A DNA stretch of 64,000 bases, from the NCBI GenBank assembly GCA_963832745.1, contig CAWHVC010000001.1, forward strand, positions 640,001 to 704,000, in the 5' to 3' direction. How positions within the stretch are numbered: the stretch's first letter is position 1; the number at the start of each line of letters is the position of its first letter. The DNA is from Candidatus Bathyarchaeota archaeon (lineage in GTDB: Archaea > Thermoproteota > Bathyarchaeia > Bathyarchaeales > Bathycorpusculaceae). Below the pieces are notes generated by a model. That model ran no database searches. It was not told where the DNA came from and saw only the letters and a list, made by a program, of their open reading frames with translations. Made by a program: the position numbers and the translations under genes. Shown here in pieces: positions 1 to 64,000 of the stretch.

Positions 1-3000
1 TATGCTTGGGCTGTCACACGTTGCCCCCGCCAATGCATACCAACCGCTCCAAACGTTAGTGTTGATGTTGTAGGTTCGATAGTAAACTCTGTTGTCTAAG
101 CCTTTTACTGCCAAAATCAAATGTGTACCGTTAGAAGCAAGCGATGGAGCCGCCGTGCCTAAGCCAGTTATAGGTGTCCAGCCTGAGAAGCTTTTGTCTT
201 GAAGATTAATCGAACCAAGCCATAAACTATTTCCATCTGAACCACACACTGCAAAGTAGAGTTTGCCGTTGCTGACTGTTATGCTTGGACTGTCAAGAGT
301 TAACCCGTTTGACAAAATATTCCAGCTACTAAAAGAATCAAAAGTTTTGTCATACTCAGCGTAATAAATTTCGTTGCTTGCCCCTCGAACACTCAGGTAC
401 GCTTTTGAAGATGTTGGAGTCGCTGTGGAGTCTATTGTTATATCATCCATGTAAACGGTTACGGGGGAATTGTTTACCCAGTAGACAACGCCGAAACGTG
501 CGCTTGCAATTACGTTAGCTGCACTTGTATCTTGATTTACCGCTGCCACTTCAACGTCATTAATTTTTAGTACCAATGTTTCTCCTGTTGCTGCATGAGT
601 GAAGTATACTTCAATTTTGTACCATACACCTTCTGTTGGCGCCGGAACGCTTGCACCTGCTACCACATAGGGCCATCCAGCATACTGTAATGCCCAATGC
701 GTGCCTGAAGAGTCAGCGCGAATACCAAAAGAGCCTAATGAATTAGCACCTGAGTCTACAAACTGTACAAGCCATAGTGCTTCCCCATTAGCTAAGGGTA
801 AACCATCAGCGATGTAAACGTAAGAGGTTGAACTTACCTCTGATAAACTGTTAAGATTCGTGTAGGCATATGCCCGTCTTGTACCTGTCCCGTCAGAAAC
901 GCTAAATTGTCCACTGTAGGCTCCACTGTGAACGGGATTTGAAGACGGTATTAAGGATCCGCCTGTTGTTGTGATTGTTCCCGTCCACGGGTCAAAGTTG
1001 CCCGACTCAAAGCCGTTTTCAAAAATGTGTTGACTTGGAGTCTTTGGAGTGAAAACTGCGGTTAACTGGTAATTTGCGTTCATAGTTACGCTACAGGGAT
1101 TTGCTGAACTGTAGTCTATTCCGTTTAGTAGCCATTGGTCAAACTGGTAGTCTTGCCCAGAAATTGCGGTGACCTGTGCTGTTGTACCTGAAGTATATGA
1201 ATAAGTTCCTGCTGTTGGGTTGGTTGTACCGAAACCTTGAACACCAATGTTAAGGTTGTATTGAGTGCCTGTACCTTGAATAATGGTTACGGTGTTGGTG
1301 TTTTTTGATATGCCGTCTTCTTTTCCATCGTTGGGGGTTACTTGGCAACGCCATTGGTCGCCTATGGTTAGGTCGCTGCTGGGGACAGCTGATGAACTGG
1401 TTAAGCCGTTGCGGGTTTCCTGATATCTTTGGTTAATCATTGCTGCGGAGAGTTCTGTTGGGTAAACTCTTATTTCGTCAAGGTACCCCACGAAGTCGTT
1501 GCCGCTGTTAAAGCCTATCTGCAGTGGGGAACCAGCCGTTCCGTTTATGTTTCCAACAATTGCCGTATTCAGATCGTAAGCGCGCTGTGCACCGTCAACG
1601 TAGATTCTTAGTCCTGTGCCTGATTTGTAGGTGCATACAACGTGGTGCCAATCGGTTACTGAGGGGGTTTGGTTAAACTTCAAAGTGTAAGTAACGTTTC
1701 CCGAGCATACATACCAAGTAAATTCAAGCTGCTGCAAAGCATTATTCCTGACGTCTACACGGTAAGAATTGATTGTTCTAGGCGAGTAAAGGTCAGGTTT
1801 CCAAATCAAACGTTCATTTTGTCCTGCGGTTGGCGATTTAATCCAGAATTCCAAGCTCATCTGAGACCAAGTTCCGCTTCCGCCCAAACTGTTGCTTTGC
1901 TCCCTAACAGTTACAAAGTCGTCGCCGTCAAAGTATAATGCGCCGCCTACAACACCGTTTGGAACCCATGTTGCTCCATAGATTGTTCCGTTATTGCCTC
2001 TGCCCGAGTAGTCTCTTGTAGTTGCGGTTCCACTGTAAACTTGTGTGCTGTCAGGTTGAGTGTCAAATGGCAGATTTATGCTGGTTATGGATTGACCGTT
2101 CTTGTACCAATTGTAAATGTTTGTCACTTTGTTCCCGTTAATGTCAGCTGTTGTTTGGTTGGCGCTTACCAGGTTTTGTTGGATAGAGTTGCCGCTGATA
2201 CTTGGTGTGCCTTGTGTCGGAGGCGTGTTTGTAATGTAGGGTGCAGTTGTGAACATGAAGTTGTGGCTTGTAGTGCGTCCTGAAGTGTCTGTTGCGTTTA
2301 CTTGCCACCGGTAGGTTGTAGCTGGAGCTAACCCGTTTACTGATAGGGTTTGTATGCCGTTGCCCACGTTTGTTTCGCTTCTTGAACCTATGTTAGGCGT
2401 GGTTGTAACTGTAAAGCTCATTCGTTGATCCAGAGGATGGTTAAGTCTAAATGATAACTGGTTAAGGCTAGTTGAAACATTGACTGCCCCAAAGGCTGGG
2501 GAGACTAAACTGACATCTGGCCATGGTCTATCGTAAGGTACATATTCTGAAGCGCCGTTTCGGCTTTCACCATAGTTTTGGACTTCTGTTCTTGCTCTTG
2601 GATTGGGAGCTATGCCGGGAGTGTCAAAACAGTATATTACGCCGCCCTGTGTCAACACAAGTAGCTCGTTTAAGCCGCCGTCGTTACGGTCAACATCTTG
2701 GACTACTGTGTCGATGGCTCGGTGGCGTAGGCCGGTGTTAACGTATTCGAGGTTTCCATTTTTATCATACACTTGAACTGTACCGTTGTCTGAATTGTTT
2801 ATGTAATCAAAAGTTGTAATTATAATATCCATGGCTCCATCGCCGGTTACTTCGCCAACGGTGGGTCCTTTCCAAGAACGCCCTCCTACTAGTGTAGTAT
2901 CAATTGAAAGGTCAAGTCGCCAGTTATACAAGTCCCAGACAGTGACGTAATCAAATTCGCCTTCAAAGCCATCACCGCTCAAGATTTCTAAACTGCCGTC

Positions 3001-4033
3001 GCTGTCAATATCATAAATGGATGATTGGTAATGGTTATGTCTGCCAGGTATGTTTGTCTGCAAAAGTGTTGTGCCCGCAGCGTTTTTCAAGGGGTGTCCA
3101 TCGGTAGAGTTTAGGACGCAGACGCCTGCGCTTAAATCGGTGGAAACTACGTCTTGTATGCCGTCCTTGTTAACGTCAGCAAGCATTGGTTTGTTGCTGC
3201 CTAGCTCCCCAATCGTAGACACGCCACCTGAGTGTGAGATTGTTTGCCCAAAAAGAGGTTAAGCCTCCGCCCCAGGCGCCGTCACCAAAGTAGACGTCGC
3301 GTTCGTTCATGTATAACTCGTAAGTACCATCATTATCTGTATCACCAAGCGATAAACCACCAGCACAAGGATGCCAAACTTGGACGCGCCCACGTTCAAC
3401 AATTGTGCCGGTTGAGGGGTTGTATTCATAGTGTATGATTTTTCCTGTCGTAGGTTGCTCTTCATAAGCCATCACACCTAGAAAGAGATCTGGATAACCG
3501 TCTGCGTCTGTGTCTCCCGCAACTGGGCCTGAATCAACTCTACCGCCTCCTAAATTGGTGGCGGAAAACATGACACTGCCATCTGTTGCATGAAGAATGT
3601 ATACGCCTGCTGGCTGTTGAAGGGGTACAACGATTTCAAGGTTACCGTCATTATCCATGTCTACCATTTGGGGTTGACATGTATCGCCTACGTTAGGAAT
3701 TGTTCTTGTCCAAATCTGTTGTCCTGTCCTGCCGTTAAGGCAAGTTACTCTGCCGCCGTCATTTGGGGCTACTGAACCGCCTGCATGGAAGATTTCTTCG
3801 CCGGGATGTGCCGCGTCAGTTAATACGTCAGCTGTTAGTAGTGCTTCTCCGCCGCCAGCTACGTAACCTGTCCATTTTAAAGTGTATTGTTGTGGAGCCG
3901 CCGCCGTGGCGGGTGAACTGTTGATGATTGGTATAAGAAATGAAACTGTAAGTGTTATCACTACAAGTAATGCTTTAGTTTTTGCAGAATTTAGATTAAA
4001 AAATGAGCTATTTTCAATTTTATTAAAAAACAT
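1..4033 (-). CDS. Large secreted modular surface protein (FG-GAP/VCBS propeller, Fn3-like, LamG, bacterial-repeat, CBM-like and second propeller); several frameshifts; runs off the window start
   Basis: ORF 3176-4033 has a signal peptide and DxDxDG repeats (DMDNDGNLE, DTDADGYPD, DTDNDGTYE). Reading the minus strand further across frame changes gives DYSGRGNNGTIYGATW (LamG), YNLNIGVQGFGTTNPTAGTYSY (repeat domain), IFENGFESGNFDPW and RGASNEIYY/SPSITVSNGKLYFAV (propeller blades). Confidence 0.7.
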
Positions 4034-4169
4034 TTGTTAATTTCTCCTTGCAAAAAAGCAAAGTAGCTATCGATTGAATACTGAGGTAGCTAACTTGATA
4101 TAAACAAATGTGATTGTCAACTCACAGCAACAAACAAGCCGTTGTTCAACTTATTTTGTGCCAGACAGT

Positions 4170-5984
4170 TTAGTGCTGAACGGCAGGGTTAACAGTGTCT
4201 GCTTTAACGTAAATATCAAATTTTCCGTTAGAGTAGACATAATTATACAGGTAATCCTCAGTTAGGCTACTGCTCAAAGCTGTGTACGTGTTGTTGCTAA
4301 ACGATAAATCCTGACGCATCGCCATAAGATAATACGTGTTAATTCTCAGAACAACTACATCGGGCGATTGACGGGTAAGATCAGGTGGAAAACCCAGCAG
4401 ATTAAGCCCCTTTGCCAAGTTCGCATAAGAAGCAAGCTGCTGGTCGTTTGTCATGCTTAAAGTTTCTTTTGAGAGATCAATGTTGTTAACTAAAAAGTTG
4501 AGTCCCAAATTTGCCGAAGGCGTAAAAGTATTGTAAGCTTCTTTGCTGTACGAAACAATTGGGAAAGTGCAAACTAGGAAAATAATAAACAAGAATACTG
4601 CGGAAATTTTTATTTTCACATGTTTAATGTCTGGCCCAACAATATATGACGCTAAGCATATAGAGCCCATTAGCAGAAAGAAAATCAGGCCTCTTCCTAA
4701 AAGATATCTTTCTCCTGATGAGGAAAAAAGCAGGTAACTCATAATGCCTGAACCAACCGCTGTTAACGTTAAGGTTAACCGCAGAGAAACCATTTTTCCG
4801 TCGTTTTTTTGTCGGTTTCTTAGTTTGAACAAGTTAACTGCAAGAATACTTAAAGTTGTAACAAGAAATATACCGTATATCAAAAGACTAAGCTGGCTTA
4901 TCTCTGGATAAATAAACCCTTGTCCACCAGTTGTCCACTCAAAACCCTTGACTAGATTTGTAAGGAAACTTAGATCAAAAACGTGCGACATAGAAGCGTC
5001 TACACCGATATAGCTTGGCGCTGCCATAAAAATGGTCCAAAGCCACCATGCGTCAACTAAGAAAATCAGCATTAACGGAATCTGAAACGTCCGCCTAACT
5101 ATATGATGAACTTTAAACGTTAGGCTGTTAAACTTTTCATTTTTAAGCGGCTTGCTTGTTAACAAATTAGCTGAATGCACCATCATCGAGTTTTTCCCAA
5201 ATAGTAGGTTTACAAATAAAACGGCGAAAAGGTAAATGCCCAAAAAGAGGGGAGAAATAGGATGTGTCAGTATAACGGCTACAATCAAAAATATGCTTGA
5301 AAGTAACGCTTTAGCGCCTTTGTATGTCAAAAGAACTAGTGATGCAAGCAAGAGTACAGTTCCTGTAGCGAAAGGTGAAACATGTGGTTCAATATAGTGA
5401 AGTGTGGGTAAAGCAAGCATCAGTGCTAAGAAAGCGGTTTTTCTGTTAAAAATTCTTGAAGTAAAAAAGTAAGCTAAACTGGAAATTAGGATGATGCAGA
5501 TCGGGGGAAAAATGTACAAGGTGTACGTAAAGGTGTCTATGGAAAACAAGTTTTCAACAAGATAAGTGATTATGAAGGAGAAAGGGTAACTTTGGCCATA
5601 TTCGGTTAGGGAGAAATTGGCGCCTGAGAGTATAGATGGTATATAGCTTGCAACGCCTCCATGCCAAAGGCTGTCTGGACTCCATGAAAAGCCGCCTACC
5701 AAAAAAGGCGTATAGTACAACATCAACGCTAGTTGGGCAAGCAGCAAAACGTGCAGCCATAAGGAGCTTTTTTGACGCAGAAAAACAACAAAACATACGC
5801 CTATAAATCCTGCCAGTATAATCCAAAAGTAAGGAAACAGCACGTTTATCATTGCAAGCGGGTCAGTCAGGGTTAAGGCGTCATAGTTAGAAGCTGCATT
5901 TACGACTAACAGAAGCCAAGAAAGAAATATGGCTGTTGCAATCAACGCTAGAAACTGCGGTTTCTTAATTACGTCCATAATCAT
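4170..5984 (-). CDS. Multi-pass membrane protein, putative GT-C-fold glycosyltransferase or polysaccharide polymerase
   Basis: 604 aa, more than 12 hydrophobic segments, PDSLWH loop after the N-terminal TMs, C-terminal Y-x-N-G motif; last gene of the glycosylation cluster. Confidence 0.55.
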   Translation of the reverse strand: MIMDVIKKPQFLALIATAIFLSWLLLVVNAASNYDALTLTDPLAMINVLFPYFWIILAGFIGVCFVVFLRQKSSLWLHVLLLAQLALMLYYTPFLVGGFSWSPDSLWHGGVASYIPSILSGANFSLTEYGQSYPFSFIITYLVENLFSIDTFTYTLYIFPPICIILISSLAYFFTSRIFNRKTAFLALMLALPTLHYIEPHVSPFATGTVLLLASLVLLTYKGAKALLSSIFLIVAVILTHPISPLFLGIYLFAVLFVNLLFGKNSMMVHSANLLTSKPLKNEKFNSLTFKVHHIVRRTFQIPLMLIFLVDAWWLWTIFMAAPSYIGVDASMSHVFDLSFLTNLVKGFEWTTGGQGFIYPEISQLSLLIYGIFLVTTLSILAVNLFKLRNRQKNDGKMVSLRLTLTLTAVGSGIMSYLLFSSSGERYLLGRGLIFFLLMGSICLASYIVGPDIKHVKIKISAVFLFIIFLVCTFPIVSYSKEAYNTFTPSANLGLNFLVNNIDLSKETLSMTNDQQLASYANLAKGLNLLGFPPDLTRQSPDVVVLRINTYYLMAMRQDLSFSNNTYTALSSSLTEDYLYNYVYSNGKFDIYVKADTVNPAVQH

Positions 5985-5987
5985 CGT

Positions 5988-7313
5988 TTACGTCACAACA
6001 GTAGTCTTAAGATCCGACCAGACAGAATTCAGTTTTCCAGTTTTAGACAAAGCAATTTCGTCTACAAATGAAATGTTGAATTTCACTTCACCCGTCGTGA
6101 TTTTTAGAAATTCTTCTAGGTGCTTCTCAAACTCGGCGGAAACTTGGTAAGGGTTAAGTTTTAATGGAGAGGCCATTTTCAAGTAGACTTCAAAATAGTC
6201 AACGCTTTTTTGGTGGATTCTGTATTGGTCTATATCATTGTAGTGTTTAAATCGGCTGACCGCAAAGTTAAACACCATTGGAGACAAAACACGGTTTCCC
6301 GGAAGCATCAGAAAAGAGTCCTTGCGACCCTCAACTATCTTCATCAAGGGCAAACTGCGTCCACATACACAGGCCTCATCTGAAGGTACACCTATGTCCC
6401 CGATGGAATACCTGATAAACGGCATTGAAAAATTGAACAAACTCGTATAAGTAACCATTCCGCGTTCGCCGGGTGCAACGGGTTCACCGTTTTTGTCCAA
6501 AAACTCGGTTATTACGCTGTCAACATCCATGTGATAACCATCGCGTTCGAGGCATTGCCATGCCGACCGGTCAATTTCGGCGCAACCGAACTGATCGCAG
6601 TATGGAGCTTCGAAAGCGTCTTCGACGTATTTGCGGGATTCAAGATCAATAAACTCGGCGTTTCCTAAAACAAGGTGTGGCTTGATTGTTTTTAGTCCTT
6701 GCCGTTTTACTTCTTTGGCGAGCATTACCAGTGAACCTGAGTACCCATCTAGAATGTTAGGTTTTGAATCGCTGATCAGTTTTAGCTTTTGGTCCGTTGA
6801 TTCAAAAAGTGAAATGCAGTTTTGGGCGTAAAAACCTATTTTTCGTTGTAGTCCTGTGGTGTCCTTAAAATGAGTCTGTGACGTCAATACCACCCAGTTG
6901 TCTCTTGCTTTTTGTCCGCAGGCAATGTTTGCTCGCATGTAGATTGCTTTTCTCCATGCATCCTCTGTTGAGTTAATGTACACTTCAAAGGGGGTTCCAG
7001 TTGAACCGCTGGTTTTGACCCTCTTTAACTTGTTAAGGTCAAAGTTTGAAGAAACAATTTGACTTGACGGTTGCTTCTTGAATTCTTCCTTTTTAACAAC
7101 TGGAAGTTTGTGTAAGTCCTCAATTTTTCGGATACTGTCAACATCAACGCCCGCGTTTTTGAAGTATTCATGGTAGAATGGCACGGTTTCGTAAGCGTTC
7201 TTAACTATCATGCGGAATTTTTTGTCCTGATACTTTTTTAGCCGTTTTTTATCCCAATGCAAACGTCTGTTAGCTAAACCTAAAAAGTATAGCACTTTAA
7301 CGATGTTTACCAT
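5988..7313 (-). CDS. Phenylacetate-CoA ligase/CapK-family adenylate-forming enzyme
   Basis: AYETVPFY, KTSGSTGTP P-loop, FGCAE, PFIRYSIGDIG, EGRKDS and SKTGK motifs. Confidence 0.85.
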   Translation of the reverse strand: MVNIVKVLYFLGLANRRLHWDKKRLKKYQDKKFRMIVKNAYETVPFYHEYFKNAGVDVDSIRKIEDLHKLPVVKKEEFKKQPSSQIVSSNFDLNKLKRVKTSGSTGTPFEVYINSTEDAWRKAIYMRANIACGQKARDNWVVLTSQTHFKDTTGLQRKIGFYAQNCISLFESTDQKLKLISDSKPNILDGYSGSLVMLAKEVKRQGLKTIKPHLVLGNAEFIDLESRKYVEDAFEAPYCDQFGCAEIDRSAWQCLERDGYHMDVDSVITEFLDKNGEPVAPGERGMVTYTSLFNFSMPFIRYSIGDIGVPSDEACVCGRSLPLMKIVEGRKDSFLMLPGNRVLSPMVFNFAVSRFKHYNDIDQYRIHQKSVDYFEVYLKMASPLKLNPYQVSAEFEKHLEEFLKITTGEVKFNISFVDEIALSKTGKLNSVWSDLKTTVVT

Positions 7314-7324
7314 TTCGTTACCTC

Positions 7325-8521
7325 CTATTTGTTAACGTCTAAATGAATGCGTGTTTTGCGGTCTATCGTTTTCCAGTAGACTGATTTTCTAAATGATGAA
7401 AATAATCCGATAACCAGGTAGAATTGGTGAAGAATAAAACTTGACAGAAAACCGCCAATAGGCTTAACCGCGAACGAGGAAACCGACGTCATTATCAGGA
7501 CTGTTCCAGCTAAAGTGTAAAGCCAAACATCCTGTGCAAACACAACATAGCTTACAAGGAACGCTGAACCAGCAATAAAGAGTACTGGGCATAAACCGAG
7601 CATGAGAAGTTTTAAGGGAAAAACGATTCGCCCGAACGCGCCATATTTGCTGTCAAGCGTTATATCGCGGTTCCGTATGAAAACTTGCAGGAGCCTTTTT
7701 GCCCTGCGAATTTTTTGAAGCCTATGTTCCTTTAGGTTTTCGGGTGAAGGCTCAAACACGATTGCGTTAGGATTATAGATAAACCGGTAGCCCTGTCGAA
7801 TTACGTTTATCGCGATGTTTCCATCTGTGCTGCCGTAGTCTTTCGGAATGGGTGAAGAAACCTTTGATTTGTCATAAACTATCAAGGGTCCGTTTCCAGG
7901 AAAAGCCGAGTGAAGAGCGCTTTCGGCAAGCATGGATTCATGATAGAAACCTCTGTATGATGTTTCACTTCTTTGAGCAACTCCTTGCCCCTCGAAGACC
8001 GGCTGAATATAACCTGTCACTCCACCTGCATTCTTAAAACCCTTCAAGGCGCTGACAGCGTTTCTTAACGCATTCTTTTCCAGCAGAACATCAGAGTCAG
8101 TAATGCAAACCAGGTTATTTTCGGCTTTTGTTACTGCATCATTAAGTGACCTGTTTAAGCCCATGCGGTTTAGGTTACGGATTACTTTCCCGTAGAGCAT
8201 TTTTTCTTTTATCTTTTTTTCAGCTATTTCAGCGGTGCCATCGCTTGATGCGTCATCGTAAACTAACACTTCCAGTTTATCTTTTGGATAGTTTAGTTCT
8301 GAAATGTTGTCGATTTTTCGTTCGATAACTTTTGCTTCATTAAAAGTTGAGACGATAATTGAAACGTTCGATAAATTAGCGTCAGCTGTGCCCTGAAAGG
8401 TCTGTAGTGACTTCAAAAAGTCAGCGATTGATTCTTTACGTTTTAAAACAAAACCAAAATACAAACCGTAAACTGCCGCTGCAGTTGAAATCAGTGCTAG
8501 GCCTAACGCTAAAAAAATCAA
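7325..8521 (-). CDS. Family 2 glycosyltransferase, membrane-bound (CesA/IcaA-like)
   Basis: FNEA, DDASSDGT, TDSD, TD, QKIRR (QxxRW-like) motifs; N- and C-terminal TM helices. Confidence 0.85.
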   Translation of the reverse strand: MIFLALGLALISTAAAVYGLYFGFVLKRKESIADFLKSLQTFQGTADANLSNVSIIVSTFNEAKVIERKIDNISELNYPKDKLEVLVYDDASSDGTAEIAEKKIKEKMLYGKVIRNLNRMGLNRSLNDAVTKAENNLVCITDSDVLLEKNALRNAVSALKGFKNAGGVTGYIQPVFEGQGVAQRSETSYRGFYHESMLAESALHSAFPGNGPLIVYDKSKVSSPIPKDYGSTDGNIAINVIRQGYRFIYNPNAIVFEPSPENLKEHRLQKIRRAKRLLQVFIRNRDITLDSKYGAFGRIVFPLKLLMLGLCPVLFIAGSAFLVSYVVFAQDVWLYTLAGTVLIMTSVSSFAVKPIGGFLSSFILHQFYLVIGLFSSFRKSVYWKTIDRKTRIHLDVNK

Positions 8522-9414
8522 AGAGGATTAGTCGCCTCCACTTTAAGTTCCTGATCTATTGAACTGTAGATGCTTATTTGCTGATTCACTTCAGAGACGG
8601 CTTTAAGCAGGATAGGGTTGAAGCCTTTTGACAAGCTGAAATTGATGAATGCAGCTAAATCTTTAGGTAGGCACATTCCACCAAAGGGTTTTCCGCCAAT
8701 GACTCCGTAGCTGCCAATTCGGGGGTCAAGAGCTGCGGTTTCCGCAATCAAGTTTGAGTCTAAGCCTAACTTGCGGCTTATCAGGTATATTTCGTTGAAA
8801 AAAGATATTTTTGCAGCCAAGAAAAGGTTAGATGTATACTTTATCATTTCAGCGGTATCTAAATCGGTAAAAACCAAGGGGCATCTGAGCGGTGAATAAA
8901 TCTTTTTCAGTACATCGCCTGATTTCTGGTTTAAGGCACCAATGACGATTCTGCTGGGGCTTAAGAAGTCTTTTAGGGGGCTTTGTTCGCGTAGAAATTC
9001 GGGGTTCATGCAGACGCCAAAGTCTTCTCCAGCTTTAAGGTTTGAAAGGTCCTCTATGAGGGGTATAAGTTTAGTTCTGGTTGTTTGCGGGGGAATAGTG
9101 CTTCTGAAAACTAGTACTTTGTAGTTTTTGGTTTTTGTTAAGGCTTTAGCTATTGTTCGCGTGCAATCATTAATGTAGGTTAAATCTATTCTACCGTCAA
9201 CAGTGGGTGTGGGAACGCAGATAAAAATTGCTTCTGAACTGCTAATTGCATGCGCAATATTGTCGGTTGCTTCATAACCAGTATTTCGCAGTGCCAACAA
9301 TTTGTTTCGATCTATATCATGGAATAGGACTTTGTTACCGTTAAAAGCAAGACCCATTCCGGTGGCTTGACCAACTATGCCTGAACCAATTATAGAAATA
9401 TTCAATTTTTTCAC
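8518..9414 (-). CDS. ugd: UDP-glucose/GDP-mannose dehydrogenase family, short form
   Basis: GSGIVG Rossmann, CVPTP, RSTIPP, NPEFLRE, AEMIKY, FGGMCLPKD with catalytic Cys; only 298 aa. Confidence 0.85.
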   Translation of the reverse strand: MKKLNISIIGSGIVGQATGMGLAFNGNKVLFHDIDRNKLLALRNTGYEATDNIAHAISSSEAIFICVPTPTVDGRIDLTYINDCTRTIAKALTKTKNYKVLVFRSTIPPQTTRTKLIPLIEDLSNLKAGEDFGVCMNPEFLREQSPLKDFLSPSRIVIGALNQKSGDVLKKIYSPLRCPLVFTDLDTAEMIKYTSNLFLAAKISFFNEIYLISRKLGLDSNLIAETAALDPRIGSYGVIGGKPFGGMCLPKDLAAFINFSLSKGFNPILLKAVSEVNQQISIYSSIDQELKVEATNPL

Positions 9415-10241
9415 TTTCCTCTCAAAAAATCGTTTTTTCTTAATTCAAAGAAACTTTCCTTGATTATTCGATTAAAAATGGCAAAACCGTGCCTTAACTT
9501 CAGTTTTTTGTCACCGACACGCTTACGATACGGAATATCAATCTCTTTTATCCGATAATTCTGCAATTCAACATGATGATTCAATTCGACTTCAATGTCA
9601 AAACCTTTTGATTTCGGAGACCAATCCTTTAATGCGCTCCAGCGGATAACTCGAAGGCCAGTTAGGGGGTCATTAAGTTCTATGCCGTTCATGAGGTTGT
9701 GTGCAAAAGCCAACATTTTGTTTCCTAAATAGAACATTTTTCCGCCAGTGATACATGGTAGATGCGAGTTGAAACGGTTGCCGCATACCATTCCGACTTG
9801 GGGGTTTTCTTCAAGGATCCTTATCATTTGTGGTACGTATTCAGCTGGGTATGTGTAGTCGGCGTCGGTTAAAATTACGTAATCAATTTGGTCTTTGTTC
9901 ACATGGTTTAACGCGTAATTGATTGCGTTACCCTTGCCTTTGCCTGTTTGAAAAACAACGTCTGCGCCTAAGCTTCGTGCTACATCTACTGTTCTGTCCT
10001 TGCTGTGACCGTCTACGACAAGAAAGTGCGGCGTTCGAAAATCGTTAAGGTAATGTTTTAACTCGGTTATTGTGTATCCTATGCCTTCTTCTTCGTTTAA
10101 CGCAGCCAGTAAAACTAGAGTAGAAGAGGTTTCTACATTGGTTGTTATGCTCAAAAGTCTACATGCCCCTTTGTTACACGACAAAGTGCTTTGCGTTTGA
10201 CACTGAAAAATTTTGAAAAAGAAGCCGCTTTTTAGCAGCAT
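9411..10241 (-). CDS. Family 2 glycosyltransferase (dolichol-phosphate hexosyltransferase-like); true start probably ~30 codons downstream
   Basis: ALNEE, VDGHSKDRT, GKGNA, DADYTY, R-V-G-D-K-K motifs. Confidence 0.85.
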   Translation of the reverse strand: MLLKSGFFFKIFQCQTQSTLSCNKGACRLLSITTNVETSSTLVLLAALNEEEGIGYTITELKHYLNDFRTPHFLVVDGHSKDRTVDVARSLGADVVFQTGKGKGNAINYALNHVNKDQIDYVILTDADYTYPAEYVPQMIRILEENPQVGMVCGNRFNSHLPCITGGKMFYLGNKMLAFAHNLMNGIELNDPLTGLRVIRWSALKDWSPKSKGFDIEVELNHHVELQNYRIKEIDIPYRKRVGDKKLKLRHGFAIFNRIIKESFFELRKNDFLRGK

Positions 10242-10489
10242 TAACGATTTTGCCGTTTTAAATCAGGCTGTCTGTCTCTCGCGTAGTAAGCGCTTTTGCC
10301 GTTGTATTTGATAGATAGGCAGGTTATCGGTTTAAAGGTATGTGATTGTTAAATGCCTACAATAAGCTAAAATGTTCTAAAACGCATCGCTGATTTGTAT
10401 ATTGATTGTCTATGGGTATTTATTGTCAGGGCATTATTGTATATCCTTATAAATGGGCAAGTTATTTTTTGAGTACGGAGTTAACCGGT

Positions 10490-11707
10490 TTGATTATTAA
10501 CGACATCTTGGGCGTTATTTACGCTCCTCACAAAACATTCAAAAAAATTGCTGAAAACCCAAAATATTTGGGTGTCGCAATTATCATTGTGCTCTTTGTA
10601 GCCTTACAGACAACTTACTATTATAACTATTACTCGAAAATAAATTATGAACAAACCGTGCCACCGACTAACCAGTTGAGCGCATTTACCACCGCTAACG
10701 CTACTCAATGGATTATCATGCAAGGCACAACTGTAACGCAAAACACTGCAGACTTCATCAATCAAACCTATTATGGAAACAATAGTTTGCAGTTTGCCCT
10801 ATCTAACAGTAACAATTTAACGGCGACCCTTGAACAGTTCGGGTACACTGCAGACTGTGGAGAAAACGGTTTCCATAATTTAAGTATGAACATCAAACAG
10901 GTTTCCCCCAGTGTTGCTCCACAATCAGCCATTCTAACACTCTACACTGCCAACGGTACATCAAGCTATTTCACACTCGACATAACCTCAATGTTAACTG
11001 GCAACCTTGGCGAATGGAATAACCTAACAATCCCCGTTGGCACTTCAGAATGGCAAAGCAACAATTCACCAAACTGGTCAGAAGTAACCGGCTTAAAACT
11101 TGACTTAACTTATGCGTCATCTTCAGACATTACAATTCTGCTTCAAGGCGTTTTCTTCCATGGACAATTCTTAACACAAATTGAGGTCTTAGGCTTTGGA
11201 ACTTTCCTTGGTTTTGCAGCCTACTCAATCATTATACAAGCATTGTTCCAATGGATTATTCTTGCAGCAGTATCCTACCTGATTCTCAAAGGATTAAAAG
11301 CAGTTAACGTTGTTTGGAGACCCCTCTTCATTGCAATGGGCTTTGTACTCATGGTACTTGTCGTCACATCAGTAATCGCGTTGCTGGGCTCTCTTACATT
11401 GCCAACCGTCTATTACCCCTACGATTTCCCGCCTTACGCATCACTAATTTACCCTGACTTCATCATCAACGGAGCATCACCCTCTTCACAAGCAGCATAC
11501 CAGTCAATAGTTGCAGCAACAGCTACCTACACAACCATTAGCACCGCAATCACCGTAATCATGTACGTATGGCAAGTCGTCCTCGTCACCTTCGCAGTAA
11601 AAGCAGTCTCAGGATTCTCATACGCTAAAAGCATCTTAACCGCAGTGGGCGCAGTAATCCTAACGGTCTTAATACTAAGCCTGCTATCTGCAATAGGCCT
11701 AATTTAA
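10490..11707 (+). CDS. Yip1-family membrane protein with a large inserted extracellular domain
   Basis: GVIYAPHKTFKKI Yip1-type N-terminus, one TM, ~180-aa polar insert, further TM helices. Start placed at TTG 10490 after TATA-like CTTATAAA (10446) and GGAG; the ORF track starts at 10406. Confidence 0.6.
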   Translation: MIINDILGVIYAPHKTFKKIAENPKYLGVAIIIVLFVALQTTYYYNYYSKINYEQTVPPTNQLSAFTTANATQWIIMQGTTVTQNTADFINQTYYGNNSLQFALSNSNNLTATLEQFGYTADCGENGFHNLSMNIKQVSPSVAPQSAILTLYTANGTSSYFTLDITSMLTGNLGEWNNLTIPVGTSEWQSNNSPNWSEVTGLKLDLTYASSSDITILLQGVFFHGQFLTQIEVLGFGTFLGFAAYSIIIQALFQWIILAAVSYLILKGLKAVNVVWRPLFIAMGFVLMVLVVTSVIALLGSLTLPTVYYPYDFPPYASLIYPDFIINGASPSSQAAYQSIVAATATYTTISTAITVIMYVWQVVLVTFAVKAVSGFSYAKSILTAVGAVILTVLILSLLSAIGLI

Positions 11708-11884
11708 GGCAAGGGTGTAGGCGAAAGCCAAACCCAAAACTTTTCTTTTTACTTTTTTTGAATGCTTGTTTTTACGGTTTTTTCTAGTTTTCCTGCGGCT
11801 GCTTGAACTGGGTTAGCAAGATTTATATTGATTGAGAACTTTTTTGCAAGTGAACTTTAAGCAATCAATTAGACAATAACACAG

Positions 11885-12190
11885 GTGAAAAGAGTGAGTA
11901 TGCAAATTAAAGACCTCCGTGATGGAGCCAAACGCGTCAACGTCGAAGCCAAAGTTGTAGAAAAAGGCGACGTAAGAGAAGTAAGATCAAAATTTGGCGA
12001 TGCGACATACAAAATTGTTGACGCCGTTGTTGCAGACGAAACAGGCAGCATAAAGTTGACTCTGTGGAACGACCAAATTGAACAAGTAAACGTAGGCGAC
12101 AACATAAAAATCGACAACGGCTACGTTACAAGCTTCAAGGGCGAAATCCAACTAAACGTTGGTAAATTCGGCAAATTAACAGTCGGATAA
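11885..12190 (+). CDS. ssb: Single OB-fold single-stranded DNA-binding protein (SSB/RPA)
   Basis: IKDL...VNVEAKVVEKG...VADETGSIKLTLW...NGYV..FKG..QLNVG, typical of TACK SSB. Confidence 0.9.
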   Translation: MKRVSMQIKDLRDGAKRVNVEAKVVEKGDVREVRSKFGDATYKIVDAVVADETGSIKLTLWNDQIEQVNVGDNIKIDNGYVTSFKGEIQLNVGKFGKLTVG

Positions 12191-12288
12191 AACGCCACAA
12201 ATTTTTAACTCTAAAAATTTTATATTATTATTTTCTCTATATCAAAAAAGATTTGGCAGCATTCTTGCCGCCCTTAAAAAGAAGTGTT

Positions 12289-13251
12289 TTAGCTGGTTTT
12301 TAAGTCATCCATGAATTCGCTTAAGTCAACAACAGAGTTGCCGTTTTCGTCTTTGAGTTTCTGTTTTGCCGGCGGATTTTCCCGATAGAACGGTATGCGG
12401 TGTACAATGCGGTCTTCATATGTTGGTTCAAGTTCGTTCTTGTAGAAGACGCCGATTGGGATTCTGTCGTCCCATTCACAGGTTTTTGCTAAAGCAGCAG
12501 TTCTCTTCTGGAAATCTTCTTCCCACGATTTAACCACCGGGTCAAATCCTTCGTCATCCAACTTGTAAAGTCGCGGTTGAGGTTTGCCGTTGGCATCTTT
12601 TCTATCCATTCCAGCATACCAGTCCTTAGTTGTGATATCGTTGTAGCTGGGGCAAGGCTGCAAACATTCAATCAAAGCTAACCCTTTGTGCTGAATGCCT
12701 CGTTTAATCGTATCTTTAAGATGCATTAAATCAAAAGCGTAGGAGCGTGCTGCAAAGGTAAAGCCTGAAGTGATTGCCAACGCAATTGGGTTAACTGCTT
12801 CGTTAATGTTTGGTTTGGGTAACGCTTTGGTTTTCATGTCTAGCCGCAGTGTTGGGGAAGCCTGACCTTTGGTTAAACCGTAAACTCCGTTGTTGTGGAT
12901 GATGTAGGTCATGTCAAGGTTGCGTCTGCCTGCGTTAACAAAATGTCCAGCGCCAATACCTAAGCCGTCACCGTCACCACCTATGGCGACCACGGTTAAG
13001 TCGGGGTTAGCGATTTTGATGCCTAACGAGAACGGTAAGGTTCTGCCGTGCAGGGTGTGAACACCGTATGTTTTAACGTTATGGGGTTCTTTTCCTGAGC
13101 AGCCAATTCCTGAAACAGTAACCACTTGGTGTGGCTGTAAGCTAAGCTCTGCAAAAGACATCTGCAACGCGTTCATTATGGCGAAGTCGCCACATCCGGG
13201 ACACCAATCGGCATAAACGTCTGTACGGAAGTCTGAAGGTTTAAGAGCCAA
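12289..13251 (-). CDS. korB: 2-oxoacid:ferredoxin oxidoreductase beta subunit
   Basis: WCPGCGD, GIGCS, HGR, GGDGD...NN TPP motif, [14 protein letters not shown]. Confidence 0.9.
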
Positions 13252-15161
13252 ACATCAACACCTCTCTTTCTTTTGCTTTACCGGTTAAAACTGCTCGAAG
13301 AGCGTTTTGTACTTCGGTAACTGTCATGGGACGACCCGTATACTTTAGGATATGATGGGTAGGGCTGATTCCTGTGTTCTCTTTCACGATAATTCCAAGT
13401 TGACCCAGATAGTTGTGTTCAATGTCGATTATGCGTTTTTTGCCTTCTAAAACTGAGCGTACTTTAGCTGCAGGCAGGGGGTGAATCATACGAACCTGCA
13501 TGAAACCGCAGCTTAAACCTTCCTCTTTAAGGTTGTCTATAGCTTCAATTATGGCTCCTTTAGGCGAACCCCAACTAAACACAATGTTCTCAGAATTCAT
13601 GTCGCCATAAAAGTTGAGTTTTTCTTCCATGGGTACTTCACGGTCAATCAGCAATATTCTGCTCATACGCTTCTCCATCATTTTACACCTGTTTAACGGG
13701 TTTTCGCTTATGTGACCTTCCTCGTTGCGTTCATCGCCAACATACCAGCAAACCGCATTATTGGTGCCGAGAAACGCACGTGGGGAAATGCCGTTTTCAG
13801 TTAGTTTAAAGCGCATGTAGTTTTTGCCTTCAAGGTCTTTTTCGGTTACGATGTCTCCACGGTCAATCTTAAAATCCTTATAATCAAACACATGGATAGG
13901 TTTGTGAACAGTTTGCTGCTGCTTTATCCATCAAATGAATCACTGGAACCTGAAACTTTTCTGCCAAATTGAATACTTTAGCGGCATCAAAGAAGCATTC
14001 TTGGATGTCCCCAGAGGCAAGAACTATTCTTGGGAATTCACCGTGGCCTGCCCGAATTACAAAAAGTAAGTCTTGCTGTCCATGCCTTGTTGGCAAGCCT
14101 GTTGCACCGCCTCCACGTTGATAATATGATATTACCACGGGAACTTCGTTCATGCCAGCCCAACTTAAACCTTCAACCATTAACGAGAAACCCGGTCCAG
14201 ACGTGGACGTTGCAGCTCTTGCACCGGCTAAACAGGCACCTGATGCAGAGTTTATTGCACAGATTTCGTCTTCTGTTTGAACAACAATTATTCCTTCGTC
14301 GCCTTTTCGGGTTTTGAGGATTTCGTGGGCTTCAAGGTATTCGCTTTCGTCTGCCGCTGGTGTAATAGGGTAGTAGGTTTGTACTCTGCATCCGCCAAGC
14401 ACTTTGCCCATTGCTACGGCTTGGTTTCCGTTAACAAAGATTCTTGGTTCTGTCGTGTCTTGTTTTTCAAGTTTATGGTTAAAGTTGCCTTTGAAATTAG
14501 CAACGGCATAATCATATGCGATATCCAAAGCGACAATGTTCATTTCAGCAATCTTTTCATGGAACATCGCTCTTATTGAGTCTTCAACGAGTTTGCGGTC
14601 ATATTTTAGCATTGCAAAGGATATGCCGATGGTTAAAACGTTAATCATTTTTGTGAGCTTGCTTAGTTGGGGGACGTTGACTTTTTTGCTAAGCTGTTCT
14701 ATTAACTCCAAGTATGGCACTTCAAAAACTTCGACGCCGCGTTTCCTGGCATGGTCAAGCCAATCCTTGATGGTTTCGCCGAGGTTTTGCTCTTTCATGT
14801 ACGCGGCCAATTGGTCTTTATACTCAAAGGGGAACGTTGCAATATCCATTACTTTAACGTTAACAGCTTTAGAATCAACAATCACTGCTCCGCCAGACAT
14901 TACCTCGTCAAGATGCCTAACTACTGTTTCAGCGTCAAACGCCGCCAGCAAGTTGACATCGTTAACATTGGCTAATGTTGGAGTTTTGGATATTCGTAGG
15001 TGAAAATAGCTGTGCAGACCTTTAATGTTGGAATGGTATTCTCTGCGGCCAAAAACGAAAAGTCCGCCGTAACCGCAGGCTTTACCAAAAATGTTAGCGG
15101 CAGTATCTACGCCTGCGCCTTGGGGCCCGCCAGCCATCCAGTTTATACTCTCTATTGTCAA
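13241..15161 (-). CDS. korA: 2-oxoacid:ferredoxin oxidoreductase alpha subunit (gamma-alpha fusion); one apparent frameshift near 13892
   Basis: [27 protein letters not shown] in ORF 13884-15161; continues in ORF 13241-13891 (WGS, EHN..GQ, KYTGRP). Removing one T gives ...TYPVFDYKDF. Confidence 0.9.
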
Positions 15162-15208
15162 ATCATTTTCACTCCTGAAGCAAACACTTTCTTTTTTTGA
15201 TTGACGGT

Positions 15209-15343
15209 TTATCCGCCTGTTGCCTTATCGCTGCCTATACAGCAGGTGCAACTATAGGTTTCCCCACAGTATGGGCAAACGCAGCTACAATCGTCAATAA
15301 AGTTTCCACAATTCTCGCAACGGGGACGCTCTTCTTCAGACAT
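15209..15343 (-). CDS. 44-aa cysteine-rich peptide (9 Cys) ending in Gly-Gly
   Basis: ATG at 15343 gives MSEEERPRCENCGNFIDDCSCVCPYCGETYSCTCCIGSDKATGG; frame and Cys residues are conserved in the second copy at 17570. Confidence 0.7.
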   Translation of the reverse strand: MSEEERPRCENCGNFIDDCSCVCPYCGETYSCTCCIGSDKATGG

Positions 15344-15503
15344 CCAATTGCGCCTTCTACAACCAATGTTTTGTTTTAAAAGCATAATTAATGTTTCGGA
15401 ACAACCCCTAAACACCCAAACGGTAACAAGACTATTTTACAACCTTTTGCCGCCTATTTGGAGCCTATGAGAAACTCATTTGCAGAAATCTATAGGGGTA
15501 GGT
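15264..15503. repeat. Direct repeat copy A (~240 bp, imperfect): 5' part and upstream region of the Cys-rich gene
   Basis: Aligns by eye with 17491-17731 at an offset of ~2227 bp. Confidence 0.9.
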
Positions 15504-15616
15504 GGTATGACGTTTTTTAGCCTAATGCAGTTTTATGCCAGCAAATTTTGAATTGTTTTTTGTATTTTGGGTTTCTACAAACCCGAAACGCCTCAACTAT
15601 ACCGATTACTGCAGGG

Positions 15617-16834
15617 TTACTTTTGGTAGTATACGTCATTACCACTTTGACTAGCTGTGTTGCCTGAAACTTTGCCTCCAGACGAATCAAAACTGCCGTT
15701 CCCAACATACACACCACCGCCATAATTTGCCGTGTTACCAGAAATCACACCACCACTCATATTGAACTCATCATCACTGCACACACCGCCACCAAGATTA
15801 CCTGCTGTATTGTTAGAAATCACACCGCCAGACATCTTAAAAGCACTAAACATAAAATAGTTAAGCACACCACCACCCTTATCCCATGCAACATTATCAG
15901 AAATCACACCACCACTCATACTAACAGTACCATAAAAATTGTATACACCACCACCAACGCTGGCTGTGTTGCCACAAATAACTCCACCATCTAAACTAAC
16001 TATACTCCACCTGTTAAACACGCCACCACCCCTAAACTCGGCAGTGTTACCAGAAATTTCACCACCAATCATACTAAAATTAAAAGCATTAAACACGCCA
16101 CCACCACCCAAACTAACCTCGTCATGATTATACACGACACTACTATTACCTACTGTGTTGCCAGTAATTTTGCCGCCAGTCATTTCAAACGTGCCATAGT
16201 TAAGTACGCCGCCCCCACCAATGTAAGCTGTGTTGCTAGAGATTTCACCACCAATCATACTAAAATTTCCTAAATTTACCACGCCACCACCCCACTCTCC
16301 ATTAGGCGTCATATAATCCTTAGGCATAGTGTTATTACAAATCACACCACTATACAATATTAATGCACCATCAAAATCGACAAATACCCCGCTACCATAA
16401 ACACCCTTTTCATGGGTCACAACAACACCATCAAGTCGCAACACACCATCAGTCTCAACAATGATAGCGCTCTGATTATTTGCACCAATCAACTTGTAAA
16501 ACCCATTCGCTATATTGTTGCTTGTTAGGGTGATGTTTTTGTTTGTTGGAATGATAAATGGTTTTGTAAGTTGGATATCGCTGTCAAGAGTGATAACGGC
16601 GGATTTTGCATTGTTATTAACTGCCGCTCTTAGTTCAGTTTCAGACGTAGTTGTTATAAAGAGCGTTTCAGGAGTTTTGGTCTTAAAAGAAAAAGCACCA
16701 TTAAACACCAAAAATAAACAAGAAAGAACTAAGACTATGATGAACATTAGAGAAACAAAAAGCGAAACCTTTCTTCTGCCACTACTATGAATAGCGTGCA
16801 AATTAAATTTGAACCTAACATTTTTCACACTCAT
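15617..16834 (-). CDS. Membrane-anchored Gly-rich repeat (beta-helix/adhesin-like) protein
   Basis: N-terminal TM, then about 8 repeats of GGGVxN..F.M.GG.ISGNTA. Confidence 0.75.
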   Translation of the reverse strand: MSVKNVRFKFNLHAIHSSGRRKVSLFVSLMFIIVLVLSCLFLVFNGAFSFKTKTPETLFITTTSETELRAAVNNNAKSAVITLDSDIQLTKPFIIPTNKNITLTSNNIANGFYKLIGANNQSAIIVETDGVLRLDGVVVTHEKGVYGSGVFVDFDGALILYSGVICNNTMPKDYMTPNGEWGGGVVNLGNFSMIGGEISSNTAYIGGGGVLNYGTFEMTGGKITGNTVGNSSVVYNHDEVSLGGGGVFNAFNFSMIGGEISGNTAEFRGGGVFNRWSIVSLDGGVICGNTASVGGGVYNFYGTVSMSGGVISDNVAWDKGGGVLNYFMFSAFKMSGGVISNNTAGNLGGGVCSDDEFNMSGGVISGNTANYGGGVYVGNGSFDSSGGKVSGNTASQSGNDVYYQK

Positions 16835-16900
16835 ACAGATAACCGCTACAGAGACACATCAGCAAACTTTGAAAAAATTAAACAAATAAAAAGAAAATAC

Positions 16901-17323
16901 TTAGTCACCGATTTGGGTGCCAGCAGATCTTGACTCATTTAGCGCAGATGCTAAAATACATTCGTATTCTCCAATTTGTACTATTAAGGTCTCATTTATC
17001 TCAGATGGCGACATATTTTGGTACTCTTCAAGGGATACTACTACAGGAGGCTCTGATGCAATAGGAATGTCTACAGGAACACCTGTTGTCAATCCAGCTG
17101 AAATCATCACATCATACATCCGTTCATACTCAGCAGCATCACCATTACTCACATACATAGCATACATTTGACAGAAATCTTCAAAACTTACTGGACGTTC
17201 TGAGTCATTTGAAGTAGCAGAAGCGCCCACAACCGCTACATAACTGCTACAAATCATCGTAGTTACGAGAGCAAAAACTATTGATAGCCGCAACAATTTA
17301 AAATTGCTAAATTTTTTGGGCAT
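16901..17323 (-). CDS. Secreted hypothetical protein, possibly truncated
   Basis: 140-aa ORF with a signal peptide and acidic body; TATA-like CTTAAATA upstream. Confidence 0.55.
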   Translation of the reverse strand: MPKKFSNFKLLRLSIVFALVTTMICSSYVAVVGASATSNDSERPVSFEDFCQMYAMYVSNGDAAEYERMYDVMISAGLTTGVPVDIPIASEPPVVVSLEEYQNMSPSEINETLIVQIGEYECILASALNESRSAGTQIGD

Positions 17324-17366
17324 TTTGTATCAACAGTTTATCATTTAATAAATAGCCATATTTAAG

Positions 17367-17399
17367 TCTCCTAAAAGAACAGTCTGTTCTTTCTGGAGA
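17367..17399. promoter_or_regulatory. 33-bp inverted repeat, possible operator
   Basis: TCTCC-ta-AAAGAACAG-t-CTGTTCTTT-ct-GGAGA, immediately upstream of the TATA-like box of the 140-aa gene. Confidence 0.5.
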
Positions 17400-17471
17400 A
17401 CAGTGTTTTTCTGTTGTTTCTACGGTAAAAAGCGCTACTATACAACTTTTTGTTATGCTGTACAAAAGAAT

Positions 17472-17570
17472 TTAAAATGCTCTCGCAACGCCGCAGTATG
17501 GGCATACGCAGCTACAATCGTCAATAAAGTTTCCACAATTCTCGCAAAGGGGACGATCTTCTTCGGACAT
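17472..17570 (-). pseudogene. 3'-truncated second copy of the Cys-rich peptide gene
   Basis: MSEEDRPLCENCGNFIDDCSCVCPYCG followed by unrelated VARAF*. Confidence 0.75.
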
Positions 17571-17731
17571 CCAATTGCGCCTTCTACAGTCAAAGCAGTG
17601 TTTCTGAAATATAATTAATGTTTCGGAACAACCTCTAAAGCCATAATCGGTAACCCTGCTATTTAGCAACCTATTTGCCGCCTATTAGGATTCTATTAGT
17701 GATTCTATGTTGGAACCTATAGGGGGTAGGT
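17491..17731. repeat. Direct repeat copy B (~240 bp, imperfect)
   Basis: Matches 15264-15503. Confidence 0.9.
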
Positions 17732-17860
17732 AGAAAACGGCGTCTATTTGGAGCCTAATAGAAAATCTATGCAGAAACCTATGGGGTCTAAAAAAATCCC
17801 TAAAAGGGGGTAGGTTCTATTGGCTGAAAAACACGCCATTAACATGTTGAAAAACAGTAG
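17659..17860. repeat. Two tandem units of a phased CTA(T) array, each ending in GGGGGTAGG
   Basis: CTA at 17659, 17671, 17682, 17693, 17705, 17717, then 17744, 17755, 17767, 17779, 17788, 17800; related copies at 15432-15503 and 60016-60110. Confidence 0.75.
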
Positions 17861-17888
17861 AAAAGAAGAAGGCTGAAAAACAGCCGAT

Positions 17889-19394
17889 TTACATGCCTTG
17901 TTTAAGACGCCGATAAGTAACGTAGTCAACGTATTCTACAAACGGGTTTTCAGCCAAAAATTTGACGTTGACTTTCTGGCGACTTCGTTTATCAAGTATC
18001 TGACTTGTTGCCCGCAGCACGTATGCGTCGCTTCCTGCACCTGAACCGTAACTTGCCACAAGGATGCGGTCATCAGGTTTTGCAATGTCCAAAATCGCTG
18101 CTAAACCGACAAGGGAAGCGCCTGAGTAAGTGTTGCCGAATTTAGTCATTTGAATTGCAGGCATGAACTGTTCTTCTTTGAAACCGAGGTCTTTGGCGAT
18201 GCGTACTGGGAAACTGGGGTTTGGCTGGTGAGGCACAAAGTAAGTGAAGTCCATAGGCTTCATGTTGCATTTTTCCATGAGTTTACTTGCGGATTTTCGC
18301 ACGTGCTTGTGGTATGCTGGGTCACCTGTGAATCTGCCGCCGTGCATTGGGTAAGGTTCGCCGTCGCGTCGCCAGAAGTCTGGAGTGTCTGAGGTGCAAC
18401 TGTACCAGCCTTCAACTTCAGCGATAACGTCCTTTTTACCGAAAATAAAAGCTGCTCCGCCGTAACCGACGAAAGCGTCAAGTTCGCCGCCGGGGCATCC
18501 ACGTGGTGCAGCTTGAGAATTGTCAGCGCCGATAACCATAGCGTAGTCGATGCCTGAACGGGGATAACTTACTAAAGCACAGGCGTCTTTGAACATGCTT
18601 GAAGCTGCTTTACAGGCAAATTCTGTATCTACTGCGTCAACGCCTTGCAAGTCACCGTCTTGTTCGCCAAGATTTAGCACTTGGGCAACTTTAGCTGCGA
18701 TTGGTTTAACCGCGTACGGGTTAGATTCTGAGCCTGCATAAATTTTGCCTACCCACGAACTGTCAAGTCCCGAGTGAATTAATGCAAGTTTTCCAGCTTC
18801 TACGGCTGCAGTAACAGAGTCTTCATCTATGAAGGGTACTGCACGTTCGATACCGCCGTCCTTTATGCGGAAACGTGAACTGTAAACGCCATAGCCAACT
18901 ATGCCGGGTAACTCGTAGTCTTTGGTTGGCTGAATTACTTTGTATTCTTGATGCGGATAATACTCGTCTGCCAAGGTGAACGCTAAAGAGATTGTTGGGA
19001 CAACTTCGTTTTTCCCGACAGAATAGCGTCGGCGGAACCGTGGAGTTACTTCTCTGCCTTCTAAACTTGCCAAGTCAAGGTCACCGCTATTTAACAGTTG
19101 ATCAGTTATCCTTGCGGGCACACGGATTTTTCCGTCATGAAAACTAACCATGCCATAAACGAAACGGTCAAGCTTCATGAACTTGTTAGTTGGTTCATCA
19201 ATTAACGTGCAAAGTTCAAGTTTACCTTTCTCATAGAAAAGGTCAACGTTGTCCATTTTGCCGTAGCTTTTTCTGCCACATTTACCGCAGTAGTCGCGTA
19301 CTTCAAAATATTCTTTGCCGCAAATTTGGCAGCGGCTTGCACGTAAACGGTCACCAAGATAAGATACTCTACGTTCTATTGGTTCACTGCTCAA
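17889..19394 (-). CDS. DUF35 (Zn-ribbon/OB-fold) domain fused N-terminally to archaeal HMG-CoA synthase
   Basis: CQIC...CGKC Zn ribbon plus OB fold (aa 1-150), then GIVGYG, GSES (Glu), EFACKA (Cys), PHQPN (His), GNTYSGA and SYGSGAG. Confidence 0.9.
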   Translation of the reverse strand: MSSEPIERRVSYLGDRLRASRCQICGKEYFEVRDYCGKCGRKSYGKMDNVDLFYEKGKLELCTLIDEPTNKFMKLDRFVYGMVSFHDGKIRVPARITDQLLNSGDLDLASLEGREVTPRFRRRYSVGKNEVVPTISLAFTLADEYYPHQEYKVIQPTKDYELPGIVGYGVYSSRFRIKDGGIERAVPFIDEDSVTAAVEAGKLALIHSGLDSSWVGKIYAGSESNPYAVKPIAAKVAQVLNLGEQDGDLQGVDAVDTEFACKAASSMFKDACALVSYPRSGIDYAMVIGADNSQAAPRGCPGGELDAFVGYGGAAFIFGKKDVIAEVEGWYSCTSDTPDFWRRDGEPYPMHGGRFTGDPAYHKHVRKSASKLMEKCNMKPMDFTYFVPHQPNPSFPVRIAKDLGFKEEQFMPAIQMTKFGNTYSGASLVGLAAILDIAKPDDRILVASYGSGAGSDAYVLRATSQILDKRSRQKVNVKFLAENPFVEYVDYVTYRRLKQGM

Positions 19395-19399
19395 TTGTT

Positions 19400-20599
19400 T
19401 TATTCTCTCCCTAAAATTGTTGCATACGCTTTAGTGCCGAAACCTTCAAACTCCAACGAGCCGCCAAGTTTGGGAACGGCGCCGTCAATGGTTACTTGAC
19501 GTTGATCAGCTTTTCCGGTTAATTGACGGAAGATTTCGTAAATTTGTGCTCCACCAGTTGCACCCAATGGGTTGCCGTCAGCTTTTAAACCGCCATCCAT
19601 GTTAACGTACAATTCTTTGCCGTCAATTTCGTAGCAGCCTTTGCTGTTTGGATATGAGTCAGCTATGCTTTTCCAGGCAGTTCCAGCAGTGCAGTACCCT
19701 AAGTCTTCAAGAGAAACCATTTCCATCATGGTGGATTGGTCGTTAACTTCCCAAAGCTTGATGTCCCAAGGTGACAGTTTGCTGGTTTGAAGGGCTTTTT
19801 TCATGGCGATTTGTGTCGCAACAAAATAGCTTAACTCGTCTCGAGCTGAATAGTCAAGATAATCTGTTGCCGAGCCACAACCGTAAATATACACGGGGTT
19901 TGCGCCCATCTTTTTGGCGACTTCTTCACTTGTAAGAATCAAAGCCGCTGCACCATCAGTAACCGGAGCAAAATCAAATAACCCTAAAGCTTTGTTTGCA
20001 GCTTTCCGCGAACTTAACACACTTTCCAAACTGATTTTACGTTGATACTGCGCATAAGGGTTTTTTGAGCCGTTAGCATGATTCTTGATTGCCACTTGTG
20101 CTAAAGCATTGTAAAGTTTTTCAAGGTTTTCACCATTTATACCGTGCTTTTTGATGTAAGCACGAAGCATAAGTTCATGGTTTGCCTCGGGCGTTCCCCC
20201 TGCGTAATAACTCCAAGGGTCTTCAAGCAGCATAAGGTCATCACGGATTTTATCCCAGCGGTCAGTCATCTTTTCAATACCGCCGACTAGAACGGTACTG
20301 TAAACGCCTGCTTGTATGGCGTGGCATGCAGTTTTTAATGCAGCACTAAAAGACCTTGTTACTTCCATGGGAACGTGAAGCTCAGTTAATTCAGAAAGAA
20401 AACCTTCTTCTAAACCAAGCTTGTTGGTGATTGGCAAAAAACAGTCAGACATGTAGCATGCTTCTAAATTTTTGCGTTCAAGATTGCATTCGTTTGAGGC
20501 TGCAAGCCAGGCTTCTTCTATTAGTTTTTCTGGCTCTTTGCCGTAATGTTCTCCAAACTTTGTTCGGCCAACAGCAACTATTACGGGACGATTCTGCAT
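19400..20599 (-). CDS. Archaeal thiolase-fold protein lacking canonical catalytic residues
   Basis: GRTKFG, GGIEKMTD, KNHANG..NPYA, DGAAA, N.DGGL; but EAACASG is replaced by VTRSFS, EVHDCF by EVNDQS and GHP by GNP. Confidence 0.85.
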   Translation of the reverse strand: MQNRPVIVAVGRTKFGEHYGKEPEKLIEEAWLAASNECNLERKNLEACYMSDCFLPITNKLGLEEGFLSELTELHVPMEVTRSFSAALKTACHAIQAGVYSTVLVGGIEKMTDRWDKIRDDLMLLEDPWSYYAGGTPEANHELMLRAYIKKHGINGENLEKLYNALAQVAIKNHANGSKNPYAQYQRKISLESVLSSRKAANKALGLFDFAPVTDGAAALILTSEEVAKKMGANPVYIYGCGSATDYLDYSARDELSYFVATQIAMKKALQTSKLSPWDIKLWEVNDQSTMMEMVSLEDLGYCTAGTAWKSIADSYPNSKGCYEIDGKELYVNMDGGLKADGNPLGATGGAQIYEIFRQLTGKADQRQVTIDGAVPKLGGSLEFEGFGTKAYATILGRE

Positions 20600-20716
20600 A
20601 ACTTGTCTTCTTCCCTTGATTAATAGCAGTACAAATTTTCTAAAAAGACTATTAAATATTTGCCATATTTACCAAGTTTAAACCTGAAAAATACAGCTAG
20701 CAAGCCCTAAACCGTT

Positions 20717-22117
20717 TTAGGCATGATTATGGTTAGTTATCTCGTTTTCAATGATTTTTTCACGTAAGTTTTTGATTAATTCTTGCAATTTTTGGCTTAA
20801 CTCTACAGGATACACTTCAGCTTCAGTTAGCAGCTTATGCTTTTCTGGAAGCTTGGCAAGGTTTTCAGCGGCAAAATCCTTAATTTGAGTCAACGACGGC
20901 AAAGTGTAAGTTAATTTGCCCTCAGACATAACCTTAACAAGCAACGGTTCAGCATCCACCCTTTCAGAAGCCAACGCAATAACATCCCGCACGTAATTGC
21001 CTTCATCATCCTTGTAACGGTAAACTTGTTTGCGACCAGGCAAAGTTAACTTGTCAGTGCTTAGTTTCATGATAGGCGAATAAACATTTGGCGCCGTCAA
21101 GGTTTCGCACAGTTTATAGATAACATCAAGATAAGGCTTGTCAGAAGAAGTCCCCATTTTGGTGCCTACACCAAAAGAGTCAATTTTTGCGCCTTTACTA
21201 AGTAGTTCAGCAATGCGAAATTCTTCCAAGTCACCGCTAACAAAGATTTTAACGTATCCCAAATCGTTGTCGTCAAGGATTTTTCTGATTTTTTTGCTGG
21301 TTTCCGCTAAATCTCCGCTGTCCAACCTGACGCCGCCGAGCCTGAACCCTTTCGCTTCAAGCTCCTTAGCTACAATGACTGCTTTTTCCAAGCCTGCAAT
21401 GTCATTGTAAGTATCAATCAGCAGCGTGGATTTGTCGGGGAAGGTTTTGGCGAATGCACGGAAAGCGTCAAGCTCTTTTGGGTAAGACATTATGAAGGAG
21501 TGCGCCATGGTTCCAAAGACGGGGATGTCGTAAGCCATGCCTGCAAGCACGTTGGATGTTCCTTTGCAGCCGGCGATGTAGCTGCTACGTGCTACTTTCA
21601 TCCCTGCATCTATGCCCTGTTCTCGGCGTAAACCGAATTCGATTACAGTTTTGCCTTTTGCGGCGTGTATGACGCGGCTGGCTTTTGTTGACATGGTAGT
21701 TTGTAGGTTAACGGTGTTTAGAACGAATGTTTCAACAATTTGGGCTTCAATAATTGGCGCAGTAATGCGGACTAAGGGTTCGTTGGGGAAAGCAACGGTG
21801 CCTTCGGGGACTGCCCAAACGTCGCCTGTGAATTTGAAGTTTCGCAGGTAATCAAGAAACTGCTGATTGAAACCTTGCCGTTTTAGGTAGGCGAGATGCT
21901 GCTCAGTGAATTTGATGTTTTGCAGGTAAAGCAGGATTTGTTCCAACCCGGTGAATAGGAAGTAGGAACGGTTTTCAGGCAGACGCCTAATAAACAAATC
22001 AAACGTGGCGGGTTCAAAGTTTTTGTTGTCAAAATACGCCGCGCACATTGTTAATTCGTAAAAGTCTGTAAAGAGGCTCATGTCTTCTTCGTTATAGGCG
22101 CCAAGAAACGGATTCAT
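20717..22117 (-). CDS. pncB: Nicotinate phosphoribosyltransferase
   Basis: FTDFYELTM, EFGLRR, TSN, GTMAHS, LIDTY, VRLDSGD, FGVGT. Confidence 0.92.
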   Translation of the reverse strand: MNPFLGAYNEEDMSLFTDFYELTMCAAYFDNKNFEPATFDLFIRRLPENRSYFLFTGLEQILLYLQNIKFTEQHLAYLKRQGFNQQFLDYLRNFKFTGDVWAVPEGTVAFPNEPLVRITAPIIEAQIVETFVLNTVNLQTTMSTKASRVIHAAKGKTVIEFGLRREQGIDAGMKVARSSYIAGCKGTSNVLAGMAYDIPVFGTMAHSFIMSYPKELDAFRAFAKTFPDKSTLLIDTYNDIAGLEKAVIVAKELEAKGFRLGGVRLDSGDLAETSKKIRKILDDNDLGYVKIFVSGDLEEFRIAELLSKGAKIDSFGVGTKMGTSSDKPYLDVIYKLCETLTAPNVYSPIMKLSTDKLTLPGRKQVYRYKDDEGNYVRDVIALASERVDAEPLLVKVMSEGKLTYTLPSLTQIKDFAAENLAKLPEKHKLLTEAEVYPVELSQKLQELIKNLREKIIENEITNHNHA

Positions 22118-22202
22118 GATAGCTTAGAGGAAATGTTTACGATTTAATTCTTTCTAGCATAAGCCAACCGGTTCCTTAAAGTAAAAGGCTCCGAAAAGTG
22201 GG

Positions 22203-23105
22203 TTAAGGCGGAATGACGCCCATCCTGGAGCATTCTTCTTTTAAGCTGTCACGGATTTGTTTTAAGCTTTGACGTTTCTGCACGTACTCGTCACCTGTGA
22301 TTTTTTCGGTTCTAAAGTCGCTGTCAAGCTGGGTTAACTGGATGCTTATTTCTGTAATTCGCTCTTTTAGGTGGTCAACGTATGAACCTGCTTGTTCCTT
22401 AACTGTTACATCAGAAGGAGCTATCGAGGTTTTTATTACACCGTCTTCAATGCGCAGTATTCGATGTGAAGCGCGGGCTACGTTTGGGTCATGCGTAACC
22501 ATAATGATAGTTTTGCCCAGTCCTTCATTGATTTTGACTAGGTACTCCACGATTAATCTTGCGTTTGCAGTATCCAACTCGCCAGTTGGTTCATCAGCCA
22601 AAAGCACAGGTGCATCATTAGCCAAAGCGGCTGCAATAGCGATTCTTTGCTGTTCACCACCGCTCAACTCCTCAGGTTTATGCTCTGCACGTTCTTGCAA
22701 ACCAACGGTTTCCAGCAGTTCTTGCACTCGTTGCTTGCGTTGTCCTCGAGGAACACCTGAGGCTACCATGGAAAATTCAATATTTTCTTTAGCTGACAAG
22801 GTAGGAATCAGGTTGAGGTTTTGGAATATGTGACCAACAGTTTTTCTTCTAAAATCAACGAGTTGGTTTACTGAATAGCTGGTTATGGCATTTTCTCCGA
22901 CGTAAACAGTCCCTGCAGTAGCATTGTCAAGACCACCGATGATGTTCAGCAGTGTGGATTTGCCGCTTCCGCTTGGACCAATAATGGAGACAAGCTCGCC
23001 TGATTTTATGTCAAGGTTTAAGCCACGTAGGGCTTGTACTTCAATTTTTCCAGTCTTGTGAACTTTTACGAGGTCTCTGATTTTAATGTTTAATCCGTTG
23101 TTCAT
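22203..23105 (-). CDS. ABC transporter ATP-binding protein (LolD/MacB type) with C-terminal helical extension
   Basis: GPSGSGKS, LSGGEQQR, LADEPTG, VTHD. Confidence 0.92.
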   Translation of the reverse strand: MNNGLNIKIRDLVKVHKTGKIEVQALRGLNLDIKSGELVSIIGPSGSGKSTLLNIIGGLDNATAGTVYVGENAITSYSVNQLVDFRRKTVGHIFQNLNLIPTLSAKENIEFSMVASGVPRGQRKQRVQELLETVGLQERAEHKPEELSGGEQQRIAIAAALANDAPVLLADEPTGELDTANARLIVEYLVKINEGLGKTIIMVTHDPNVARASHRILRIEDGVIKTSIAPSDVTVKEQAGSYVDHLKERITEISIQLTQLDSDFRTEKITGDEYVQKRQSLKQIRDSLKEECSRMGVIPP

Positions 23106-25921
23106 CTTGATCTCACCATTTTATCAAGTTTAGTAACATATTGTCTTGTCATAATCAAAACTGAGAGTATCATGGCACCGTAAATCATGGCTATGTATGA
23201 AGCCACAGTTGTGATTGACTCAAAAGAGAAAACCACGTGTCTTGTCAAAATTAACCCGGTTGCAGCAGTAGACGTTACTGTTCCATAAACAATTACTGAA
23301 CCTACAGCTAGCCCGAAAACAACCGAAAATGTAATGACTGCAATGTTTTCAGTCAAAAACATCCAAACAAGTTGCCAGTAAGACAGACCTCTTACACTCA
23401 TCAAAGTGGCTTCACGATTGCGCTCCTTTAAACTAACAAGACCCACAAGTGCGGTTCCAACTGAAGCAGAAAGCACCGCAAAGATTAAGCCCAATTGTTG
23501 AACTTCCAAAATTTGTAGGCTACCGTAAGTAGTGTAACTATTTTTCTGCTGGGATAACGCCCATTGTTCATCAAAAGATGTTACTCCTAAAACTTCCAAG
23601 TTTAGTTTTCTTATTTGTTCTGCAACATTAGTTCCGTTTACGCCGTCTTGAAGCTTAATCAGCATTGTTGTATCGAAGCGTTCAAGCGGGTAAGCATCGC
23701 TTCCAATGGTCATATTGAAAAGGTTTCGGGGTACATATGACCATGTTTGAGAAGCACTCAGTCGACTCCCTATGCCCGTTTGGACTTGGACTGGTTCAGG
23801 ACCGTAAAAACCAACTACTGTTAATTTTCTGCCACCTGAATGGAAATTGATGCCCAATTGGTCACCGACAGTAACGTTTAATCGTTCAGCTTCAATTTTT
23901 TCTAAAATAATTGTCATGTTATCATTTTTTAGAGCATTCATCGCTTCGTCCATGCTTGCTCCAGTGAACCATTCTGGCTCAAAATAAGCGGATGCTTGCC
24001 AAGAGTCGGGGTCAATTGTCTTCACATAACTTCTTCCTGACACTTGAGAATCTTGTTCAAGTTGAGATTCTATGGTGTAGTTTTTAATCCCTGAAACATT
24101 TGCTAAAATGTTTGCCACTATTTCAGGAGTTTGAGAAGCGTTAGTGATGCTTATGCTGATGTCAGCGCCAACATCGGCACGAACCGCTCTTACTGCAAAA
24201 TCCTGTTCGCTTGCTATTTGCCCTGTTACTTGAACACTGTAACCAACGATGAATGCAACCAAGAAAGCTATAGCCGCTAACCTTTTAGGGTTTCGTCTAA
24301 CATTCTTTGCTGCTAAAGCCCCTAAGTCACCCATAACAATTGAAAATTTAGTTGTCAACTGCTGGAACTTAAGAGAGTTTTCGATGAACAGTTTAATAGT
24401 ACCCCAGAAGAACAGCATCGGTCCAAAATAGGTCAAGAACAAATCGAAATAAGTGAAAACCACCAGTAGCAACGCTGTGATGCCACCTGTAGAAGAAATA
24501 GCCTGTTGTCTCAGCATTTCTGGAAAATTCATGCCTGAAGCGAACTCTACCATCTTGTAGCTTCCGAGAATAAAAGCTATCCATGGTAATTTCTTTCGTA
24601 AAGAGCTACCTGAATCAGAACCTAAATAGTCTCTTAGCGCCTGAACTGTTGGCAATTTTGAAGCTTTTCTTGCGGAACTAAACGTTGAAAATAAGGCTAT
24701 AATCATGCCGAAAATAATTGTTGCTAACATTACTACTGGGCTGAAAAGTTGAGGATTAAACAGTGTGTTGATGTTCAACTCGCCTATAAACACTTGATTT
24801 AGGGCTAAAGCACAAACCACACCAATTACTCCACCGATGAAACCGATGGTTAATGATTCAATTAGAAACATTCTTTGAATTTGTCCGCTTGACAATCCCT
24901 TAGTAGACAATAACCCGATCTCACGCCTACGCAGGTTGTATGAAACATCGGAGACAGTTGACCCTAAATACCAAGCTACAATAAAAACTGGAAGAGAAAT
25001 TATGAAGAAGCTGATTTGGGTATAAAAGAAGCTTGATTCAAAATTTGATAATATATCGCCTAAAAGATTAGTTACACGATTATATGATTCAAATTGAGCT
25101 AAAACTGTATTTTGGATTTTATCCGCTATTGTCTGAATGTTTTTTGCCGAGGTTGTGGTGTCCCAGGGGTTCAAAAGTTTGTCATGGTCAACATTGATTC
25201 TGAATGTAGCACTCATAGCACTGTTAGTGATGTTAGACCACAGTTTAACAAAAGTAGAGTTCCAACCAACAATCATTGTATCTTGCTGATAATTATAACG
25301 CTCAATAGAACCACTCGAACCAGAAGAAGAGGGAATGTAGCTGTAGCCAGAAAGATATGCGTAGCCTTTATCAGTTAAATCCGCATAGCCCGCGACAGTC
25401 AAGTTGATAGGAATATATGTTGAATTGTAATACTTGGGCATTGGAAAAGACATTGAAGTTGAAATGTTATCGCCAATCTCTACTCTGTCCTTAAAGAAAT
25501 TGCCGACGATAATGTAAGTTTGATTTTCTCCGATTTCACCATCAGGCTTGTTTATCCATTCGTTATTGATTAATTCTGAGTCGGGGAAAACAACTATAGG
25601 TATGTACCAGTTTGATGTAAAATTATCGCTAGGCAACTTAGCGGTTTGATAGAGCCTACTTACTACCGCCAAGCTTTTTACCCCTTCAATACTTGAAATG
25701 TTATTCATTGCCCAAGCAAGGTCAGTTGAGTTAAGATTGACGGTAAATTCCAAGTCAGAGGTAACTTGGCTCAACTGTTTATCTAATGCCTCTTTACCGG
25801 CAAGATTTGTTTTAATGTTTACAGCTGCAAAGAATGTTGATGCAAGTATTATTCCGATTAGCAGTGCAACGAATAGTTTCCAGTTGCGGGTAACTCGTTT
25901 GAAGGGGTATAGTAGAGGCAT
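23102..25921 (-). CDS. FtsX/MacB-like ABC permease with duplicated domains
   Basis: Two RRREIGLL/RNREATLM..G motifs and two large extracellular loops; overlaps the ATPase start. Confidence 0.88.
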   Translation of the reverse strand: MPLLYPFKRVTRNWKLFVALLIGIILASTFFAAVNIKTNLAGKEALDKQLSQVTSDLEFTVNLNSTDLAWAMNNISSIEGVKSLAVVSRLYQTAKLPSDNFTSNWYIPIVVFPDSELINNEWINKPDGEIGENQTYIIVGNFFKDRVEIGDNISTSMSFPMPKYYNSTYIPINLTVAGYADLTDKGYAYLSGYSYIPSSSGSSGSIERYNYQQDTMIVGWNSTFVKLWSNITNSAMSATFRINVDHDKLLNPWDTTTSAKNIQTIADKIQNTVLAQFESYNRVTNLLGDILSNFESSFFYTQISFFIISLPVFIVAWYLGSTVSDVSYNLRRREIGLLSTKGLSSGQIQRMFLIESLTIGFIGGVIGVVCALALNQVFIGELNINTLFNPQLFSPVVMLATIIFGMIIALFSTFSSARKASKLPTVQALRDYLGSDSGSSLRKKLPWIAFILGSYKMVEFASGMNFPEMLRQQAISSTGGITALLLVVFTYFDLFLTYFGPMLFFWGTIKLFIENSLKFQQLTTKFSIVMGDLGALAAKNVRRNPKRLAAIAFLVAFIVGYSVQVTGQIASEQDFAVRAVRADVGADISISITNASQTPEIVANILANVSGIKNYTIESQLEQDSQVSGRSYVKTIDPDSWQASAYFEPEWFTGASMDEAMNALKNDNMTIILEKIEAERLNVTVGDQLGINFHSGGRKLTVVGFYGPEPVQVQTGIGSRLSASQTWSYVPRNLFNMTIGSDAYPLERFDTTMLIKLQDGVNGTNVAEQIRKLNLEVLGVTSFDEQWALSQQKNSYTTYGSLQILEVQQLGLIFAVLSASVGTALVGLVSLKERNREATLMSVRGLSYWQLVWMFLTENIAVITFSVVFGLAVGSVIVYGTVTSTAATGLILTRHVVFSFESITTVASYIAMIYGAMILSVLIMTRQYVTKLDKMVRSR

Positions 25922-26133
25922 TAAGTATCAAGCCTTATTCTATCAATTGCTTTTTAAGTCTACGCTTTAGGACACCTAAAAAGGCAAAAAGAACAGCCGT
26001 TACAAGCTAAAGTTTTTATCAAGAAGCGTATGAAAGAACTAATTATGCATTAAAACAACGAGTTAAATCCTACAAACACCCAAACCATAAAGAACCAATA
26101 ACGTAAAAACAAAAAAAGAAAAAGGGAAAAAGT

Positions 26134-28776
26134 TTAGTGTCTTCTAAGAACTAAAGCGCCAACGATGCCTATCGCAATCAAAATGACGACTATACCGATG
26201 ATGAAGTAAGTCATTAAGTCAGCTGTTGTTGCTACTGTTCCTCCACCGGTTGGTGTCGGCGTTGGAGATGTTTGTCCACCCTCAGCTACATTAACGAATG
26301 CTGTAGCGTAAGAGCTTCCGTAGGAATCATCGCCCATAAAGGTTGCAATAATTCGGTAGTCACCAGCTGTTGACGGAATAGTCCACGTGTAACCGAAAGC
26401 ACCTGAAGCGTCGCTTGTGACGTCTGCTACATGTATGTAGTTGTTGTTGGGGTCAAATACGTCAATTGATACTGGGACACCAGTTATGGTTACGTTATGG
26501 TAGTATCCGTCGATTGGCATCTGGAAATGCAGGTAATCCATCCATGTAGACATTGAATCAGCAGAAACACATGGCGTTCCAGATTGAGCGGGGGACATAT
26601 CAAGAATTGAACCAGCTATCACGACGCCTTGGCCTTGAGTCAATTCCGTTTGTGGCGCAGTCAAAGTAAGAGAACTTTGACCTTTACCTATCACATAGAA
26701 GTAACCGCTATAACTGCTTGAAGCCGTTAAGTAACCGTCTGATGCTCCACCTGGACCAAGGTTTGCACCACTTATCTTCCACATAAAGTCGCCGTCAGTT
26801 ACATTAAGGCAAATTAGGCCCCAACCTCTTGTGGCAGGTTGTGTTGGCGTGTGTTCATTATTTTGTACGTAGACTTTTCCGTCAGCTATTCGGATTGTTT
26901 GAACTGCATAGACTTCTTGAGTAATATTGCTGTTGTAGGGAGTTTCAAACGGAACTGAAGGATCAGCGTAATGCCAGACTATGTCACCGTTGGTTTCGTT
27001 GAAAGCCCAAACACCAGTATAACCAACTCCTAGAACCATGTCATTGTATGCAGCAATGTCGTAAAGCCAAAATTCGCCCCATGGGTAATCGTTGATTTCA
27101 GTTTGCCAAAGAATATCACCAGTGTGTAAATCGCGTGCTTGCACGTAACCTCGTTCCATTTCAGCTATGTATCGTCCATGTCTTGCCCACGCATTAGTTG
27201 GTCTGTATGCTGACTCCATCAAATCGACAGGTGTACTTACGTTCCATATTAGTTGACCCGTAGTTACGTCTACTGCTTGATATGTTGAACCATAGAAGCC
27301 ACCATTTACGAATCTGCTTTGAATAACAGTTATACCAGCTTCAGGGTCATAAGCACCCAAGTTGCCATAAGCTCCAACTTGATAAAGCGTTCTAAGGCTT
27401 GTTGGAAGAATGCCACTAACATTGTTCATAATTCTGGTAGTGAAGTTTGTGGATGATCCCTGTGATGTCCAGTTTATCCAGTTGCCAGTGTAAGTAGTTG
27501 TAACAGTGATGTTTGCTTGTGTAACATTAATTGAGCCTGTATTCTGGAAAGCCAAGAAGTAGCCGTTACGGTAGTACAATTCTTGAGAGCCAGGCGAGGC
27601 ACCCATACTGGGTAACGAAATGTTAGCTGCAATTGCACCTGTTAAGGGATTAACTTTGTAAAGCCGATTTGCACTCACTGTTATTAATTCGGCACCGATA
27701 CCTGCGGCCGATCCTGCGCCGGGAACGGCTGTATCAACTCCTTGCCAGTATGCAATGTGTGTCGGTGTTATGCCGCCTTGGGCAACAGGAATAGCATAGT
27801 ACTGTTGTCCTGTTTGCAGGTCATAGCAGACGGCACAGCTTGTTGGGACACCGTTTATTGGAACAGTTTTTGTTTGGTAGCATCTGCCCATGAAAATTAC
27901 GCTTGGCAAGCCAGGCGCGCTAAGTGAAGAGTACTGTCCAGCTTCACCGCCAATAATTCCTGCTATTCCACCAAGTTCTTGCCACAGAATATGTGGTGTG
28001 TTCGGTGCGGTAACATATGGACCGTAATAGTTTTCTCTGTCGCTTGCTTGAGTTGGTGAGCCTTCAAATTCTGCCCATGGATAGTTGCCGGCGATAGTGT
28101 ACCATTCTCTGTTGTTAGGCAATATTGGTCGCGTCCAGAAATCAGTTGGAAGATTTGACTGCCAAGAAGCCACAATATCCTGTTGAACCGTTAAAATTGT
28201 TACAGGAGATTGTGCGGGTGCAACGAAAACTGATGGGTTATAGATTGCAGTGCTGAAATTGCCTGTACGAGTTGCAGAATACATTCCGTCCATCCAGTAT
28301 CCTGCGGGGAACCATTCACCGGCAAAAGAGAACTGGAATTTCCATTCGCCCACTTGATCAACGACATAAGTGAAATAGCTTGTTCCATCGGCAACGTATG
28401 ACTTAAGGTCTACAAGTTCGGTTGTGCCATCTGGCTTTGTAATGTTTACCGTGTATCCTACCATGTATTTGCCTTCGCCTGAAGGGAAAGTAATCCACAC
28501 GTTAACTAGGAGTTCTTGTCCATAACCGATAGGGTTAGGTGAAACACTTAGAAAAGCTAGTGGATAAATTGTGTAGTCGGGTGTTTCTCCTGTGGGTACA
28601 GTGGTGGGTCCTTCATAGCCTGCAATTGGTTGTCCACCGTGTGATGTTATTCCACCTTGGATTTCTTGGGTTCCTTGTGCTTCTACTGAATCGCCCATTG
28701 TTACTATAAAAGTAGATATTAAAAGCACAGTAACGATTGCTATTGATTTCAAAATATTTGTTTTAGAATTTTTCAT
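26134..28776 (-). CDS. Secreted PQQ-like beta-propeller protein with PT linker and C-terminal TM anchor
   Basis: Signal peptide, TGQLIW/TGDILW/NGDIVW/DGDFMW blades, TPCVSADSMSTWMDYL motif, SPTPTPT linker, TM and RRH. Confidence 0.8.
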   Translation of the reverse strand: MKNSKTNILKSIAIVTVLLISTFIVTMGDSVEAQGTQEIQGGITSHGGQPIAGYEGPTTVPTGETPDYTIYPLAFLSVSPNPIGYGQELLVNVWITFPSGEGKYMVGYTVNITKPDGTTELVDLKSYVADGTSYFTYVVDQVGEWKFQFSFAGEWFPAGYWMDGMYSATRTGNFSTAIYNPSVFVAPAQSPVTILTVQQDIVASWQSNLPTDFWTRPILPNNREWYTIAGNYPWAEFEGSPTQASDRENYYGPYVTAPNTPHILWQELGGIAGIIGGEAGQYSSLSAPGLPSVIFMGRCYQTKTVPINGVPTSCAVCYDLQTGQQYYAIPVAQGGITPTHIAYWQGVDTAVPGAGSAAGIGAELITVSANRLYKVNPLTGAIAANISLPSMGASPGSQELYYRNGYFLAFQNTGSINVTQANITVTTTYTGNWINWTSQGSSTNFTTRIMNNVSGILPTSLRTLYQVGAYGNLGAYDPEAGITVIQSRFVNGGFYGSTYQAVDVTTGQLIWNVSTPVDLMESAYRPTNAWARHGRYIAEMERGYVQARDLHTGDILWQTEINDYPWGEFWLYDIAAYNDMVLGVGYTGVWAFNETNGDIVWHYADPSVPFETPYNSNITQEVYAVQTIRIADGKVYVQNNEHTPTQPATRGWGLICLNVTDGDFMWKISGANLGPGGASDGYLTASSSYSGYFYVIGKGQSSLTLTAPQTELTQGQGVVIAGSILDMSPAQSGTPCVSADSMSTWMDYLHFQMPIDGYYHNVTITGVPVSIDVFDPNNNYIHVADVTSDASGAFGYTWTIPSTAGDYRIIATFMGDDSYGSSYATAFVNVAEGGQTSPTPTPTGGGTVATTADLMTYFIIGIVVILIAIGIVGALVLRRH

Positions 28777-29025
28777 CGATTTTTCACTTTTAAAAATAGA
28801 GAGCGCTTTAATAGACTAACTTTTTTAAAAATAATCTAGAAAAAACGCTCAATCCATTATTATGCAAAATCCCACCTATAAAGTGATAGGTAAAAGGATA
28901 AGCACCATACCTAAACATCTAAAATTCAATAAAACCACCATTTTTAAGGAAAACCATGTGCCGGTCGAACAGTTTACCGCCTTTGCTTTTGAAACTCTTA
29001 TATACGTCAAGTGCTAATTCACTGA

Positions 29026-29343
29026 TTGAGTGTCATGGCTGAAGTTTGTTCAACGTGCGGGCTCCCAAAAGATTTATGCGTTTGCGGAGAAATTGAAAAA
29101 GAGCAACAAAGAATTCGCATAAGACTTGAAACACGCAAGTTTGGTAGACCAACTACGATAATTGATGGTATCGACGATAAAAACTCGAACCTCCAAAACA
29201 TTGCTCAGAAGTTAAAAGGCTATTGTGCCTGTGGTGGAACACACAAAAACGGGCAAATAATGCTTCAAGGCGATCATCGAGACAGAGTGCGTGAATTCTT
29301 GATTAAAACTGGTTACCCGCAAGAAAACATTGAACTCCAATAA
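29026..29343 (+). CDS. sui1: Translation initiation factor aIF1 (SUI1)
   Basis: CSTCGLPKDLCVC, RKFGRPTT, CACGGT, LQGDHRD. Confidence 0.93.
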   Translation: MSVMAEVCSTCGLPKDLCVCGEIEKEQQRIRIRLETRKFGRPTTIIDGIDDKNSNLQNIAQKLKGYCACGGTHKNGQIMLQGDHRDRVREFLIKTGYPQENIELQ

Positions 29344-29378
29344 ACCCACCATTTATTGCAAACTTTAAAGGGTGTAGA

Positions 29379-29594
29379 ATGAAAAAGTTAGATAGCTTCC
29401 GCGAGATTTTCAAAACGGTTAAACATAGAAAACCTTGTCAATTTTTTTGTCCAAGATGCGCCAGCCCAAAAATTCGTTTGTCCAGCAGTCTTGATTTATG
29501 GTTAACCCCTAGATCATATATTTGTGAAAACTGTGGATACACAGGGTTAATAGTAATGGAACTTGAAAAAGAAGACAGCTCAAAAGAAAAATAA
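29379..29594 (+). CDS. Small zinc-ribbon protein
   Basis: FCPRCAS...YICENCGYTG; downstream of sui1. Confidence 0.7.
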   Translation: MKKLDSFREIFKTVKHRKPCQFFCPRCASPKIRLSSSLDLWLTPRSYICENCGYTGLIVMELEKEDSSKEK

Positions 29595-29625
29595 GAATTG
29601 TTGAAAAAGGAAAAATGCCCGGTTT

Positions 29626-30567
29626 TTAGTCAGGCAATTCAAGATTTAACTGTTTTTTAAGGGTTTTATAGCGGTTTCGCACTGTAACTTCTGTTACGCC
29701 TGCAGCTTCAGCAATGTCTTTTTGGGTTTTCTTTTCATTGTTCTGTAAACATGCAATGTAAAGGGCAGCAGCAGCAAGTCCCATCGGGTCTTTGCCGGCG
29801 GCAGCACGTTTGCGTCTTGCTTCTCGCAGAATGTTTATGGCTGCGCCTTGAGTTTTTCCAGAGATTCCAGTTTTTTCTGCAATTTTTGAAACATAAGTTA
29901 ATGGGTCAGCAATTGGCATGTGCACTTCAAGTTCTCGTAGAAGTAACCGGTAACATCTTGCAACATCTTTCTTGTCAACAAGACTTGCCTCAGCGATTTC
30001 ACGTAGTGTACGTGGTGTTCCGCTTCCACGGCAAGCAGCATAAAGGGATGCAGCTGCGATGGCGGCGATTGATCTGCCTCGAACGAGACCCTTGTCAAGT
30101 GCTTTTCTGTAAACGACGGCTGCTTTTTCTTTAATTGGTGGCGGAATGTAGACTTTGTCAGATAGACGGTCTAGTTCGGCCATTGCTTGTGCGAGGTTTC
30201 TGTCAATGGATGAGTGGACTCTGCTTCGGATTTGCCATTTTCTTAGACGCCACATTTGCAGCCTTGTGGATAAGGGCAGTTTTCTTCCGAAAGCGTCCCT
30301 GTCTACTTGGCTAATAGCTGTTGATAAGCCTTTATCATGAACTGAGTAAGATGTTGGAACACCAACTCGACTTCTGGAAGCTTTTTCTTCTTGTGTGAAC
30401 GCGCGCCATTCAGGTCCTTTATCCATCATTTGTTCGTATAAGACCAGGCCGCAGTCTCCGCAGACGGTTTCGCCGGTATCGTAATCGTGGACTAAGTTGT
30501 CACTACCGCATTCGGGGCACTTGTCAGCTAAGCGCTGTGATGTCTTGGGTGCTTCTTTTTTGCTCAA
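29626..30567 (-). CDS. tfb: Transcription initiation factor TFB
   Basis: CPECGS...CGDCG Zn ribbon, GPEWRAF B-reader, two cyclin repeats, GVTEVTVRNRY. Confidence 0.97.
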   Translation of the reverse strand: MSKKEAPKTSQRLADKCPECGSDNLVHDYDTGETVCGDCGLVLYEQMMDKGPEWRAFTQEEKASRSRVGVPTSYSVHDKGLSTAISQVDRDAFGRKLPLSTRLQMWRLRKWQIRSRVHSSIDRNLAQAMAELDRLSDKVYIPPPIKEKAAVVYRKALDKGLVRGRSIAAIAAASLYAACRGSGTPRTLREIAEASLVDKKDVARCYRLLLRELEVHMPIADPLTYVSKIAEKTGISGKTQGAAINILREARRKRAAAGKDPMGLAAAALYIACLQNNEKKTQKDIAEAAGVTEVTVRNRYKTLKKQLNLELPD

Positions 30568-30896
30568 CTTTCTCTACTCCTTTTACGGGTTTTGCGTTAT
30601 GACCTTCACTGTTGGCCTTTCAGGCTGAAGAAAACTGTACATTCGGTCCGCGCAAACTAAGCAGATGAACAGATTTAATATAAAAACTTTGTGGTCTTAT
30701 TAAATCTATCGGACACGTAATTTAACAAAAATCAACACATACTAAAATCACTCTATGGAAAAGCTTAAACAAAAATGTTTACCAAACAAACACACTTTCC
30801 CACAAGCTTCACCCAATTCCACGGGAACGCTTATTAGGAAAAAAAGCGTCCTTACAACTCTAACAATAAATAACGCGCCCACTAAAACAGGAGTGC

Positions 30897-30972
30897 AGCC
30901 CGGTGGTGTAGTGGTCAAGCATAGTGGGCTTTGGACCCGCCGACGAGAGTTCGAATCTCTCCCGGGCTACCA
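30897..30972 (+). tRNA. tRNA-Gln (anticodon TTG)
   Basis: Acceptor AGCCCGG/CCGGGCT, anticodon arm GTGGG-CT-TTG-GA-CCCGC, GAGAG-TTCGAAT-CTCTC T-arm, ends ACCA. Confidence 0.95.
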
Positions 30973-31858
30973 ATATCTCTCGTAGTCTTTTAGAAGAGAA
31001 AATAGTAAAAGCACTCTGGGACTTGCGTGTTCTTAGTTCTAAGAGTCAATCGACTTATGCGAAGAAAATTAAGTACTTAAGCAAACATGTTAACATTGAG
31101 AATTCGTTTGAGACAGAAAAATACATTCTATCATTGAATGCAAGCAAGTATAAGTCAACTTTGCTAATGGCTTACATGCACTTTTGCAGAAGCAATGCTA
31201 TTGCTTGGACTCCGCCAATTTTGAAGACTCAGTCTATGCCTATTGCTGTTCCGACTGAAGAGAGAATTGATAAAATCATTGGTAGATGCTCGCTTAAGTA
31301 TATTGCAACTTTTCAAATAAGTAAACATGGCTTGAGACCAGATGAGATTTCCAAGATAGTTTTAAGAGATATCGATTTGCAAAGAGGACTACTGTAAGAA
31401 CATCAAAACTCGGAGCAGAAAGAACAATAAAACTCAAAGAATATGCAACCGACAATCTAAGAGCATACATACAACGAAAAAACATCACACGTTTGGATTC
31501 AGCATTATTTTCTAAACCGAGTATTCTTCGAGACCAATGGAACTTATACAGGAAGCGAGCGTACTTGAATTTTAGAGACCAAGAATTGCTTAAGATGATT
31601 TTACGATTTACGACACTTGTTTGCAACAAAGAGTATTTGAAAAGCAGAGACATCTTTCACGTAAAATACTTAATGTGCCACAGAGACATCAAAAGTACGC
31701 TAATCTACATGCACATCGCAAAAGGGCTCAGCAACTACTCAGAAGATTATACTTACAAGATAGCTAAACGTATAGATGAAGCAATGCAATTGGTAGAGCA
31801 AGGTTTTGAGTACATTACAGAAATAGATGGCATCAAGCTGTTTAGAAAACGAAGGTAA
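30948..31858 (+). CDS. int: Tyrosine integrase, C-terminal part int(C); frameshifted
   Basis: Reading frame runs through att (SSNLSRA). HGLRPDEI (Arg), YDLRH recoverable across a frameshift, LMCH...STLIY (His/Tyr), C-terminal GFEYITEIDGIKLFRKRR. Confidence 0.85.
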
Positions 31859-32165
31859 ACTAAGACATGGCTTCACTGCAAATCTGAAAAATTCCATTAT
31901 ATTATTATTTCAATGAAAATTATTCGATTCCTTCCTTACTTTTGTCTTGTCTCGAGCATTGTGAATGCTTGTGAAATGTAAATCTACCTTTTAATCGCCT
32001 TATTGCTTCTCCAGAGCGTTTCTACATGCCTGTGAAACGTTCAAACCCATCTCAAAAGACATGTTTACCAACTCAGGATTACAAATCTACTGCATTTATT
32101 CGTATGGTCACATTGCAGAGCTCAGAGAAATTTTTAGTGACTCTAAAAAAAGGTCAGACTGTACA

Positions 32166-33185
32166 TTACTCTCGCACAACGCGTTCATTATTAGACGTGT
32201 CTGCGCTACATGAATCTATGTCGTTAGGAGATGCCACAATTTCTGTGATATATAACCAAGAGTTGCGCCAACCTTTTGAGGATTTACTGAGGTACTCTTG
32301 GGGGTATTGATAGATAACTCTACAATCAGGATGTTCTATTGCAAAAAAGCAACTACCCAATGACATGGGTTTTGTCCCGAGCGGTGCAATTGAGAAATTA
32401 TATTTCTCGTTATATTCATAATATATGTCTTCTAAAACATCTCTTGTCTCGAAGGGGTCTATTGCTGGAGCATAAGTCAAATTCTTAAAAATTTCTTCAT
32501 CAATCAATAATTCCTTGTTGTTCAAAATACTCATGTCTTTGAAAATCGGTTGATACGCTGGGAATCCGTTAATAGGGATTGTTAGATCAGGGTTAATTTC
32601 ATTGTTAATAGCTACGGACCTACTTCCTTCAAAACCAATGAGTATAGCTAAGGCATCTTTTTTACGAGGAGTTCGCTTGCCTGAGTAACTGGGCAGGTCT
32701 TTTGTATCTACTGTACCTTTGGTAAGGTTACTATATGTTTCAGGCTCTGTATAAATGAATCCAAGTCTATTTGTAGTAACGGTTGATAAGTGCTTAATTA
32801 GTAGGAAAAAATAAGGTTTTACCATAACCGAAAAGTCAACAACAATGTTTTTGTGGTCAAATTTTTCATAATTAGCAACAAGATACCGTTTGAACTCTAA
32901 TAAACCACTTATTTCATTGTACAGATCGACTTTAAGCTTTAAGTCCGAGGGCTTAATTTTAAACGATTCATCGAATTCGTCCTCACTTGGTGTTTTACCC
33001 GATGCTAAAACTTCGTTAAAATAGAACAAAATTTTGGTTGTAGGACGAATGCCACATTCTTCCAGAATTTTCAATCCCCGAATGTATCGCTCTTCACCGC
33101 TAATTGCGCCGATAAAAACATCGACCGTTTCGAAGTATGAACTTAACTTATTTGCAGAATCGTAAACACCATTTATATGAACCAT
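32166..33185 (-). CDS. Hypothetical protein with two Rossmann/CARF-like halves; last gene of a putative defence operon
   Basis: Parallel motifs IVVDFSVMVKP...FIYTEP and FSIAPLGTKP...VIYQYP; starts 1 nt after the ATPase stop. Confidence 0.6.
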   Translation of the reverse strand: MVHINGVYDSANKLSSYFETVDVFIGAISGEERYIRGLKILEECGIRPTTKILFYFNEVLASGKTPSEDEFDESFKIKPSDLKLKVDLYNEISGLLEFKRYLVANYEKFDHKNIVVDFSVMVKPYFFLLIKHLSTVTTNRLGFIYTEPETYSNLTKGTVDTKDLPSYSGKRTPRKKDALAILIGFEGSRSVAINNEINPDLTIPINGFPAYQPIFKDMSILNNKELLIDEEIFKNLTYAPAIDPFETRDVLEDIYYEYNEKYNFSIAPLGTKPMSLGSCFFAIEHPDCRVIYQYPQEYLSKSSKGWRNSWLYITEIVASPNDIDSCSADTSNNERVVRE

Positions 33186-33186
33186 T

Positions 33187-35226
33187 TTATTCCCCTACGA
33201 AATCCATTATCGAGGCATTTAAGCTCAAGTTTATTCGACTTTCTCGGCTCAGTCTATTTCGTGTAACCTCTTTTTCCCTCTCGGTTCCAAAAATTAACGT
33301 TTCAAGATCTTCCTTGCTGAATTGACGAATCCTTCCTCTTAATCTATAAGAAATACTGAAATAAGGTGCCAAAATATGGTTTAGGACATAAACATTGATC
33401 AAGGGGTCGGTTGTTGCTTTTCCTTTCATTGCCTTTTTCGGTTGGAGAACTGACCATTGAACTGCACAATTCAGAACTTTTCTAGCCTTTTCTGATAACG
33501 CCTCATTGTCAACGCAGAAATATGTAACTTCAGGTTCAGAAAGAACAGGGTCATTTTGCCATGAGTAAAATATTGCACCAAGCTGTTTAACAAGCGATTT
33601 TATCTCGTTTCCCCATTCTGGTATCCGTTCTATCATATCCATGTATCTTTCAGCACGAATAGTTGCACCATCCGTTTGAGCTTCAAACGACATCTTTCCA
33701 TCTTTTATTAATGAGGTTCGATCCGAGAATAGCGCAATATTAAAACTCTGATAGCATAGTTCAAGAAAATTACGAATGATTCCAGATGATAGCATGCAAT
33801 AAACGTTGAAACCGGCGTATTGCTTTTGGGTGGGTTTATTTAAACTGACTAATTGAAAAAGCAATGATAACTTGTTTTTGTCGTAAAGATTGGCATACTT
33901 TTTAAATTCCAAAGATTCCCTTTTCCCGCTAATATAAGAGGCGAACATTTTAGCGATAACTTCTGGCTCATAATTCCTACGCAGCAATAACAGGTTTAGC
34001 ATTTCCAACAGTGGTTTTTTGTCTATTAGACTATTGAATATGGCGTCTAAGGATTCGTCAAGACGATGTTTTTTATTTAAAACTTTTCCAATTTCAACGA
34101 CATGTTTTGTTTTAAGATATTGATCTAATGGATATTGATCAATTTCATTTTGAGTTAACTTTTTGTTAAATACAATTATTGTCGCTTCATCCTCTACAGG
34201 AAACTCGCCAAGAATACTTTCAATATCAGTAAACCCTTTTTCCTGCAATTCTGGAATATGTTCCAAGCGTCGCTTAGCAATCATCTTCAACAAATTTCTA
34301 TACTCTTCATTATGGGACATTAGCACATCTTCAAATCTTATCCGCCTATAATCGGCGTCTTCCATCAAAAATTCGCCCACGTTCAAGGTATCACATGTTT
34401 TAAAACCCTTTAATCTCGTGCCTATTCTAAAGGTAACAAAATTTTTGGTATGCTTGAATAATGTATTAATAATTTTCTGCTGTTGGTACTGCAAATTTTC
34501 ATACTCATCTAGTAATAATATTATTCTTTTTCCATGAAATTCGGGAAGATTTTCTTGCAAAATTTCAGGAATACCAAAAATTAGCTTCCCTGAACGGATG
34601 GGGTGCCCAGAGAAAGTTGTTTCCGTAGAAAGTGCAGCACAGTTAATAAAATCAAAGATTCTTTCAAGCTCTCGTTGGAAAAAGTCAATAGCAAAATCTA
34701 ATGAAGGCTCTTCTTGGATGATAATAGATTCATCCACTAACTTTAGAATTTCAGTGAGTATTTTTATTTCTTTACTTTTCTCGATATCGATGCACTGATT
34801 TTCCTTAAGATTCTGCCACAACATAATCATTTTTTGCCCGATAGTCAATTCAAAATAATGTTTGAATAATGTCTCCCAACCTTCGGGACTTGTATGTCTT
34901 GAATCAAAACTTGCCAGACTAGGCCCATCAAATCTATGGTAAATACCAACGTAAAGGGTTTGATTTAGAAATCCTTTGCCATCACTATTTTCACTGACAT
35001 ACTCTTTAATTTTAATCTCATTTGACATCCATTTTAGAAGCATTGTTTTGCCTGTACCTCGACCGCCCTCAAAGATTACGGGAGTATCTCCGGTGAGGTC
35101 TATACCCATCGCTTGTACACCAAATACAATTTCAGGTTGTATCCAGTACTTCAAAACATCGTCATCACCCATCAAACTCGCGTTGAATGCAGCGAAGGGA
35201 TTTCTTAGGTTAAGTTCTTCTTTCAT
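33187..35226 (-). CDS. ORC/CDC6-like (STAND-related) P-loop ATPase
   Basis: NPF N-terminus, Walker A GGRGTGKT, Walker B LLLDEYENL, SSGIIRNFLELC, C-terminal winged-helix-like region. Confidence 0.75.
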   Translation of the reverse strand: MKEELNLRNPFAAFNASLMGDDDVLKYWIQPEIVFGVQAMGIDLTGDTPVIFEGGRGTGKTMLLKWMSNEIKIKEYVSENSDGKGFLNQTLYVGIYHRFDGPSLASFDSRHTSPEGWETLFKHYFELTIGQKMIMLWQNLKENQCIDIEKSKEIKILTEILKLVDESIIIQEEPSLDFAIDFFQRELERIFDFINCAALSTETTFSGHPIRSGKLIFGIPEILQENLPEFHGKRIILLLDEYENLQYQQQKIINTLFKHTKNFVTFRIGTRLKGFKTCDTLNVGEFLMEDADYRRIRFEDVLMSHNEEYRNLLKMIAKRRLEHIPELQEKGFTDIESILGEFPVEDEATIIVFNKKLTQNEIDQYPLDQYLKTKHVVEIGKVLNKKHRLDESLDAIFNSLIDKKPLLEMLNLLLLRRNYEPEVIAKMFASYISGKRESLEFKKYANLYDKNKLSLLFQLVSLNKPTQKQYAGFNVYCMLSSGIIRNFLELCYQSFNIALFSDRTSLIKDGKMSFEAQTDGATIRAERYMDMIERIPEWGNEIKSLVKQLGAIFYSWQNDPVLSEPEVTYFCVDNEALSEKARKVLNCAVQWSVLQPKKAMKGKATTDPLINVYVLNHILAPYFSISYRLRGRIRQFSKEDLETLIFGTEREKEVTRNRLSRESRINLSLNASIMDFVGE

Positions 35227-35240
35227 GGTTTATTCATCTT

Positions 35241-36140
35241 TCAGAATTTGTGCTTTCTTTTGAAAAGGGGATACCACTTCTCACCAGAGGTTTGTCTTTC
35301 ACCCCAAATCACTGGTAGGGTATTATCAGGTATGTTGTGGTGAAAACCAACAAGCGCTTGTGAGTCTTTATAGCCCAACGCATCTTCACCCTTAAAGATA
35401 TTGTTTCCATAATAACCACAAATTGATTTTGCAGAATTGCGCTCAGTAGGGTCCTGGAATACCCATGATGTGGAATCAAATACACGGTAGCTATTGTCCA
35501 GTACTTGAGGGCAAATGACGTCAAGCCCCGTATGGTTTTTAACTTTTTCAATTGCTTTCTGTAGTGCTATGAGCGCAATAAAATGAAATTTCGTCTGAGG
35601 ACATCGATTTTTAATTGCTAGCACTTTTTTGTCCCAAAAGTCGCATGTAGTTTTACCCGTTCCCAAAAAATCGTCGATAAAAACGATATTTAGAGTGGCT
35701 AATTCGTTTGGTGAATACTCGTTTGTCAGAAACGCGTTTGGTTCTACGAATTGCATGTATGACAGTCTGTTTTCTTGTCTAAAATTATACGTTAGCATAG
35801 CGCCACTTTCGCTTAAACGACCTATGCATGAAAACCGACAACTACTCGCAAATTGAGTTATTGCGCGCTCTGTATTTAACGAGGCGTATTGAGAAGGATT
35901 ATCGATAATCCTTTGGCGCTTAAGGAGAGAAAAAGCCGCTCTGCAAAGGTAGTTTATTTCCTTTTCACCATAGTAAATGAAATTTCTGAGTAATTGTATG
36001 GCAGTCTGTTTTTCAATCGCTGACTCACAATGTTGACCTTTGAAATTTTCCATCCATGCGTCAAATATAGCATTGGTCAACCTCTTTTCCCATAGGTAAT
36101 TGTTTTTATCAACGATTTCCATAAGCAATTTTTCGGGCAT
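35241..36140 (-). CDS. Phosphoribosyltransferase-fold protein, conflict-associated type
   Basis: PRPP loop IVFIDDFLGTGKT, SESG, LGY, HNIPDNTLPVIW, WYPLFKR; ATG 36140 lies 1 nt after the dcm stop. Confidence 0.75.
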   Translation of the reverse strand: MPEKLLMEIVDKNNYLWEKRLTNAIFDAWMENFKGQHCESAIEKQTAIQLLRNFIYYGEKEINYLCRAAFSLLKRQRIIDNPSQYASLNTERAITQFASSCRFSCIGRLSESGAMLTYNFRQENRLSYMQFVEPNAFLTNEYSPNELATLNIVFIDDFLGTGKTTCDFWDKKVLAIKNRCPQTKFHFIALIALQKAIEKVKNHTGLDVICPQVLDNSYRVFDSTSWVFQDPTERNSAKSICGYYGNNIFKGEDALGYKDSQALVGFHHNIPDNTLPVIWGERQTSGEKWYPLFKRKHKF

Positions 36141-36141
36141 T

Positions 36142-37235
36142 TCAAGATTCCCCCAAAGCAGTCTGCAATTGCATTCCAATCGCTTTTGCCATAATCGGCG
36201 GGACAGCGTTCGCAATTTGTTGTTGTTGTGCTCCCAAGTTTCCGTAGAAAATGTAATCGTCTGGAAAAGATTGTAACCTTGCGGCTTCTCTGACGGACAA
36301 CCCTCTGTGCTCTTCTGGATGAATTAGCATGTTCTTACGGAAATTACTTATTACTATCGAAGGCTCGTCCCATTTTAGTCTGTAGTAAATCCATCCATGA
36401 CAATTTTCAAGATTCTTGTAATTACTCATCATGGATTTTGGGAGACTTCGCCAATTGCCTCCTTGCGGTATCAACTTATACCTTGTTATGGCTAGTTCTC
36501 TATTTTTTGAAACTTTATTATTTGTGACAGAAGATACAGAATTTTTTTGTCTCATTAATTTTTGGTAATCTGAAAGATTAGTAGTCTTTTTATAAGCGAG
36601 AACTTCAGTCGGGTTCCCATTCTCCAATGACGGCAAATCGTCTATTGCCTGCCTAACTGTCACTAAGGGTTTCCCTAATGAATCAATTAGAGAAAAATAG
36701 CCACCCTTTGCGCCTACGAATATCACGCGCTTTCTTCTTTGAGGAACGCCAAAATTCTCACTATTAATCAACCAGTAGTTTGTCTGATAACCAAGCTTTT
36801 TACTAATTTCTAAAATATCTTGTAATACCGATCCATTTGCTAAGGATTTATCCCCTCAACATTCTCAAAAATGAACATTTTTGGAGATAAGTCAGCGACG
36901 ATTCGAAAATAATGTTGATACAAGTGATTTAGAGGATTCTGGAGGTTTCTACTTTTTCTGTTGGATGTAGAAAAACCCCTACAAGGAGGACCGCCAGCAA
37001 CTAAAGAAATTTCGGAATGTCGTAAACCGCCAATCTTGAGAATTTCTGTTGAATCCACTTTTGTTATGTCGGATTCTATTACGTGCATTTTTTCATGATT
37101 CATTCCAAGCGTTGTAGCCGCTTCATGATCAATCTCAACGCCAACTCTTAGGTCAAAACCTGCTTCTGACAAGCCATGTGATAACCCCCCAGCACCAGCA
37201 AATAAATCTACAGCTATAGGTTGCGAGTTAGCCAT
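36142..37235 (-). CDS. dcm: DNA (cytosine-5) methyltransferase; one-base frameshift near 36848
   Basis: FAGAGG, GGPPC, FENV, PQRRKRV, SVREAARLQSFPD, QIANAVPP. Adding one A to an A-run joins the two ORFs (EGIKSLANGSVLQDIL). Confidence 0.9.
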
Positions 37236-37324
37236 GGCATGATCCCGGATGAAACATCAATATACACGACAATCCTTTTATCGTTTTTTATGAGCATAAT
37301 AATCAAGATCATTAGGGTATTCTA

Positions 37325-37729
37325 ATGACCGACAAATTTAGTAAAGAGAAAAGAAGTCAAATAATGTCAAAAATAAGATCGAAAAATACAGACATTGAAA
37401 TTACCTTAAGAAATGGATTGGAAAAAAACTGCATAAAATTCGAATACCAGCCAAAGCTTTTCGGTAAACCGGATTTTCTTATACCCCCTAAAATAATTGT
37501 TTTTTGCGATAGCTCATTTTGGCATGGAAGAAACTGGCAGGAACTAGACAAAAAATTACCAAAAGGTTATTGGCATGAGCATATAAAACGTAACAAAGAA
37601 AGGGATGTATTAGTCAACAAGCAGCTTACTGATCAGAACTTCGTCGTTCTTAGGTTTTGGGATTTTCAGATTAAAAAGGAAACGGAGTCTTGCATTAACA
37701 AAATTAAAGACACCCTTAGCGCCCTCTAA
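37325..37729 (+). CDS. vsr: Very short patch repair endonuclease
   Basis: RSQIMSKIRSKNT, GKPDF, FCDSSFWHG, RD, VLRFWD; divergent from dcm. Confidence 0.92.
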   Translation: MTDKFSKEKRSQIMSKIRSKNTDIEITLRNGLEKNCIKFEYQPKLFGKPDFLIPPKIIVFCDSSFWHGRNWQELDKKLPKGYWHEHIKRNKERDVLVNKQLTDQNFVVLRFWDFQIKKETESCINKIKDTLSAL

Positions 37730-37966
37730 AACTTGATGCAAGAATGTAAATGACCATTAAAGGGGGTTTAAAATCACCAGTTTATTGCGCTACTCATTTT
37801 AGTACATGTGGGTACGTTGAAATTCGATAGGCAAAAAAGCTGTATAGGGAAAATCTTCCAACCATAAAAAACATTTTTTTGAAGTCTGTTAGGAATCAGA
37901 TAGCGGGATTTTTCTAACCAGTTTAAATATTGGAAGCAAGCAAGTAAATTAAAAGAGGGGCTGGGT

Positions 37967-39148
37967 ATGGGATTTGATGAATACCAATTTTTACGATATT
38001 TTATTCCAGGCAGTCTTGCTGTTATTTATATTGCCTTTTTCTTGGCCCCTTTTATAGGTGATGGGGTAATCAATAATTTTAAAGCAAGTCCAGAGGGCTT
38101 ATTAGGAATAGTGGGGGCTGCTTTTGGAGCAAGTTTAGCTATTGGATATGTTATTTACACGTTCTATGATACGTGCAGTTATAATAAAGCTGCTATGGAT
38201 TCGACGAAGCGACGAATACTACACTATCTTGAAAAACAAAAACCAGATTGGAAAAAACTTTCAGAATTTGAAAAGAAGGCGACATTGGATATGCTTTATG
38301 ATGCTTTTGATGATAGTTCAGTAAGTAATAGGGTTGCTTCAAAAGCACGCGGTATGTGGTCTCATTTCAATGCAAGAAAAGTTTGTGCAATATATGTTCC
38401 ATCTTTTTCAATTGTGTTTTCTGTTATCATAATTTTGTTTGCACATCTTATTAAACCAAATATTTTTGACTTTTCTAACTTGTATCGTTTCCTTTTACTA
38501 ATTCCTATCTGTTTGATAGTAGGTGCTGTCTCATATGTTTTGTATTATGGTGCGAATCGTCCCTATAGCGAGGCTACCACATTAGAGTATTTGTATATGC
38601 GAAGAGTTCTATCGAAATATGATAATGAATTCAACACAATGGTTGTTAATCTTAAGAAAGAAACCGATAGTAAGAATAATAACCAAGTAGAGTCTAATGA
38701 CAAAAATATGAGCTTAACTAAAAATGAAGAAATCGCAACGTATAGAATCGATTGGGCTCATCAAAGACAATTAGTAATTGTTGCTTCTTTGCTGGGTCTT
38801 GGCTTAGCGGTAGTTGAGCTTTTGTCTAATGGGTATAATGTTTTTGATAATATTGTCCTTAGAATGCTTTACTATACATTGTCAGCGCTCTTTTCAATTG
38901 GGGTTTATTCATTTTTTAAATTTGAAAAAGAAATTTTAAATTGGCAGTTTAAGCTTAGCGATGAGTGGAAAATAAAATTCGAAGATACTACATTCAAATT
39001 TTTCTTTTCAAAGGAAGGCTCTGATGTTAATTTGAAAAAAATAACAGTATTTTTGCTCTGTATAATTTGTTTATTTATTCTTATTGCATTACCCTACGCT
39101 GGGTATTTTTGTAAAAATCATTTGAATAATTTTTTATGGTTCACCTAA
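37967..39148 (+). CDS. Multi-pass membrane hypothetical protein
   Basis: 393 aa, about 7 hydrophobic segments in two blocks separated by a polar linker; very AT-rich. Confidence 0.65.
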   Translation: MGFDEYQFLRYFIPGSLAVIYIAFFLAPFIGDGVINNFKASPEGLLGIVGAAFGASLAIGYVIYTFYDTCSYNKAAMDSTKRRILHYLEKQKPDWKKLSEFEKKATLDMLYDAFDDSSVSNRVASKARGMWSHFNARKVCAIYVPSFSIVFSVIIILFAHLIKPNIFDFSNLYRFLLLIPICLIVGAVSYVLYYGANRPYSEATTLEYLYMRRVLSKYDNEFNTMVVNLKKETDSKNNNQVESNDKNMSLTKNEEIATYRIDWAHQRQLVIVASLLGLGLAVVELLSNGYNVFDNIVLRMLYYTLSALFSIGVYSFFKFEKEILNWQFKLSDEWKIKFEDTTFKFFFSKEGSDVNLKKITVFLLCIICLFILIALPYAGYFCKNHLNNFLWFT

Positions 39149-39149
39149 A

Positions 39150-39407
39150 CTAATTTTTCTCTGCTTGCGTTTCTCTTTCTTCTTTATCCCATTTTGCTTG
39201 GTCTTTTTCTGCTTGCTCAAAATCATCCTCAGTCAAATGCCTATGTGCATGAACCGAACAATTATAGGAATTAAGTTCTATACCATTGCATCTGAAAACT
39301 TCAATCAACTGCTTGTAAGTATAATGATGAACATGAAGTAGTAGGGTAAACGACTTGATTAAGCAGTCTGGGCTGGAACATATTTTGCAATTCTTCTGTT
39401 TCCTCTA
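39150..39407 (-). CDS. Small CxxC...HxxxH zinc-finger protein, absent from the ORF track; start codon damaged
   Basis: Open frame RKQKNCKICSSPDC...NCSVHAHRHLTEDDF...AEKN* (39404-39150) preceded by GGAGGTGA-TTCT-AG; a lost T would give ATG. Confidence 0.55.
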
Positions 39408-39476
39408 GAATCACCTCCATTTTAGAAAAACACTTGAGGGAGCGGCGCTGGTAGAGAACCGTCTGTTTCCAACCGG

Positions 39477-40830
39477 TCATTTGAGAGGTTGGGGGACAGA
39501 CTGGGGCTCTACCAAAGCTGCTCCTAATCCTAACTGTTCTATTGGAATGATTATGTCTGAAGATGTTTCAGTGATGGGTTGGTTTTCTTTGTTTTTAGAC
39601 TCAGCTTTTACTTCATCGTATGTTTTGCGCAGGGTTATAATTTGGGGTTTACTTCCTGCGATTGTTATCATTTCGCAGTCTCTTGCGGTCGTCAGGATAT
39701 CGGTCAACTGTTTTGATGTCAAATGCATTCTTGTGATTAGCACTTGACGTTCTATTTGTTTCTCTGAACATCCATCTAATATTCTGCTGAGCTTTGCTAA
39801 GTTTATGCTAAGCCAGTCTGAAGTTTGCATCTTAGCATACTTAGCACTTAGCATACTAAGCAGATTATTCATGAATTCCCTTGATTTGATTGCAGATTCT
39901 TTTGATATTTCGATTGTATTCTTATCTCTAAGTTTGCTAAGTTGCAAAGTATCCGCTTCATAAAGTGCAGCTATTTTGACTAAATAGGTATCAGCTCGAC
40001 CATTGATTGCTCCAATAAATTCCTTCTCTTCTTCTGCACTATCTCTAAACGCTTTATGATGTTTGATTATTTCTTGATTGATTATTTCTTCAGCGTCTTT
40101 GCTTAGGTTAAATCTGAATGTGTTACTTCCACTTCTTGGATGAAAAATGTCCCAGATACCTTCAGATTGTTCTTTGCCAATTCACCTTTTGCTTTAACTT
40201 CGGTTCTTTGTTGACCATTCAACAGTTGTATTTTTTCACATTCGTCCCGAAGATTATTATAAATCTTGCAAGGAACCCAGAAGAAACTGGTCTTGCTTAA
40301 CATACTTAGCAAAGTTAACTTTCGTTGTTGCCCACAGCATGTTAAAGCAAGGTTCTGTTACCGTGAATTTTCCGCTTCTAAGGTCTTTAGTTCTGCCTTG
40401 ACCATTGTATAGTGCCATAACGGTGTCATCGATTCCACTGAGGTAGCTTCTTGGATTATCAATTTGTTTCAGTACTGGCGCGCATTCATCCCAAATATTG
40501 AGACCATTACTATTTTGTGACAACTCCGCAAAGAAGGCTTCTTTAGTAAATTCGTCTGCATACACGTTAGCTTCTTCCGGAAGCATTGCTCTTGCTTCAT
40601 CGAGTAATGTGCTTTTTCGGCTGTATGTACTATAACTCTACAAGCATAGTCCACAAATTTGGTAACAGATTAGCGAAGTTGGTGTCAATAAATACTCTAC
40701 CAACAGCTAAGCTTACAAGATTGAGAGCAACTGCTTCTTGAAAGAGCGCATAGACATCACTTTTAGTAGTGATATAGTCTTTGAACGCGTCAATAAAACT
40801 GTGACTTGGATTTTCAGTTGTTGTCGTCAA
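39477..40830 (-). CDS. DUF3987/YfjI-like P-loop helicase (element replication protein); several frameshifts
   Basis: Collinear fragments: LPNLWTMLV..SRKST (Walker A-like), IWDE, MALYNG..RTKDLRSG..VTEPCFNMLWATT, C-terminal wHTH-like region. Confidence 0.65.
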
Positions 40831-41011
40831 AGTTCTTCACTTCTCTCTTCACAGTTAATTTAACGCCGTTAGGCGCTCTTTGAACAAAGATCATTTTACA
40901 ATTCTCGTTAAGGAACTGCTCGATTTTGTGCCATGATTTTTTTGCTTCAACATTTAGCACAATTGCAACATTGAAGATTTGATTAGTTTCATTCTTCATT
41001 TGTTTATCCAC
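40814..41011 (-). CDS. Small hypothetical protein coupled to the helicase gene
   Basis: 65 aa, RBS-like AGGTGG upstream, overlaps the next start. Confidence 0.5.
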   Translation of the reverse strand: MDKQMKNETNQIFNVAIVLNVEAKKSWHKIEQFLNENCKMIFVQRAPNGVKLTVKREVKNFDDNN

Positions 41012-41292
41012 CTGTTCTCTTAAGAAAGAGGGTTTGAGTGCTCGGTTAGGAGCGCTCTACCAAAACAGTGTTTAATTCAAACAGTTTCATTAGACCCCAT
41101 TCTTATTCTCAGACCTTCCATTCTTCGTAACTTTTTTCATATCCCGATAATATTACTACCCCACCGCTTTTTTTCAAGTAGTATAGGCACTACATTTTTT
41201 GATTTCTGTTCTTATCAGATATACACTTACTTTATCGTTTTTTATTTCCGAATTTTTTTGACTTTTTTTCATTTTTTCCTTCCGAGGAGGAA

Positions 41293-41913
41293 TCATTTGA
41301 TGACTTCTTCCTCAAGGATATTAGTGACATTTGATGGAGAAGTGTCACTTTTTGAAAACGGCATACTACCCAACCTACTCATTGAGGCTTTTTTTAGTGC
41401 TTTTTTGCTAATAAGAAGAGTAAGCAATTCTGGTTCTTCAATTTCATTGAGTGCTTTTGAAATTATCTTGTATTCTTTTAAATTGAAAGCGGGAGCGCCA
41501 ATGAGTTTATAGAGATTTGAGCGTGAATAGCCATTCAAACCACTTGCCTTAAGGAAGTTAGCGAGTTTTGTTCTGTTAAATCCAAAATATCTATCAAGCT
41601 CTAGAAGCAAATTTTGCCTAAGATTTATTTTGTCAAACCTATTCAGTATTTCAATTTCATGACTGGACAGCTTTCTCTCTTCAAAAGAGCATAATCTATG
41701 GCTTTCAGTTTTTACGATTTTATATTTCTCAAATTTTATCGCTCTATGTTTTAGGTTTATTCTTTTGTCTAACATTTTTTCAAATCTTGTTTTGGTATAT
41801 CCGTACCAAAACGAGCCGGGAGCGGTTTCTGCGCAGTCAAACCTAATGTAGTCTGACTGCCTAAAACATAGAGAAACCTCGAACGTACAAGCTAATGTCA
41901 TACGCCCCGGCAA
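41293..41913 (-). CDS. Basic hypothetical protein, possible HTH; 5' end uncertain
   Basis: 206-aa ORF; NRTKLANFL...YSRSNLYKLI resembles a helix-turn-helix. Confidence 0.4.
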   Translation of the reverse strand: MPGRMTLACTFEVSLCFRQSDYIRFDCAETAPGSFWYGYTKTRFEKMLDKRINLKHRAIKFEKYKIVKTESHRLCSFEERKLSSHEIEILNRFDKINLRQNLLLELDRYFGFNRTKLANFLKASGLNGYSRSNLYKLIGAPAFNLKEYKIISKALNEIEEPELLTLLISKKALKKASMSRLGSMPFSKSDTSPSNVTNILEEEVIK

Positions 41914-42207
41914 ACGTTGTTACCTGACACTACTATATCAAAGGCAATTTTGTTATTGCACGCAGTATTTCGTTCCATGTCTCGCTTGTGAGAACGGAGT
42001 AAGTTCTTGCCTCAGCGTTTGCTATAAAAGTTTTGCTTTCCCGAAAATATGGACTTTTCATGAGTAAATTAAATCAAAAAAAGATTGAGCAGTTTCTTCG
42101 GTAATTTATTTCTGCTTTGCGTCAACATGGTGATACTTTGTAGAAAAAGATAATCTAAAAGATGAAAACGATAAATTTAAACGTGAAAATGTCGAAATAA
42201 AACAAGC

Positions 42208-43077
42208 ATGTGCCCAAAGGAAATCTACACAAAAGATTTCATACTTACTAAAATAAGAGAGTTTTCGATTGAGAACGGGCGTCCGCCGCGTTATAATGAG
42301 TCCGGTTTTGAAAACATAACTTATGCTGCCAAAACTAAGTTCGGTTCTTGGACTTACGCTTTACAGATTGCTGGATTACAAACTTACAGGTCGTGGCATA
42401 AGAAAGACACGCGTGGTGGACGGCTTTGTACGCTACTCAATAATAATCCAATGACTCTAAAAGAAATTCGTGCTGAATTTAAAAAAGATGGTCTTTTTAA
42501 GCTCTCTTCAAATTCTGAAACATCGCTAAGCTTGCTTCAGGTAATTAAAAATACAAAACAAATAACATCGATTGGTCCCCGCCGAAGTACGGTCTATTTT
42601 TTGATTGGTCAAGAAGAAGCAGCTAAGAAGCATCTAAATCAACCAACATCTTCAGACAATAAACAAGACGTTATATTCTCGGCATTGGCTACTAAACCAA
42701 TGACTAAACCCGAAATAGTTAACTTATTTCCTTCAAGTTACCACAGTACCGAAAGATTGCTGAAAGAACTATTTTATGCACGACTTGTTGGAAGAATTCA
42801 TTTTATCGCTGGGTCGCACAAATATCGTGTTGATGACTTGTTCGGTTCGCTTGCTTGCAAGACCTACTATTTTAGATTTGATTACCCTGAGCCTTTAGCA
42901 ACCCTCATAGTGGAGAATATTCCATGGGAAAAAGCAGAAAAGAATCAATATGCAGTGATTTATTACTTGAAAAAAATTCTGCCAAGCGACTGCTTTGAAA
43001 TATTTGAACGGAAAAGGGCTCGGAGGAAAAGTATCGCAGCTACTTCTGGGTCTATTGATGATTTCCTTCCATCGTAA
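42208..43077 (+). CDS. Protein with a homing-endonuclease-associated repeat and winged-helix-like repeats
   Basis: YTKDFILTKIREFSIENGRPP...KFGSWTYALQIAGL, then two PMT-x-x-EI helical units. Confidence 0.65.
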   Translation: MCPKEIYTKDFILTKIREFSIENGRPPRYNESGFENITYAAKTKFGSWTYALQIAGLQTYRSWHKKDTRGGRLCTLLNNNPMTLKEIRAEFKKDGLFKLSSNSETSLSLLQVIKNTKQITSIGPRRSTVYFLIGQEEAAKKHLNQPTSSDNKQDVIFSALATKPMTKPEIVNLFPSSYHSTERLLKELFYARLVGRIHFIAGSHKYRVDDLFGSLACKTYYFRFDYPEPLATLIVENIPWEKAEKNQYAVIYYLKKILPSDCFEIFERKRARRKSIAATSGSIDDFLPS

Positions 43078-44532
43078 TATCTTGAAGCATCATACTTTGA
43101 TATTGATTGACAAACTCTGTTAATGAATCACCTGAAATAGTTCTGGCTATTTCAAATATTATTACGCGTCTGAAATGATGCGGAAGAGACCCTTCTCTTC
43201 TTGAGAACGCATATTGAGGGTGGTCAGTGTTGATAGAGAATGCAGCTTTTCCGCTATCGAGAACGCATTCATAACCTTCTTTACCTAAAGGTTCAAGCTC
43301 AAATTTGTATCTACTATTGCCATTCTTAATTAACCTTGGAGGCTGTTCTTTTTTCTTTTCGTTGTGTTTTATCAGGATTTTCTTCACGTTCTTTCTTTTC
43401 TTTCTGCGTTCTTCAATTTCTTTAATTGCACTCATTACTTCTTTTGCATCCGTTTCGTTTCGTGGCACGAACCAAGAAAATCCTCCCGTAATTCAGCTCC
43501 TTTCAACATATTATCTATCTGATGTCTAATAACATCATCCAAAATTCTTTTCTCCGAAACTTAACTCCTCATGGGATTGGGAAGTTTGGATTTCTTTTGT
43601 AATTTCACGGATTTTGCGTAGAATCGCTTCCTTAAATTCAATAAACTTGGGTGCTTCCTCAGAAAAACCATTCCGGGTAGCAAGAACTATGTCATCTAAT
43701 CCATCTGCGTAAAGAACACAGTATTAGCCTTGCAAGAAAGCTACCGGGACTTGTTAAGACCCTTGCTAAATCAAATATATTAGGGTCATCTGCATTAACA
43801 GTTCGCCCATGAACCTTCACATAAACACCAGCAAACTCTCCTAAAGGGCTTATCAGAATGAATTATTTTTCCTTTGATTTTTTCCAGTCAAATGCAAGTC
43901 TAAATCAATCGGAAGATTCTCTTCCACTTACTAAATCTTCTGGCCTGAGCTCTTCGTTGTTCACTGTTACTTTAAACTCGGGACTCAGCGGCATGTTTCT
44001 TGCAATTCGTCTTATTGCTTTTTATTCATGAAGGTCTTTTTTAATCCAAAAAGCATTATAGTTGTTCCATTAGGTAAGTCAGTCGATGATTCAGCTACAT
44101 TTATTCTTTTTATCACCAATAGACTTATGTGAAAATATTTTTTCAAAATCCAACATTAGAATTCTCTGAATGCCCTTTTTTCTTGTGATAATTTTGCATC
44201 TGTTACACATTACATGCATCGACAGTTTTCCGATTCCAAATTTTCCGATGGTGTATTCTTCTGAGGTTGCTTGTTTTTTTGTCTTCTCGTTTCTCGCTAT
44301 AGCCCAGCCATAGATAGTTTTCTAAGTCCTTTCTATCCATGCCGACTCCATCATCTCTAATCGTCAAACGTGCTTGAGAAAAATCAATGTCCACTTTAGT
44401 GGCATCCGCATCATAAGAATTTGATACCAATTCGTCGAGGACATAATATGCATTTTCATACAGACTTGAACTCAATGTCTGGATTAATTCCGCTCTTGCT
44501 TTGAAGGACGTACAATATTCTCTTATCGACAT
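43052..44532 (-). CDS. MORC/GHKL (HATPase_c_3) ATPase; multiple frameshifts
   Basis: LYEN...ELVSNSYDADAT, DDGVGM, GKFGIGKL (next frame), VKVHGR, ATRNGF, C-terminal SINTDHP. Confidence 0.75.
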
Positions 44533-44559
44533 TTAGGAATCTCTGACAGCTCGAAATCT

Positions 44560-45620
44560 AAAAACCTATGACTTCTTTACCATATGATGTCAGAGAGTAT
44601 ATGTAACATCTACGCCATTTCTTGATCCATCGATAACTCCGAGTTCACTCTAATCTCCTTATTGCTCCTGCTCTAATTGTGCTTATCATCGCTTCGGACT
44701 CATCCTCTTGATAATGGGGAAAATAGCTTTGTTTAACTGAGCAGGTGAACAACTTTTTTCATCGATTGCCCGTAAATTCCTATGTTAAGCGACCCATTCT
44801 CTATCAAGGTTATGAAAAATGTGGTCGATATAAAACGAAGCTTTCTCTCTTTGCTTAATCTTTTTGCTATAGTTTTCTTCATCCAAAACAGTGTTTGATA
44901 AAGCGGCGAATTTTAGGCCTTTTTCAGTTATTCCGATTCTTGTCGTTTATTTTCTTCATCTTCAGAGAATATTCAAGAACTTCAAAGCACTGGGTGCCCC
45001 TTCACTTCTTCTTCCAGCTCTTGTGTAATAGCCGACAAAATGGTTGATGAACCGTTTTTCTGTCTTCTGAATGCTTTTTCCTGTTGGTCAACGCAGAAGC
45101 AAGTACTTCTTCGCCATATTTCCTCCTATTTTTTTTATCATCTTCTCTTCAATGACAAGCCAATTTCTCTGGCTGAATTGACTGCTTCTGTTTGCAGCAA
45201 GCTTAACTCAATCGATTCGTTTTCTTGAAGAATGTTCGCAAGAACTCTAAGTGTTATTTTTATGGAAAATAACCTGTTATATTGCCCCCATAAAGATTCA
45301 TTTGGTATTTTGTTAGATTCGGGGGGTGACATTTGTTCTAATTGATTCAGGTGCAAATGGTTTAGCCAAAATTGAAGTTGACTGTTGAATTTTTGTAGAT
45401 TTTGTTTTTACGAAGTTAATGTCTTTCGCTTCCAAACAGTATTTGAAAAATGTTTCTTTAGAACTTTTCTTCAAGGAAAAACTGATTTTGAAAAGCTATA
45501 TTCGCAAATTGTGAGACTGATTCGAACTCTGCATTGGTTGATTAAATTATTGACTTTTTTTGCCAATTCTGGCGATATCTCGATGATTAATTTCAAACAA
45601 TTGCGATTCGCCATTAATTT
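44560..45620 (-). pseudogene. Fragmented hypothetical gene with an RHH-like N-terminus, upstream of the MORC ATPase; boundaries approximate
   Basis: Protein-like collinear fragments: IIEISPELAKKVNNL, LWGQYNRLFSIKITLRVL, RFINHFVG, IGITEKGLKFA, YSLTSYGKE. Confidence 0.45.
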
Positions 45621-45758
45621 ATGTGAATTAATATATAAAATCTTTTCGATTATTCCATTATTTTGTGTATATTATCATTAAATAAATTGAATTAATAGGG
45701 TGTTAGAAAGAAATGTTTAAAAAAAACTTTAATCGCAAATAGTGGATTGAGGTTTAAT

Positions 45759-45825
45759 ATGCCAGAAATAAAGAAAACTACCGAAATTTCTGATGTTCAC
45801 GAAAGTTCGAATCTCTCCCGGGCTA
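45759..45825 (+). CDS. int: Integrase N-terminal fragment int(N)
   Basis: GAGGT RBS, ATG 45759, MPEIKKTTEISDVHE-SSNLSRA; reads att in the same frame as int(C). Confidence 0.75.
45804..45825 (+). repeat. attR of element 1 (copy of the tRNA-Gln 3' end)
   Basis: Exact 22-bp match to 30948-30969. Confidence 0.92.
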
Positions 45826-45829
45826 TATC

Positions 45830-46900
45830 TACCCAGGCGCGAATTTGTACTATTTTCAAATTGACTCTCACGTAGCTCCTTAATCATCTGTTGTTTAAGA
45901 GCGGTTGTAATTTGCATAATCTGCGACTGCTCATACTGCTTCTGGTCGAAAATAGATGTTAGATTGTAGCTGTGCTTCTCTTGAGAGAATTTGTTCAGGA
46001 TTTAGTCCAATGAACGAGTAAATTCTTTTAGGATTTCAATCTTGTTTAGGTGTGTCTTTGGTTTTATGCTTAAGCCTGCGGAAATATAGACTCCACGAAG
46101 GATTTGATGCCTTTCATGCGTATATCATGATAAGTGCTGATTGTGTGTCCCATCATGTATTCGATGTAGTCTGTTTGAATGTCCAAAGATGCTAGCTGAG
46201 TTTGGAAGTATTTTCGTAGGCTGTGTGCGCGTAGGTCATAGCGTCGGCATCTGGGTTTTTCGGTTACTAGTCCAGCTTTTACGTAGAGGTTGTGGACGAT
46301 GGAATGAATTCTGCCGGTGGTTATGGGTCTGACGGTGTTGCTTTGTCCATCTCGAATTAGTGGTGAGTCATCGTTGATGATTTCGGGATGTTTTCTGCCT
46401 GTTGGGCTGCCGTGTCTACGCATGTCAAAGTAAGTTTTTAGGTATTCACTGCTTCTTGTCCAAGAAATGTATTATAGTCGTGGTATTTGCCTTGAGACAG
46501 GCTGGTACAAACCAACACCTGAACTAATTCTAAACGCTATAGCAAGATTGGGAGAGGTTTTGGTTTGTGCAGCAAGAATCAAGCAAAAGCTTGTGGCTGA
46601 AGATGGCAAATCAGAAAACTTTGGTTTGATGAGGAAGCGGGAATTGTTGAGGAGGCCAAGGGTTTTCTTAAGAATTATCCGCAACTCTTGCCCATATTAA
46701 TTGCTGATGGAGATAAAGTGGACGTTTGGAGCCAAGAAGCATTAAGACTGCTTGGAGATAACTATGTTCCCCTGGACAGATTTAGGCCATTTCTCGTTGT
46801 TGTACGCCGGTAACATTAACCGAGAAGTAGTCGTCCTTTAGGGCTACCAGACGACTACTACCATTATTCCAGATGCATTAGAAAGTCCTTTATGCGTTTT
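45830..46900 (-). pseudogene. int: Second tyrosine integrase, heavily fragmented; boundaries approximate
   Basis: RYDLRAHSLRKYFQTQL...IEYMMGHTISTYHD (H-x-x-R, H, Y) in ORF 46070-46423; flanking fragments YYTFLG and GLSIKPKT. Confidence 0.75.
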
Positions 46901-46992
46901 AATGTAGGTATAGCGCAGATTATAAAAAGGCAAAATTAGAGTCTATGACAAAACACGCCTCAAATAAGTGGTGAGAGAGTCTGTATGACAGG

Positions 46993-47160
46993 TTAGGATT
47001 TTTTGACCTGGATTAGTTTATCTCTTACGGCTTCTGCTACAAACTCGCCTCGGCTTCTGTATCCCAGGAGCTTCTTTTCAATTATTTTATCGACTTCGTC
47101 TGCCAATTCGACTGGGAGTTTTACGTTAACGTAGCTTTTTGGCAAGGGTATCCTCTGCAT
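46993..47160 (-). CDS. Ribbon-helix-helix (CopG/Arc-like) regulator, 55 aa, absent from the ORF track
   Basis: MQRIPLPKSYVNVKLPVELADEVDKIIEKKLLGYRSRGEFVAEAVRDKLIQVKKS. Confidence 0.75.
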   Translation of the reverse strand: MQRIPLPKSYVNVKLPVELADEVDKIIEKKLLGYRSRGEFVAEAVRDKLIQVKKS

Positions 47161-47200
47161 GGTAGTTTACCGTAAATCTTAATAGAGTAATGGATAACAT

Positions 47201-48444
47201 ATGATCCATGTATGCACCACAGATGGGAGAAGTCAAATCGAATGTAAGAGGTTTAGGGTGGAAAAAATGAAGGCAAAACAAAGCAAACGCGCGCTATTCG
47301 TATTAGCTCTGATATACTGTATTCTGGCCGCTAGCCTAATTGGCATATTTGCAGTGTATTCGTCTTTTGCGACTGAAACTGATGATAAAATAAAAGATCA
47401 GCAAGAAATTATCAACGATTTAACCCCAACTAATTCAGAGCAGGCAAATCTATTATCGGCAAACAATGAGAAAATTGAAGATTTGACAAATCAGGTTAGC
47501 TCTTTAAAATCAAATATTTCTGCCCAAGCTAACCAAAAGCACGCTTATGAATCAACAATTGCCAGCCTTCAAAACCAATTAGCTTCTGCAAACGCCCAAA
47601 TAAACCGTTTAAATTCTAAAGCGGAAGAGCTACAACAACAAGTAAACAACCTTATTCAAGGCAATCAGGAAAGCCTTCCAGCGCTTGTTTTTCATGTTTG
47701 CGAAAAAGGAGAAAAGTACGCTTGGGGACACCTGCCGGATACCAATTCAACGTATAACCAAATTCTTAGCCTGCTCCCAGACTACCAGGTACTAATGCTT
47801 CCCGAGTATCAAGGCAATGCTAATTGGACTGAAGAAATCACGTGGATCAGCAATAATTTTGGAGGTAAAGAGGGTATCCCGTTAATGCTTGATGTTTTTG
47901 GCGGCGGAGATGGCACAAGTCCAACGCCCATGCTTAGCACATCAGACATTTCAGCGGCAATGGCGGCTTCTAATGTTCAGTATTTGAGGGTTGCAGAAGT
48001 GATAAGCTGGCACCAAGAACACCCAGACCAACCCTTCCCCACTGACTACATCAAGAGCATTTTTGAGTTCTGCAGAACCAACAATCTAAAGCTGTTTTGG
48101 ACTGAATGGAGAATCGAAACCTTCCCAATGCTACAGACTTACCTTGAGGGTTATGAAGACATAGCAGTAGTGTCTTTCTCAACCAACTCGGAGACGCTGA
48201 GCCATCAGAGGGTTTTATGCAAATTAGCCAGACGTTTGAGCATTGGGGCGGATCAGTTCAAGCCTGGTACTGGGACACAAGAGGCAAGGATTTAATGGAT
48301 ATGCCTGCATCCTTACTTGGAGAGCACGCATTATTCGCAAAACACTTGGGCGCACAAATAATAGAGTTCGAACCCTACTGGTACTTCTTTAACAACGGAC
48401 AAGCCAATGACAACCTCAGACTATTGAAGGGTTTCTTGATTTGA
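47201..48444 (+). CDS. Membrane-anchored coiled-coil protein with a C-terminal globular domain; frameshift near 48200
   Basis: TM, ~90-aa Q/N/L heptads, then an acidic/aromatic domain continuing in ORF 48217-48444 (HWGGSVQAWYW...EFEPYWYFF). Start probably MKAKQ at ~47267. Confidence 0.6.
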
Positions 48445-48784
48445 GGTACATTTTTCAATTATTAAGGCGGGTTTGGAGTTTAGTAGTAGCAACAACAACT
48501 GCCAACTGAAACTGTAAAGAATGCTTGAGCAAAGATAATTAATTTGAGCAAGTAAGAGCTAAGGGTTTCATGTGACTATCGATAATATGCTGCTCCAACT
48601 TGTGTCTGACTTTAGAAATAATTTAGATAATCATAAAGAACAAATCAAGTGCTTCTGCAATAAAGGCGATACACATTTTTTCGATGGTACTAAATAGGTT
48701 GATGCGCATCGATCAACCCTGAAAAAATATTTAGAAGAACCGTTAAAAAGCAAGACAACGCTATACTGTACAACGGTAGAACAA

Positions 48785-50662
48785 ATGAGGCTTTTTGCAG
48801 GCAGCTCCCAACAGTTCGTCCAGGACACTATACAAAATCAAATCGCTGAAAAACTAAAGCTCGCATTCTTCAATTACTTCCGTTATTACCCTTCACCCAG
48901 CGAAATTAACTCTTGGCGAAACTCGCTAAGGGCAATCTCACTTGTCTTTACCCATGCCCGCTTAACAGACCAAGGAGTCATCCTCGAGTACCAGCTGCCC
49001 ATGACTTCTAAACGACTTGACATCTTAATTTGCGGAAAAGATGCCAATACCCGGGACAACGCAGTGATTATTGAGCTTAAGCAGTGGGATCGCTGTGAAG
49101 ATGCACTGGGCAAAAACGAAGTAATCACTTGGGTGGGTGGCAGAAAAGAACTGCTCCATCCTTCAGTTCAGGTGCAACAATACCAGCGCTACTTAGAAGA
49201 TACGCACACCGCATTCTATGAAGGACCAAATCCTGTAATCTTAAACGCTTGCGCCTATCTGCATAACTACAATGTTTATTCAGATGATGTTCTGTTTTCC
49301 AATAAATTTATTGACGCGCTTTCGAATTCACCTCTTTTCACCGCTGATGATGTCAACAAGTTGTCAGGGTACTTAACCACAAAGTTGGATATGGGCGCTG
49401 GCATGGATGTGCTAAAACGCATTGAAGAAAGTAAGTATCGTCCCAGCAAGAAACTCATGGATCATGTAGGCAACGTGATTAAGGGCATCCCTGAGTACAT
49501 TCTGTTAGATGAGCAACAAATTGTCTATGATAGCGTGTTCTCTTGTGCCAGAGCAGGTTATCATGATAAGCAAAAAACTGTGTTGATAATCAAGGGTGGA
49601 CCGGGAACAGGCAAATCCGTTATAGCAATCAACCTTATGGCTGATCTGCTGTTGCAAGGCTACAACACTCAGTACGCAACGGGGTCAAGAGCATTTACGG
49701 AAACGCTTAAGCGGATAGTTAAATCGCGAGGCGCTGCTCAATTCAAGTATTTTAATAGCTACACCGAAGCTCAGGATAACGAAATCGACGTGTTAATTGC
49801 CGACGAAGCCCACCGCCTTAGGCAAACCAGCTTTAACAGGTTCACACCCAAAGAAAAACGCACAAACGTTCCCCAAATTGAGGAATTGCTAAAAGCCTCA
49901 AAGGTCGCTGCATTCTTCATCGACGATGACCAAATCGTGCGGCCAGGCGAAATAGGCTCCGTCCAATACATCAAAGAATACGCCAATCGAAATAACTGCA
50001 AAGTTTTTGAGTACGAGCTTGAAGCCCAATTCCGCTGTAACGGTTCAGACGCGTTTGTCAACTGGATAAACAACACGTTAGGCATCAAACGGACAGCTAA
50101 TGTCATCTGGGACCAACATGAAGAATTCGACCTTAAAATAATGCAAAGCCCCCAAGAACTTGAAGATGCAATAAGAGAAAAAGTCCAAGCCGGCTACACA
50201 GGAAGGCTAATGGCTGGCTTCTGCTGGCCATGGTCAGACCCAGACAAAGAAGGAAACCTTCAAAACGACGTAAAAATCGGCGACTACCAACGCCCATGGA
50301 ACGCCAAACCAGAATCAAAAATACTCGCCGCTGGAATCCCAAAATCAAACCTCTGGGCATACGACCCAAACGGCATAGACCAAATAGGCTGCGTATACAC
50401 CGCCCAAGGATTCGAATTCGACTACGCAGGCATAATAATTGGCAAAGACCTCACCTACAACTTTGACAAGCAACAATGGACAGGAAACCCAGCCTACTCA
50501 GCAGATGGCGTTGTAAGACGAGCAAAAGAAAGATTCACAGACTTAGTCAAGAACACGTACAGGGTCTTATTGTCAAGAGGCATGAAAGGATGCTACATCT
50601 ACTTCATGGACAAAGACACAGAACGATTCTTCAAATCAAGAATAGAAAAGGGATTAAAATGA
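48785..50662 (+). CDS. DUF2075 (Schlafen group 3-like) nuclease-helicase
   Basis: LEYQLP..SKRLD...IIELKQW nuclease-like N-terminus, GGPGTGKS, DEAHRL, QFRC, GCVYTAQGFEFDY, NTYRVLLSRG. Confidence 0.85.
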   Translation: MRLFAGSSQQFVQDTIQNQIAEKLKLAFFNYFRYYPSPSEINSWRNSLRAISLVFTHARLTDQGVILEYQLPMTSKRLDILICGKDANTRDNAVIIELKQWDRCEDALGKNEVITWVGGRKELLHPSVQVQQYQRYLEDTHTAFYEGPNPVILNACAYLHNYNVYSDDVLFSNKFIDALSNSPLFTADDVNKLSGYLTTKLDMGAGMDVLKRIEESKYRPSKKLMDHVGNVIKGIPEYILLDEQQIVYDSVFSCARAGYHDKQKTVLIIKGGPGTGKSVIAINLMADLLLQGYNTQYATGSRAFTETLKRIVKSRGAAQFKYFNSYTEAQDNEIDVLIADEAHRLRQTSFNRFTPKEKRTNVPQIEELLKASKVAAFFIDDDQIVRPGEIGSVQYIKEYANRNNCKVFEYELEAQFRCNGSDAFVNWINNTLGIKRTANVIWDQHEEFDLKIMQSPQELEDAIREKVQAGYTGRLMAGFCWPWSDPDKEGNLQNDVKIGDYQRPWNAKPESKILAAGIPKSNLWAYDPNGIDQIGCVYTAQGFEFDYAGIIIGKDLTYNFDKQQWTGNPAYSADGVVRRAKERFTDLVKNTYRVLLSRGMKGCYIYFMDKDTERFFKSRIEKGLK

Positions 50663-51069
50663 AGCACTTAGAAGTCGTAGGTGGAATTCTGATTTTCCAA
50701 GGCAAAATCTTGTGTATGCAGCGTAATATTGGAAAATATGACTATCTGAATTTCAAATACGAGTTTCCTGGGGGAAAAGTCGAAGCAGGAGAGAATCAAC
50801 CCCAAGCACTAATGCGTGAATTAAAAGAGGAGATGGATCTCGAGATCCATGTTTCTGAAACTGATTATTTCGGTGAAGTAAGTTACCAATATCCTGATTT
50901 TGAAATCACCATGTACTGTTATCTTTGCCATCTTACCACGAATCATTTCAAACAAAAGGAGCATGCAAACTATAAATGGCTGAATCAAAATGAACTGCAC
51001 ACCTTAGATTGGGCTCCTGCAGATTATCCAATAGTAAAAAAATTAGAAAAGGTGGCCTCTCTTAAATAA
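50659..51069 (+). CDS. MutT-like NUDIX hydrolase
   Basis: ATG overlaps the upstream stop (ATGA); EFPGGKVEAGE...ALMRELKEE Nudix box, LDWAPAD. Confidence 0.9.
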   Translation: MKHLEVVGGILIFQGKILCMQRNIGKYDYLNFKYEFPGGKVEAGENQPQALMRELKEEMDLEIHVSETDYFGEVSYQYPDFEITMYCYLCHLTTNHFKQKEHANYKWLNQNELHTLDWAPADYPIVKKLEKVASLK

Positions 51070-51070
51070 C

Positions 51071-53963
51071 ATAGATGTAATTCCCGAACTGCAAAAGAGC
51101 CTAATTACGGGATGCATTGATGGTTCTTCTAAATCATTGGAAGAATACCAACCAAAATTACTTCTTAATAGTCCAGGATCAAAAGTCCTTTCAACCATTA
51201 TAGCAGAATTGAAAAAATGTGATGAATTCTTCTTTTCAGTTGCATTTGTTACAAATGGCGGGGTCGCCGTTCTTATTGAAACACTCAAAGAATTAGAAGC
51301 GAAGGGAGTTCGTGGGAAAATAATTGTATCTGAATACCAATATTTTACAGAACCGCGAGCTTTAGAACGCCTAATTGTTTTTAAGAACCTCGACATTCGA
51401 ATTATTAGCGAAGAACAGCATCTTCATTCAAAAGGTTATGTTTTACGAAATAACAAAACATTCTCTCTTATTATTGGAAGCAGTAATTTAACACAAGAAG
51501 CTCTTTGCAAGAATCAAGAATGGAACATGAAAATTATAACGTCGTCTCATGGATCGTTAATAGTAGATACTTTTGAAGAATTTAATCGACTCTACAAATG
51601 CTCAACTCCAGTAACTCTAGAATGGCTCGATACCTACAAAGAACTATACAAAAAACGACACGAAATCGAAAGGAGAATCTTGAATAAATTTGAAGAGGAT
51701 TCAACTGTACCTGTTAGACCAGTTGTTCCGAACAAAATGCAGAGTTCAGCATTAAAATCTTTGAAGTTACTCAGGTCGGAAGGTCATAAAAAGGCGCTTC
51801 TAATCTCTGCAACCGGAACAGGTAAAACTTACCTTTCGACTTTTGATGCAAAGATAGTTAATCCAAAGAGATTTCTGTTTGTTGTTCATCGTGAAAATAT
51901 TGCCAGAACTGTAATGAAATCTTTCAAGAGAATTTTTGGTGCAAGTAAAAATATGGGTATTCTGATTGGATCAGAGAAGAACTTTTCAGCCGAATATATT
52001 TTTTCAACAATTCAAACGCTTTCAAAACCTGAGATCCTTAAAAAATTCTCCTCTGATTATTTCGACTACATAGTAATTGATGAAGTCCATCGGTCAGGAG
52101 CAAAATCTTACAGAACAATCCTCGATTACTTCAATCCAAACTTCTTGCTCGGAATGACAGCAACCCCCGAAAGAACAGACGGTTATGATATTTTTAAAGC
52201 ATTTAATTACAAAATCGCTTACGAAATTAGACTTCATATAGCCTTAGAAGAGGATATGCTCTCACCTTTCCATTATTATGGAGTTACAGATATTTCGATA
52301 GATGGGAAATTATTGGACGATTATACAGAATTTAGTAAGCTTGTCTCAAATGAACGCGTTGAATCTATTATTAAAAATTCAAAGTTTTACGGATGCGACC
52401 GGGGAAGAATCAAAGGATTAATTTTCTGTAGTAGGGTTGAAGAAGCAAGGGACCTTTCAGAAAAACTCAATCTCAAAGGTTATCACACAATTGCACTATC
52501 AGGTGAAAACGATGAAAAAGAAAGAGAAGCGTGTATTGAGCGCCTTGAATCCAATAAACGAGAGGATTACCTCGACTATATTTTGACAGTTGATATTTTC
52601 AATGAAGGTGTTGACATACCATCAGTCAATCAGATCATTATGCTCCGCCCGACTCAGTCAGCCATAGTATTTGTTCAGCAACTTGGACGAGGATTACGAA
52701 AGGCTGAAGATAAGGACTTTTTGACAGTTATCGACTTCATAGGGAATTATTCCAACAACTATCTCGTACCAATCGCTCTCTATGGTGACAGTTCCTATAA
52801 CAAAGATACACTTCGGAAACTAATTTCAACGGGAAGTAACTTAATCCCGGGTGTATCTACAGTTAATTTTGACATAGTATCAAAACAAAGGATCTACGAA
52901 GCAATCGATACAGCTAAAGTTAACAGTTACAAAGAATTAAAAGACGATTATACGCTTTTAAAATACAAATTGGGACGTATTCCCTCCATGATGGATTTCG
53001 TTGAACATGGAAGCAGAGATCCGATGACGTACGTTAAAAAAGACGGTTCGTTATACGCATTTATCGATAAGCAAGAGAACATCGGCGTATTATCTCCCTT
53101 ACAAATTGGAAAGCTTAGTTTCTTTGCAAAAGAAGTATGTGATGGCAAACGATTAGAGGAAGCCCTTCTATTGAAATTGCTTATAGAAAAAGGTCAGATT
53201 TCCATAGATGAATTTACAAAAATATTAGACGAAGAACATCAGATAAAATCCCATTCAATCAACTCTGCTATTGATTACATAAATGGTAAATTCCACCAAC
53301 CGAGAGATTATGAAAAATACGGTTCAACAAAGTATATTGAATTATCTGATAAGGGAATTATCTCGAAAATAAAGGAATTTAACGAATTATTATCAATTCC
53401 AACATTCTATTTGAATTTGATGGATTCAATCAATTTTGCAATTTATAGATTCACGCATTCATTTGATTCAAAACGCTATTTCAACGGATTTTCTCTATAT
53501 AGCAAAATACTCCCGAAAAGATGTTTGCCGAATTCTAAACTGGAAGAAAGATGAACATTCCACGATCTATGGATACCAAATCAAACACAATACCTGCCCG
53601 ATTTTCGTGACTTACTCAAAAAGTGAAGATATTAATGCGAGTACAAAATATCAAGATCATTTCCTAAGTAACAGAAATTTCCATTGGATGACTAGGAATA
53701 ATAGAACAGTTGACTCCCAAGATGTTCTAAAAATTCAAAAGTATAAGGAAACAGGATTAAGAATTTGCTTATTTTTGAAAAAATCCGATGCAGAAAGCGA
53801 TGATTTCTATTATATTGGTGATTTAACCCCTTACGAATATAATTCACAAACAATCAAAGATGATTCAGGTGCTAACCGCCCGATAGTCAACATCAATTTT
53901 GAAATAACCACCCCTGTTGCTGAAAATATTTACAACTATTTGATAGCAGAAGAAAGAAATTAA
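51071..53963 (+). CDS. SauUSI-like type IV (modification-dependent) restriction enzyme: PLD nuclease, SF2 helicase, DUF3427; frameshift near 53505; start uncertain
   Basis: YQPKLLLN, SVAFVT, HSKGY, GSSNLT, ATGTGKT, DEVHR, TATPERTD, FNEGVDIP, QQLGRGLR; C-terminal YSRKDVCRILNW..IYGY..CPIFVTY after removing one A from an A-run. Confidence 0.85.
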
Positions 53964-54110
53964 GTATGTTAACTTCATTTATTTAATGCATTAATTTTTT
54001 CAATAATTTAAACCAGCAAGCGTCAAATTAATTTCTGAAGTAATAACTTGTATGGCAATAAACCGATTCTTGATGTTACTGGATGACTAACCACCGTTGA
54101 TGGCTTCAAT

Positions 54111-54340
54111 TCAATTAAAATCACTGAATCGACGTGAAGAAGCGTAGAGGTGGATTTTGCCTTTTGGAATCCAAAATACCTTGTAGTCTTTGAGTAGTTG
54201 TTTTAGTGCCCAGCGAACGGTGTTGCAGTTGAGGTCAAGTTCTTCTGCTATTAGTTTGGGCACCAGTAGGCGTCGCTTAATGGTTTTTGCTCCAAGAAAT
54301 CCAAGACACTATAGTATGCGTTGGCAGACGTGTTGGTCGT
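54111..54340 (-). pseudogene. Winged-helix DNA-binding protein remnant; 5' end approximate
   Basis: VLDFLEQKP...(frameshift)...PKLIAEELDLNCNTVRWALKQL...IHLYA. Confidence 0.5.
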
Positions 54341-54536
54341 GTTGGCGCTTGAAGCCTCAGGTTGTCTTTTCGCAGATATAGCCAAGGCTAAAGCGCCTCT
54401 GTGCCGGTGTTACTGTGAAAAAGCAGGTTGGCTTGTTGCCTTCTTATTAAAAAATGTTTACAAAAATAGAAAAAGGAGAGAATGTGCTATGTCTCCGAGG
54501 CCTCTTTTCATACAGATCACGCCTGGGCACCTGTAA

Positions 54537-54548
54537 CTCCCGGGCTAC
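54537..54548 (+). repeat. Possible att remnant (12-bp match to the tRNA-Gln 3' end)
   Basis: CTCCCGGGCTAC, same orientation as the other att copies. Confidence 0.5.
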
Positions 54549-55486
54549 TTGATTCTTTTAGTCAATTGTAAGTTTTCTTGGGTCACTTTTTGTTTAGCTT
54601 TGTTTGTATGTTTTGTCCAGATGCGGTGGATATTTTTTTGGAGAAAATTATCTAAAATATAGAACATGAATCCGAAAATCATAGTCAAAGTAATGTACCA
54701 TGCTATCGCCCACTCGAAACCTAACCCGAATTGAATAGGCGGCAAATAATGTAAAAATATTGCATGTACAAGATAAACATAAAAGCTCAACGCTCCCCCG
54801 GCTGCTAACCATATCGGGGCTTTGGATTTCCAGTATAGCCCTTGCCTTATAATAAATATGCCCAGACCAAAAGTGAATATTTCGCAAAGTGGAAACCAGT
54901 CAGTTATTCCGGTGTATTGTGGAAAGCAATACCACGTTACAGCTTTAGAGGCAATGAATATGGCAAATAGTGCAGTGATGCTCACATTTGGACGCTTTTT
55001 TATTGCAGTATAAACTATTGGGAACAATAAGTAAAGTGAAACTATCAACCCAATGAACCAATAAGTGCTGTTAATTTTTTGCCAACTGTCATCAGTTATA
55101 AAGAATATTTGAAATCCACTAAAATTTCGAAGATAATCCGTTATCGTCAACGGAGATGAAATAGGCATTGTAAGTATGCTGAAAAGAACCGCTACCCAGT
55201 AGATAGGATAAATCCTTAAAAGCCGATTAACGTAGAACTTGCCCACATTTTTTAGCGAACCAAAATTGTAATCTCTAAGTGCCAAAGAAGCACCACTTGC
55301 AAAAATAAACAGCCATACTCCGATGCTTCCAAGATCAATATGAAAAGCTGGATGAGAAACAGGATAAATAATGTAAGAATAAAGCCACGGGAAAAAAGTG
55401 AAGCCACCATTGTATTGAAGATGATGAATAATAATAAATAATATACCGATTACTCGAAGGGAATCAATAAAGGCTATTCGAGGCAT
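54545..55486 (-). CDS. Acyltransferase family 3 (OafA-like)
   Basis: RIAFIDSLR, HH, GVWLFIFASG, RLLRIYP, WFI, SFYVYLVH. Confidence 0.88.
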   Translation of the reverse strand: MPRIAFIDSLRVIGILFIIIHHLQYNGGFTFFPWLYSYIIYPVSHPAFHIDLGSIGVWLFIFASGASLALRDYNFGSLKNVGKFYVNRLLRIYPIYWVAVLFSILTMPISSPLTITDYLRNFSGFQIFFITDDSWQKINSTYWFIGLIVSLYLLFPIVYTAIKKRPNVSITALFAIFIASKAVTWYCFPQYTGITDWFPLCEIFTFGLGIFIIRQGLYWKSKAPIWLAAGGALSFYVYLVHAIFLHYLPPIQFGLGFEWAIAWYITLTMIFGFMFYILDNFLQKNIHRIWTKHTNKAKQKVTQENLQLTKRIK

Positions 55487-55569
55487 TCGTGCAATTATCA
55501 GCGTCTGTTAATTATAAATCTTAGGTGAACACCTATCTAACAACTGTAGAGAATAGTTTGGGATAAGAT

Positions 55570-55815
55570 ATGCCGTTAACAAATGAACAACAAGAAAAAA
55601 TCCGCGCCTGGCTGACATCTAAAAACGCTAACTCGAAATGTCCAATGTGTGGCAAAAATCAGTGGGCTTTTGGAGAAATCATCACCGCCAACTTAGTTAA
55701 TGAAAAAGGCAAAACAGAACCAGACCAATATAGTCCAGCCATGGTTCAAATTGTTTGTACTAACTGTGGCTTTCTAAGACTACACTTAATTCACAAAGAC
55801 ATAGGCATATTCTAA
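55570..55815 (+). CDS. Small zinc-ribbon protein
   Basis: CPMCG...CTNCG. Confidence 0.65.
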   Translation: MPLTNEQQEKIRAWLTSKNANSKCPMCGKNQWAFGEIITANLVNEKGKTEPDQYSPAMVQIVCTNCGFLRLHLIHKDIGIF

Positions 55816-55849
55816 AGCAGCCTTTTTGCCTTTAGGGAAAAATAAGGGG

Positions 55850-57283
55850 TTATGAAAGGCTATGTATAAAGCCTCTTATCACTTCTGACGCTGACTTGAC
55901 CAGAGGATGATCTATTTGGTAAGACTGCGGCAGACTACGCAAACGGGCGATTCTAAAGTAAATGGGTGGATGAGGATCCGCGCTTAACCACTCTTGAAAA
56001 CGAAAAGAAGGCGTACGTTCAAATAGTAATCTTTGAAAACCTATCTTTTCCAGTGCATCAGCTAAAATGTTAGGATTACCTATGACCATTGCTGAAATCA
56101 AGTCTGCTCTAGCTTCGAAAAATTTGGCGATAAAATAGGTCAACGTCAACAAAGCCCACAAATAGATGAATAATAGTAGAAAAGAAGTCGTAGGCAAAAA
56201 TGTAAAAATCACAAAGAACCAAAAGAGGTACTGCACTGCTGATAAACCGTATAGCCATAGAGGGTCACGTCCTCTTAAATGGCCAAATTCGTGCCCCAGA
56301 ACACTTATTATTTCCTCATCTTTAAGCTGCAAAAACGTTCCCGTTGTTATCAAAACTACGCCTCGACTAGGACTTGGACCAGAAGCAGCCGCATTAGGAA
56401 GCAGAGTATTTGAAACAACGATTTCAGGCACCTTGTAACCAAACTTGTCAGCGGTAACCCTTACAATCTCATACACGTTTACTTTGCGAGCAATTAAATT
56501 TTCAGATTTGCAGTCAATCCCAAACTGGGAAAAGATAGCGTGTGCTTTTTGGCAATCAAGTTCACCTCGTTCAGCTATTGTTTCTTGATAAATTTGTTTC
56601 TTTAAGCTGGCTATGTCTTTAGGATTCATTTTTTTGACGGGATTATCTTCTCCAGAAGAGAGGGGATACTGCAGGATATGTATGTAAGGGTTTTCTTTTG
56701 TGATGTGCCAGTCTGCGGTTCTAGCAATTATTTTGTTTGAGTAGAAAACGAAGATGAACTGGATGGCAAGCAATACTACCACAACCAATGGCCCAATAAT
56801 TAGAAAAAGAAATACCCCAAGAACCATAAAAACTGCAATTAACGCAATCTGAGTTTCCAATAAAATGCGGCGTAATGACTTGTTTTCTTTTCCTGTAACA
56901 GTTTCAGGTAAAATTGATTCGCCCTCGCGCCAAGCAAAAAACAAACTATTCTGCCTAATTTGAGTCTCGAAAAGGTTTACCGCAATATCAATGTCTTCTT
57001 TAGCCTTAGTAATTTCAGTTTCTAAAACGTCTTCTGTAAGGGAAGTTATTTTTAGGTTAACATTTTTTTCGCCTGAGGCTTGAACAGCAAGCACTCGTTT
57101 CCCTGAAGCATCTTTAATTGAAAAAGCTACAAAAAAGCTACTTTGAGAAATATCAGCAAATCGGTCTTTTTGAGGAACAAGGTAAAATCGGTATATGTAC
57201 TCATAAAGTTTGCCCATGTAGCTTTGGGGAACCTCAGGATTGATTGTGTAAGAATACGTTTTTATCGACAAACCATTCACCAT
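55850..57283 (-). CDS. M48-family (HtpX-like) zinc metalloprotease with N-terminal extension
   Basis: PNAAA, HEFGH, FEARAD, DPHPP. Confidence 0.88.
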   Translation of the reverse strand: MVNGLSIKTYSYTINPEVPQSYMGKLYEYIYRFYLVPQKDRFADISQSSFFVAFSIKDASGKRVLAVQASGEKNVNLKITSLTEDVLETEITKAKEDIDIAVNLFETQIRQNSLFFAWREGESILPETVTGKENKSLRRILLETQIALIAVFMVLGVFLFLIIGPLVVVVLLAIQFIFVFYSNKIIARTADWHITKENPYIHILQYPLSSGEDNPVKKMNPKDIASLKKQIYQETIAERGELDCQKAHAIFSQFGIDCKSENLIARKVNVYEIVRVTADKFGYKVPEIVVSNTLLPNAAASGPSPSRGVVLITTGTFLQLKDEEIISVLGHEFGHLRGRDPLWLYGLSAVQYLFWFFVIFTFLPTTSFLLLFIYLWALLTLTYFIAKFFEARADLISAMVIGNPNILADALEKIGFQRLLFERTPSFRFQEWLSADPHPPIYFRIARLRSLPQSYQIDHPLVKSASEVIRGFIHSLS

Positions 57284-57429
57284 TCGGGTTACCTAACAAC
57301 TAAAATTTTTGAACAAATAAACAAGCGTTATTGTTCTTATTAATTTAGAGGTTTATTGCTTTTACCTTTTTCTGTTCTACCATACTTTAATGCACACTTA
57401 ATCTTTCGACTCAGCAAGAAAGATTACGT

Positions 57430-58413
57430 TTAGTTTTGCTCTGGAGCAAGCATCGATGGATAAGAAGCGGCAGGATACTTTTCATGCAAAAGAAGCAGCA
57501 AACCCAAAACCGAACTATGCCAGTTTGAACCCTCAACTGTAATGTTTGAAGCCTGCCAGCCACCATCAATGTTTTGTGCTGCAACCACGTTTTGAATAAA
57601 TTGAGGGTTAACCATAAAGTTTTGCCCTGCCATACAAAGGAAGGCTGCAGCTTCAAGCTCCAAATCTGTAACCACAACATCATTGTTGATTAACGCCGCG
57701 TTTGCGAGATAAATAGCAGTATAAAAACCGTCTGGCACATACAGGTCAACACCGTTTTCGTGTACCCAAATTGTTGCCAGCAAAGCGTGAGTAACCATGT
57801 AGTCTTGGCTGCTTGCCACCTGAGCAAGCTTTTCTGCATAATTTGATGGCAATCCATAGCGGTTACAGTACAATGCAGGAACGGTTAGTTTATCAGTTTC
57901 TGAAGTTACAGCCTGCAAATCCCCACTCTGTACAGGGTTATTGTAGTCTGCGATTCGGCGAAACAGACGAAACATGGGCAAGTTTTCTTGTGGACTTTGA
58001 GTTAAGCTCTGGTCATAACGCTGTAGCGTGTCATTGAACAGTGTAATGTTGAAGCGTCGGTAGGCTACGTTTAGCCATAAAAGAGCATACGGTTCAGTTG
58101 TGTTTTGCAAGTACATTGTTGCGTTCGCTATTGCTTGGTCTAAAGTTCGATTTGATACATGTATAGAAGGTTCAGGGGTTGTTTGGGAGTTTGTTTGTTG
58201 TGTTGGTTGAGGCGTGTTTGTTGGTTTAGTAATTGGCGTGTTTTGTGGTGTTGTCTTAGGTATATTTACTGGTGTTTGTGTTGGAGGTTGTATTGTTTGT
58301 CTAGGTAGAAAGTCACCTTGAGATGCCCAAGGATACTGCAGCAATATAGGTACTGCCAAAACACTGCAAAACAAAAGAAATAAGCCAACGGCAACAAATT
58401 GTTTCTTCAACAA
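57430..58413 (-). CDS. Secreted alpha-helical protein with a P/T/Q linker, possible alpha/alpha-barrel
   Basis: Signal anchor, low-complexity linker, YMVTHALL and AQNIDGGW (QW-like) motifs. Confidence 0.55.
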   Translation of the reverse strand: MLKKQFVAVGLFLLFCSVLAVPILLQYPWASQGDFLPRQTIQPPTQTPVNIPKTTPQNTPITKPTNTPQPTQQTNSQTTPEPSIHVSNRTLDQAIANATMYLQNTTEPYALLWLNVAYRRFNITLFNDTLQRYDQSLTQSPQENLPMFRLFRRIADYNNPVQSGDLQAVTSETDKLTVPALYCNRYGLPSNYAEKLAQVASSQDYMVTHALLATIWVHENGVDLYVPDGFYTAIYLANAALINNDVVVTDLELEAAAFLCMAGQNFMVNPQFIQNVVAAQNIDGGWQASNITVEGSNWHSSVLGLLLLLHEKYPAASYPSMLAPEQN

Positions 58414-58523
58414 CTCTTTTTCCTTGATACCTGTTTTGCTTATTTTGCATTAATATTTTGCGAGAGAATCAGGGCTTGGTTAAATTTATAAACAAACAAA
58501 AACATGTACAGTTGTGATTTAAA

Positions 58524-59336
58524 TTGCCTTATTGCGAAAAATGTGGTACACAAGTTAACCCTGACGCTAACTTCTGCAAAAACTGCGGAGCAAAACTAAA
58601 CCCCATCCAAACGCCCAGACAAGTTCAAACAGCACCTGTTCAGCCAACCGCCTTTGTGCCGCCGCCAACGCCCGTACAGTCACAGGCCCAAGCTGCACCC
58701 GTGTATCAAGCTCCACCAACATACCAACCAACTCAAGCACCTCCAGCGGCAAAGTATCAAGAGCCAACATCTGCCCCACAGCCAGCACCAAATGTTCAAC
58801 CTGAAATACCTCAACAGAGAACAAACGCAACACAGACTATCGGCGCTATCGCCTTAAGAAGACCTAAATCTTTTGGAAGATACGACAGTTTCACGGGAGT
58901 ATTGACGACTGAACAGTTTATTATTGCACAAATGACAAGCGACATGGTTAAAGATGCAGCGATGCAAGCACGTGACGAAGCAAAAGCAAATGGAAAAGGT
59001 TTTTTTGGTCAATGGTCAGAGCAGCTTAAAGCATCCTTTGGCTACACAAAAAAATATCTCACAATGGAGCCTGCAGCGATTATTGCTGAGACACCTGGCA
59101 ACTTTGCCATAGATAACAATTCAATATCAGAAATTAAGTTAAAAAACAGGTACTTGGACCAGGATAACAGTAGACAAGAATGGGAAATACAGATTCATTC
59201 ATTTAGCGGCAAATATGAATTCAGAATGGACGATAATAGCAATTTTGTGGAAATGTTAAAGCAGGCTTATCCTGACAGGGTTAAATTTCCGTTTGGATAC
59301 TTCTCTAAAGGTGGAGTAAAGCTAAAACTTTTCTAA
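58524..59336 (+). CDS. Zinc-ribbon domain protein with a Pro/Gln linker
   Basis: YCEKCG...FCKNCG, P/Q/A-rich linker, C-terminal globular domain. Confidence 0.75.
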   Translation: MPYCEKCGTQVNPDANFCKNCGAKLNPIQTPRQVQTAPVQPTAFVPPPTPVQSQAQAAPVYQAPPTYQPTQAPPAAKYQEPTSAPQPAPNVQPEIPQQRTNATQTIGAIALRRPKSFGRYDSFTGVLTTEQFIIAQMTSDMVKDAAMQARDEAKANGKGFFGQWSEQLKASFGYTKKYLTMEPAAIIAETPGNFAIDNNSISEIKLKNRYLDQDNSRQEWEIQIHSFSGKYEFRMDDNSNFVEMLKQAYPDRVKFPFGYFSKGGVKLKLF

Positions 59337-59654
59337 ACTTTTTTTTCTATAAAAAATTAAACAAGCATTTTGGGTTAATTTATTATTTACATGTAGCTTA
59401 AAACCAGTTGAAATAAAGTAACTACCTTGCCTCCTCGTGCTGGAATTCCTATCAAAAGTTAGGCTTGCAGGCGTTGCAGTAACAGGGGCAGTCATGCTTT
59501 ATATGGTCTCAGCAAAGCAGAACTGGATTATATCGAGTGGTTCCCTGCTAGAAGTGACAAAATACAAATAAATTTAGTCCATCATGTTAAACTTAAACAA
59601 AAAGTAGGATAAATTAAGGGATTCAAAGCTTTACGCTAAGCTAATAACAAGTGA

Positions 59655-59927
59655 TCAAAACCGTTCGAGCAGAGAAGATCTAGAAGGAATATTGTTTATA
59701 GCAATTGAATAGTCTATGGGGGCACCCTGATTTGTTGAGGTAGTTGAAGGGGACGGCGTTGTGGTGTTGTCTGGCGATGGACTTACGTTGGCGCCCGGGT
59801 TTACTGGATGCGTCGGAATAGGAGGTCCCAAAGATATCCCAATAACAACTATGAAAACTATCGCGATTACTAAAACAACTGCAAGAATAGATCTACGTCT
59901 TCGATGAAATGGTACATTTTCTGTCAA
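59655..59927 (-). CDS. Short membrane-anchored Pro/Thr-rich protein, probably truncated
   Basis: RRRR, TM and PSP/T linker, with no substantial domain after it. Confidence 0.4.
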   Translation of the reverse strand: MTENVPFHRRRRSILAVVLVIAIVFIVVIGISLGPPIPTHPVNPGANVSPSPDNTTTPSPSTTSTNQGAPIDYSIAINNIPSRSSLLERF

Positions 59928-60015
59928 ACTATTTCACCTAACTGCGTTTTAACCAAAACAAACATGAAAGTTTAAAGGTGTGTGACTGAAACAGCTCAAT
60001 CACAAAAAAAGCCGG

Positions 60016-60110
60016 TCTATTTGGAGCCTATTATAAATTCATTGCAGAAACCTATAGGGTAGGTTCTTATGGGCAGAAAAAGCGCCAAAAAGTATGTCGA
60101 AATTCAGTGC
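60016..60110. repeat. Dispersed copy of the CTAT/G-string repeat
   Basis: TCTATTTGGAGCCTA...TGCAGAAACCTATAGGGTAGGTTC...GAAAAA.CGCCA matches 17743-17860 and 15453-15503. Confidence 0.8.
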
Positions 60111-60189
60111 TAATTTGGTTTTGTTTTTGGCGATTTTTTTATAAGCTTCAAGTGGGCGTATTATTTTTCTGTAGGAGTACTGACTTGCG

Positions 60190-61212
60190 TTGACTGTTTA
60201 TTTTGTACCTTGGAATGCTGACAAAAACTTGCTTTTGGAGGCCGAGCGGCTGTACAAAAAAGCTGGAACCTTTGACTGCATACACAAAGGCGATTTAGTC
60301 GCCGTTAAACTGCACGTTGGAGAACTTGGAAACCCCAGTTACGTACAACCCTTCTTTGTTCACCACATCATCCAAAAAATCAAAGAAGCAGGCGGAAAAC
60401 CGTTTCTCACCGACTCAAACACGTACTATCTGGCGCAAAGACACAATGCTGTCGACCACATACATACCGCGCTCATGAACGGTTTCAACATGGCACCCTT
60501 CATCGTTGCAGACGGCCTACAAAGTGAAAACTACCGCACAGTCAAAACCAAAGGCATCCTCAACGAAATCGAGGTTTCAGGCGCCATAGCCGAAGCAGAT
60601 ACAATGATCGTTATATCCCACTGCAAAGGTCATGAACTCAGCGGGTTCGGAGGAGCCATCAAAAACTTGGGCATGGGCTGCACTTCACGCACAGGAAAAC
60701 TGCGTCAGCACCGAGTTATCGGATTGGAAATTGACCAGTCAAAATGCACGGGATGTGGGAAATGCAAAACAGTTTGCGCCTTTGACGTGCCAGAGATTAT
60801 TGAAGGAAAAGCCCACAACACTTCGCCCCTGTGCATGCGGTGTCCCGTCTGCAGAAGCGAATGCCCAATGGAGGCCATTAAGTTTGTCAATCAAGAGAAC
60901 ATTTGCAAAGCACTCGCATCAGCAGCTTTCGGTGTCCTTGAAACCTTTAAACCGGGAAAGGTCTCGTACGTCAACTTCGCCAAAGACATCACCCAGTACT
61001 GCGATTGTCTACCAAGCCCTGGAGCGCCAATAATGAATGACATCGGCATTTTCGCATCCGGCTCACCGATTTCAGCAGACGCCGCTTTCTTACAAAAAGC
61101 CAATTACCAAATCTTCAACAAGCTTTCCGGCGTGGACTGTATGACACAAATCACCGAAGCCCTAAACCTTGGTATACCGGGCGAAGCTAAACCTGAAATA
61201 CAGACAGTTTAA
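60190..61212 (+). CDS. DUF362-family iron-sulfur protein
   Basis: VAVKLHVGELGN, SHCKGH, GGAIKNLGMGC, CTGCGKC..C and CMRCPVC..ECP ferredoxin motifs, CDC. Confidence 0.85.
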   Translation: MTVYFVPWNADKNLLLEAERLYKKAGTFDCIHKGDLVAVKLHVGELGNPSYVQPFFVHHIIQKIKEAGGKPFLTDSNTYYLAQRHNAVDHIHTALMNGFNMAPFIVADGLQSENYRTVKTKGILNEIEVSGAIAEADTMIVISHCKGHELSGFGGAIKNLGMGCTSRTGKLRQHRVIGLEIDQSKCTGCGKCKTVCAFDVPEIIEGKAHNTSPLCMRCPVCRSECPMEAIKFVNQENICKALASAAFGVLETFKPGKVSYVNFAKDITQYCDCLPSPGAPIMNDIGIFASGSPISADAAFLQKANYQIFNKLSGVDCMTQITEALNLGIPGEAKPEIQTV

Positions 61213-61964
61213 CCCTTATTTCCTTTTTTGGTTGCTTGACGCCAGTAATAATCAAAAACATCCTGTACCCAGCCCAAAAACGTTGGGTCATCCCCAAGAA
61301 AACCTGTGTAATCCACTTTACCGTCAACCTGCAAAAAACAGACACAACCAAACCCTTCAGTTAAAACCAGAATCAACGGCAACTCTGGAATTCCGTATCC
61401 TTCAACGTTTGGCGTTTTGATTGCCTCGTCAGGCTTAGGCAGGCGATTTTGTGGAACGAGGAATTTAAATTTTAAGCCTTCACGCATTTTCTGGTCCATT
61501 TTAGATATCATGTGTTCAGGAATTGTGCCTTCGGCTATGCCGCAGCCGAAACTTTTAGCGTTAACGTATGCTTGCTCTGCCCTGTTTAAGTTTGCAATGG
61601 TGTCCAAACTCAGTTGTGCCCCAGAAAGCTCGCTTAACCGGTTAATGAATTGGGGAGGAAGTAGCATAATGTTGTGCGTAGAAAAGTAATCTTTGTTTTT
61701 TGAAACAAAATCCAATGATGACGATGCTTGCAGCACTATTTTTCCATACTCTGAAACGGTGAAGGCGCCGTCTGGTTGCCTTTTAACAAGCCCTGCCGTG
61801 CTTAACCGTTCCAGTTGCCTGAAAGCTTCAGTCGCAGTCACGTTTAATCGGCGGGCGATTTCCTGCATCTTCAAACTGTCCTTTTGAAGCAACCGTAAAA
61901 TTGAAACCCTACTCTGGCTTGCAAGCTCAAAAAACAGTTTCTCTAAACCTAACTCTTCGCCCAA
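61209..61964 (-). CDS. Archaeal ArsR-like winged-helix transcription regulator (DUF1724 type)
   Basis: LFFELASQSRVSIL...EAFRQLERL...LVKR.PDG.F.VSEYG; C-terminal W..DVFDYYW. Confidence 0.8.
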   Translation of the reverse strand: MGEELGLEKLFFELASQSRVSILRLLQKDSLKMQEIARRLNVTATEAFRQLERLSTAGLVKRQPDGAFTVSEYGKIVLQASSSLDFVSKNKDYFSTHNIMLLPPQFINRLSELSGAQLSLDTIANLNRAEQAYVNAKSFGCGIAEGTIPEHMISKMDQKMREGLKFKFLVPQNRLPKPDEAIKTPNVEGYGIPELPLILVLTEGFGCVCFLQVDGKVDYTGFLGDDPTFLGWVQDVFDYYWRQATKKGNKG

Positions 61965-62070
61965 ACTTTAAGCACCTAACCTAAACATTTCACACTGTTG
62001 CTAACAACTAAGCAACCGCGTCAAATAAAACTAATCACAAATCCTGCACTAATATTTTTGAGGAAAAAAT

Positions 62071-62343
62071 ATGAATAATCAAAACAGCAAAGCTCGCGTC
62101 TTCACGGTTGAACTGAAATCAAAAAGAAGCCTCAAAAACGTGATGTTAACAAACGGCTCAGAAGACAATGTTCTTTTGGAGGGAACAATCGGTGAATTTG
62201 TAGCCGCAAAATTTGCTGAAGGCATAATTTTTGAAGTTACAGGCACAGAAGGCGTTCTCCGGGTCGACCTGTCCGCGGAAGAAATACAAACAACTCTCCA
62301 AAACGGTTTGAAATCAAAACAGGAGGTGACAATTGATGGATAA
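62071..62343 (+). CDS. Hypothetical protein
   Basis: 90 aa, GAGG RBS, overlaps the flavodoxin start. Confidence 0.6.
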   Translation: MNNQNSKARVFTVELKSKRSLKNVMLTNGSEDNVLLEGTIGEFVAAKFAEGIIFEVTGTEGVLRVDLSAEEIQTTLQNGLKSKQEVTIDG

Positions 62344-62890
62344 AGCCTTAATTGTTTACGGAACCCGTTACGGTGCAGCAGCTAGTACAGCGGCAGAAAT
62401 CGCAAGAATCTTCCGTCAAGAAGGCTTAGACACAAGAATTGTTGATGCTGAAAAAGAAAAAATCCAAGACTTAACCATGTACGGTTTGGTTGTGGTTGGT
62501 AGCGGTATACAAATTAACCGTTGGACAAGCGGGCCAGAAAAATTTCTTAAAAAACACCAAAAAGAACTTAGGCACAAAAAAGTTGCCCTCTATGTATGCT
62601 GCGGCGCCGCAACAATAACTGACTCAGAGAAAGCTGTTGAAACAGAAAAGATGAAAAACAAGTATCTTGATGAAAAAGCCGCCAAGTACGGTTTAGAACC
62701 TGTTGCATTAGGTTTCTTTGGTGGAGTCTATAATTATAACAAGGTACCGTGGTGGGCTAAGAAGGCTTTGGACACTGAAAGACCAAAAGTTGAAGCAACC
62801 GCTAAACAGACTAACCCCGGAGTGTACGACACTCGCGACTGGACCGCCATAAGGGAATGGGCAAAAGAGTTAACAGAAAAAACGGTTTAA
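62333..62890 (+). CDS. Flavodoxin-domain protein (HemG-like family)
   Basis: IVYGTRYGA, VVGSGI, FFGG, DTRDW.AIREWA. Confidence 0.85.
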   Translation: MMDKALIVYGTRYGAAASTAAEIARIFRQEGLDTRIVDAEKEKIQDLTMYGLVVVGSGIQINRWTSGPEKFLKKHQKELRHKKVALYVCCGAATITDSEKAVETEKMKNKYLDEKAAKYGLEPVALGFFGGVYNYNKVPWWAKKALDTERPKVEATAKQTNPGVYDTRDWTAIREWAKELTEKTV

Positions 62891-63099
62891 ACCAAATCGG
62901 AACTACTATACCAACCATTGTCAAAATTGCTACGGACTTCTTCGGGGTTAACCATCCTTTTTGTCTCAAAAATGTTCTTGGGTTTACTATTTTTTGTTAA
63001 CCGCAGAATAGTATCCGAGAGGGTTTCGTTGCCTTTTCTTTCTTTAATCAGGGCGCTGTAGGCTTCTTGTGTAACCGTAATATTTTTACCGTTAAACAT
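62887..63099 (-). CDS. VapB-type antitoxin-like DNA-binding protein (DUF217-like)
   Basis: KNITVTQEAY..L...RKGNETLSDTILRL. Confidence 0.65.
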   Translation of the reverse strand: MFNGKNITVTQEAYSALIKERKGNETLSDTILRLTKNSKPKNIFETKRMVNPEEVRSNFDNGWYSSSDLV

Positions 63100-63228
63100 A
63101 AAATAAACTATGAAGCTTTAAAATAAAAAAGCTTACTCAACCTTGCAACCCAGTTTTTCTGCAAATCCAAAATGCTACCTTCTTATACCCCTGTATAAAC
63201 AAACATTAGACAACAGGAGCGCCAAAGC

Positions 63229-64000
63229 TTGCCTAAACTAGCCCAACCATTACAAATTAAAGGATACACTTTACGGAACCGGATTGTTTTTCCGCCGATG
63301 CAAAGCGGACGCGCAGACTTTGATGGCTCAATAACAAATAAACTCATCAACTTTTACGTTCGTCGTTCTGAAAACGTCGGATTGCCCATAGTAGAACACG
63401 CATATATTGACTTGTTGGGCAAAATTGGGCCAAAACAACTCGGCATATACAACGACTCCCTTATCGATGGATACGAAAAACTTGCCTCTGCCATCCACAG
63501 CGTCGGCGCACCCGCAATAGTTCAAATCTCACATGCAGGCGGAGTGGCAAACAGAAAAGTCATCCATAACCAACCTGCCGGACCATCTTCAGCGGGAAAA
63601 ACACGTATGCTCGAAGTTTGCGAGCTTCATGCAATTACTGAGCAGTTCACGGCGGCGGCTGAACGTGCAATAAAAGCCGGATTTGACGGTGTCGAACTTC
63701 ATGGCGCCCACGGTTACCTGCTTAACCAATTCTTTTCACCGCTGCTAAACAAACGCGAAGATGAATACGGTGGTAATCTGGAAAAGCGTATGCATTTCCC
63801 CCTGCAAGTTACTGAAGCGGTACGTCAACGCATAGGAAATGATAAGTTGTTGCTTTACCGGTTGGGCTCTGACGATTTAGCGCCTCATGGCACGCATATT
63901 GAGGACGCGATTGTTTTTGCACGGAAACTTGAGGCGGCAGGAGTAGATATTTTGGACGTGTCAGGTGGCATGTGCGGCAGCAACCCTAAACAGTTCAAGC
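63229..64000 (+). CDS. NADH:flavin oxidoreductase (Old Yellow Enzyme family), truncated by the window end
   Basis: TTG start after GGAG; LRNRIVFPPM, QISHAG, AGFDGVELHGAHGYLLNQF.SP..NKREDEYGG. Confidence 0.9.
   Translation, partial: MPKLAQPLQIKGYTLRNRIVFPPMQSGRADFDGSITNKLINFYVRRSENVGLPIVEHAYIDLLGKIGPKQLGIYNDSLIDGYEKLASAIHSVGAPAIVQISHAGGVANRKVIHNQPAGPSSAGKTRMLEVCELHAITEQFTAAAERAIKAGFDGVELHGAHGYLLNQFFSPLLNKREDEYGGNLEKRMHFPLQVTEAVRQRIGNDKLLLYRLGSDDLAPHGTHIEDAIVFARKLEAAGVDILDVSGGMCGSNPKQFK

What the first reader, a model, noticed from the sequence alone, without database searches (positions are those of the whole stretch)
32166..37729. Candidate defence system: 5mC methylase leading a PRTase - ORC/CDC6-like ATPase - CARF-like operon, with divergent vsr and no restriction nuclease
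Seen: dcm, PRTase, ATPase and the third gene are co-oriented with gaps of 1, 14 and 1 nt; vsr is head-to-head 89 bp away; all lie in a tRNA-integrated element; the three downstream ORFs are intact. Known: dcm plus vsr usually accompany a restriction endonuclease, and STAND-like ATPases and PRTases act as sensors and effectors in prokaryotic immunity. I recall similar PRTase/ORC-CDC6 gene triads being predicted computationally in bacteria, but not a characterised methylase-coupled archaeal version; this needs checking. Inference: methylation marks self, the ATPase senses unmethylated DNA or methylase inhibition, and the PRTase makes a signal or depletes PRPP/nucleotides.
Basis: partly seen in the sequence, partly recalled or inferred. 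Interest (0 to 1): 0.85.

Follow-up and report, generated by a model that had tools for sequence, protein, structure and literature searches.

The report
Methylase-linked PRTase-ATPase-CARF immune cassette
An archaeal mobile island carries a copy, with its methylase gene broken, of a widespread but untested four-gene cassette that pairs a DNA methylase with an ATPase, a nucleotide sensor and a nucleotide-pool enzyme instead of a DNA-cutting enzyme, and that probably works as an immune system.

Summary
In detail: gene order, gaps of 1, 14 and 1 nt, the 89-bp divergent vsr and the tRNA-Gln island with 27-nt att repeats are all there. However, the dcm gene is split by a one-base frame change.

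The three downstream genes are PRTase-CE (PF24390), an ORC-CDC6-like AAA+ ATPase (PF24389) and a tandem-CARF/SAVED-like protein.

In 160 related loci the triad is complete wherever the contig leaves room. 135 of 139 evaluable loci carry a DNA methylase within 3 kb: N6A in 95, N4/N6 in 21, C5 in 19. The C5 version is the window's own clade, and 18 of its 19 loci also carry Vsr or a HhH-GPD glycosylase. So the methylase belongs to the system and is not a chance neighbour.

No nuclease was found. A complex model supports ATPase-CARF binding.

The components are catalogued. I found no functional test in the held literature, and three key comparative papers could not be read. Earlier notes of this scan describe the same cassette on other DNA.

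Verdict: a decayed archaeal member of a known, uncharacterised kind. The mechanism is inferred.

The parts
30897..30972 (+). tRNA-Gln(TTG). Its 3' end (30943-30969) is the left att repeat of the island.
   Evidence: ARAGORN; direct repeat D6; exact 22-mer found twice, 0 expected by chance
32166..33185 (-). Tandem-CARF / SAVED-like sensor protein (CARF6 clade), 339 aa, with no fused effector domain
   Evidence: PADLOC CARF6 PDLC01922, E 1.7e-60. AF2 model pLDDT 90.3, pTM 0.89. VIA-align: Can1 6sce_A Z 14.1 (232 aligned, rmsd 3.6), Csm6 9w3u_A Z 10.9, SAVED of Cap4/Cap5 Z 8.4-8.9.
33187..35226 (-). ORC/CDC6-like AAA+ ATPase, 679 aa, with Walker A G54-T61, Walker B D240-E241 and a C-terminal winged-helix-like module
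   Evidence: Pfam PF24389, E 1e-101 over the full length. Invariant residues. AF2 pLDDT 86.9. VIA-align: 2qen_A Z 12.1 (329 aligned, model 10-625), ORC/Cdc6 Z 10.2-11.0, BrxC Z 9.0-9.7.
35241..36140 (-). PRTase-CE phosphoribosyltransferase-like effector, 299 aa, with the PRPP-loop motif intact (invariant D156 D157)
   Evidence: Pfam PF24390, E 2.9e-57. PADLOC PRTase_III-A, E 1.3e-44. 55-sequence alignment.
36142..36855 (-). dcm C-terminal part (from motif VIII onward), in a different frame from the N-part
   Evidence: PF00145 positions 142-323 of 324; clade dcm HMM E 1.6e-102; alignment to intact homologues
36840..37235 (-). dcm N-terminal part (motifs I to ENV), ending at a premature TAG. The frame change is at the G-run 36852-36855.
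   Evidence: PF00145 positions 4-114; sequence; alignment
37236..37324 (.). 89-bp divergent intergenic region between dcm and vsr
   Evidence: Coordinates; not analysed further
37325..37729 (+). vsr, the very-short-patch T:G mismatch endonuclease, 134 aa
   Evidence: TIGR00632, E 2.9e-25; PF03852, E 4.1e-17. In related loci vsr occurs only with the C5 methylase (7 of 7).
45799..45825 (+). Right att repeat (26 of 27 identical to the tRNA-Gln 3' end), marking the end of the island

Best explanation
The locus is a decayed copy of a four-gene, nuclease-free, methylation-linked conflict cassette. Its parts are a DNA methylase, a PRTase-CE effector, an ORC/CDC6-like AAA+ ATPase and a tandem-CARF sensor. 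Here it is the C5-cytosine version, with Vsr added to repair 5mC-deamination mismatches. It arrived on a tRNA-Gln-integrated island.

Proposed working, in order. (1) The methylase marks the host's own DNA. This is inferred from the near-obligatory linkage and from the T:G repair gene that always goes with the C5 type. (2) The ATPase and the CARF protein form the sensing switch. The ATPase has an ORC/Cdc6-type fold with a winged-helix-like end and so probably binds DNA. The CARF protein probably binds a nucleotide ligand. Their binding to each other is supported by a model but not shown. (3) On the trigger, which may be unmarked foreign DNA or an infection-derived nucleotide, the switch turns on the PRTase. 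The PRTase then consumes PRPP or otherwise upsets nucleotide pools, halting replication of the invader and possibly of the cell. This step is inferred from a sibling PRTase family in type III-A3 retrons. In logic this resembles BREX (methylase plus ORC/Cdc6-like ATPase, no nuclease) with an abortive-infection type effector.

In this genome the methylase is frame-shifted, so the copy is probably inactive or on its way out.
For: Identity of the parts: PF24390 2.9e-57, PF24389 1e-101, PF00145 and Vsr; CARF6 1.7e-60 and PRTase_III-A 1.3e-44; the fold of the third protein is tandem CARF/SAVED; the ATPase fold is ORC/Cdc6/STAND-like.

A unit. Of 160 related loci (80 kept of 167 in genomes; 80 kept of 210 in metagenomes), 159 have the ATPase ORF, 147 the PRTase and 146 the CARF gene. 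All 13 loci without a PRTase have under 700 nt upstream, and all 14 without the CARF gene have under 400 nt downstream. The order PRT-ATP-CARF on one strand holds in all 80 genome loci and in every locus printed.

Methylase coupling. 135 of 139 evaluable loci have a methylase within 3 kb (95 N6A, 21 N4/N6, 19 C5); 21 loci are too short to judge. There are 141 methylase ORF hits in 713 kb of near flank against 2 in 600 kb of far flank. The 7 extra loci (1 plasmid, 6 viral contigs) all have one. On the ATPase tree the three classes need only 3 changes. The methylase diverges in step with the triad in each clade.

The C5 clade. 12 of 13 evaluable loci with at least 37% ATPase identity to the window have dcm, in four different arrangements. 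18 of 19 dcm loci also carry vsr (7) or a HhH-GPD glycosylase (11).

Effector logic. 24 of 116 ATPase homologues carry a fused TIR domain. Fusions to TIR, Metallophos and a ParA-like domain were confirmed. Retron-Eco11 PRTase activation lowers PRPP by about 50% (PMC12746101, section 30 read).

Complex. ATPase(1-660) with CARF scored ipSAE 0.64, with the best of 3 controls at 0.00. That mark was reached by 58 of 80 solved complexes and 2 of 110 mismatched pairs; these counts hold only roughly because my own alignments were used. The runs agree in at least 66% of contacts and the partner's pLDDT is at least 80. The ATPase side of the interface includes the conserved R98, G101 and P102.

Mobility. 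The ATPase was found in 1 of 201 genomes of the order, the window's own only, and in 0 of 17 of the same genus. It occurs on 157 plasmids, 137 of them conjugative.
Against: No experiment on any member was found, so a defence role is inferred from context only. The window's dcm is broken while the triad is intact, and no intact PF00145 gene exists elsewhere in the genome. If the triad attacked unmarked self DNA this state should be harmful. It is tolerable only if the methylase is also needed for restriction, as in BREX, if the break is very recent or a sequencing error, or if the triad is silently dead. No source for a CARF ligand is encoded: there is no cyclase. The PRPP precedent comes from PRTase-CE_3, not from PF24390 itself (PMC13712802 passages; PMC12746101). 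Four evaluable loci lack any methylase found by my three HMMs (L086, L122, L142, L145). Those HMMs were built from the near flanks, so the near/far contrast is somewhat inflated. ThyX (23 loci) and dUTPase/dCTP-deaminase-like genes (10 loci) sit inside many cassettes, and this model does not explain them.
Confidence: 0.55

Rival explanations
1. Self-barcode alarm. The cassette's methylase writes a chemical barcode on host DNA. When a virus degrades the chromosome, methylated (deoxy)nucleotides or short oligonucleotides are released and bind the tandem-CARF protein. The CARF protein, through the ATPase, switches on the PRTase and aborts infection. No reading of DNA sequence is needed.
For: The third protein is a stand-alone nucleotide-sensor fold with no cyclase in the cassette. 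The methylase class is stable within clades and co-diverges with the CARF gene. There is a precedent: PUA-Cal-HAD is triggered by Dam-derived m6-dAMP, and that PUA family is often linked to N6-adenine methylases without restriction enzymes (bioRxiv 10.64898/2026.01.15.699771, abstract and passages read). Loss of the methylase would be harmless, which fits the window's state. Pyrimidine-nucleotide genes (ThyX, dUTPase-like) ride in the cassette.
Against: No ligand is known. CARF/SAVED domains solved so far bind cyclic or linear oligoadenylates or cyclic di/trinucleotides (titles), not methylated mononucleotides. The ORC/Cdc6-like ATPase with a winged-helix end suggests that DNA itself is read.
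Confidence: 0.2
2. Addiction (post-segregational killing) module for mobile elements. The methylase acts as the antidote and the triad as the poison. The main role is to stabilise plasmids and islands, not to stop viruses.
For: Heavy presence on conjugative plasmids: 157 records, 137 conjugative. Patchy, horizontally moved distribution. A truncated methylase with an intact triad is rare: at most 2 of about 135 loci, plus the window.
Against: The window itself keeps an intact triad with a broken methylase. Classical R-M systems are also addictive, so this does not exclude defence. The census numbers are small: triad broken with methylase intact, 5 loci.
Confidence: 0.1
3. Not immunity. The genes form a nucleotide or DNA-modification pathway (PRTase, ThyX, dUTPase/dCTP-deaminase-like, methylase, glycosylase), for example for making or handling a modified pyrimidine.
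For: ThyX occurs in 23 and dUTPase-like genes in 10 of 160 loci, often overlapping cassette genes. The profile of 55 cassette PRTases has its best, marginal, PDB sequence match to uracil PRTase, E 0.013.
Against: These accessory genes are absent from most loci, the window included. The ATPase family swaps the PRTase for TIR or Metallophos domains, which is typical of immune effectors. The three methylase classes differ chemically.
Confidence: 0.07
4. dcm-vsr is an unrelated, decaying orphan methylase module that merely lies next to the triad in a defence island.
For: dcm is broken while the triad is intact. A second decayed dcm plus glycosylase module exists elsewhere in the genome.
Against: 135 of 139 evaluable loci have an adjacent methylase. 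In the window's clade dcm is present in 12 of 13 evaluable loci, in four arrangements, and 11 of the 19 dcm loci have it upstream and co-oriented with a gap of -40 to +29 nt to the PRTase gene.
Confidence: 0.03

Closest known systems
The catalogued but unnamed cassette: DNA methylase + PRTase-CE (Pfam PF24390) + ORC-CDC6-like ATPase (PF24389) + CARF6-clade protein (PADLOC PDLC01910-01924), for example on IncR and other conjugative Klebsiella plasmids
   Same: The same three families above the curated cut-offs, the same gene order and tight spacing, and an adjacent DNA methylase.
   Different: The window has the C5-cytosine methylase with Vsr, the version of a mostly archaeal or candidate-phyla clade, rather than the common N6-adenine methylase placed after the CARF gene. 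Its methylase is also frame-shifted. RefSeq still calls the plasmid copies 'hypothetical protein (x3) | N-6 DNA methylase'.
BREX (PglX methylase, BrxC ATPase, PglZ)
   Same: Methylase-linked with no nuclease. The ATPase resembles BrxC in fold: 9zll_A Z 9.7 (326 aligned, rmsd 7.0) and 9zdx_A Z 9.0. That loss of the methylase is tolerated in BREX is recalled, not checked here.
   Different: No PglZ, PglX or BrxC profile hit for any of the seven proteins scanned. The methylases are small Type II-like enzymes. A CARF sensor and a PRTase are present.
Type III-A retrons (PRTase-like effector; Retron-Eco11 is III-A3)
   Same: The PRTase matches PADLOC PRTase_III-A at 1.3e-44. PF24390 is the family listed for type III-A1 retron neighbours (PMC13712802, passages read). 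Effector activation lowers PRPP (PMC12746101, abstract and section 30 read).
   Different: No reverse transcriptase among the cassette genes. The controller is an ATPase-CARF pair plus a methylase, not msDNA.
CARF/SAVED sensors of type III CRISPR and CBASS (Can1, Csm6, Cap4, Cap5)
   Same: The fold: two CARF-like Rossmann domains in one chain (6sce_A Z 14.1; Cap4/Cap5 SAVED Z 8.4-8.9).
   Different: No fused nuclease or other effector, and no Cas10 or CD-NTase in the cassette. The sequence has no PDB relative at E<0.01.
PUA-Calcineurin-CE-HAD system
   Same: A nucleotide-pool effector. The trigger derives from host DNA methylation, and the family is often linked to methylases without nucleases (bioRxiv 10.64898/2026.01.15.699771).
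   Different: Different sensor (PUA, not CARF), different effector and no ATPase. It uses the host's Dam rather than a methylase of its own in the tested example.
dcm-vsr (or dcm-Mig glycosylase) modules of Type II restriction-modification systems
   Same: A C5 methylase with a T:G mismatch repair enzyme beside it.
   Different: The place of the restriction endonuclease is taken by the triad. No nuclease family or fold was detected. The comparison with named Type II examples is recalled, not tested.

Membership tests
Methylase + PRTase-CE + ORC-CDC6-like + CARF6 cassette | PRTase-CE domain above Pfam's cut-off with the PRPP-loop DD motif | tested here: met
   PF24390: 194.9 bits against a cut-off of 27. 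D156 and D157 are invariant in 55 sequences.
Methylase + PRTase-CE + ORC-CDC6-like + CARF6 cassette | ORC-CDC6-like ATPase with intact Walker A and B | tested here: met
   PF24389: 341.9 bits, profile positions 1-569 of 571. G54, G57, G59, K60, T61, D240 and E241 are invariant.
Methylase + PRTase-CE + ORC-CDC6-like + CARF6 cassette | Stand-alone tandem-CARF (CARF6) protein encoded directly after the ATPase | tested here: met
   PDLC01922, E 1.7e-60; fold match; 1-nt gap.
Methylase + PRTase-CE + ORC-CDC6-like + CARF6 cassette | Gene order PRTase-ATPase-CARF on one strand with small gaps or overlaps | tested here: met
   The window has gaps of 14 and 1 nt. The same order holds in all 80 genome loci.
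Methylase + PRTase-CE + ORC-CDC6-like + CARF6 cassette | An adjacent, functional DNA methylase | tested here: inconclusive
   dcm is present 1 nt upstream but split by a frame change. No reads could be obtained to rule out an assembly error.
Type II restriction-modification system | A restriction endonuclease gene next to the methylase | tested here: inconclusive
   Apart from Vsr, no nuclease family was found in Pfam or PADLOC for the genes of the locus. The confident models of the CARF protein and the ATPase show no nuclease domain. The PRTase was not folded, and a cryptic nuclease cannot be formally excluded.
BREX | PglZ phosphatase and PglX-type methylase with BrxC | tested here: not met
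   None of the seven proteins scanned hit PglZ, PglX or BrxC models in PADLOC. The only resemblance is in the ATPase fold.
Retron type III-A | Reverse transcriptase and msr/msd ncRNA beside the PRTase | tested here: not met
   No RT domain in the genes flanking the PRTase, which are dcm and the ATPase. The ncRNA was not searched for.
CBASS / type III CRISPR signalling | A cyclic-oligonucleotide synthase (CD-NTase or Cas10) supplying the CARF/SAVED ligand | tested here: not met
   None among the cassette genes or the island ORFs scanned. The rest of the genome was not searched for Cas10 or CD-NTase.

The most novel reading that the evidence does not exclude
The cassette is a 'write your own barcode, then listen for it' immune system. 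Its private methylase (m6A, m4C or m5C, depending on the clade) labels host DNA. The tandem-CARF protein has evolved to bind the matching methylated nucleotide or oligonucleotide, which is released when a virus shreds the chromosome. CARF binding to the helical insert of the ORC/Cdc6-like ATPase then unleashes whichever effector the ATPase carries: PRTase, TIR, metallophosphatase or a membrane protein. This would be a new ligand class for CARF/SAVED domains and a new use of DNA methylation in immunity.
Probability: 0.15. Interest if true: 0.85.

Novelty: new member of a known kind. Interest (0 to 1): 0.6.

Why it matters
A DNA methylase that travels almost without exception with an ATPase, a nucleotide sensor and a nucleotide-pool enzyme, and never with a nuclease, points to a way of telling self from non-self that is neither classical restriction nor any characterised signalling system. 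The cassette is common. It occurs from archaea to conjugative Klebsiella plasmids, yet reference annotation still labels it 'hypothetical'. It is also small enough (about 5 kb) to test directly. The C5 branch seen here adds three points: the methylase class is interchangeable, the methylation is real enough in vivo to require a T:G repair gene, and one natural copy tolerates loss of the methylase. That last point constrains the mechanism.

Tried and rejected
Sequencing runs: none was listed for window 35900-37400 and no RNA holder was listed. I therefore could not check whether the dcm frame change is real, nor look at expression; read laying was not used.

Literature: seven searches found no paper in the held library that describes or tests the four-gene cassette. 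Makarova et al. 2020 (PMC7498327), Burroughs et al. 2015 (PMC4678834) and Burroughs & Aravind 2020 (PMC7685563) are not held. From recall they are the likely source of the family names 'CARF6' and 'PRTase-CE' and may already describe the methylase link. Supplements were not seen. Checked without a relevant passage: Kaur et al. 2020, Makarova 2014, CoCoNuTs, the STAND survey, DefensePredictor, the domain-centric screen, Domainator and the modularity-network preprint (its Ophion PRTase belongs to another system). The paper cap stopped me reading the ShosTA paper; I saw only the start of its abstract in a listing.

NCBIfam: no model for the ATPase or the CARF protein. The PRTase touches DS32_1 only at E 0.0037, 16.5 bits against a cut-off of 250, so it is not a member.

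PDB by sequence: nothing below E 0.01 for any of the three.

Foldseek on the CARF model gave only low-TM tandem-Rossmann matches (USP, KaiC, Cam1); VIA-align was clearer. Foldseek on the ATPase: RdrA and BrxC at TM about 0.2.

Homologues of the window's other island ORFs (393-aa membrane protein; the 119-, 156-, 206- and 289-aa ORFs) were sought in the 160 loci and none was found, so they are not part of the cassette.

ThyX, HhH-GPD and dUTPase-like genes were sought in the window and not found.

The idea that 'split' N6A methylases were broken genes was rejected: they are second, separate methylase genes.

Full report
**Observation**

The region holds, on the minus strand, a 339-aa ORF (32166..33185), a 679-aa ORF (33187..35226), a 299-aa ORF from its ATG (35241..36140), and a C5-methylase reading frame that ends at 36142. 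On the plus strand it holds a 134-aa vsr (37325..37729).

tRNA-Gln(TTG) lies at 30897..30972. Its last 27 nt recur at 45799-45825 in 26 of 27 positions. The 22-nt core is exact twice, with 0 expected in 100 shuffles. This defines a 14.9-kb integrated island of lower G+C. A TFIIB gene at 29626..30567 shows that the host is an archaeon.

One correction is needed: dcm is not intact. The N-part (36840..37235) stops after ...ENVEGINP. The C-part continues in another frame from 36855. The junction is a run of four G (36852-36855), and intact homologues read through it.

**What the genes are**

Pfam gives the following:
- PRTase-CE (PF24390, 2.9e-57)
- ORC-CDC6-like (PF24389, 1e-101, full length)
- DNA_methylase for both dcm pieces
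- Vsr

PADLOC gives CARF6 (1.7e-60) for the third gene and the type III-A retron PRTase (1.3e-44) for the PRTase. It has no model for the ATPase. NCBIfam has nothing for the ATPase or the CARF protein.

An AlphaFold model of the third protein (pLDDT 90.3, pTM 0.89) aligns best with these structures:
- the two-CARF nuclease Can1 (6sce_A, Z 14.1, 232 residues, rmsd 3.6)
- a Csm6 (Z 10.9)
- SAVED domains of Cap4 and Cap5 (Z 8.4-8.9)

It is therefore two CARF-like domains in one chain and nothing else.

The ATPase model (pLDDT 86.9) matches these:
- archaeal AAA+ proteins with a terminal winged helix (2qen_A, Z 12.1 over model residues 10-625)
- ORC/Cdc6 (Z 10.2-11.0)
- MuB and TnsC
- Avs3 (9.8)
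- BrxC (9.0-9.7)

Walker A, Walker B and the PRTase DD motif are invariant. None of the three has a solved relative by sequence. No nuclease domain was seen anywhere except Vsr.

**Comparative genomics**

A profile of ATPase homologues (116 hits, all PF24389) retrieved 80 loci from species genomes (80 kept of 167 relatives) and 80 from metagenomes (80 kept of 210). I scanned them with HMMs built from the window's proteins and iterated once. The ATPase is called in 159 loci, the PRTase in 147 and the CARF gene in 146 of 160. Every locus lacking one of them is cut by a contig end: under 700 nt upstream or under 400 nt downstream. The order PRTase-ATPase-CARF on one strand holds in all 80 genome loci.

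Clustering all ORFs of at least 120 aa within 3 kb, then Pfam and PADLOC on representatives, gave the key result. The commonest neighbours are DNA methylases of three classes:
- an N6_Mtase-type enzyme directly after the CARF gene (PF02384)
- an N6_N4_Mtase enzyme before the PRTase (PF01555)
- the C5 enzyme

After HMM iteration the counts are 95, 21 and 19 loci. Four evaluable loci have none, and 21 are too short to judge. That is 135 of 139.

Methylase ORF hits number 141 in 713 kb of near flank against 2 in 600 kb of far flank. One caveat applies: the HMMs came from the near flanks. A Klebsiella plasmid locus and six viral contigs add 7 of 7.

**The window's clade**

I built an ATPase tree with FastTree from 142 rows. 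Nineteen loci with split or truncated ATPases were left out. On it the window sits in a supported group of 8 (7 with dcm, 1 too short to judge), nearest to L089 at 64% identity. The three methylase classes need only 3 changes.

Among loci with at least 37% ATPase identity to the window, 12 of 13 evaluable ones have dcm. It occurs upstream co-oriented (gaps -40 to +29), downstream convergent, downstream co-oriented or upstream opposed. Eighteen of the 19 dcm loci also encode Vsr (7) or a HhH-GPD/EndoIII-like glycosylase (11). The last is a 2,970-nt contig. Vsr occurs with no other methylase class. The methylase diverges in step with the triad in all three clades.

The methylase is a component of the system, and the C5-plus-repair version is the form of a mainly archaeal and candidate-phyla branch: Methanophagales, Methanoregula, Aenigmatarchaeota, Woesearchaeota, Caldisericota and Planctomycetia.

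**Modularity and contacts**

Twenty-four of the 116 ATPase homologues carry a TIR domain. I confirmed TIR, metallophosphatase and ParA-like N-terminal fusions. This marks the PRTase as an exchangeable effector of an ATPase-CARF-methylase core.

A complex prediction of ATPase(1-660) with the CARF protein passed:
- Score: ipSAE 0.64, with the best of three controls at 0.00.
- Calibration: the mark was reached by 58 of 80 solved complexes and 2 of 110 mismatched pairs. These counts hold only roughly because my own alignments were used.
- Consistency: the runs agree in at least 66% of contacts, and the partner's pLDDT is at least 80.
- Limit: the model supports binding and does not show it.

The ATPase side of the interface (98-110, 128-135, 180-201) contains the conserved R98, G101 and P102. 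The CARF side is the inter-domain hairpin 160-174. It lies away from the invariant CARF residues (R33, Y145, P148, Y151, G184, P209, G270), which remain free for a ligand.

**Mechanism**

Shown: the identities, the unit and the methylase link.

Inferred:
- The methylase marks self.
- The ATPase-CARF pair is the switch.
- The PRTase is the output and acts on PRPP or nucleotide pools, by analogy with Retron-Eco11. There, activating a PRTase-like effector of a sibling family lowered PRPP by about half (PMC12746101, abstract and section 30).

The trigger is open. It could be BREX-like reading of unmarked DNA by the ORC-like ATPase. Alternatively the CARF protein could bind methylated nucleotides released from degraded host DNA. 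PUA-Cal-HAD and m6-dAMP give a precedent for this second reading (bioRxiv 10.64898/2026.01.15.699771, abstract and passages).

The window bears on this. Its triad is intact while its methylase is broken, and the genome's only other C5-methylase locus is in fragments. Simple 'restriction of unmethylated self' is therefore unlikely unless the break is an artefact or very recent. In the census, a possibly truncated methylase with an intact triad is rare (2 loci, plus the window). The reverse occurs in 5 loci. These numbers are too small for a conclusion.

**State of this copy and its setting**

The island looks run-down. An integrase fragment lies at 46070..46423, just outside the right repeat. 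A GHKL-ATPase fragment lies at 44203..44532. dcm is frame-shifted. The ATPase was found in 1 of 201 genomes of the order, the window's own only, and in 0 of 17 of the same genus. The genome has a single copy. The cassette was therefore acquired horizontally.

Elsewhere the cassette is on 157 plasmid records: 129 from Klebsiella and 137 conjugative. It is rare in phage collections, with 2 records and 6 IMG/VR contigs. RefSeq annotates E. coli transconjugant copies as three hypothetical proteins and an N-6 DNA methylase.

**What is known**

The component families are catalogued (Pfam, PADLOC). I found no experimental test in seven literature searches. Three comparative-genomics papers that probably introduced the families are not held, so prior description of the methylase link cannot be excluded.

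This scan's earlier notes describe the same cassette on at least nine other genomes, with the same 'untested' verdict and with 2TM and TIR variants. I reached the census before reading them. I tested only the fusion lead they gave.

**Verdict**

The locus is a new, decayed, archaeal C5/Vsr member of a known but uncharacterised kind.

Noticed in passing
L088:1859-2593, L107:6840-7463, L082:7240-7941 and 20 more loci: A full-length ThyX (flavin thymidylate synthase, PF02511, 1e-64) sits inside or against the cassette in 23 of 160 loci: 12 with dcm, 6 with N4/N6, 2 with N6A, 2 where no methylase was found (there it occupies the methylase's position) and 1 too short to judge. It often overlaps a cassette gene. 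No explanation.
   Followed up: partly
L073:11774-12331, L023:6406-6897 and 8 more loci: A dUTPase / dCTP-deaminase-like gene (PF00692, 5.9e-31) accompanies the N6A version of the cassette in 9 loci, plus 1 unevaluable. With ThyX, this hints at a link to pyrimidine deoxynucleotide pools.
   Followed up: partly
L002:4091-4984 and 13 more loci: In the C5 clade a HhH-GPD/EndoIII-like glycosylase (PADLOC 'Type II nicking endonuclease', 4.2e-44) takes the place of Vsr. It is presumably a T:G mismatch glycosylase.
   Followed up: partly
own genome, L169 (G000:C2:100300-103300): A second C5-methylase locus is broken into several short ORFs, and the HhH-GPD-like gene beside it is split in two. The genome has therefore lost two dcm-plus-repair modules, or its assembly carries indel errors.
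   Followed up: partly
window 46070-46423 (-) and 44203-44532 (-): A 117-aa integrase fragment (PF00589, 2.5e-5, below cut-off) lies just outside the right att repeat. A 109-aa HATPase_c_3 fragment lies inside the island. Both look like remnants.
   Followed up: no
window 48785-50662 (+): A 625-aa protein with a Schlafen group 3 helicase domain (PF09848, 1.1e-89) lies just beyond the island, next to a 364-aa coiled-coil protein (47201-48295). It may be another defence-type gene.
   Followed up: no
window 37967-39148 (+): A 393-aa multi-pass membrane protein next to vsr (weak BA5345_fam, 3.1e-5; weak PADLOC CARF_TM, 0.004). It has no homologue in any of the 160 related loci, so it is not part of the cassette.
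   Followed up: yes
L156:659-3727: One cassette has a 1022-aa ATPase with an extra NAD-binding Rossmann-like stretch (AdoHcyase_NAD, 1.3e-5, just below cut-off) at residues 821-964.
   Followed up: no
L162 (K. pneumoniae IncR plasmid) and 156 other plasmid records: The N6A version of the cassette is common on conjugative Klebsiella plasmids that also carry resistance genes. It is annotated as a tRNA methyltransferase plus hypothetical proteins.
   Followed up: partly
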